64,000 nt of DNA from Octopus vulgaris. Its lineage: Eukaryota. Under the pieces are notes generated by a model. That model searched no databases and had not been told where the DNA came from. It saw only the letters and a list, made by a program, of their open reading frames with translations. Shown piece by piece: positions 1-64,000 of the stretch. The stretch is taken from positions 106,764,001 to 106,828,000 of the forward strand of contig OX597820.1 of NCBI GenBank assembly GCA_951406725.2, written 5' to 3'. A program made the translations under genes and the position numbers. How positions within the stretch are numbered: position 1 is the stretch's first letter; each line of letters begins with the position of its first letter.

Positions 1-108
1 TTGTCTCTGTGATTCCAAAAACACTTTAATCTGTAAACATTATCAAAAGTACTTTTAAATGTACATAATAGCGACTTGAATTTCTAACTTGTTTCTTGAG
101 GCCTATGA

Positions 109-1750
109 GTGAGTCTTGGAGTCAACTTATTATTTGTATTGGCCATGACATTGCTCACTATGATACTACGAAAAGATAAAATTGCTTACAATTTGGGGAA
201 AGGAAATGGTCGGATAAATCATCTCCTTTTCATGGATGATATAAAGGTTTATGTGATAAATGAGAAACAGTTTGAAAGTCTTGTACATACTATCTGCATT
301 TTCTCAAATGACGTTGGTATGGAATTTGGGATAGGAAAGTGCATTATATTGAAAATGAAATGAGGAAGATTTGAAAGAAGCCAGGGAATTGAAATGCCAA
401 ATGAGCAAACAATGAGAGTGGTTGAGAAATGACATTGGTGTAAGTACTTGGGAATACTGGAAACAGACAAGATAAAAAATGAAGAAATGAAACAAATTAC
501 CAGTAGAGAGTTCATAAAGAGAGTAAGAAAATTATTGCAGTAAAAGCTGAATTCCAAAAATCTTATTGAAGTAATAAATTCAAGAGCAACACCCTTAATC
601 AGATACGGAATTGGAATAACAGAACTGGAGCAGAAACGATATAAAGAAACTTGACAGAAAAACTAGGAAGTTGACGATATATGGAGCCCACCATCCAAAA
701 GCTGATATCAACCAGCTGTACTTGAGGAGAGACCAGGGTGGAAGAGACTTAATAGCAGTAGAAGAATGTGTAGAGATGAAAAGAAAAAGTCTAATAGAAA
801 ATTTACAGAGCAGCACTGAAAAACTACTGAAGACAGTTAATAAAGAACAGGTTTTGAAGCACGTAATAGGAGAGAAGGACAAGAATGAAATACAAAGAGA
901 GCATGTCAGATAGATCAAAGAGAAACCTCTGCATGGCTTATTTTGGAGTGCCACTGAAGACATATGTGGAACAAAATCCTGGGTTTGGTTAAAAAAGGGG
1001 CAATTAAAAAAAGAAACAGAAAGCCTAGTTGTAGCAGCCCAAGATCAAGTGATAAAAAACAACTTGAGAAAAAATATATATGGAAAGAATGTGTCAGAAA
1101 AATGTAGAGACTGTGGAACTTGGAACAAGACAGTGGCACACATTGTGGTAGAATGCCCCAAGTTGGCACAACCTGCTTGTAAAAGTTTTACACTGGAAAC
1201 TGTGCCAGAAATGGGGATTTGAAGCTGGAAATACACAGTACAATAATTGTGTTGAAAGAGTACTAGAGTCAGAGAAATGTAAAATTTTGTGGGATTTTCC
1301 TATTCAAACAGACAAGAAGCTAGAAAATAATAGACCAGATATTACAATCATAGATAAGAAAAAGCAAAGTTGCTTACTTATCAGCCCATCATACCCGTTT
1401 GATTCCATGATCATAAAGAAAGAGGAAGAAAAACAAAGAAAATACAATCCCTTCAAATTTGAAATAGGAAGAATTTGGAGCATGCAAAGAGTAAAGGTCA
1501 TACCTATAATAATTGGTGCATTGGGAGCAGTAAGCCAAGATATAGAAAAATGACTGAAGGATATTGAAATAGAATGCCGGTAAGGCTCCTACACAAAGTT
1601 TGTTTCTTACAGACAGCAAGGATTATCAAGAGAGTTCTAAGCACTTGAAAGACTGCTGAAAACTTGTGGATACCTAAGGTTAGAGGTAGTAACCCACTAC
1701 CCACATAAATTCTACAAAGAATAAGACCAAATCTGAGCTAAACCAAAAAT
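109..1750 (+). mobile_element. Degenerate 5'-truncated non-LTR retrotransposon with restriction-like endonuclease (R4/Dong-like)
   Basis: Broken ORFs carry the RT motif HLLFMDDIK (109-363), LYLRRDQGGRDL (671-913), a CCHC-like CRDC..HIVVEC near 1100-1160, and the REL motifs WDFPIQTD..NRPDITIIDKK..PIIIGALG (1287-1553). Stops and frameshifts are present, and TAA-rich sequence follows. Confidence 0.8.
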
Positions 1751-1765
1751 AATCCTTTCCATTAA

Positions 1766-1932
1766 AAGCACAAGGCCTGAAATTTTGGGGAGAGGGAACT
1801 AGTCGATTACACTGACCCCAGTGTTTCACTGGTACTTAATTTATCGACCCCAAAATGATGAAGGGCAATGTTGACCTTGGCAGAATTTGAACTCAGATCA
1901 TAGAGATGGGCAAAATGCTTTAGCTCACCACC

Positions 1933-1970
<38 letters not shown>

Positions 1971-2385
1971 TTCAGATTTTAGCACAAGGCCAGCAATTTT
2001 GGGGTAGAGGTGAGTTGATTACATCAGCCCCAGTACTCAACTGGTACTTATTTTATCAACCTCAAAAGGATGAAAGGCAAAGTTGACCTTGGCAAAATTT
2101 GAACTCAGAATGTAAAGTACATGAAATGGTGCTAAGCATTTTGTCTGGTGTGCTAACAATTCTGCCAACTCACCACCTTAATAATAAGGATTTCAAATTT
2201 TGGCACAAAGCCAACAGTTTAGAGGGAGGGAAAAAGTTAATTACATGAACCTGAGTGTTTAACTGGTACTTATTTTATCGACTCCAAAAGGATGAAAAGC
2301 AAAGTCAACCTTGGCGAAATTTGAACTTAGAATGTAAAACCTGAAGAAATACTACTAAGCATTCTACCAGCTCACTGCCTTCTTA
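1766..2385 (-). mobile_element. Three tandem copies of a tRNA-derived SINE (Nin/Deu-like central domain), separated by (TAA)n
   Basis: Three diverged ~200-bp copies. The minus strand reads B-box GTTCAAATT followed by ..ACTTTGCCTTTCATCCTTT..GGGTCGATAAAATAAGTACCAG. The same family recurs at ~8090, 22085, 31370 and 37270. Confidence 0.75.
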
Positions 2386-2395
2386 ATAATAATAA

Positions 2396-5320
2396 CTAGC
2401 TAAATGACCTGGCGTTTCCCAGGTTACTGTTGTTCTTATTCAGAGTAAACAATAAATATAAAGATACTAGTTGGTCCCATGCCATCAAGAATGATGGTTA
2501 ATTGTAGTATTTTATATATAAATATGGATGGTAAATCAAATTAATACACTTATCAATGTTATCTAGTGGTTGTTATCATTGTTTGTTACTTAAAGAATGC
2601 TGTTTTTTTCATTATTTTGGAATGAAGACATTTTCTCCTTTGTGACTACCTGTTATGATTGCTGCCTTGGGGACATGGGCCTTCATGGAAGTAACAATCA
2701 AGCGAGTTCCATTACACAGGTGAGATGGTTAAAGATTCCTAAGCAACATAATGGGAGCACCCAGTTTTAGTGTCAAGTTATGCAGTGACATCCCAGTGGG
2801 TTTAAGTGTGTTCAGAAATTCAACGGGGTATTGAACAACCTGATCTTTATCGACTGTTGTCAATTGATCGAAAAGTCATTTCTGATGTATCTGTTGACTT
2901 TTGAAGAAGTTCATCAGTTGGAACCAGTATAGCTCTTTCAGATACCCAGTTTACATCAGTGTAATTGACAGATAAATTAGGAAATTCTTTATCCATAAGA
3001 TTCCTAGGAGAAAGTATCATTTGATCACATGTAATTTCATGTAGCTGAAGTCTTGAGTTGAATGTTAATATTCATTAGCCATTTAAGAAGTTCATAAGAC
3101 CACCTTGTAAAAGTACTCTGATGTTGCTTGTAAGATGAATTTTTTTCACATGTCTCCAAAGGTACCATTTTTTGAAGCATGCATTGACCTCATCAGCTTT
3201 TGATTATTTGGGATAACTGGCAACATTTGATGAAAATCTCCTGCAAGAACTGTTACTCCTCCCATGAGCATGCTATTGTTTTTTTATGTCTTGGAGGGTA
3301 TGGTCAAGTATCTCTAGAGCTCCACAATGTGATATAGTGCACTCTCCCAAACAATGAGGCAAGTTTGTTGGAGAACTATTGCCATTGCAGAGTTTTGGAA
3401 ATGTTGCACATTTGAGATTTTTTTCATTGCAAGGTTTAGAGGGAGCTTGAACATGGAACGAGCAGTTCTTCCCTTATTGAGGAGGGTAACTGCAATACCA
3501 GAAGATGCAACATTGGAAGAAGGTTAGATTTTATTTCTTCCCATTTAGGATTGCAGGTGAAAGTGACAAAAAGATTTGATTTTCCATATGTCATAGCATC
3601 TTGTGTTTGTTTGTGCATATATCAAGGACCACCTGTGAATGAATTATAATGAGGGGATTATAAGTTGCCCCATGTTTTTAAACGACGATGATGATGATGA
3701 TGATCTGTCCTCAGAACATCTTAAAGATGAACATAATTTTTTGCTCTTAATTTTTTTTTATTGTTACGAGTGTAGACTCTCACTCAACTTTAGCATACAT
3801 ATCAACCAAATATTGCGGAAATAGATCATGATATATATGTAATTAATTTGATTGTTCTGGTCTTAAAATCAGTTGGTAAAAATAGAAGTCATTTGACAAC
3901 ACCTTTTTGTTTGTAATTGGCTCTCGTGTTGCAGGTTCAATGTGTAGAATATTGAACTGATACCCATCTTGTCCATTCAACAAAATAAGAGGATACAGGA
4001 GAGTATCATAAGAGGGATGAGCCTCTGAAACAAGTTTAAGGTTGTTATCTCAAGCAGGAATGAGAATATCGCGATTTTCAGGGGGATTACCTACCATAAG
4101 GAGGGTTTCTTCATTAGATATGGGCTCATTAAAATGGTATAAAATGTCCTTTAATATAGTTTACTATGGACGTAGCAAACGCAGAAACACACACTCATAC
4201 ACATATGTATGTGTAGATGCATGTGTGTGTTTGTGTGAGGCTTAACATAGAAAAATTATCACACATACAGTTGCGCACACACTCACATACATATACTAAA
4301 ACAGACATACAGAGACATACATCCATGCACACCTCAGGCATATCTCTGTTCCTGTGTGTGTGCATCTCTCTCCTTAGATGTGTGCATGAATGTGTGTGTG
4401 TGAGTTGTCAAAAAAAGGTATGTATATTGACACACACATACACCCTCACATAGTTATACACATATACTTCTCAGTCATTACGTTATGAACACACAAACAC
4501 ACATACACTCACAGACTCATATACACTCATATAGAAAATATAATGTCATCATCGTTGTGATACAAAATGTTTACGATAGTTGACTTATACCCCATACGTC
4601 AAAATTGGCAACTAAGTTTTGAAATGCATAAGGAACATATGCACACACTCACACAAACTCTGCAGGAATGAGAATATCATGATTTTCATGGTGATCACCT
4701 ACCATAAGGATGGCTACTTCATTAGATGTAGGCTCATTAAAATGGTGTAAAATGTCCTTTACTATAGACGTAATGAATGTGTAAACATACATACACTCAC
4801 AGATACAAACACACTCATACACATATGTATATGTGTAGATGTGTATTTGTAATTGTCCGAGGCCTAACATAAAAATTATCACATATACAGTCACACACAT
4901 ATACAGTCTAACATACTCTCACATACATATACTAAGACAGACACACAGAGACATACATTCACACACATCTCAGGCATATCTCTCTTCCTCTGTGTGTGTC
5001 TCTCCCTCCTCATATGTGTGTATGTGTGTCAGTTGTCACAAAAATATGTGTATATTCACCTCACATACTTCTCAGTCATATAGAAAATGTGATGCCATCA
5101 TCTTCATGGTATAAAATGTCATTTACAAAAGTTGACTTGTAGAAAGATTATAATGTTAAATTTTTGTAATGCAAATATGTAAATGAAAATAAAGTTTATT
5201 TGGTAGGTGAAAGATTACTGAATCTTTTGATACCTCATACATCAATATTGGCAACTAAGTTTTCAAATGCATAAGGAATATACACACAGACACACAAATT
5301 CTGCTTTATATATATATAGA
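2396..5320 (-). mobile_element. Internally deleted Helitron with Rep and PIF1-helicase remnants
   Basis: The minus-strand 5' end TCTATATATATA is at 5320. The 3' end CCTGG-gaaacg-CCAGG hairpin ...CTAG is at 2396, and the insertion sits between A and T. Rep remnants: FVTFTCNPKWEEI (3436-3618) and HFNEPTSNEVAILMVGD. Helicase remnants: APIMLLRNL..LCNGTRLIV (~2700-2760) and GGVTVLAGDF (~3240). Confidence 0.88.
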
Positions 5321-5987
5321 TAATGAGTTTCTTTTTATGAAGAGAAAGAATACTGTTTTCTCCATTACTTTCTTACTTTACTAATCCAATGACAAATCCC
5401 TTAGAACACGAAATACAGAACAAGTGAATTTATTTAAAACTGTGAAAGATAAATGAAATGCTGATGTTTGGATTAACTGAGTTAATTTTATTATACTATA
5501 ATACCAGCCAAATAACTAAAATATGTATTTATATGAAGAAAGGAAAGAGATACAAACTTACTAGACTCCAGTAAATAATCTACCAGCTTACACATTTAAT
5601 CAGTGCACTCTTCACAAAACTGCTAATGTAGGATTTTTTTAATGCTATTAAATATTTAATGATATTTATATGATGAAGAGCTCTTAAGTTCTCAACAAAT
5701 CAATCAAATCAAGCTCATTACTCTTTATTTGTAGTTATTTCATCTGTCCCACCAATGTTCTTAGAAAAGAAAGTTTCATTCACACCTTTTACTCACCACT
5801 TCCAGAAATAGAGCTGAGCAAGATGAGAGAAACTCCTCAGAGATGCCAACTTCATGAAAAACAATAGTCAAGTCAGTGATATCATAACTAATGCACTGAG
5901 TATCAAAACGGGCTAATTAAAACTAATTATGTACTGAGAAAAAGACAATTATATTGTACAAAGATAATTGTATCATCATTATATACA

Positions 5988-6410
5988 GGCACAGGTGTGG
6001 CTATGTGGTTAGAAGTTTACTTCCCAACCACATGGTTCTGGATTCAGACCCACTGCATGGCACTTTGGACAAATGTTTTCTACTACAGACCTGAGATGAG
6101 CAAAGCTTTGTGAATGGATCTGGTAAATGGAAACTGAAAGAAACCTGTTGTTTTAGATGTGTGTCTATGAGGGAGAGTGTTTTTACACCTCTTTGTCTTG
6201 ACAATGCATGATAGTTGTAAATGACTGTCACTGTCATACAAGCAGTGTCATTCATTTCTGACATTCTACAAGAACATGTCTGGCCATGGAGTGATATTTC
6301 TTTGCTTGTAAACGGATGAGGGTTGGCAACAGAAAGGGCATCCAGCTGTAGAAAATCTGCCTCAACAAATTCCATCTGACCCATGCAAACATGGAAAAGT
6401 GAATGTTAAA
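5988..6410 (+). mobile_element. tRNA-derived SINE with RTE-type 3' tail
   Basis: A-box TGGCTATGTGG, degenerate B-box and a CORE-like GCACTTTGGACAAATG. It ends in GGTTGGC..AAGGGCATCCAGCTGTAGAAA..CCCATGC..CATGGAAAAGTG, which matches the 3' end of the RTE copies in this window. Confidence 0.75.
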
Positions 6411-7224
6411 TATATATAATAAGTGTTTGTGTATGCAAGCATATGTATATGTGTGTATTTTTTTTTTCTTGACACCAGTTGTAAGAATGAGAATGACTTA
6501 TATGCAAGCAGTGTCATTCATTTCCAATAAATTACTTTTCCAGGGTTGGAAAAGAGTTGAATTTTATTTTAATCATAGAACTATTTTATCACGACAAAAG
6601 ACACCTTTCCAAGGACAGTTCCTTTTTAACCCTGAAGAAGGGATGTGTATGTCCCAAAATATTGGATACATATACGACCAAAGATTACCAGGTAACTTAC
6701 TTTTAGTTTACGTTACCTCATCTTAAATCTTATTTGCATTGTGTGGCCTTTTAAATTTTTCAACATAATATTGAAACATCTCTTAAAAATGTCCCTTTAC
6801 CGTTATTTGATATTTCCTCCATCTAGTCTTCTATAATAATAATAATAATTTTTTATGTATTCGTCTTGCACTGAGGAGAACAGTAATTTGTAATTAATTA
6901 AATTCATTTTAATTATTGTACCATGTTATTTACATGTTTGATATCACTGTTTGAAACAATCGCATGCATGTATTAAAATTCTTTTCAAATTTTAACATCT
7001 TCTCTTCTCCATCTTTAACAATTTGTTGAGTTTCTATGGGATATTTTCCATAAATTCTCATAACACACTATATACATGTAATAATTTCATATTCATAAAA
7101 ATCTTACGCCAGTAAGCTACCAACAAAATATGAAGAATCTTTGTTGAAAATCGCCCTTTGGAACCCTCCAAAGTGAAGGATGAAATAGAACTCAACTTTT
7201 TCACATACATACATCCTGTTCATC

Positions 7225-7480
7225 AATTTTTTGCAATGGCTGAAACAAAGGAACAGCATGCTTCCATGAAATTCTGTTTTCTGCTGGGGAAAACAGTGGC
7301 TGAAACAGTTGTTGTGCCTCAAACAGCTTACAAGGTGGATGCTGCCATGAGCAAAGCACAAGTTTATGAGTGGCTTTAAGAATGGTCTCTTGTTGCTTGA
7401 AGACCAAGTAGAAGACACTTAAGCTGCCATGCAGGGGGACTGAACATGAGACTACATGGTTGTGAAGCAAGCTTCTTCAC
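7225..7480 (+). mobile_element. Mariner transposase N-terminal relic
   Basis: EQHASMKFCFLLGKTVAET..TAYK..AMSKAQVYEW matches the typical mariner HTH N-terminus. The copy is truncated. Confidence 0.75.
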
Positions 7481-7951
7481 TACAGAGTCAACTTGGTTAA
7501 AAGGATATTTTTACAGATACCTTTCTTGTACTAACCTCATTCTATAATGTCAAGCATTTTATCATCAGCAGCAGCATTTACGAGTTAAAAAAACAAATAC
7601 TACAGCACATGTTATACTAAACTTTAAAATAATATAATATTGAGAAACTGCATGATATCTTTTTCTCTTTCTTATTTAATCATTAATATTATTATTTTGG
7701 CAGTAACAGCTGTTCAAAGAAAAATTTTAAATAAATTAAATCAAGTAAGTTATAAATTAATCTGTAAACCTATACAGAACTAGTTTTTAATAACTTTTTT
7801 GCCATAGGTTATTAAAATACATTTTTCTTTACCTGAAAAAGCAGGTTTCTAGGTGTATAAAGTTTTCAATGTACTTAAAACATCATCAGGTTACAAAAGA
7901 AACGAGAGACTTGTAGCTCTAGATGTGTGTGTGTGTGTGTGTTTGTGTGTG

Positions 7952-7986
<35 letters not shown>

Positions 7987-8261
7987 AAATAATCAATGAC
8001 CTCAGAAATAATGAGCAGAAAATGTTTTTCAAAATTGTAAATAATCAAGAGGTTACATCTTTTTCCTGAATAAAGTACAACACAAACACATTTTGCCTTT
8101 CATCCTTTCGGGGTCAATAAATTAAGAACCAGTAACATACTGGAGTCAATCTAATCGACTACCTCCAAAAAAAAAAAAAAAATTTTCGGGTCTTGTGCCT
8201 AGAGTAGAAAAGAATTCTACAGATAAGTTAAGAAAGAGAGATCTCATTAAAACAGTGACAA

Positions 8262-8332
8262 TTTAGTCTGGATAATATTTTAGTCTGGATAATATTTTAG
8301 TCTGGATAATATTTTAGTCTGGATAATATTTT
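8262..8332. repeat. Minisatellite, ~18-bp unit (TTTAGTCTGGATAATATT) x4
   Basis: Seen directly as tandem copies. Confidence 0.9.
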
Positions 8333-8610
8333 AACAATAAATTCAAAGATTTTTATGGTACTAATATATTTATTTCTATTGACTAGACATAGGACCAATT
8401 TATATAGAGTAATAGACTGGATTGACTCATCATATATTACAAGTATTTATTTCAATTTCTAATAAAAGACATGATCCCAATAGGAACGGAACTCAGAATG
8501 CAGAGTAACAAATGACCACAACTGAATACTAAAAAGTTAGACATTTATTCTGGTATCAACTTGCCACTCTATTTTGTAACACTATAGAACAATGATTAAC
8601 AAAGACATAC

Positions 8611-8672
8611 CAATGTGTTCCCAGCTTTTCGAATTATTCCATTGCTGCCTGCATCAATCCAATGTGATAACA
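8611..8672 (-). CDS. Coding exon 2 of UPF0489/C5orf22-family gene
   Basis: The acceptor is poly-T-CAG and the donor is TTG|GTATGT. The 62-nt exon joins phase-1 exon 1 to give ..VEDHHE-VLSHWIDAGSNGIIRKAGNTL, colinear with the C5orf22 N-terminus ([27 protein letters not shown]). Confidence 0.8.
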
Positions 8673-8732
8673 CTGAAAAAAAAAATAAATAAATAAAGTA
8701 AATCTTATTATGTAACAAAGAAATTTTATTTT

Positions 8733-8856
8733 TAGCTGTAGAAACACTGCCAGATCAGACTGGAGCCTGGTAAAGCCTTCTGGCTTCCCAGATCCCCGGT
8801 CGAACCGTCCAACCCATGCTAGCATGAAGAACGGACGTTAAACGATGATGATGATG
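8733..8856 (+). mobile_element. Short RTE/SINE 3'-end fragment with (GAT)n tail
   Basis: Matches the 3' terminus of the RTE at 29950-30072. Confidence 0.8.
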
Positions 8857-10251
8857 GTAAGAATTTTTCGTTTGAAATATATCACAATTCAATAAAACAT
8901 CTAACACTAGGTTTCTTTAATTTATCCATTTATTTTCCTATAATCCTTAACTTTCATGTCTGTCTATTGCAATTGAAGAATTAGATTTTTCTGTTATATT
9001 TTCTGTAATGAACTGGAATATCTATGTTTCGAATTTCATCAAAATTGCAGATGAGGGTTATTTCCCTCTTTACACACCCTAAAAAAATTGTAATCATGCC
9101 ACATGTATCCCATACTACTGATTTTTATGCAAATATTCCAAAATTCCAGTTTTATTGAACCTGTTAAAAAGATTTTACTCCTGAAAAATGAAGGTCATGG
9201 AGCTCTAAAAGTGAGAGTTAAGGCTCCTGTTGGGGGTGGGCATCTTAATGTCAACCAGAGAAGTTGAATTGTTGAGAATCTTTTTAACTTGGGTCTTATA
9301 TCTATTGTTTGAATTTCTTTGAAATAGGAAATATATGTTCACTGGGTTTGTAAAAGAGAGCAAAGCTACAGGAAACCAAAAGACAAATGATCACAATAAG
9401 CAGTCAGCTACAGTACCCTAGTCGTTACCACTCCCAATGTAGGATTCCTCACCATCTGGGTGACAGGCACATCCGTAAGATGTATTACGAATGTATAGCA
9501 ATTGGAAGGGCATGACCCAACTGAAATAAACATTAACAACTGTGTGACGTGAGGGCTAAGGAGAAATGAAAGTGTCACCTCTGGAGTTTGCCAATGACCA
9601 CTATACTGATATGTAACTGGACAGAATAAATTTACAATCTATAAATGTCTTTGAATAACCAGTCACTCATGTGGGAAGGCCTTGAAATCAATGTTACCAT
9701 CTGGGGACTATGTGTGACCCAGTGATAATAAAAAGACTGAAAGGAGGTCTGCAATCAAATAACTTTACTCAACACTTTGCAACTGAATCAGTGGAGGCAA
9801 AGATGCCTCTCATTTACTTAACAATTTATGCACCACATTGCAAAAATCACAATATAAGGGTATGTCAAAGCAAACTGTTACACTGTTGTACCATTGGATT
9901 ACAAATAATGCTCATCTTTTATGCTCGGGTAACCCTACAGCTTCCAAGAGCACAACTGTATTCGTTTTTGCTTAGATAAAATGACAAAATTGTGGGTGTT
10001 AAGTCCCTATGGAGGGGTCTTCCTAACTTGTAAGATGATGAAATTTTATAAATATTACTTCATTTGTGTATAATATCTATGGTCAAAATTTCATCAACAG
10101 CAAAAATATATGGATTGTCATGGGGGTTATGGCCCTTATGCATAGAATATAATTTCCAAATTTCATAAAGATCCAATCAGTACTTTTGACATAGTTTTGG
10201 ATCATAAAAGAAATTACTAAAATTTGGGAGTTGAGGCCCCCATTAGGGTGT

Positions 10252-10283
<32 letters not shown>

Positions 10284-10420
10284 TACAAAGATAAATTGAT
10301 AGATACAACTGAACAGGCAAACAAAAATATGAGACACAGCCTAGTGGGGTTTTTTTATGATGATAAGCCTGGTACTTATTCTATTAGCATGTTCTTGTGA
10401 AACCAGTAAGTTATGGGGAC

Positions 10421-10827
10421 GTTTCGGCTGATATACCTTGCAGACTTCATCAGGTGTCTTGGGGAAATTTCGAACCTGGGTTCTCATTCCTAAGGTATTT
10501 TTCAATGTTGTTGTTGTTATTATATTTTTATTATTATCATCATTATTATTATTATTATCATTATTATTCAGGTCACTGCCTCGAACTCGGAATCTTGGGG
10601 TTAGTAGCCCGCTCTCTTAACCACTATGCCATATGCCCGTGGCATATGGTGTAGCGGTTAAGAGTGCGAGCTACTAACCTCAAGATTCCAAGTTCAATTC
10701 CAGGCAGTGACCTAAATAATAATAATAATAACAACAACAACATCGAAAAATACCTTAGGAATGAGAACCCAGGTTTGAAATTTCCCCAAGACACTTGATG
10801 AAGGCTGGAGGGTATATCAGCCGAAAC
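10421..10827. mobile_element. Head-to-head inverted dimer of a tRNA-headed element with hammerhead-like core
   Basis: Two ~200-bp arms are inverted around CGT (10638-10640). Each arm has a tRNA-like head (A box TGGTGTAGCGG, B box AGTTCAATTCC), a (TAA/CAA)n tract and a C/TTGATGA-A-GGCTG..CAGCC-GAAAC core. Confidence 0.75.
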
Positions 10828-10989
10828 ATGTTAACAACAAACAAGACGAGGACAAAATCTGTCAAAATGTAAATAATGTTCAAATGACTATATTTGACAA
10901 TGAAAAAAATATGACTCATCATTCTTTTGTTGCTCTTTCTTTTTTTTTTTGACCTACTTACCTTGCTCTAACTTTTAAGATGTCCCAAG

Positions 10990-11163
10990 CATTAATTTTA
11001 CAAACGAAAGAATTTAATGAAATAACTTTGTCGTCATTCAGCTAGTATTTGGAACATTACATGACATTTTGATGGAAAGTTTTAATGTAAATCCTTTTAA
11101 AACCGGATGTTTGTATCATAGAACCAAGAGTAGTCACAAGCAGATTGGTATCAAAAGGGTTAA
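10990..11163. mobile_element. piggyBac-type MITE copy (partial)
   Basis: Ends GGTATCAAAAGGG|TTAA. Homologous to the copies at 15650, 21530 and 49292. Confidence 0.6.
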
Positions 11164-12362
11164 TATTGGCTTAACACACTTTACAATCATTTATCATCTT
11201 AAGAAGTGTACAACTGTTAGATAATTATCTCACTACTCCGATAAATATACAAGTCTATATGTTTGCTTACTGATTCAATATTGAATATTTCAGCAGAGAC
11301 AGTATGATTAACATCTCTTGAATAATCTAAACAAGAGGTAATGAGTGGCAGTATAGGGAGGATGGAGAACAGTAGTATAGTAAACCTGTAGATACATCAG
11401 GTTATAAAGAGATGTTCAGCTGGGTGAGAGAGAGAGAAATATATAGGGACAGAAATAGAGTTCAGAGATATGCAGCAGTGGGTATAATGAGTGGAATACA
11501 AAGGTGGGAGTAAGGGATACATGTGGTAGTTTAAAATAAATGTTTATAAGTGTTGTAGTTAGTTGTAAACCTAAAGATGCGCAAATCATATTTCAGAGTC
11601 AAATTACCCTTCTTAATCACACCACTTTAGAAAATAGAATTCTCAATGCAAGACCATCCATAACTAACATGAAGTTCATATCCCAAAAACCACAGGTATA
11701 GAAAAGTTTTATGTGAGCCAGAATGGCCAAAATATGCTGATATAATAGTTTTGCATTTCAAATTTGACTTAGACAAATGTAAATCAAATCAATTTAAATA
11801 TTGATGTAGACAACATAAGGGGAATTGAAAAGCAAATAACAAAACAAAAACTTTTCAAAAAGACAAAAATACTATAAAAATACAATTTGATAGTAGTATA
11901 TTAGATTTAGGACCCCACCTTTTTTTTCTAATATACAACTATAACAGTTCCTGCTCATCAAAGCTGGTCTTGTACACACACTACTCAGGTAGCCATGACC
12001 CACTTGTCTCTCCACTTCCCATCAACCTTGTTACATCCACCACCCTCACTTTGACCCCATACTAATCACTATGTCCAATCCTTTCTCCACAGAACATCGG
12101 TCTTTTAGAATCTGCTTGTCAATGTCTTTCCTGTTGATGTTGAATTGCAACAGTTTAAGTGAAACATGGCATCAATCTTACCTTACAACCCTCACTAGTC
12201 TCAGATGGCCTGCAAGGACCATGAGCACTGCCTTTTCCTCCAGACTCAACAAATATACAAAAAAAAACCCATCCTGTATGTTTGCATCTATGAAGTATGG
12301 CAGCTTTAGAATGAGACCCTAGTCTGAATATGGTATCCCTTTACATGTCATAATATAACTTA

Positions 12363-14002
12363 CTAGCAGTATAGCCCGGCATTGCTCAGGATTAAGTTAG
12401 GATTATTAAGCTAATCAAGCTCTTTATTTCAAAGTAAACTAAGTAACATCAACATCAAATTTGAATGAAATCCGTTGAAATTGGTAAACTTTTGGCTGAA
12501 ATTTTGCAGACAATTTGATTGGGAAATCCCATAAGGAATCAGTTTATCGATTTTTTCCACTCATCGATTGCTTTTCTTTTTTTTTTTCGTTTTTGGAGAA
12601 CTTAAAGCAGTCATGAATCCTAAGAAATGCCGGCATCAAGTTTGAACAAAATACATCAAAACTGGTAGACATTATGGTTGAAAATGGGGTGTAACCAATT
12701 TTAGTGGGAAGTCCTATAAGGAATCGGTTTATCGATTTTTTTTTATCCTGATTAAATGGAAAACCCCATAAGGAAATAGTTTATTGATTTTTCACCCCAA
12801 ATAGGACTTAACCGAACATTGCTGATTCAAAAACATCTATATTTATACTTTAAAGTTGGTTTTCATATCCAACCCAGTTCTGCAGAATCAGTGTCGTGGC
12901 AGGGGCGCATGGGTTGGGAGTTTGATCGGCAGAGGTGATCAGGTTGCATATGCCAACCCTTTTGAAAACACCACCCCCATCATGTAACCCCACTTTGCCC
13001 ATGGGTTGAGAACCCTTCCAGCAAGAAAAATAGAACACCCAAAAGGGCCCCCCGATCCTCTGTGTGAGAAGCAGTTATGTTCAGATCACAACTAAGTATA
13101 TATATATATATGGGCAACACACACACACAAACATATACATACATACACCTATTGCATACATGTTTTTACACACCTTTGCCCCTGCCACTGTCGCACCACC
13201 ACCTCCTACTCGAGTAATACCAACAACTGAAACAAATTTGGCGCACGGAAATGTAACAGGAACAGAGAAGCCTCCTTCTCCCACAGAGATGTGAGAGTCT
13301 TATCTCTCCTTTCGAAAACATAAACAGTTTTGAAACATTGTTTACAAAATAATAGCTGATAGTTTGTGAAGGAGCGTGTCTACAGTCAACACGTAGGTCT
13401 TTTGCTCTGGTAACCTCTGCTCTCTCCCATGTTCATGCACGACCAGCTATATATCGCTATAAGTAGAGCAACGGATTCAGCTAAGTTGGAAATTAGTTGT
13501 GGAGAAATGGAGAATATTGTTTATATTGTATATATATATATGTACGGGCAACACACACACATTGCATACGTGTGTTTTGTATGCATACATGCTCGTGTGT
13601 GTGTGTGTGTGACTAAAGCCATACATACATACATAACAACACCTGTCTCTGTTTTTGCCCGTCAATCACTCAGTAAAAAGACGAAATTTTTAAAATTTGT
13701 TATATATATCTCTCTCTCTCTCCCTCTCTTTACACCGTCGCTAGGAGAGAACTTAACTCATGTTTGTAAACAATAATGGCGTCACTACAGTGGATTTCTC
13801 TGCCATGAAAACTGTTAGAAGTTATGGCTCAAAATTATTTACCGCTATTCGCGGGTACCTCGGGGGGAAATAATTTGACGAAAATACAGCTAGGATTGTG
13901 ACGAATGTCCTCCTAAAATTCGAGCAACATGCGTGCTAATTTGTGGATGTGCATAAACTACATTCAGGTACACACACACATCCAACCTTATATATATACA
14001 GA
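12363..14002 (-). mobile_element. Non-autonomous Helitron
   Basis: The minus-strand 3' end is CCTGAGCAATGCCGGGCTATACTGCTAG (same type as at 51820-51841). The 5' end TCTGTATATATATAAGG is near 14002. It has internal subrepeats and a PIF1 motif remnant, FMHDQLYIAISRA (13429-13490). Confidence 0.75.
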
Positions 14003-14515
14003 TACATAAATCATAAAGGCAGTTTTATACAGATTTGTTGCTGACCCAGTTCAGGCCAGCCTAAGTTTATTTTGTGATGGTACCAAACTGAGAATGGAAA
14101 GGTATCAAAACACACAAAATGTTATCAAATTTAAATATCAATATAAAAAATCCATAAACTTCTCTCACTCAAAAAGTTTCAAACTTAGGGAGTTTTGGGG
14201 ATAACAGATAAAATATTATTGACTGTACTATATTCAAAAATATAGCATGGAGAAACAAAAACAGGGGGTGATGGCAATTATAATAAAATAACCTTGATAT
14301 ACATGTCATGTTTATCAATAAATTGAAAAACATGAAACTTAAAGCAGTGTGTCAAAAGCAGGGTTTACTAATAATATACTTCTACAACAGCCACTGCCAG
14401 ATGTTACAGCTAAGTGTTCTGAATAGCATTAATGAAATCTCATTACAATAGCTTTATATTCTTTATATAAAATGCAAAGACAGTTTTCATTTAATTTTGA
14501 ACAGATGACAATCAT

Positions 14516-14617
14516 AAATAAAAGTAAATATATTCAAGACAGTCGCAAACTAAAAAATAAAAGTAAATATATTCAAGACAGTCGCAAACTAAAAAATAAA
14601 AGTAAATATATTCAAGA
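14516..14617. repeat. Tandem repeat, 39-bp unit x~2.6
   Basis: AAATAAAAGTAAATATATTCAAGACAGTCGCAAACTAAA is repeated directly. Confidence 0.9.
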
Positions 14618-15649
14618 AATTAATAAAGCATGCATAAAAAGAAATTATAAATTATGGTGGCCAAATAATCTAAACAGCCTTCTCGGAGGCAACACTTTTC
14701 ATAATTATTTTTTATCAACTAAAAATGAATTGATTCATGAATAAAATCCTCTGTTTTGTACTTAAGTAGTTTTTAACTCTTCAATTCTATAATTAGCTTC
14801 TCAGTAATATAGTTTTTTTTCCTAATTAGACATTTAATTTTTCCTCCTATTAATTTTCAGTAAAACTTAATAAACTCAGTTATTTGGGTACAATGGAGGA
14901 AAGTTCCATAACCTAACCTGAGGAAATATGATTTAGTAGGATTTAATCAGGAAAATGAGGGACAGTACCCATGACTTTTAAGTCTGTCTCCCACCCCACA
15001 TAGACTGGTGAGAGTGATGTGATTAATGAATATCAGCATGCCATCTTTGAAAATATAAGTATAATGTTGGCAGAGAAAGAATTCCAATGGGTTGTTGTTC
15101 TAGAAAGGAAGGACAATAAAGTATTCCATGCAGTGTCTAGGAGTTGAGACAGTAAGGGTGACAAGAAAAGGAGAGATGGCTGGAGCCAGATGAAAAGGAA
15201 ATGCATTTAGGCATTTCCAAGAGTAAACTATGTCAAGTGGTTGGCATTTGAAAGGGCAACAGGCTGTAGAAACTAAGCCAAAACAAACTATGGAATCTTG
15301 TGCACCCTTGCTCTTGCCAGTTTCTGTTAAGCCAACCCATACCAGCATAGAAAACAGATATTAAATAATGATGATGAGAGACATTGTAGTAGTAAAGGAT
15401 AAAGGAAACAACACAACTGCAAGTCAAGGATCTTAGTGTATTAGCATAAAAGCTTTTGCTAATCAGCCAAATGGCTATCAGCTGCTACCGAGAGCATTTG
15501 TGAGAGCATGTCTGACAGCAGTGATACTATGTAATGTATGTAAGTAGTACCTTAATACATGACAACAGCATTATCTGGTGTATATGAACAGTACCTCAAC
15601 ATAAGATATCTCAAAGAAGGACTTACTTGAGCTTTGTTGAATGACAGCA

Positions 15650-15836
15650 AGCCTTTTTGATACCAACCCATCTGACTTTTTGTTTTAAAATGATCTAGAT
15701 TAAAACTTTCCATCAAAATTTTTTCTTAATGGTGCTCGTAACACCAGCTTAATAATGATAATATTATTTTATATTATTAGATTCTTCGTTATTTTCAAAA
15801 TTAATTAAAACAGAAATATGGCAACAAAAAGGTTAA
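15650..15836. mobile_element. piggyBac-type MITE copy
   Basis: CCTTTTTGATACC...GGCAACAAAAAGG|TTAA, same family as the copies at 21530 and 49292. Confidence 0.6.
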
Positions 15837-15865
15837 TAATGACATCAAACTCAGCCCATAGAGCT

Positions 15866-16119
15866 TGTAGCGGCACAAGCAGTTAGCACCATATTGGATG
15901 AAATCCCACGGCAGATACAAGAGGCACACAGTTTGAGATGGTAAACTGAGAGCAACACACTTCATCTAATCTGTTTAACTTGTAAATAAACTGGTTGTGA
16001 ATTGCATTTTTACTTAAGACTTCTTTCTTCGCCTGCTGGAGCCTAAAATGACACAAAGAACAATTTTTATGGGGGAAGGCGATATTCATCCAATATCGTG
16101 AACTTTGCCACCCATTATA
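15866..16119 (+). repeat. 5' LTR (about 220 bp shorter than the 3' LTR)
   Basis: Direct repeat of both ends of 20740-21212, with the middle missing. Confidence 0.9.
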
Positions 16120-16539
16120 AAATGGTGACCCAGAATGTGTAAAGGATCTCCGGCAGCCGAAAGGAGCAATAGAATGCCAGAAGAATCAACTCAACTTCCA
16201 GCCATCATTCCTGTCTGCCGCCAAATTTGAATTGCCCTACATAGGACAGGACATTACCAGTTCAACGCCATTTTCTGGTGACTTTTTCAACTGACAAAAA
16301 AGAAAAAGAAAGAAAATTTATTGGTGCAAGCACACACATACAAACACAGTGTTTTTGGTATTTTTTTTGTTTTCTTTCAGCACAAAAACAGGTTTGGTGA
16401 CAAAATTTTTTTTCTTGTCTGTGCATACAGTACACAATTCAATAAATTTTGCTCAGAAATTTTTTTCTTCTCGCACACGCACTGTTATTTCCAACAACAC
16501 TTTTTGGTGCTTTTCTTTTTCTCCTCTAACAGAAAAAAA

Positions 16540-19500
16540 ATGAGTTTACCTAATCTTCCCTCTTTCACTGGTGACGTCATGCTTGGTTTGCACAGTTGGA
16601 GGCGTATTTTGCGGCACATGCGGTGCCTTCACAGCGGCAATTAAATCTTCTTTTGTAGCATACCTGCACCACTCGCTACTTCAGTCAGAGATCTCATCAC
16701 TGATCCTCGTCCGGATGCAACTTACGAGGTAGTCAAATCCGAGGTTCTCTGACAGAACACTAAATCTGTGGAGCCTAAGTTTAAGCAGCTAATGCAAAAT
16801 GAGGAGCTAGGAGACAAGATGCCGTCTCAATTTTTATGGCATCTACGCAAGCTCAGCGACACAGCTGAGGATAGCTCGCTCTTACAGAAGCTTTTCTTCT
16901 CCTGGCTACCTCCCAATGTACAAACCATTTTAGCCACAGCAGTTGATACCAACACCATGGATCAACTAGCTACCATGGCTGATAAAATTTTAGAGTTTGC
17001 TATCCAACCAGCACCTTGCCTGTCTACTCCTGCTCAGAGGATTCCTCCACTGCATCTTCCTCATCACATGATGATATTTTGGAGAAACTTGCTTCTTTAA
17101 CACGCCGAATGGACGTGCTTTGGGAGGGCACTTCAATCTTCACACTGTCTTAGTCAAAGCCAGTCCTGTTCATGCTCAACTGATTCCTTTACATCTAGTT
17201 CCAGTCTTCATTGGTACCATGCCAGGTATCAGCATAAAGCCCATAAATGCATTCAGCCTTGTTCTTTCCAGTCATCAGGAAACGAACTGTGGGGGGCTTG
17301 AGCACATCCAGCACTTCTGGCCAATCCAACTCAAATTGTGCATTTTTTGTGAAGGACCACGTGTCTAGTGAGGTGTTTATGGTTGACACGGGTTTTAGTT
17401 GCTCTATTTGGTCTTTGCATCTCACTACAGACAAGCCAAAGCTCTCAGAGATTGTTCTCCCATTGCGACTTACGGTCAAGTTTCCTTACATATTGACATT
17501 AATCTTTGCCAGGATTTTAGGTGGATTTTTGTCATAGCTGATCTGGGTGTGGAGTTTTTGAACAATTTTAATCTATTGGTAGATGTCAGGCGACAGAGAC
17601 TTGTCAATGGTTCTACATCTTTGTCTACACCTGCAAAGGCTGCAACCAATGCTGTTCTCAGTCCTTCTTTTTTGTTGCCACTGCTGGTGATGCATTTCCT
17701 TTACTCTTAGCTTCTTTCCCAGAGCTGGTGGATCAGCTATTCCAAACGGTGAAACCTACTCACTTGACCCTCCACTATATTACCACCACTGGGCCACCTG
17801 TTTTTTCACGCCTGCAGCGACTTGCTCCTGACCGTCTTAAGAAGGCTAGGTCTGAGTTTAAGCATATGCTCCAGGTTGGCCTTATTCACCCTTCCACCAG
17901 CCCTTGGGCATCTCCCCTTCATTTGGCATCAAAAGGGGGTTCTGATTTTCGCCCGGTGGGGGATTATAGACATTTGAATGCGGTTACTGTTCCCCATCAC
18001 TATCCCATAAGAAATCTCCAGGACTTCTCCTCCAATTTGCATGGTTGTACTATTTTTTTTCTAAGATCGACCTTGTTCGTGCCTATCATCAAATACCAAT
18101 TATCCTGAGGACATACCAAAAACTCCCATCACTACTCCCTTTGGCAGCTTTGAGTTTCTTTTTATGCGCTTCAGTCTGTGGAACGCCACAAGCACGTTCC
18201 AAAGATTTATCGACAAAGTTGTCAGTGGACTTGATTTTGTGTTCGCTTACGTTGATGACATACTCATTGCAAGCGACATGCGTGAGAATCACCTCCAACA
18301 CTTAAATCAACTCTTGCAGCGTCTCTGCACCTACAATGTGCAAATCAATCCTGATAAGTGTTTTTGGGCAGTCTTCTCTGGAATTTCTGGGGTATTATAT
18401 CGACTCAAATGGTATCAGACCTCTCTCTTCCAAAGTCGATGCAATTCAGTGCATCACACCCCACCACTTCACTACACCAACTCAGTTACTTTTTGGGAGT
18501 TGTCAACTTCTGCAGACACTTCATTCATGATTGTGCAGACAAGATACTTCCCTTAACTCAGCTACTGAAAGCCAATACAAAAAAGAATTCTCCTATTACT
18601 TGCCGAGGCGTTATCTGCTTTTGAGTCAATCAAGAACGAAATAGCTTCTGTCCGTTTGCTTGCACATCTGGTTCCCGATGTTCCTCTCTCTTTAACTGTT
18701 GATGCATCGGATTCTGCAGTTGGTGCTGTTTTGCAGCACACCGTAGACAATCAGACTAAAACTTTGGCATTTTTTTCTTTCAATTAAAGCCAACTGAACG
18801 TTGGTCCAGTACGTTTGATCGTGCGCTCTTGGCAATCTACCTGTCAGCTCGTCATTTTCAACATCAACTCAAGGGCTGAGATTTTGTGATTTATACTGAT
18901 CACAAGCCTCTTACATTTGCTCTATCATCTAAATTGGACAAACACTCGCCTCATGCTTTTCATCACCTGGACTACGTTTCCCAGTTCACGAGTGGCATTC
19001 GGCACATACCTGGAACAGAGAACGTGCCTGCTGACACACACTCTCATCTTCCTGTGTGCTCCCTTTCATTTCCAGCTGCAATCGATTTAACTGCCATTAT
19101 GCAGGATCAGCCAGCTCTGGACACATTGGATTTAGTTTCTACCAAGTTGTCCTGTTGCAAGTTTGCCTATCTCCCACTTACGATAGCTGAAGGCACCATT
19201 CTTTGACACAGCTACTAGTTCTCCCAGACCATTTGTACCTGAGAACCACCAGTGCTCTGTTGTTGATGCTTTGCATTCATTGTCACATCCTGGCGTCACT
19301 TCCTCGGTGAAGCTTATTACGGCTCGATTTTTCTGGCCTAATATGCACCAGATGATCACCGATTGGGCATGCTCTTGTGTAAAATGCCAGCATTCTAAAA
19401 TCCACAGGCATATTCCTCTGTCATGGCCTTGAGGACAATGATGATTAGGAGGAGATTGAGAACCAAGCCCTGGTGAATGTCTACCTGTACACTAAATTTG

Positions 19501-20490
19501 TCACTGTACACATGGAGAGTCGCTTTCGCCACGTCCACATTGATCTGGTTGGACCATGGCCTGTCAGCCGTGGTTTCTCTTACACATTGACATGCATCGA
19601 TTGTTTCTCATTGGCCAGAGGCCATTGCAATAGTGGACATTTCCGCTGAGTCAGTTACTCAAGCTTTCGTTTCTAAGTGGATTGCTTGCTTTGGTGTCCC
19701 AGCTAAAATAACCACTGATCATGGACACCAATTTGAGGCTTCCCTATTTCATGAATTATCACGAATCCTAGGGGTTCATCACATTCATATGACCAGCTAC
19801 CACCCAACCTCCAACAGGATAGTCGAACGTTTTCACAGGCAACTGAAGGCCGTTCTACATGCCACTCCTGATCCGCAGTCTTGGACAGAATTCCTGCCTA
19901 TTGTTCTTCTCGGTTGTTGCACTGCTGTTAAAACAGACTTAGATTTCTCCTCTGCTGAACTCCTTTATAGTACCACCCTGGCACTCCCTAGTACAATGTT
20001 AGCGCCAGACAACGCATTGCCACCTGATCCAATGTCGTATGTCACCAGACTTCGCTCATATTTCTCAAGTCTTCCACCCATGCATCTGCATGACCAATCT
20101 ATTCCCTCTCACGTCCCACCAGACATTGACAAATGGACTCATGTTTTTGGTCGGGATGATTCTGTCAGAGGACCTCTCGGTTCTCCTTATAAGGGACCGT
20201 TTCGTGTGCTATCACACACACCCAAAACTTTTAGTCTCGACATCAATGGTCAGGCAGAGACCATGTCAGTCGACAGACTTAAAAGGGCACATTTTGCGAT
20301 GTCCACATCCTTCAATGACACCCCAAACATACCCACCTTTGATCCTTTACAACCACCTGCACCTTTGACCACACCATCACCTACATCTCCACCTTCGTTG
20401 CCACTACCTAACATGAATAAACCCTATGTCACCAGGACTGGCTGCACTGTGCATTGGCTTAAAAAACTCACTAAAACTATTTATATCTGA
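16540..20490 (+). pseudogene. Gypsy gag-pol, frameshifted
   Basis: ORF fragments: 16768-17100 (gag), 17247-17710 (PR), 17728-18624 (RT), 18886-19206 (RH) and 19633-20490 (IN). Confidence 0.9.
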
Positions 20491-20739
20491 CAATCTCTTT
20501 TGTGTTTCCTGTGACAGACAACTGCTTTCTTGTGTTACTGGACAATTCCAATACTCTGCCAATTAACATTTTGCCAAATTTTGTGCATGCTAATTTATAT
20601 TTCTTGCAATTATTTTTCTATTTGACTTTCACATTTTTGTACCATATCTTGTTGGTTGCAATCAGTTACCATCTTTGCTCTTTCTTGTGCCTGCTCCAAT
20701 TATTCTGTTTTCGCACTGCTGTTCTCAGGGGGGAGCCCT

Positions 20740-21212
20740 TGTTGCAGCACAAGCAGTCAGCGCCATATTGGATGAGATCTCACAGCAGCCATTGCCATCT
20801 CCGAGACTTGAGCGAGACCTCACCTGCATCCATTTGTCATGCATGAGATCACAACTAGGTTCGTGATGGCAAACTGGATATAAGGGCCCAACAAATAGAT
20901 TCTATATCTTCTTCACCGCAAGTTCTTGCTGAACACACTTCGCTGGCTGGGTCTCCAGGCTAGTCCTGTCTGCATGTCGTATCTCTAAAGGCAATGGGCC
21001 CGCGATACCACAAGATGCACACAGTTTGAGATGGAATACTGAAAGCAACACACTTCATCTATTCTGTGTAACTTGTAAATAAACTGGTTGTGAATTGCAT
21101 TTTTACTTAAGACTTCTTTCCATGCCTGCTGGAGCCTGAAACAACACAAAGAACAATTTTTATGGGGGAAGGCGATATTCATCCGATATCGTGAACCTTT
21201 CCACCCATTATA
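20740..21212 (+). repeat. 3' LTR
   Basis: Follows the polypurine tract, ends CCCATTATA, and is followed by the TSD AGCT. Confidence 0.9.
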
Positions 21213-21529
21213 AGCTCCTCTCCTCAATGACTTTAAGGTCACACTGACATCTTCCTGTTGATGCAAGCAACTCAAAGAGGTTTAAAGTGTTCAGTCCAAA
21301 TATTTAGTATTGACTTTTAATTTAAATCTCAAAATGGTGAGCTAGCACAGGTGATATTGTTTTAGCCCCTGCTCTGTTAAGCTCTGTTTAAAACATTCTT
21401 AACCTTCTTAATATTGTATTAACCTAGTTGCCCTCAGTTTTTGTTCTCATTCACATCTTTTCTAGTTTCTGTTTAATCAGCTAAAGATATCTACTTAATA
21501 TATTTCTTTGTCCAAATTCTCCATCATTA

Positions 21530-21750
21530 TTAACCATTTTGTTACCAGATTTCTGTTGAAATACACTGGCTTTGTTTCAATTAATTTTGAAAATTATGAA
21601 ACATTTAGTAAAATAACTTTTTCATTATTGAGCTTTAGGAACATAAGTGACATAAAATTTTGCTGGAAAGTTTTAATTTAGTTTAAAACAGGAAGCTTGT
21701 ATCACAGAACTACAGTTAGTTTAAACAAGTTTAGTATCAAAACTGGTTAA
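21530..21750. mobile_element. piggyBac-type MITE copy
   Basis: TTAA|CCATTTTGTTACC...AGTATCAAAACTGG|TTAA: imperfect TIRs with TTAA flanks. Confidence 0.65.
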
Positions 21751-22084
21751 AACATTAAGGACAATAATCATGATGAAGATGAAATACAACTGTTTTCATT
21801 TGTCTTTATTTGTTTATGTATTTTTGAGGATTTTGGGGGGGAACAGATGTAGAAGAGTCTGTGTACACATGCACATACATGTCAGTGTTCTGATGATAAT
21901 TATAAATATTGCACAATTTAGTTTCTTTTTTACTGCAGTCTTATGGCCTTGTATTTAATTTATATGGTTTAGAGACGTTTTTTTCCTCTCTTTATTAACT
22001 CTTCTATCTAAGCTATTCAACGAGCATATTGTATGTTGTGCAATATGATCACTTTTTTACAATACACACCATTAACTTTTCACC

Positions 22085-22330
22085 CAACATGAATACCTAT
22101 TTCTTTACTACCCACAAGGGGCTAAACACAGAGGGGACAAACAAGGACAGACATAGGTATTAAGTCGATTACATCGACCCCAGTGCCTAACTGGTGCTTA
22201 TTTAATCGACCCCGAAAGGATGAAAGGCAAAGTCGACCTCGGCGGAATTTGAACTCACAACGTAACGGCAGACGAAATACAGTTACGCATTTCGCCCGGC
22301 GTGCTAACGTTTCTGCCAGCTCGCCACCTT
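22085..22330 (-). mobile_element. tRNA-derived SINE (Nin/Deu-like domain), young CpG-rich copy
   Basis: The minus strand reads GGTGGCGAGCTGGCAGAA..GTTCAAATTCCGCCGAGGTCGACTTTGCCTTTCATCCTTTCGGGGTCGAT. Confidence 0.8.
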
Positions 22331-23538
22331 AGCTAAGCTGCTGGCCCAGAGCTCAGTTTCTGCCTTGTTAGGCTTTGTTAGTAGCATATACTCCAATAAA
22401 GCAGAAATGTACATTTAGTATTTTCACTGCTGCTACTGATATACAAGTGTTTTTAAAGCCAGTATGTCCATAAGAGATATTATCTCCAGATGAATACTGC
22501 AGTTAATTTACCTTTCATGATGCATGTGCATTAAGTATGATAAACAAATGGCTGTTTTAATCTAATACTGCTTTTGTCGCCCATAATACACACGCACATA
22601 AACATATGTAAGTGTGTGTATATATACATCACACACACAAATGCACGAGAAACTGACTTCCTCAAATAACCTGCAAGTTTTCTGAAAGTAATAGATAATT
22701 TTTGCTTCCTACGTAATAAAAAAATATTTTTCCGCTTTTATTCTGTTGTTACTGTTGTTGGAATTATTATTGTGATATTACTTTTGTATTTGTTCGTATC
22801 ACTACAACTTAATGTATCACTCAGAATCTAATAAATTGATAGGTGAAATGTTATGTACAGCGTATCTCTGAGGTAATTCAGAAAAGTTCGGCAGTGCTTG
22901 AGCGCATTCCACCCGATAAAGCGCCCGCACACGGGTGTTGTTGAAAAATATTCAATTATATAGTAATTATAAAGACTAATATTGCATAATCGTATACGAA
23001 TATAAACTCAGCAAATTAAAACTGATGTCCGGTGCAGAAACAAATATTGTGATCTACTATTAAAGCCTGGTATCATCATGTTACATTAGTCTTTTATATA
23101 TACACACACATACATACATAGAAACATGTAAACATACGTACGAAGATATAGAGAAAATGAACACTAGGCGTATTTTATCTGAAGTCTTTTTGTAAATCTT
23201 CTTTCTTGAAAATACACCGCATAATAAAAACGATAGACAATTAGATAGATAGACAGACAGACAAATACGAATACAGAGAGTGTATATGTGGGTGACTGTA
23301 AAAAAACAGTACAGCAAATTGAAACATTGTTTTTCCTATTGATAAACGTTTACTATAATTAATAAAAGTCATCACTTTTTACGGTACACAATTACTGTGA
23401 TATATATGAGAGAGAGAAAATGTTATATTAAATCTCTGAGCGAGATATAGATATATATATATATATCATTGGACTGAAATATATAAGAGAAGAGAATGTT
23501 ATTTGTTGTGAAAGCAAAAAAGTAAACTGCGTCCTTAC

Positions 23539-23803
23539 CTTCATGGTGATCTTCCACGACATAAACAGGCAATTCGCGGGGTAGGACATTGTGTTTCTCT
23601 TTCAAGTGAGCCACCAATAAACTTGCATTGTTTTTGTTTCCCTTCTTGACTTTATGGGGAAAATGTTTTTTCTGGAGTCGGAACACAGACCGAGAAGACT
23701 TACTAGATCTTAAGAGAGCAGCATAAACAACCACTACACCACACAGGACAAGAAGTAGAAAAAACGACCCTACAGCTCGCCTTCGAAGGCGGCAGATTTT
23801 CAT
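23539..23803 (-). CDS. First coding exon of UPF0489/C5orf22-family protein with N-terminal signal anchor
   Basis: MKICRLRRRAVGSFFLLLVLCGVVVVYAALL...LPVYVVEDHHE, then donor G|GTAAGG. LPV-x-VVEDH-x-E is the conserved start of the C5orf22/UPF0489 domain. An in-frame ATG at 23815 is an alternative start. Confidence 0.8.
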
Positions 23804-24079
23804 GTTACAAAACATATATTTACAATAGGTAATGTGTCGGCAAAAAAAATTTGAAGCAGAACTCCTGCTGTCCTGATTTGATATAAACATATACTTTTAG
23901 AAAGCACTTTTTTCTCGTTAGCCGACGCTTCGATTGTCGATGTAAAATTCATTGACAATCCAGTACTAAAAATCAATGCTGAACAAAACAAATGACTAAT
24001 GCAGAGAACATGAAGAGTACTGCCTCGGTTTGTTGTGGTAGCAAAAGGTAGCCACCCCAATTAACAATGGTGACAAATG

Positions 24080-24270
24080 AGTGACCGCATTTTGCCGGAA
24101 AACGGTTTACCTTTGTTAATTTCAGTTTAACGACAGTCGTGCATCGTCTTACCGTAAAACGTCAAATCGCTGGAACTCGTCGGAATGACACACCTTGCTT
24201 ATTCACACTTATTTAAAAGGTAACCGGAGTTTGAATGAGCGGCCTTCAAGCGTGGCAGGGTGATGGAAGA
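24080..24270 (-). promoter_or_regulatory. Probable promoter / non-coding first exon of the UPF0489-family gene
   Basis: CpG-retaining unique sequence. There is a minus-strand donor CG|GTAAGA at 24153/24152 and a candidate acceptor TTTGTTTTGTTCAG at 23979. Confidence 0.45.
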
Positions 24271-24657
24271 GCTATCTCTATATCATATATAACGGGAAAG
24301 AATTGATAAAGTTTTTATTCTCTAGTGTTCCTGTATATCTCACAATGGTGATTGCCATCCTAAATTTTTTTTCCCAACCAAAATACTTCGATTTTTATAC
24401 ATTTTTGCTATTCACTTCCGTCCCACCAATTTCGTATCCTTTTCTTTTTTTCATGACATTGTAATAGCTATTCCAAAAGAAATTATTATTTGGTTTCAAA
24501 TGGAAAACAGAATCGGGTTGTAGTATAGCCATGTTTACTTCTTAATTTAAGCCACTCACTTACTCTTAATTAGAATAGAACTACTTGGTGCTTATCATTA
24601 GTATTCATAATTTAATCAAAACTGTTTATTTTAAAATTGGTATTGTTCAAAGAAGGC

Positions 24658-24698
<41 letters not shown>

Positions 24699-24704
<6 letters not shown>

Positions 24705-25218
24705 TATATAGAAGGAGCTTCTACAGGACTAGTACTGTTTCATTCAAGAGAAATCTTCAGGAAGCATGCTTCCTGAAGATTTCTCTTGAATGAAACAGTA
24801 CTAGTCCTGTAGAAACTCCTTCTATATAATAAATTAATTTTACTCTGCTATGTATTGAGTACCTTACTTACTGTGGTTAACCCCGAATCAACCCGGGACC
24901 TACATATCCTAGCACACCCCAGCTTCCTGAAGATTTCTCTTGAATGAAACAGTACTAGTCCTGTAGAAGCTCCTTCTATATAATAAATTAATTTTACTCT
25001 GCTATGTATTGAGTACCTTACTTACTGTGGTTAACCCCGAATCAACCCGGGACCTACATATCCTAGCACACCCCAGGAGCTTCCTGAAGATTTCTCTTGA
25101 ATGAAACAGTACTAGTCCTGTAGAAGCTCCTTCTATATAATAAATTAATTTTACTCTGCTATGTATTGAGTACCTTACTTACTGTGGTTAACCCCGAATC
25201 AACCCGGGACCTACATAT
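24699..25218. mobile_element. Inverted + tandem array of ~155-bp hammerhead-ribozyme-containing units in (TA)n (retrozyme / Penelope pLTR-like)
   Basis: Units start at 24768, 24922 and 25079. A 68-bp inverted partial unit at 24699-24766 creates a 136-bp palindrome. (TA)n flanks both sides. Confidence 0.85.
25075..25131 (+). ncRNA. Type I hammerhead ribozyme (best copy; others at ~24768-24820, ~24921-24974 and minus-strand ~24765-24713)
   Basis: Stem I AGGAGCTTC/GAAGCTCCT; core CTGAAGA; stem II (T)TTC-tctt-GAA(T); GAA; stem III ACAG-tactagtc-CTGT; cleavage triplet GTA ending at 25122. Confidence 0.75.
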
Positions 25219-25469
25219 ATATATATATATGTGTGTGTGTAAACGAATCTCATCGCAATCCTACTAATATCACGAAAACGGCATCACAAGGACTAATGTT
25301 CATTTTTAAGGACCAGGAAATACTTCAGTTCTGGTTAGTGGTTGACTCTTCAAATTTCGTGTAAGATCAACTTTGAATTTCTGCGCTCATGCACAGGACG
25401 ATACTGCTGTTTGATACACTTACATCCGAAACCGCCTCTAAAACAAGGCTATTTCGATGGAATAACAAC

Positions 25470-26090
25470 GATTGTATGATGCATGTATACAGAAAACAAT
25501 TCTACATGGTAGTGTGATGTGGGCCCTGAATGTAGAGGACATGCAAAGGCTAGAGAGGAATGAGACTAGTATGCTCCACTGGATGTGTAATGTAAATGTA
25601 CTTGTTCAACAAAGTGTATTTAGAGAGAAGACTGTGCTGGTTTGATTATGTGATGCAGATGGATGCAAATAGCTCCATAAAGAAGTTCCAATCTCTCAAA
25701 GTTGATGGAATATGTGGAAGGGGAAATACCAGGAAGACATGGGATGAAGGACAACCTCAGGACATTGAACCTTTCAGACAAGATGATGAAGGACCAAGAT
25801 ACCTGGTGCCTTGTTGTACTCAAGGAGATCCATACTCCACAGCAGAAGTGTTAAAGTCATTCCCCCTGTGAAGAGGATTGGCATGCAAGAATCCTGTGCC
25901 AGTGCCACATAAAAAGCTCTCATGCTAGTGCTATGTAAAAGCAATCAGCACTCTCTGTAAAGTGGTTGGTGTTTGAAAGGGCATCCAACCATAGAAACCA
26001 TTCCAGATCAGACTGGAGCCAACTCTGGTCAAACTGTCCAACGCATGCCAGCATGGAAAATGGATGTTAAATGATGATAATGAGGATGAA
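25470..26090 (+). mobile_element. Old degenerate RTE LINE 3' fragment
   Basis: Homologous to the 3' part of the 28150 ORF (RRLCWF..CGRG..RKTWDE) and to its 3' tail. Confidence 0.75.
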
Positions 26091-27861
26091 TATCTAAGGC
26101 TACAAGTTCTTTTGGAAAACTTTCCCATTGTTTGTGGAATAAACACGGTAAGAGTTTGAAAACTAAAATAAGCATATACAAATCTTGTATTTTGAACACA
26201 CTTTTGTATGGGGCAGAAGCATGAACTCCCTATTACAAGCATATAAAGAAACTTTAAACCTTTCACATATGCTGTCTGCACAATATCTGCAGCATAAAAT
26301 GGTAAGATAAGTTTCTGAAAAGTGTGATATAACCAGGATTAAAAGCATGCCGTAGAGAATTTGATGCAGGTAAGCATGCTGTTCGAATGTATGATGATCA
26401 CATTCGGAAAATTCTTTTGTATGGCCAACAAGGAGAGGGTTTCTGCAGTAAAAGAAAATCCCTGCTATGGTATAAGGATAAGTTGAAACAATCAGTAAAA
26501 ACCCTGCAGCTTAATTTAACATCTTTGGAAAGTTATTGCCTAGATTGATCAGAGTAGCCTAAAATGTGTCATGGTGCATCTAAACAATTTGAGTCGAAGA
26601 CACAGATCAATGAAAGAACTATATTTTATAATCAACAGACGCATTTGTTCATTCCCAGGCAAAATCAAAACTATCATTGTCCCCATTGTGACTTCTTAGC
26701 AAAATCTATACTTGAACTCAAATTACATTCCTGCATCCATCACAAATAGATGCAGCATCTTTTCTTATAAATTTTTAATCCTTTCCTTCAAACACATCGA
26801 AGTCAATGGGAATAATTATTACCATCATTGTTGTTGTTATGCTTCTTCTACAGTAAATACAACAGAATCTGTTCTGAACTACTGAGCTAGCAAGCTGCAT
26901 GCATACCATCTCTGTGTATACTTACCTATATCTCTAGGTTAGGGTCCTTTTTGTTTGGCTCTGCTGATTCTATGCTGAATTAATTTGCTATGGGATATTA
27001 TGGTACCCCAAAACTTTTTTATTCTACATAAGTTTTTTTTTGTACTAGTTAGGCATCAACCAAGTTAGAAATAAACAAAAGTATTAGATTTTGATAATTA
27101 CCAAATGAAAAACCATATAAAGTTAGAAGAGCATGATAATTCACTTGAAGCATTGTAATATTACAATGCTTCAAAAACAATGAAGATATATTTTTTAATA
27201 TATCATAAATAACTTTTTCGTGTTATCCATCTTTCATTCATTAATACTGTTCTCTACCCACACTTTCATTGATCACTCCAATCAATGAGCCATCAAATTC
27301 TCTCCTCCTCCACCACCATATGTCTCTTACACTCTTCATACACTATGCTGGCATCCCTCCCTCACTCCTGCAATCCAGCTAACCACATTTCATCTCCCAC
27401 ATCCTTCTGTCTACTTGGTCATCTTTACTATTCTGCTGCTCTTCACCATCTGTCATCTCCTATTCCTCCCCTACATCCCCTTATTCATTCATTATTGCAC
27501 ATCCATTATTCATTCCATCTGTCCTCCCTACACACTCTTTACAATTATCACCTCCTTGCCCTGACCCTCAAACATTTACACTCCTGGTCCCTCATTCTCA
27601 CTCACTTCTTACACATTTTGTACTTTAAGGGTCCTCTACTATTTTTATCTTTTTTCCAGCTTCACCCAATCACTCCCACTACCTCTTCTAAAATGCGAAT
27701 AGTTATGAAGCTCCTCTACTGCAAGAAATCTCTGCTCTGGACCCTTAGCTCATACTTTTACTCCTCATCTCCTAGCATAAAGTTGTCTCCTTGGGGCTTA
27801 TATTCTTCAAGCAGCATGACAACCTTGCTAGTGTTGGTGACACAGAAAAATCATCCAGTAT

Positions 27862-27946
27862 ATGCATTAGGAAGGACATCCAGCCATAGATGCATTAGGA
27901 AGGACATCCAGCCATAGATGCATTAGGAAGGACATCCAGCCATAGA
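27862..27946 (+). repeat. 28-bp tandem triplication within an RTE-tail fragment
   Basis: ATGCATTAGGAAGGACATCCAGCCATAG x3. Confidence 0.85.
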
Positions 27947-28149
27947 AATCATGCCAAAGTAGTTTGGAGGATGAAGCAGTCCTTGGGCCCATTAGATCAC
28001 GTCAAACCATCCAGCCCATGCCAGCACAGAACATGACATTAAGTGATGAAGATTATGGTGTTAAAAGCAACTACATTGTGGAAGAGCTATTCTAACCATT
28101 TAATAACACACAAAACTGTTAAATTCACTTTGAATTTATTTTATGAATA

Positions 28150-29580
28150 TTGAACTACAGAGGTATCAAGCTGTTGGATCAGGTGATGAAGGTTACGGAG
28201 AGGGTCATAGCCCAACTAATTAGAGAGAGAGTTAGTTTAGATGAGATGCAGTTTGGGTTTGTGCCAGGGAAAAGTACTACTGATGCTATATTCCTGGTAA
28301 GGCAGCTGCAGGAGAAATACCTAGCCAAAGATAAGCCCCTGTACCTGGCTTTTGTTGACATGGAGAAAGCCTTAGACAGGGTCCCCCGATCCCTTATCTG
28401 GTGGGCAATGAGGAAACTAGGGATAGATGAATGGTTAGTGAGAGCTGTGCGGGCCATGTATAGGGACGCTGCTTGTAGGGTGAGGGTTGGAAATGAGTAC
28501 AGTGAAGAATTCCGGGTAGAGGTAGGGGTCCACCAAGGCTCAGTACTCAGCCCCCTCCTATTTATCATAGTCCTCCAGGCAATAACGGAGGAATTCAAGA
28601 CAGGATGCCCTTGGGAGCTCCTCTATGCTGATGACCTTGCTCTAATTGCTGAGTCGCTATCAGAACTGGAGGAGAAGTTTCAGGTGTGGAAACAAGGATT
28701 AGAATCGAAGGGCCTCAGAGTCAATCTAGCTAAAACCAAAGTCGTAATCAGTAGGAAGGTAGACAAATCACAAACACCTTCAGGTAGATGGCCCTGCTCG
28801 ATCTGTAGAAAAGGTGTAGGTAGAAACTCTATAAGATGCACCAAGTATAAGCTATGGACACATAAGAGATGCAGCAATGTCAAAGGAAGGCTAACTAGGA
28901 AGATGGTTTTTGTATGTGGCAGATGCTCAGGAACAATAAACACTGAAAATGCTCTGAGACCAACTTCCGTCACTTTCCAGGGAGACAAACTAGAAATAGT
29001 TGATAGTTTCCGTTACCTAGGTGACCAAGTCAGCAGCGGGGGCGGGTGTGCTGAAAGTGTAACTGCTAGAGTAAGAATAGCTTGGGCAAAGTTCAGAGAG
29101 CTCTTACCTCTGCTGGTGACAAAAGGCCTCTCGCACAGAGTGAAAGGCAGACTGTATGATGCGTGTGTACGAACAGCCATGCTACATGGCAGTGAAACAT
29201 GGGCCGTGACTGCTGAGGACATGCGTAAGCTTGCAAGGGATGAAGCGAGTATGATCCGATTGATGTGTAATGTCAGTGTTCATACTCGACAGAGTGTAAG
29301 TACCTTGAGAGAAAAGCTGGACCTAAGAAGCATCAGTTGTGGTGTGCAAGAGAGACGTTTGTGCTGGTATGGTCATGTGGCGAGAATGGATGAAGATAGT
29401 TGTGTGAAAAAGTGCCACACCCTAGCGGTTGAGGGAACCTGTGGAAGAGGCAGACCCAGGAAAACCTGGGACGAGGTGGTGAAGCACGACCTTCGAACTT
29501 TAGGTCTCACTGAGGAAATGACTAGAGACCGAGACCTCTGGAAGTGTGCTGTGCGCGAGAAGACCCGGCAGGACAAGTGA
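28150..29580 (+). CDS. RTE LINE reverse transcriptase (partial, uninterrupted 476 aa) with PHD-like insertion
   Basis: NYRGIKLL, QFGF, FVDMEKA, GVHQGSVLSPLLF, LYADDL, FRYLG and RGRPRKTW motifs. There is no true ATG start and no endonuclease domain (5' truncated). Confidence 0.9.
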   Translation: MNYRGIKLLDQVMKVTERVIAQLIRERVSLDEMQFGFVPGKSTTDAIFLVRQLQEKYLAKDKPLYLAFVDMEKALDRVPRSLIWWAMRKLGIDEWLVRAVRAMYRDAACRVRVGNEYSEEFRVEVGVHQGSVLSPLLFIIVLQAITEEFKTGCPWELLYADDLALIAESLSELEEKFQVWKQGLESKGLRVNLAKTKVVISRKVDKSQTPSGRWPCSICRKGVGRNSIRCTKYKLWTHKRCSNVKGRLTRKMVFVCGRCSGTINTENALRPTSVTFQGDKLEIVDSFRYLGDQVSSGGGCAESVTARVRIAWAKFRELLPLLVTKGLSHRVKGRLYDACVRTAMLHGSETWAVTAEDMRKLARDEASMIRLMCNVSVHTRQSVSTLREKLDLRSISCGVQERRLCWYGHVARMDEDSCVKKCHTLAVEGTCGRGRPRKTWDEVVKHDLRTLGLTEEMTRDRDLWKCAVREKTRQDK

Positions 29581-30072
29581 GTCCATAACCTGTGGCCTTC
29601 TACATGGGATGGAGCCAGCCTACGTATGCATACCTTCCCTTCTTGGGACACAAAACTCTACTTGTGAAGACGTGTTGAGGCAAGTGAGGATCAGAATCGA
29701 AATCGATCAATGGAAATTGCGGATGTGTTACTAGTGCCGGTGGCATGTAAGAGAACTTTCCGTTTCGCGACCGTTGCCAGCACCGCCCCGTTTCGTGTCC
29801 GTTGCCAGCCTCGCCTGGCCCTCGTGCCGGTGGCACATAAAAAGCACCATCCGTTCGTGGCCGTTTGCCAGCTCTGTCTGGCACCAGTGCGGGTGGCACG
29901 TAAAAAGCACCCACTACACTCACGGAGTGGTTGGCGTTAGGAAGGGCATCAAGCCGTAGAAACACTGCCAGATTTGACTGGGCCTGATGAAGCCTTCTGG
30001 CTTCACAGCCCCCAGTAGAACCGTCCAACCCATGCTAGCATGGAAAACGGACGCTAAACGATGATGATGATG
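28150..30072 (+). mobile_element. 5'-truncated RTE-clade LINE with 3' UTR and (GAT)n tail
   Basis: RT ORF followed by a 3' UTR with GTGCCGGTGGCAC subrepeats and an ATGATGATG tail. Confidence 0.93.
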
Positions 30073-30617
30073 AACATTCCATTGCACAAATGTGACTAAG
30101 TTACAGTTGTATAACAGAATGTTTGATACTTCAAGAAATATATTTGTATTGAAAGTAAATGTAACAATTTTGGTGTGTTATTAATTTGCTGAAATGGATC
30201 TTCCACACTGTAAATGCTTTAGTTTCATTACAGTCTCAGTGCTAGGTGAGTTCTACTTCAGTCTCTTTAGGGACCATTCTATGCACAATTTAACTGAATT
30301 TGGCATAAAGACACAACCGGGACATGTGGCACAATTCAGCTCTATGAATGGTGTCAGTCACTTGGTACGATCCACACGGGCTGGAGTCTGTGTGGATTTG
30401 TTCACAGCTGATAAACAGATTTAGAGTTTTATTTCTTCTTTTTACAAGAGTATGTTATACCAGACTTGTCTCTTTTCCTTCCCCTATAACCCAAAGTGTA
30501 AATTTGTAGTCTAGAAAATATAAGTTTGCTCCTTTTATTTATGTATTTTGGTAGAGAAGTTTTTAAAATCCAGTAAAACTAACATATTTTTATGATATAT
30601 ATATTATATATTATACA

Positions 30618-30870
30618 TCCCGTGCCGGTGGCACATAAAAAGCACCATCCAATCGTGGCCGTTTGCCAGCCTCGTCTGGCACCCGTGCCGGTGGCACGTA
30701 AAAAGCACCCACTACACTCACGGAGTGGTTGGCGTTAGGAAGGGCATCCAGCCGTAGAAACATTGCCAGATCAGACTGGGCCTGGTGCAGCCTTCTGGCT
30801 TCCCAGACCCCAGTTGAACCATCCAACCCATGCTAGCATGGAAAGTGGACGCTGAATGATGATGATGATA
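30618..30870 (+). mobile_element. RTE 3'-end fragment
   Basis: Near-identical to 29820-30072. Confidence 0.85.
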
Positions 30871-31659
30871 CATATTAACACTTTACAGTATACTTACAGA
30901 TCTACATATATCTATACATTGATCTAAAACAACAGGAATATTAAAAGAAGGCTGGAATTTAATAGAAGAGAAAACCAAAAGGTTCCATGCTATTCATTTA
31001 AAAATTATTGAGTAGAATTTATTATTACCTCTGCCTTTGAAACTATTTTGAATGGAGAATTTGTTAACTTTGACTTGTATTAGATAAGGATAAACTATTT
31101 ATTACTGTTACTAAATTTTCTACAGCCCCTTTCACATTCCATGACTACCATTGGGATCGATCAGGTACTGGACAAGGATTCTGGATTATTTTTCCGGTTG
31201 AGAGCGATCAGGTTCATTTTTAGTATTCTCGTTTGCAAGAGCAGTCGAATTTATTATTTCAGATATTCTCGTTTTAAAAATCATCTCTGGCTAATCGTTG
31301 AAGGACGTTGGTGTTGCCTTGGCATTGGTTTGCACTCTCTGAGTGCTCTTGTTATTTATTATTATTAAGACAGCAAGCAGTCAAAATTGCTATTATGCCA
31401 GACAAGGCACATTCCCTCTGGTTTTGCATTTTGAGTTCAAATGCCACTGAGGTTGACTTTACCTTTCATCCTTTCAGGGTCAATAAAATAAGTACCAATT
31501 AATTACTGGGGTCAATATAATGACTATCCCCACTCCTCTGAAATTTCAGGCCTTGTGTCAATAGTAGAAAGGATTATTATAATTATTATTCTAAGCTCAG
31601 TTCCCACCAAGGTCAATTTTGCCTTGAACATTAGGGTCGAAGTTGTCTTACTAGATAAT

Positions 31660-33505
31660 GATAAATTCCAGAAGAGAGGATATTCAAAGTTATGTTTGGC
31701 TATTCAGATGGTCAAATTTATACAGCACCATTAGGATTAACTTAGATGAGATGCAGTTTGGTTTTGTGCCAAGGAAAAGTACTATTATCATTCTAGAAAG
31801 GCAACTGCAGGAGAAACACCTAGTAAAAATTAAACTGCTGTACTTTGCATCTGTTGATATAGAAAAAGCCATTGACAGGGTCCTTTGCTCACATACCTGG
31901 TGGTTGATACGGAAGCTAGAAGAGTAGTTGTTGAGAGCAGTCCAAACCATGTACAGGGACACTGTCTGTAAGGTGAAAGTCTGCACTGAGTACAACAATG
32001 AATTTAGTGTGCAGATAGGATCTCATCAAGAATCAGTCTTCAGACTCTTGTTTATCATAGTCCTCCAGGCAGTTTAAAACTAGTTGCCCTTGGGAGCTTC
32101 TCTATACCAATGACATTGTTCTTATAGCTGATTCTCTCCACTAGAGTAAGAGAAGAAACTTCAGGTGTGAAAGCAAGGACTTGAATCTAAAGAACCTGTA
32201 AACGACCGTGCGAAGGAGAAGTGACGAGAATGGCTCCTTTAGTACATCGCACGGTCGCAGAAGGAAAAAAAGAGACACAACCAGGTAGAAATGTTTAAGA
32301 GAAGATTTTATTGATAGGTTAACGTGTGTCTGTGTGTGCGTCATGTATACATAATAATAGACCGTCATGTATACATAATGTGTATGAAGAAACATGGATG
32401 TATGCGTGTGCGATAAGTACAGAGCATTGAAAGAGTCTATAATATGACATTAGAAGAATGTTTAAACACAAGGATGATAAATACTAGTTCGTGGTCAGGG
32501 TACACGATAGTTGAAGTGCTGCAACAAGAACTTGAGGCTGCAATGCAGAGACAGTTGAGGCACATGTCATGCATGAAGCTTGTGGCTACTATGGAGAGCC
32601 GGTTACTTGGTACAGAAAGTTCTCGCAGATTGTGCTTGCTGTTAACCATGGTGAAGTAATTCACGAACAGTGTTGAGATAGTACCTGTGCAAGTGCTGCT
32701 GGTTGCTGTGTATGTATAGAGATGTTGTTGACGTTAAGCTGATGGAAGCGACGAAGAAAGTGACTGCCGTATGCTGTTGGACGGGTGTTGCTGGAACTGG
32801 CTGTGTGCTCTGTGGTTAGTGGTTAGACCTTACGAGGTCTGGAACTGAAAGACTAAAGACGGTGTAAAGCTAGCGTTTTATACTATGCTATTGACTCACC
32901 AGAAGTTTGAAAGAGAGTGTCTCACATGACCTTATCAGAAAGCTGTGATTCGTTGGGTTGCATATTGGCGCACAATAGAGCAAGAGACAAATTGCGCCAA
33001 TACTAACCAATCAGAGTAGTGGACACAACAGGGTCCAAAAGGGTTGCCGAAGGCTAGCTGTTAACTACTACGTCCATATTTATGTATATATAACAGACCT
33101 AAGCGTATGCTACAGACCTAAGAAATAATTTAGCAAATATCAAAGTACTAGTAAGCAATAAAACAGACAAATTACTAATAATCCCTAGAGAGAAATGGTC
33201 CTGTTCAAAATGTAGAAATTCCATTTGGAGTACCCAGTGCAAGTGAGGCACACATAAGAGGTGCAGTGGAATCACAGGAAAGTTAACAGAAATTAGTCCA
33301 TAAATATGCGGGTACAATGAACACTAAGGACTTTTCCTCAATTGTGCTGAGGGACCCTTGGATGTAGTAGATAGTTTTCATTACCTAGGTGACCAAGTTA
33401 GCAGTAGAGGAGGTTGCTCTGAAAGCATGGTTGCAAGAATAAGAATAGGTTGGACTAAGTTCAGAGAGCTGTTACCTTTGTTGATCCCCAAGGGTCTCTC
33501 TTTAC
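31660..33505 (+). mobile_element. Old degenerate RTE LINE interrupted by a solo LTR
   Basis: LDEMQFGFVP..ASVDIEKA (31658-31927). Homology to the 28150 copy stops at 32196 and resumes at 33115. Confidence 0.8.
32197..33114 (-). mobile_element. Probable solo LTR (~918 bp)
   Basis: TGTA...TACA termini and a 4-bp TSD with one mismatch (AACC/GACC). It interrupts the RTE cleanly. The minus strand has TATAAAA (~32880) upstream of AATAAA (~32310), and no TE coding motifs are present. Confidence 0.7.
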
Positions 33506-34069
33506 AAAAAATGTTTCTATGTTAGACTAATTTCTACAAAGTAGCAAGCTTCAATTCCTAGTAACTGAAATTGTTGACCATCTGCTCACTCTCAATACAA
33601 AATATTTTCACAAAAGCAAGGTTCTCTCCAGAGCAGCATCACATGGATGTAAGTTGCCAACTTTGTCATTTCTTACACCAACCTTACAAAAGATGTATAA
33701 CAGGGTTTTGATGGGTGACTGGATATTGTTTAGGCTGCGTATTGTTCCCATATAAAACCATGTTAGAAAAATTCATGTAGTAATTTTACAACACTAAGCA
33801 TTTCAACATTGTGTTGCAAAAGATGTTCATGCAATTAATGGAAACAGTCAAGTAGCAATAACATAATATGACATGTAAGGAAAATGTTTAACACTTGGGC
33901 TTGGTTTTGCCATATTAAGTGAATATACAGGTGTCGTCATGTCTTCGATATTTTCAATTAAATATTCAGCTGTCAGAAGCAATTGAAAGATTGTAATTCA
34001 AGGCAAAAGTGGAGAAAATCATAACAGCTTGGATGTCTTGACACTGCAAAATTGGTGCCTTTATTGGCT

Positions 34070-34800
34070 TTATTCATGGAAAGTTTTAGACATGCTAAAG
34101 AACTCTTGTCTTGAGAGTGGGGAACACGAAGACGGACAGGAAATACTACATGAGAAGCCAGGATGCACAGGGGGAATGGACTGTGGTGGAGCTAGCAGAA
34201 AGTGAGGTAGAGGGAGATCTTGGCATCTTGATCGACAAAGGGCTGACATTCGGGAACCACATAAACCAAGCAACTGTAAAAGCAAATTGAATCCTTGGAG
34301 TCATCCAACAATCGTTTGACTTCATCACCTTTGTTGTCTTCGTCCAGCTGTACAAGTCTCTAGTTCATCCGATTCTTGAATATGGACACACAGTTTGGCA
34401 ACCCCAGCATAAGGCAATGTGTTGCAAGTTGGAAGATGTTCAGGGGCATGCCACCAAACTCATTGCATCCTTGAAAGAAAAGCCATACCCAGAGTGTTTG
34501 GCTGCACGAAACCTGCCTAGTCTCGCAAATCAACATCTCAGTGGGGATATGATTAACATGTATAAGTATATGCATTGCCTGTACCTGACGAACCACTTCT
34601 AAAGCAGAAATATGAGAAGACACAGCCTGAAATTGGAAAGATCACACTGCAGGCTCAACATTAGAAGCTGCTTTTTCGTACAGCGTGTGACTGCCACCTG
34701 GAACAGTCTGCCAAACAGTGTGGTTGCAGCTCCATGAGTCAATACCTTCAAGAACAAGCTTGACACACACTGAAGGGAGCTCCCTGCAAAATTTACTATC
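34070..34800 (+). mobile_element. Degenerate CR1/L2-like LINE 3' fragment
   Basis: RDLGILIDKGLTF, LYKSLVHPILEYG..W.P, LEDVQGHATK and FFVQRV..TWNSLP, with stops. Confidence 0.75.
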
Positions 34801-35399
34801 AGCTGTTTGTTACTATAAGCTACAACTGGTCGAAGTGTTGTACCACACATGACAAATTAGTTGTACTAGTGGAAAAGGACCTGTAGACAAGCTTCAACAT
34901 GGAAACCATCCAGTATGGACAAAATATCAGTTGCATACATGATCAAACTGATTGAATTATGATTTGAAATTTGTATGTGGCAAAACATGGGTTCAAATCC
35001 AATGCTACAGATGTATTTTTAAGTTGATAGTGGTTCTGTGACTTGTAATACATTGACACTGTGGAATGTATTGTCTTTCATGTTCATAAACAGCAACAGA
35101 ATACCTAAGCATAATATGACACAGGCTATCAGTATACTTCCATTTTTCACAATACATGTGTAAGCTTGGATTCTTGAATGTACCATGTCAAGTCAAAGAC
35201 TAGATGTTGGCTTGTTCCAAGCTCAAATAATATGAAGCTGGTTCTGTTAATAATTAACCATATATCTAAAATCTGGTATTGACAGAATTATCCATTTCAC
35301 TAGGTCTAAAAGAATTTTATAAAAGTAAGTACTGAACAGTACCTGAATTGTACACTTCTGCTTTATATTATTCACAATTTTAAGCAGGGATAACTTGAA

Positions 35400-35757
35400 A
35401 TTGTCAGACGGGAAGTAGGAATAGAACCCTTGTGGGGAGCCAACGAAACGCTGCCCTACAGGATGTAAAACGATTTTTGCTACAGTTAAAAAGCGGTACG
35501 TTATACTCCGGTATTGCGATCACACTTCCCAATCATCATCCAAAATATAGAACAATTGTCCTTATATTAAAAAATCGAACAGTATTAGGCGTGTATGTGT
35601 TTCCTATAAATTAAGACAATGCAGGCAGGAAACCTATCCCAGGGGGGAGATGGCACCGCTGTTTAAAGACCAACCGGAAGTCACGTGGTTACTTTAGAAA
35701 TTTTTTTTACCCGACAGCAAATAGCAGACGGGTTTGATTAGGAACCTGAGTAATTAG
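35400..35757 (+). promoter_or_regulatory. Probable promoter / non-coding first exon of the metallophosphoesterase gene
   Basis: CpG-retaining unique DNA containing ACCGGAAGTCACGTGG (ETS site overlapping an E-box) at ~35672-35688. Donor AG|GTAAGG at 35757. Confidence 0.5.
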
Positions 35758-36830
35758 GTAAGGCTGTTTATCTTTTGCTTAACCAAATATGCGGAATGCC
35801 ATTCAAGTTCATTATTATGAAGTCCTCGAATTATCGATTGCAATTCTTGTTAAAAAACTTGCTTTACTCCTCAATGTATTATTAACAGCAGATGCTATAG
35901 TATTTCTTTCTCACCACTTGTATACAAATTAAATTACCTTCAGTATCTTTTTCCCAGTGTTTGAATATGAATTCTGCATTCATGATCGCTGATATATATT
36001 CCTTTAAATTACGAATATGTCGCGACTATTTTGTTTACGATCATTTCGTAACCTAAATGTTATGCGAATGTTGTAACACATGAATTTTAAAAGCTAAAAA
36101 CCTATAAAATAAGAAATGATTGAATACATTGGGTTCCCGTTTTCATAATCTTATTCACTTAATTATTTAATATTTGTGAGGAAATTTCATGTTTTATACG
36201 CTTTATTTTCATGCGTAAATTTAAAAATCACCATAACACTGTTGTATTTTGTTAAAAGATTTATATGATAATGAGCTTAGACAACAAATTTAGGTTATTG
36301 AAAAATTACCAACTAAATAAGTAATAGTATTTACAACACTATAATAGATTCTGAACAATGAATCACCAGTCCAGAGGTTATTTTTCTTACAAACTGTAAA
36401 CAGCATCCTTCAAACTTGATGTTTGCGTCGATTATATATTGAAAAAGCTTTCCTGTTCTGTAAATGACACAGATGTCACATCTTCATTCTGCTTGACGAT
36501 AACAGTTGAAATCTAGTCGCCTTATTTCGAACACTTGTTTCTCTTTCTTCAGGATGCTGCCATATCGTACAATCGAAGCTTATAAGAAAGTAAAAGTAAA
36601 AGAGGATAACATTGAGTCAAGGTGGTAAGATAAAAACAAGATTCTTGTTGGATGAATTATGATCTTCATTTTCTAGAGGAGCTACGTTTCCACTAATTAA
36701 CTCAACGGCAATTCGGTTTCTTTTAAGAAAATTGCACTGCTTGATGAAAGAGACTCATCGAAAGTACAGTTCAGATTTAAGGTGGGAAGTATTTTTTCTA
36801 AGTGCTAGGTGCTTAAATTGTTTAAAATAA

Positions 36831-36938
36831 TTGGCGGAGGTAAAGAATACGTACATCACCCGCTTTCGGTGTAACAAAAACCCTAATCCTAACCCTTAAC
36901 CCTAAACGCTGGGTGTACGTATTCTTGACTTGCGCCAA
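36831..36938. mobile_element. Tiny inverted-repeat element with internal (CCCTAA)-like repeats
   Basis: Imperfect ~26-bp inverted termini TTGGCG..AAGAATACGTACA / TGTACGTATTCTT..CGCCAA enclose CCCTAATCCTAACCCTTAACCCTAAA. Confidence 0.6.
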
Positions 36939-36985
36939 ATAATTTATTCAGAATCAATCTACAAATTTTGATTTGAATTAATGTA

Positions 36986-37742
36986 TATAGGTGCAGTCAT
37001 AGCTATTTGGTAAAGAAGTTTGCTTTTCACTACATAATTTTTGGGTTTTCTTTTTAGTTCAGTCTCACAGCGTGGTACTTAGGGTACTTCAACTCTAGGC
37101 CAAACAAGCCCATAGCTGAAAATCCTTGTGTGTGGTTTTGGTAGACAGAAACTAAAAGAAGCCCATCATGCATAAATATATGTTTCCTTGTTTTGACATC
37201 ATGTGATAGTTGTAATAAGTGTTATTGTATCATGTAAGCAGTGTCATTCACTTTCAATATTCTACAAAAGCAAGCTGACAGAATTGTTAACATGTCAGGC
37301 AAAATGCTTAATGACATTATGTCTGTCTTTAAGTTCAAATTCCAATTAGGTCGACTTTGCCTTCCATCCTTTTAGGGGTCAATAAAATAAGTACCTGTTG
37401 AGTACTGAGATCAATGTAATTGACTTCCTCCCTGCTTTGAAATTGCTAGCCCTGTACCAAAATTTGAAACCAATATTTTGCAAAAACATATCTGGCCATA
37501 GGGAAATATATGAATGTTTGTGTGTACCCTTGTCTTGATGTCACATGATAGTTTGTAAAACAAACATCACTCATACCAGTGATACTGTTTCAGCCTTTCA
37601 TGGAAAACATGTTTGGCCAAGGGAAAATATTGCCTTATTTGGAAACAGGTGAGAATTGACAACAGGAAGGCCATCCAGCCCTTGATAAACTGTCCAACTT
37701 AAGCAAGTATGAAAAAGTAGATATCAAAATGATGATGATGCA
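36986..37742 (+). mobile_element. Nested degenerate SINEs (RTE-tailed SINE with a Nin-like SINE inside)
   Basis: Homology to 5988-6410 is interrupted at ~37270-37470 by the 1766-family SINE. Confidence 0.65.
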
Positions 37743-38519
37743 ATAAAATTAATGGACTTAATCCTGCAGTTTCAGCTTTCTGGTGTTGAAAAGTCACTCA
37801 TAAAACCGAGCAATTATATTTATCAGTAATATTAATACGCCAACGATTCGTTTTTATACATACATGAATGGCAAGACTGAAGTGAGTGGTGACGGAGTTC
37901 GTTTTGTGTTTTTAAATGTTTATCAGTATTTTCGGAGTAGATTGATATATACATTGCAAAAAAAGTAGACACATAGATCGAAAGAAAATTTGATACACAG
38001 ACACATTGTTAAATCAAAGACAAATAACTACTTGATGTCACTCACTTTTCATTACCATACAAGGATGAAATTAACTTGCAAGTGGCCGAGTACTCCACAG
38101 AAATGCATACCATTAACATAGTTCTCAGGGCAATTCAGCCTCACACAGAATATGACAAGGCTGGACCCTTTCAATTACAGCTACAACTCATTTTGGCCAG
38201 CTGAGTAGATAGACTGAAGCAAGATAAACCTTCAAGTGGTTGGAAGAAAATGAAAAATGATCCTATACAGGGCAGGAAAATCTTTTTTAGTTGTTAGGGT
38301 CACTATGGTGTTAATTCGGGCCTAACAGCAGCATTTGAGGGTTTTACAGATAAACACTGGTGTGCAGGCTGTTGTTATCAAACTGAGCATGAGTTGAGGG
38401 CAAATACATGACGGAATAGCTATTTTGTCTTAACTTTCACTGTCTATACTAAACACGACATTTTTGCCTTACGATAAGGACCATTTCCTTTTTTTTCACT
38501 CTTTATAAAAAATGTTACT

Positions 38520-38795
38520 CCATTAGTTACAATGACAAGGTTCTTGTTTATCTGATTGACAGAACTGTCAGCTCATAAAATTAACGCGCAAGTGGCTGAG
38601 TACTCCACAGACATGCATACCGTAACGTAGTTCTCAGGGAGATTCAGCCTCACAGAATGTGACAAGGTTGACCCCTCTAAATTACAGTTACAACTCATTT
38701 TGGCCAGTTAAGTGGACTGCAGCAAGGTGAAGTAGAATCATACTCATGACTTTTCGATCATGGGCCGAATACCCCTTACCACTGAGCCATGCACC
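38520..38795 (-). mobile_element. SINE of a third family (related copies at ~38070-38220 and 44165-44455)
   Basis: Shared GTGGCTGAGTACTCCACAGAC..TTCTCAGG..ATTCAG..CACAGAATGTGACA block and a tRNA-like head TGGCTCAGTGG on the minus strand. Confidence 0.6.
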
Positions 38796-39363
38796 TTCAC
38801 TCTCTTAACCGTAGAGAAAAGGAGTGAAGCAATAGAGACAGAGAAAGGAAAGCATCAGTCATTTACAATGACAATTAGACTGAAATACGATTAATCTTTC
38901 CTAGCTTCTTTACTTTTAACAATGAAGAAGGAGGAAAGACATTTATTAATGAATAGAGGGTAAGTCTTTCGGGTGTTTACGTTTTATTCTGCGAGTTCTA
39001 GAACGATTGAGTGTTAGTTCTCTCTTCTTACCCCCACCCCCAGTACATATTCACTTTCTTCCATAGTTCTTCGTTTCTTTTAGTTGGGAGGAAAGACCAT
39101 GTTTTTTTTTTTAGGCACGTTTAACATTTTCTCTACAAACAAGTCCCCCTCTCTTCCTTTTTTTTTTTCATACAAAAGCTAATGCAAATTTCAAATGGGG
39201 TATAGCTGTGAAAAGCCCAGAAAAATTAGTAATATCCCCCACAAAATGGCTGGGGGAGAAAAGTTGCCAACAGGTAGGTACACAATATTTGGCTCTATAG
39301 AGTGTCTTCTACTAGAGCCTCAGACTGAATTGGTAGATGGAAACTGAAAGAAGCCCATTATTT

Positions 39364-42283
39364 ATCATCATCATCATCATTTAACGTCTGCTTTCCATGC
39401 TGGCATGGATTGGACAGTGTAACTGAGGACTGGCGAGCCAGATGGCTGCACCAGGCTCCAATCTGATCTGGCAGAGTTTCTACAGCTGGATGCCCTTCCT
39501 AATGCCAACCACTCCAAGACTGTAGTGGGTGCTTTTACGTGCCACCAGCACGAGGGCCAGTCAGGCAATGCTGGCAATGGCCACACTCAAATGGTATTTT
39601 TTCTGTGCCACCTGCACAGGAGCCAGTCCAGCGGCACTGGCAACAACCTCGCTCGAATGTTGTTTTTCATGTGCCAGTAAGGCAACGCTGACGCTTGAAT
39701 GGTGCTTTTTACGTGCCACCGGCACGGAAGCCAGTCAGCGGCCCAGGCAACGATCGTGCTCCACTAGTACAAATGCGTGTCATCGAATTTGATTTTGTTT
39801 TCACTTTCCTCAACAGGTCTTTGCAAGCAGAGTTTAGTGTCCGATGAATGAAAGGTACGCATAAGTGGGCTGGTTACACCACTGGCATAGACCACGGGTA
39901 TGGTTTCACTTGGCTTGCAGGGTCTTTTCAAACACAGCATATTTCCAAAGGTCTCAGTCACTAGTCATTGCCTTGGTGAGACCTAATGTTTGAAGGTCGT
40001 GCTTCACCACCTCATCCCAGGACTTCCTGGGTCTACCTCTTCCACAGGTTCCCTCAACTGCTAGGATGTGACACTTTTACACACAGCTATTCTCACCTGA
40101 TGATCATACCAGCGCAGTCGTCTCTCTTGCAAACCACATCTGATGCTTTGTCCAACTTTTCTCTCAAGGCACTTACACTCTGTTGAGTATGCACACTGAC
40201 ATTACACATCCAGCGGAGCATACTGGCTTCATTCCTTGCAAGCTTACTCATGTCCTCAGCTGTCACAGCCCATGTTTCACTGCCATGTAGCATAGCTGTT
40301 CGTACACATGCATCATACAGTCTACCTTTTACTCTGAGCGAGAGGCCCTTTGTCGCCAGCAGAGGTAAGAGCTCTCTGAACTTTGCCCAGGCTATTCTTA
40401 TTCTAACAGCTACACTCTCAGAGCATCCAACCCTGCTACTGACTTGGTCACCTAGGTAACGGAAGCTATCAGTTACATCTAGTTTTTCTCCCTGGAATGT
40501 GGCAGAAGCTGTTCCCTGCAAATTTTCAGTGTTTATTGCTCCTGAGCATCTATCACATACAAAAACTATCTTCCTAGTTAGCCTTCCTTTGATATTGCTG
40601 CACCTCTTATGTGTCCATAGCTTACACTGGGTACATCTTATAGAATTTCTACCTATGCCTTTTCTACAGATCGAGCAGGGCCGTCTACCTGAAGGGATTT
40701 GTGGTTTGCCTGCCTTCCTATTTATTAGGACTTTGGTTTTAGCTAGGTTGATTCTAATCCTTGCTTCCACCCCAAAACTTCTCTAGTTCTGATAGTGACT
40801 CAGCAATTAGAGCAAGGTTGTCAGCATAGAGGAACTCCCAGGGGCATCCTGTCTTGAATTCCTCTGTTATTGCCTGGAGGACTATGATCAAAAGGAAGGG
40901 GCTGAGAACTGAACCTTGGTGGACCCCTACCTCTGCCTGGATTTCTTCACCGTACTCGTTGCCAACACTCACCTTACTAGCAGCGTCCCTGTACATGGCT
41001 TGTACAGCTCTCACTAACCATTCTTCTATCCCTAGTTTCCTCATTGACCACCAGATAAGGGATCGAGGGACCCTGTCAGAGGCTTTCTCCATGTCAACGG
41101 AAGCCAAGTACAGAGGTTTATCTTTGGTTAGGTATTTCTCCTGCAGCTGTCTTACCAGAAATATAGCATCAGTGGTACTTTTCCCTGACACAAGCTCAAA
41201 CTACATCTCATCTAAACCAACTCTCTCCTTAATTAGTTGGGCTATGACCCTTTCTGTGACCTTCATTACCTGATCCAACAACTTGATACCTCTGTAATTA
41301 TTTGTATCTAGGGAATCACCTTTACCTTTGTAGCAGTTGACTATTATGCTGCTACACCAGTCATTGGGTATGACTCCTTCGTGTATCACCTGGTTAACTA
41401 TACGGATGACTAGGCTATAGCCGACACTACCAGATATTTTGAGCATCTCTGCAGTAATTCCTGATGGGCCTGGGGCTTTCCCTGTTTTCATGCTTTTAAT
41501 TGCCTTATCTACTAAGGAACTGTCAACTCGGATTGCTGGTCCCTCTGTTGGGTCAACATTCGGCAGACTCTCTTTATCCCATTCATTTTCCTCATTCACC
41601 AACCTTTCATAGTGGCTTCTCCAAACCTCTCTCTTTGCATCCTCATTTAGCGCAAGTGAGCCGTCATCCGTGTGAACACATTTTTCTCCTACCACGTCAC
41701 GATTCTCTCTCACACACTGTCTTGCTATACGAAATACCTCAAGTAACGAAATTCATGTGAATACATTTCTTTCCTACCATTTCAGGATTCTCTCTCACAC
41801 AGTCTTACAACACGAAATACTTCAAGTCTTTGGTCCTCACGGCACAGAACATTGGCAAATTTTTTCTTATCTGCTTCCCCTCTGGCTAAATAAACCTGTC
41901 TCCTAGTTTCCCTTCTGGCAGTCTGATACAATTCCCTGCTACCACCGTTCTTCCAGTCCTTCCAAGCCTGTTTCTTTTCTCTAATAGCCCTATCAACCAC
42001 ATTGTTGCACCACCCACAGATCTGGTCAGTGACTCTCAGCAGGTTGTCCTGTAGAAACCTCCAGTTGACTTCCATATCATGTGATACTATATCCCCTTCT
42101 ATTTCAGCAAAGGCTTCGAGTAATACGTCTCTGAATCCCTGTCCATTTGCAGGATCTTTAAAGCTTCCAGACCCTTCTCCTCCATGCTGGTCGTCTTCTG
42201 GGCATTAAGTTAGCCCTGATCCTGAAGTTGCTAACTACTAGTCTATGTTGAGGGGTACATTCTTCACCTGGGAAGGTTTTGGC
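39364..42283 (-). mobile_element. RTE LINE, 5'-truncated and frameshifted
   Basis: ORF pieces 41782-42075, 41201-41713, 40754-41191 and 40093-40770 are homologous to the 28150 ORF and extend further 5'. (ATC)n tail at 39364. Confidence 0.92.
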
Positions 42284-42298
42284 ATACATACATACATA

Positions 42299-43437
42299 CA
42301 GGGGTTGGACAAAGTAATGGAAACACCTAGCACCATAGCATCATAATTTTGAAATATAAAAATAAACAGGCTTTTGATAGTTTTATAACTGTCAAAAGCT
42401 TGTTTATTTTTATGCTTTTTGATTTACTATTAGTGTTGCTTAAAATGTTTTGCTAAAATTGCTGTTTCTTTTCAGATATCATCAGAAAAAGGTAATTAAA
42501 ATTCATTAAAATGACAGATCTATCGGACTTTCAAAGAGGTCAAATTGTTGGTGTTTGTATGGCAGGTGCTAGTGTAACGAAAACAGCCGAAATGTTTGGT
42601 GTATCAAGAAGTCTTGAAAGTAATGACAGTCTTTGAGAAAGAGGGAAAACCTACTCATTGAAACAAAACTCCAGAAGAAAACCAAAACTTTCAGATAGGG
42701 AGCGTCAGACTCTTATGTGAATTGTTAGAAAGGATCACAAAAGCACAGCTCTCAAAATTACTGCAGAGCTTAATGACCACTTCGAGAACCCAGTTTCCAC
42801 AAAAACTGTTCGCCGGGAGCTGCACAAAGCTGGATTTCATGGGAGGGCTTCAATCAGAAAACCACTACTTTTAAAAACAAACGTTGCAAAGTAATTAGAG
42901 TGGAGTGAAAACCTACAGAATTGGTCCCTCGAGCAGTGGAAGAATGTTATTTTCTGGGACGAGTCATCCTTTATCTTATTTCTGACCACCGGCCGAGTAT
43001 ACATGTGGAGACAGCCAAAAGAAGCATTTGACCCAGACTACCTTCTTCCAGCTGTTAAATATGGAGGAGGATCTGTGATGATCTGGGGGGGCTATATCTT
43101 GGAAATCTCCCAGCCCAATGGTTTTCCTTCATGGCAGAATTAATAGTGAAGACTATTTAAGTGTTTTATCTGATCAAATTCATCCTATGGTTGCGGGACT
43201 GTTTCCAGAGGGAGACACAATCTTTCAGGATGATGAAGCACCAGTTCACACAGCTTCATGGCACAAGGAACATTCTAGTGAAGTTGAACATCTTATCTAG
43301 CCACCACAGCCCCAGATTTCAATATTATTGAACATTTATGATGCATTTTAGAAGTTATAATTACTGCCAAAGGCGGTCCTACTCCATATTAAAATAAATT
43401 TGTTTGAAATTTTAAGGTGTTTCCATTATTTTGTCCA
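42299..43437 (+). mobile_element. Tc1-family DNA transposon, degenerate
   Basis: Left TIR TA|CAGGGGTTGGACAAAGTAATGGAAACACCT. Right TIR AGGTGTTTCCATTATTTTGTCCA has lost its outer bases. Transposase remnants from 42511: MTDLSDFQRGQIVG, WKNVIFWDESSF, FQDDEAPVH, PDFNIIEH, AKGGPTPY*. Confidence 0.9.
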
Positions 43438-43877
43438 GAGGTTGATTTTTTTGGCTAAAGGGCAGTGCTCTAGCATGGCCACGTCAAATGACTGAAACAA
43501 GTAAAAGAATACCAGAAGAACATTCTGTACCACTAAACCAGGAAGGTTCTTTGAATATGTACGATGTATTTTAACGCTAAATAGTAATTCTGTTTACATT
43601 TGCATAATTGAGATATTTTGGATGGATTATATAGTTATCAGTTTTACACTTCTTTATATATTCTGAAACATTTCTCATGGCACCAACACACAATTTACAG
43701 ATGCTTACATTTATGTTTTTGTGAAGTTTTCATGGGTCCAGCTAGTTTTTATATTATTTTAACTGTTAAGTTTTGAATGCAATAAGTATTAATATATTGG
43801 AATTAATTTATTTTCTAACTCATTAAAAATATATCCAATTATCTGTTTATTTTATATTTGCAGCATGACTAGAACAA

Positions 43878-44035
43878 ATGGGTATTAAGGGGCCAAACAT
43901 TGCTTCTCGCCTCATTAAAAGAATTACAAGCAAAAGTTTTTTGTTTCTATCTGGCTTACTATTAGTAATTGGTAATGAATATGTTTTACATTTTGCCCAC
44001 TATCTCCAATGGGCACCTATCCCTGTGGAAACAAG
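43878..44035 (+). CDS. Cdc1/MPPE1-like metallophosphoesterase, coding exon 1 (TM segment)
   Basis: Acceptor TTTGCAG at 43863. MGIKGPNIASRLIKRITSKSFLFLSGLLLVIGNEYVLHFAHYLQWAPIPVET, then donor AG|GTAAT. Phase matches the next exon. Confidence 0.8.
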
Positions 44036-45119
44036 GTAATGATGTTTTCTTTCATATTTTTACCCTTCCAATAATTATCCCGTTTTACCCTCTCTCCCCA
44101 ACTAAGGTAGCCATGTGTCTCCTCTACTGCAAGTCCTTTTTTTGTCCTTCTACTCATACATGAAGATGCATGGCTTAGTGGTTAGGGTATTCACTTCACA
44201 ATTGTAAAGTCATAAGTTTGATTCCTGATGGTGTGTTGTGTTCATGAGCAAGACACCTTATTCTATAACTTGGCTCGCAAAAATGAAGTGTACCTGTAAT
44301 TCAAAGGGCCAACCGTGTCACAGTCTGTGTCACACTGAATCTGCCTGAGAATTGTTACGGATATGCATGTCTGTGGAGTGCTCAGCCACTTAAACATTAA
44401 TTTCACGATCAGGTGATCCACTAATTGAATCCTTGTCATAACCAATGGAGTGCCTGTACTATTAGTACTCTAACATCTTATCACCTGGCACTAAATCACC
44501 ACCTTCAATACTACTACTACCTCAGTTGAGAGGTCAGTTCCTTGGTGATTTCATTGTTACAGATGCTATATAAAAAGCATCCAATGCACTGTAAAGTGGT
44601 TGGCATTAGGAAGCTATAGAAACCATGCCAAAGCAGACAATGGAGCATGATGTAGTCTTTGAACCTGTCAGAGTGTGTCAAACCATTCAGCCCATACCAG
44701 CATTGAACATGGACATTCAATGATGTGATGATGATCTTTATATATATATATGTGTTTGTAGGTATGTATGGTTAATGCCGTAGACTAGTTGTAAGCTCCC
44801 AGCAACTTGATTTTATTTCCAAACTATTATTTAGGTATTCCACTCTAATCATGTATGCTCTTGAGACTCATGCTATCTTATTTTCTATTTTTTCTCATAA
44901 ATCAATTTTGAGCCAAGTTATCAAAAAAATTGACTATGCCCGATCAGTTAAAATCTCTTATTAATTCAGGCATTTAGGCATCAAACTGACAGAGTTGATA
45001 AGATGCCTTGTGTTTATGACAAGAGTTTACTGATAATCTTGCATGTTTTATTTTAATCTAGAAATTTAATCTGTGTTGACATTCCTCAAAACTTCCTTTC
45101 TTTTTTTTCTGTCTTCCAG

Positions 45120-45227
45120 ACATGATGGAGACATGGTGCTCCTCCTTGTTTCAGACCCACAAATACAAGGTTACCAAAGAGAGCCAGCCTTTCCAGTAGG
45201 GTATTTTTCACGATGGGATGCAGACAG
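45120..45227 (+). CDS. Metallophosphoesterase coding exon 2
   Basis: AG/GT bounded. HDGDMVLLLVSDPQIQGY..RWDADR (motif I, DPQ as in Cdc1). Confidence 0.9.
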
Positions 45228-45334
45228 GTATGTATATGTATCCAACTCATGCTAACAGATGATGTTATGATTGTGGTGGTTTGAACAACTATCTAAAGGT
45301 GTGGAATGCTGCTAAATGTGGAGAATGCATGGGA

Positions 45335-46000
45335 AATAGAGAGTTTGCCAAATGTAGACCCAACTGAGGGACCAGCTATCTGAATCAACAGTAGCTTGAT
45401 AGATAAAGCAATTAAGGATGTGAAGACAAGGAAAGCCCCTGACCCATCAGGCATCACAACTTAGATGCTTAAAATATGTAGTGGAGTAGGACATATCCTA
45501 GTCACTCATATAGTTAATCAGGGTGTCTGTAAATTAGTCATACCCAACGATTGGTGTAGCAGCATTGTAGTCAGCTGCTACAAAAGCAAAGGTGATGCCT
45601 TAGATAGAACAAAGTTTAGAGAGCTTCTACCTTTGCTGATAAATAAGAGCCTCTCTTTGAGAGTGAAAAGCAAATTGTATGATGCCTGTGTATATATAGC
45701 TATGTTACATGGCAGTGAAACATGGGCTTTGACTGCAGAGGATTTGCGAAGGCTTGAAAGAAATGCAGCTAGCATACTCCACTGGTTGGATAATGTCAGT
45801 GTGCATGCACAACAGAGTGTAAATGCTTTAAGGAATACTGTGTATAAGAGGCATCAGACATGTACAAGAGAGAAGACTGCACTGGTTTGGTCATGTAATT
45901 CATATGGATGAGGATAACTGCATAAAGAAGTACTGAGCTCCAGTTGTGAAAGGGGTAGACCCAGGAAGACATGGGACAAAGTGGTGAGAAAGGATCTTCA
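45335..46000 (+). mobile_element. Degenerate internally deleted RTE fragment
   Basis: IPNDWCSSIVVSCYKSKGDA is joined directly to KFRELLPLL..MLHGSETW, so the RT core is deleted. Confidence 0.8.
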
Positions 46001-46019
46001 GATAATAATAATAATGGAA

Positions 46020-46640
46020 TTATTGTATTCAGTGCTCAGGTGCACCACAACTTGTCAAAAAGTGCATATAAAGCATATGCAGTAATGTACAAATGTCTGG
46101 AAAGCGAATAATGTATGAGTCAGATCCATGCTTGCATGTGTATGGAGGGGAGAAAATCAAGCGTAGTGTTGGCGAATCTCAGGAAGCATGGAAGTTTTGA
46201 AGGATGCAGTGCTCCGACAACAAACAACTGATGCCAGCAGTTTGTTCCATGCTTCAGCAACTCTTAGCGTGAAAGAATGTTTCCGAAAGTCATGGGAGCT
46301 GTGCTGTTTTCTGACTTTGTAAACATGTCCATGGGTGTTAGACAGGTGGAGTTTGAAAAGGTGCTCAGAGTTGTTGTTGGTAAGATGGTTAATAATTTTA
46401 TGGGTATCTGCCAAATCAGCTGCCAGACATCGGAGTTTCAATGTATCCATGCCTAGGGAAGTAAGGCATTCAGAATATGGCAAATGCACGTTGCTGAACA
46501 GTTTCCAGACGATTAATATCCTGGGCAAGATAGGGGTTCCAGACCAGTGATGCAAATTCCTGGTGAGGCCACACCATAGCTATATAAAGCCTCAGATAGA
46601 TAGCCAGAGAGCGGCTCACAAAGGACTTGGTAAATGGTGC
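46020..46640 (-). mobile_element. CR1/L2-like LINE 3' fragment
   Basis: LPYSECLTSLGMDTLKLR..HSFTLRVAEAWNKL. A short related piece lies at ~50131-50240. Confidence 0.7.
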
Positions 46641-47631
46641 TAAGATGCTGGGCTACGCTGAGGAAATGACAAGGGACTTAGAAAAGTAGCGATTTGCTGT
46701 ACTTAATAAAACGCATCAAGCTAAGTAAAATTGCTACCTTCTACACATACAGGCTTGTCCTTTTGAGTGCCAATGCCACAAAAAAGCATGCATACTGCTG
46801 CTGCATAAACACACCTGTGCCAGTGTTACATAAAAAGCACCTAGCACACTGTCAAGTGGTTGGCATTAGAAAGGGCATCCAACCATAGAAACCATGCCAC
46901 AACAGACAGTTTGTGTCTGGACAGCTCCATGTCAAACTGTCCAACCCATGCCAGCATGGAAAGTGGAGATTAAACGATGCTGATGAATCAATACTTATTT
47001 TAAAAACCATATTCTTCAATGTTCCAAAGTGACTTGCTTTGAAAAATAATGCCTGATTTCATGCAAGACAATTGTTCCACAGAAAAAGAGGGTCACATAT
47101 CAAAACACAATAAAGTGCATAATATATAATGTAATTATTTCATATATATTGCATACATATAACATTTGAAATGCATAAAAGTCCTTCAGTTTGCGATAGT
47201 CAATAAAATAGAAATAAAATTTAAAAATTCTTTCTGTGTAGTCTGGTACTGGTGGGGACCCCTGCATTAAATGGTTATGGGAAATTAGCCCATCATTTCT
47301 TGGACAATGACTGTCTTAGCAGTGGCTGCACTATTAGAAGCTTGTTTTCTTAAAATGTGTATTATTGTTACTGTTGAAAAAATATTACATATTATCCTTG
47401 TCATTTAATGTCCGCCTTCCATACTGGCATTGGTTGGATGATTTTACAGGAGCCTGCACCAGACTTCTGTATCTGTTTTGGCAGTTTTTATAGCTGGATT
47501 CCCTTCCTAACACCAACTACCCAGCAAAGTGGACATACATATCTTTCATTATATTCTGAATTTCTTTTTGCTGCAAATGGCAACCTTTTCTGTTACATAA
47601 AAAAAAAATGCTTTCTTTCCTTCCCTTCCAG

Positions 47632-47794
47632 GTATATAAGCCGTTCATTTAGTATGGCATTTCTCCACTCCTCACCAGATATCATTCTTTTCCTTGGTGA
47701 TCTAATGGATGAAGGTAGTATCGCAACCAATGAAGAATATGAGTTATATTACCAAAGATTGCAGAATATTTTTCAGGATGCTGCTGAAACCAAG
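47632..47794 (+). CDS. Metallophosphoesterase coding exon 3
   Basis: AG/GTGAGT bounded. YISRSFSMAFLHSSPDIILFLGDLMDEG..RLQNIF (motif II GDxxD). Confidence 0.92.
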
Positions 47795-49291
47795 GTGAGT
47801 TGAACATGTATGTGAGCGTATTTGTCATCATCATTGTCATTGTTTTAACATCCACTCTTCTTTGCTTGCATATGGGTTAGATAGAATTTGATGAGGCAAA
47901 TTTCAACAACCAGATGCTTTTCCTGTCACTAACCCTCACCTCTTCCCAAGTGAGATAGTAGTTTACCTTGGCTGGCATGTTTTCACAGAAGAATGGAAAG
48001 GAATGAAACTGCTTGTATGCTTACAACTATCATTTAATGTCAAGACAAGGAGACACAAATGCATACACACACAAATGCAATGGGCTTCTTTCAGTTTCCA
48101 TCTACCAAATACATTCAGAAAGCTTTAGTTAGTCCAGTGCTATAGTAGAAGATACTTGCTTGTAGTTAGGAAATCACCTTCTTAACCACACAGCGATGAC
48201 TGTGCATTCTGGGAAAATAATGTAGTTGATTGGGAAATATGAAATTCAATGTATTGGATTAGTACCTTGAGTTGCTACACAACCATGTCATTTCAGGTTC
48301 AACCCCACTACACAGCACTTGGATAAATGTCTTCTACTTAAGTTTTGGGCCAACTAAAGCCTTGTAAGTAAATTTGCTGGACAAAAACTGGAAAGAAACC
48401 ATTGTTAACGTTTCAGTGTGTATGTGTGTGTGTTTCTGTCTTGTTCTGACATCAAACACTGACTGTAAACAAACATCACCATCATTTGAGTGGTACTATT
48501 TCTTTGCAATTTCCTGGGAAAACATGTCTGAGCTAGTGGAAAATATTGCCTTGCTTGGAAATAGATGGAGGTTGGCAACAGGAAGAGCATCAAGCAATAG
48601 AAGATCTACTTCAATGAATCTTGTCTGATGCAAACATGGAAAAGTAGACATTAAAACTATGATCAAGACAAGAAGGATATAATCCTATTAGTACATATAG
48701 CTGACCAGTCATTACCAGTCAAATAGGTTGACTATAGTTAGTTTCAGTGTTCCCCAGTTAATCTGTGTATGTGTAGTGGAAAAGGTGTATCAGAATGTGT
48801 TGAGGTAAACAGATGCGATAGGCATGTGGATGCCTTCCAAGTAAATAATGGAATGGCATCGATTTATAGTTTACATAATTTATTTACGGGACTTGCGTTT
48901 GCTGGTGATATACACAATTTTTCACTGCATTTATTTGTTGCTAACTGCTTCGAGCTGGAGAAGAATAAAAACAACAGGATACATCTGTGGATATGATGTG
49001 GTAGAACTGAATATGCTTTGTGTCTATGTGTTCGTTGTTCATCTGAGAAAGTACTGGTCAGCTATCTTGTGCACTCTATCTACGTACCAGATCCTTTCTG
49101 TCTATAGGTCAGCACCTGGCCATTTGAACTGAGGTTGAAGGTCAAAGGGAGATGATCTATAATTTTTTTGACAGGACAAAAAATTTCTTTCATGGCTGTT
49201 TGGCCAGTGGTGACTCAGACAAGCGAGAATCCTTAGATTCGGTTTCGAATCTAAGCTTGGAGAAAGGGAGTGTTAGTTTTTACATATGTTT

Positions 49292-49499
49292 TTAACTTTT
49301 TGATACCAGCCTGCTTGAGACCACCGAATGGTGTTATATAAAATGATTTAAATTAAAAACTTCCATCAAAGTATCATGTTAATTTATGTTCCAAACAGCT
49401 TAAAAATGACAAAATTATTTTACTAAATTCTTCATTATTTTCAAAATTAATTGAAATAAAGACTGAATTTTGTTAGAAATATGGTAACAAAAGAGTTAA
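49292..49499. mobile_element. piggyBac-type MITE copy
   Basis: TTAA|CTTTTTGATACC...GGTAACAAAAGAG|TTAA. Confidence 0.65.
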
Positions 49500-49691
49500 T
49501 GCTGCAGAGTCAGCAAGAAGCAAATAGTATTGTAGTAACACTCAAAAAGATATGAATATAATTGCTGAAATATATGAAAAAAGATATTTCTGCATATATC
49601 TCCAAAAGTAATTTTTTTCACCTGACTTCTCTATATTACTACTAAACCATCTTCAGTTTTTAATAATGTTCAAACAAACTTTATTATTATA

Positions 49692-50043
49692 GGTGCACAT
49701 GTGGTTGTGTGGTAAGAAGCTTTCTTCCCAACCACATGGCTGAAGGTTCAGTCCCATTGCACAACACCTTGGGCAAGTGTCTTCTGCTATAGCCTTGGGC
49801 TAACTAAAGCCTTGTAAGTGGATTTAGTAGACAGAAACTGAAAGAAGTCTGTCATGTTTGAGTTTGTGTGTCCCATGCCACCACTTGACAACAGGTGTTG
49901 GTTTGTTTACGTCCCCACAACTTATCAGTTTGGCAAAAGAGACCAATAGAATAAGTACTGGGGTTGATTCATTTGACAAAAATTCTTCAAGGCAGTGCCT
50001 CAGCATGGCCACAATCTAATGATTGAAATAAGTAAACGATAAA
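49692..50043 (+). mobile_element. tRNA-derived SINE with CR1-like 3' tail
   Basis: Same head as the 5988 SINE (TGGTTGTGTGG..GGTTCAGTCCC..CACCTTGGGCAAGTG), but it ends in GGCAGTGCCTCAGCATGGCCACA, like the LINE 3' end at ~54850. Confidence 0.75.
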
Positions 50044-50340
50044 ATATTATATATGGAAGAAAACTTCTGTTTTACACATACATATTTGTTTCCAATTTTA
50101 TGATATGAATAATAATAATAATAATAATAATTGTGTACAGTGCTCAGGTGCACTACAACTCATCTAAAGTGTATATATAATCAGGTGTAGTTTCAACAGA
50201 TTTCGGGAAGCATGAGGGCCTTAAAGGATGCAGTGTCATGAATAAAAATGAATATATGAATAAAAATGAAAAACTTTTATATATTGCCTTGTTAATTAAA
50301 CAGACTGACTTGGCATGATATAATCATGATAATTTTTCAG

Positions 50341-64000: not shown

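Follow-up and report, generated by a model that had tools for sequence, protein, structure and literature searches.

Penelope-like elements (PLEs) of the Hydra clade are marked, as described in PMC8557442, by a C-terminal endonuclease, RW[KR], DKT, a CxCx5C linker, CxxC and CxH, and the clade includes Hydra-1_Obim from Octopus bimaculoides. These elements are further reported to possess a hammerhead in their terminal repeat (pLTR), to target (TA)n and to occur as tandem or inverted insertions with a tail (PMC8557442). Metazoan non-LTR retrozymes are described as tandem units of about 150 nt that each carry a type I hammerhead and have no ORF (PMC7229834; 10.64898/2026.07.22.740005); the preprint among these two sources already derives retrozymes from the pLTRs of PLEs and gives a working definition of at least two consecutive complete motifs (10.64898/2026.07.22.740005). 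For a PLE of another clade, Poseidon of Anolis, in vitro work has been reported in which two internal RT starts define the "tail", the target is AT-rich, both strands are extended and mainly uncut RNA is used (PMC11167929).

In the window studied here, a stretch of 64,000 nucleotides of Octopus vulgaris DNA, the original prediction had placed such a retrozyme, built from three near-identical tandem units of about 155 nt. Repeat analysis of the window recovered these units as a tandem repeat at 24768-25218 (period 154, 2.9 copies, unit spacing 154 and 157), and they proved to be 99-100% identical to one another. In the length of its tandem units, its hammerheads and its lack of an ORF the array resembles the described retrozymes, and it should count as one under the preprint's working definition. 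It differs from them in being a single locus that is still identical to its autonomous parent, in its non-uniform joints and in the non-canonical closure of stem II; (TA)n forms both flanks, and no target-site duplication is visible within (TA)n. Positions within the unit are numbered from u0, the first A of hammerhead stem I (24921 in unit 2 and 25078 in unit 3 of the window), and the predicted cut falls between u44 and u45. The insertion comprises the following features.

24660..24700, no strand: (TA)n target, left flank (sequence and repeat analysis)
24699..24766, minus strand: inverted arm of 67-68 nt (u1-u67), a perfect hairpin with unit 1, ending at the short family terminus u67
24716..24765, minus strand: fourth hammerhead motif, within the inverted arm (descriptor scan, stems of 5/3/4 bp)
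24768..24920, plus strand: unit 1, pLTR u1-u138 and the start of the 5' UTR; hammerhead 24768-24817, predicted cut after 24811
24921..25076, plus strand: unit 2, u0-u155; hammerhead 24921-24971, predicted cut after 24965
25077..25077, plus strand: single G at junction 2, absent from the parent (genome-wide pattern)
25078..25216, plus strand: unit 3, pLTR u0-u138, ending at the long family terminus; predicted cut after 25122
25217..25240, no strand: (TA)n then (TG)n, right flank (sequence)

Read from left to right, the insertion thus runs from (TA)n through inverted u67 to u1, u1-u153, u0-u155, one G and u0-u138 back into (TA)n. The inverted arm (24699-24766) lies directly upstream of the array and is 99-100% complementary to it, and the third unit stops at 25216, where (TA)n starts. 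Neither this arm nor its hammerhead had been noticed in the original prediction; with the arm, the insertion takes the form usual for a PLE in (TA)n. The AG at 24921-24922 is common to the end of unit 1 and the start of unit 2, a microhomology of 2 nt. The two unit junctions, known from this assembly alone and with no contig from other runs listed across them, differ by 3 nt, and both sit at the main run-off point of the family and not at the predicted cut; the unit has neither a TATA box nor an ORF. The proposed processing into monomers of 154 and 157 nt is not supported. The 3-nt difference could stem from slippage or from an assembly error; homopolymers and hairpin arms seem to be affected by errors in this assembly. 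Stem I of the unit 1 hammerhead carries a G>A change; changes of this kind are recurrent and affect one hairpin arm only, the other arm being normal, in 15 of the 17 loci with the variant, and the change in unit 1 could reflect either an error of sequencing or a genuine hot spot.

Each constituent of a type I hammerhead is present: the CUGANGA core, GAAA, NUH, three stems and an open end in stem I. In unit 3 (hammerhead 25078-25128) the core spans 25084-25090, stem II 25092-25101 and GAAA 25103-25106, and stem III extends to 25121. A descriptor scan of the whole window found the hammerheads of units 2 and 3 and one minus-strand motif, and no others; unit 1 fails the descriptor through its stem I change. 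In 100 shuffled windows the scan returned 0.06 loose and 0 strict hits per window. The stems, CUGAAGA, the U-U in stem II, GAA(A) and GUA are hence as originally described, and the positions of the three predicted cuts were confirmed. The 9-bp stem I noted for unit 3 is present as well; it arises from the junction, the stem I of the parent measuring 6 bp. The Rfam hammerhead models, which had been proposed as a check, gave no match to the unit at the gathering score or at E<=10, and the Rfam miRNA matches at the locus were set aside as reflecting merely the perfect hairpin.

Stem II is closed by U-U in 73/73 and 77/77 copies, and the G10.1-C11.1 pair that usually closes hammerhead stem II and is conserved (PMC4209133) is absent. 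We regard U-U as a fixed trait of the family because it is present in all copies and the stem II of a sister family is likewise closed by a mismatch (A-A). The sister hammerhead occupies the same place and possesses GUA, with wholly different stems. The variant sites within u0-u50 shared by at least four copies were confined to N7 and loops II and III in 5/5 cases (p=5.5e-4). The comparison of genomic copies that had been proposed thus found core and stems preserved and a linkage to ORFs with RT and GIY-YIG; it revealed no covariation within the family itself, there being no compensatory stem changes among the copies compared. The restriction of shared variants to N7 and the loops, together with the fold kept by the sister family, supports the view that the type I hammerhead is under selection. 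Folding z-scores of single motifs were weak (-1.5, 0.2, 1.3). The 157-nt unit is predicted to fold into a hammerhead as a circle; for a transcript spanning the complete insertion, the prediction for the hammerhead stems does not exceed 14%. In vitro, PLE hammerheads cleave slowly, and that of the present family is a conserved, probably slow predicted ribozyme that would cut only a minority of templates. In contigs from runs guessed to be RNA, an A>G change was seen in 3 runs at u36 and in 1 contig at u44, the adenosine of the predicted cut (24803-24815 and 25114 of the window); these changes are absent from the DNA-like run X15 and could represent A-to-I editing of hairpin transcripts or alleles.

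The origin of the unit became apparent from a genome search, which yielded 47 matches from 40 scored of 110 candidates. The unit consists of the pLTR of a Hydra-clade PLE and 17 nt of its 5' UTR, and at 3/6 other loci it continues directly into the reading frame. Unit 2 (24921-25076) matches one such ORF-linked parent copy (L031) without a difference over 156 nt; in this copy the ATG lies at u182 and TATAAA at u-29. The predicted youth of the element was supported. One full period of the parent measures 5,193 nt, and an intact single ORF of 713 aa, with RT followed by a GIY-YIG-type endonuclease, is present in two copies. The protein displays RWR, DKT, YRDD, CxCx5C, YIG, CxxC and CxH but no CCHH, with RWR where the alignment consensus has RWK. 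The RT and endonuclease motifs hold in 51 homologues, in which D253, D349 and D350 are invariant. Pfam and PDB sequence searches did not recognise the 713-aa protein; among the 51 homologous members RVT_1 matches one and GIY-YIG two. Its assignment as an RT/endonuclease is accordingly drawn from motifs and homologues, and by its motifs the parent is a member of the Hydra clade. It shares with the described Hydra elements, including Hydra-1_Obim, the C-terminal endonuclease and the RW[KR], DKT, CxCx5C, CxxC and CxH motifs (PMC8557442), and a hammerhead in the pLTR, the (TA)n target and an inverted arm with tail were all found in the parent family. The supposed dependence on a Penelope-type RT was likewise supported, and the unit is the pLTR with the 5' UTR start of an autonomous element. 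The parent differs from the reported Hydra elements in its length (about 5.2 kb with a microsatellite-rich 3' UTR, versus under 3 kb) and in its tail (71 nt versus 30-40; PMC8557442), and the window array has no ORF. As far as the published Hydra-1_Obim sequence can be compared, that element has another N-terminus and other hammerhead stems and is, by eye, a separate family. The octopus repeat paper lists Penelope families, and no mention of a hammerhead was found in it.

A one-base frameshift in a C run at the RT/endonuclease border (e.g., L031:6358-6400) was seen in 80 of the 100 copies listed. We considered a programmed -1 frameshift at WYNPP (C6 in 80 and C7 in 15 among these 100 copies) and rejected it; a homopolymer miscall is the likelier cause because C-run length was not linked to subfamily in 30 loci and 3/4 substitution-interrupted runs were in frame. 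The sister family (L222-L234; e.g., L227:1044-3378), a second Hydra-clade family with its own hammerhead and many intact ORFs of about 727 aa, has 49% protein identity to the parent and a tandem period of 3.43 kb. A third, unrelated hammerhead fold-back insertion in (TA)n was found at L231:440-800, with the core lying about 25-30 nt downstream of its hairpin centre.

Across the genome, 4,370 copies end exactly at u138 and run into (AT)n, which, with the (TA)n on both flanks of the window array, agrees with the predicted (TA)n targeting. Another 108 copies read through past u138 into the 5' UTR, and 156 extend to the RT/endonuclease border. According to the original prediction the array would be an ordinary pLTR remnant if all other copies were attached to Penelope ORFs; most unit copies are ORF-less, yet these are truncated PLE insertions, which amounts to the same in spirit. 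The junction type of the window array had two genome matches, both inside the window, and with the unit being PLE pLTR and 5' UTR, the claim of an independent non-autonomous retrozyme family did not hold.

Start sites were scored for 93 of 100 listed u138 ends, all from the first 50 Mb of one contig (C1); two ends beside ORF-bearing copies and the last five listed were left out. Exactly at u0, 29 nt below the conserved TATAAA, began 25/93 copies (a script had placed 27 there, two of which were read-throughs of a diverged subfamily and were removed), and 0/93 sampled copies started at u41-48, around the predicted ribozyme cut. An adjacent inverted arm ending at u65-71 was present in 51/93, and 31 of the 93 formed mini-hairpins like the left end of the window array. 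The TATA box is nearly invariant and its distance fixed, with a variable spacer beneath it. We considered splicing as a source of the u0 junctions, an AG and a branch-like motif being found upstream; it was discarded, as the joints lack GT donors, AG is retained and the branch-like motif is changed in 17/29 copies. At one solo pLTR (L334, C6:46.750 Mb) the flank is duplicated in tandem at 388 nt.

The base between (TA)n and u0 was G in 35 cases (34 independent), C in 8, A in 4, T in 1 and lacking in 11, as counted with two patterns that differ by 4 bases in length. One extra G preceded 34/58 (TA)n-abutting u0 starts versus 0/8 other (TA)n-abutting starts, these controls having been picked by eye (p=0.002). 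In L1, an extra G is the accepted mark of a copied cap (PMC4859970). The G:C ratio fails as a cap test against the background, in which G follows ATATAT in 87% of G-or-C cases. Fold-back on stem I likewise predicts an extra G and fits 12 loci, with GG/AGG forms at about 4; the G at 25077 either copies a cap or belongs to a fold-back of 3 nt on stem I. Perfect palindromes are frequent among the junctions, and non-palindromic junctions occur at u0 too. Since inverted arms often end symmetrically at arbitrary positions, fold-back and twin priming are indistinguishable from the arms; these symmetric ends favour fold-back, and the use of u67 as a direct-strand end at three loci (L072, L073, L082) favours second priming. 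An argument for twin priming from arm length was dropped, weakened as it was by the higher-order repeats described below.

Internal junctions were found in 11 of 29 further read-through loci. Six of them link u0/u1 with a site in the body of the element (34 to 784 nt into it), in most cases through a G; in three loci the body is linked with the predicted cut (L085, L090 and, twice, L095), an A microhomology being present in two; the remaining two have their joints at u55 and at an upstream position. When the read-through loci and three long arrays are taken together, 3/8 non-u0 junctions fall at the predicted cut (p=4e-4, assuming a 150-nt range and with the cut site predicted beforehand). A genome-wide pattern gave 93 matches near the predicted cut. 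After removal of indel-like matches by hand, with the context checked for 69 loci, about 16 started at u45 versus 20 at u46-47. Under our own microhomology model this gives p=0.004 (0.014 with four doubtful matches retained), and under a harsher model p=0.05 (0.12 with them retained). These data modestly suggest cleavage in vivo for under about 1% of arms. They also set the family apart from Poseidon, for which no reads at the ribozyme cut are reported (PMC11167929), in contrast to the few genomic cut junctions found here. That both arms end at the cut was tried as further evidence and dropped, symmetric ends occurring anywhere. Two loci (L282, L297) have 3 nt and 1 nt, respectively, inserted exactly at the predicted cut, as if RT had crossed a nick, and one of the loci named above (L095, C15:44.664 Mb) carries a 125-nt tandem whose units start at the predicted cut, with two identical joints.

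The window locus descends from the Hydra-clade parent, has two fixed family ends (u138 and u67) placed head to head in (TA)n, is joined internally at the run-off point and contains a junction of its own. We consider it probable that the locus is a single ORF-less PLE insertion made by internal priming on capped, uncut RNA, run-off and two jumps. This account is favoured because of the identity with an ORF-linked pLTR, the 4,370 u138 ends, the unique junction, the pile-up at u0 and the extra G; in six of the 29 other read-through loci, the same jump to u0/u1 is seen from varied body positions. The PLE would be transcribed from its TATA promoter with a start at u0, placing the hammerhead at the capped 5' end. 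The RT/endonuclease would nick (TA)n and begin priming at an internal site, u138, on an RNA fragment that had not been cut, the template having presumably ended 17 nt into the 5' UTR; RT would then copy to the cap and jump to the 3' end of the same fragment, twice, leaving slightly different joints. Either another priming event, at u67, or cDNA fold-back would have produced the inverted arm, and the array, being without a promoter, is probably a dead end. Run-off at the transcript start and end-to-end jumps are what we infer here; in the available portions of the Poseidon report (PMC11167929) no description of them was found.

A retrozyme-style origin, in which two hammerheads excise a circle or multimer that undergoes rolling-circle reverse transcription and the locus is a member or founder of a family, is unlikely. 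In coral, mussel and axolotl, hammerhead tandem units of 150-450 nt are reported to give rise to circular RNA (PMC7229834), a circular form of the 157-nt unit is predicted to adopt the hammerhead fold, the 125-nt tandem begins at the predicted cut with identical joints, and three other arrays have one junction in both arms. Against this origin, the window junction is unique to its locus, the two joints are not identical, u0/u1 (where a linear RNA runs off) is the stopping point for both arms as for both joints, and the unit lacks a promoter and is predicted to form its stems poorly in the whole-insertion transcript. The three are single-locus arrays, with units of 271 nt (C8, 91.475-91.484 Mb), 277 nt (C2, 64.628-64.632 Mb) and 333 nt (C5, 37.481-37.489 Mb; together loci L032-L033 and L035-L038). 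All three derive from the parent PLE through internal deletions that differ from array to array; they are inverted in the middle and terminate at u138 and u66-67, and the C8 and C2 junctions had 45/45 matches at their own loci. Their units retain the TATA box, starting at about u-44 (C8), u-38 (C2) and u-87 (C5), whereas the window unit and the 125-nt C15 tandem are without one and form short arrays. To judge from sequence, these three arrays look more like newborn retrozymes and are better candidates than the window.

It is improbable that a simple truncated PLE insertion, carrying a single internal deletion, was later duplicated in place at the DNA level by slippage or unequal crossover. The window units are 99-100% identical, and in the C8 and C5 arrays 7-8 units at a time recur as higher-order repeats, which points to duplicated blocks or to multimeric templates; duplication of DNA would, however, have copied the junction exactly, and the window joints differ by 3 nt, like other u0 junctions. 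Most improbable is that the hammerhead is degenerate and inactive and the u0 pile-up due to the AGCT palindrome or to self-priming on an antisense template, as modelled for bdelloid PLEs (PMC3846280): the missing Rfam match, the U-U in place of G10.1-C11.1, the weak z-scores, the many palindromic junctions and the absence of in vitro cleavage reported for 8/9 Xenopus dimers (10.64898/2026.07.22.740005) would fit, and the confinement of variants to N7 and loops II/III, the fold kept by the sister family, the non-palindromic u0 junctions and the junctions exactly at the cut argue against it.

With internal priming, run-off and two jumps as the preferred reading, the locus is genuine but unexceptional, deriving from a new family of Hydra-clade PLEs, and its value lies less in itself than in the junction record of that family. 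How PLE pLTRs and inverted arms form, what the hammerhead does in vivo and where animal retrozymes originate are open questions in the field; thousands of near-identical copies, base-exact joints and intact ORFs make such questions testable. As a tentative proposal, which may well prove wrong, the family could preserve, in fossil form, both the PLE cycle and the birth of retrozymes. Priming on the 5' pLTR of capped RNA, run-off at the cap or at the ribozyme-cut end and a jump to the RNA 3' end would then, by pseudo-circularisation, make pLTRs and tandems with no circle being required; deletion units in which the TATA box happens to be retained (271, 277, 333 nt) would grow into long retrozyme-like arrays and those without it (154/157, 125 nt) stay short; and the GUA|G junctions would be genomic evidence of PLE hammerhead cutting in vivo, for which a literature search turned up no earlier genomic evidence. 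The locus also serves as a warning that screens combining tandem repeats and hammerheads will count one-off PLE insertions as retrozyme families.

Two further features were noted elsewhere in the window. An open frame of 477 aa at 28147-29577 (plus strand) encodes a LINE-type RT (Pfam RVT_1, E=1.5e-29). At 59036-59390 an 87-nt stretch occurs twice with a period of 147 and with (TA)n between the copies and on the flanks, possibly another (TA)n-targeting fragment that was duplicated in place.
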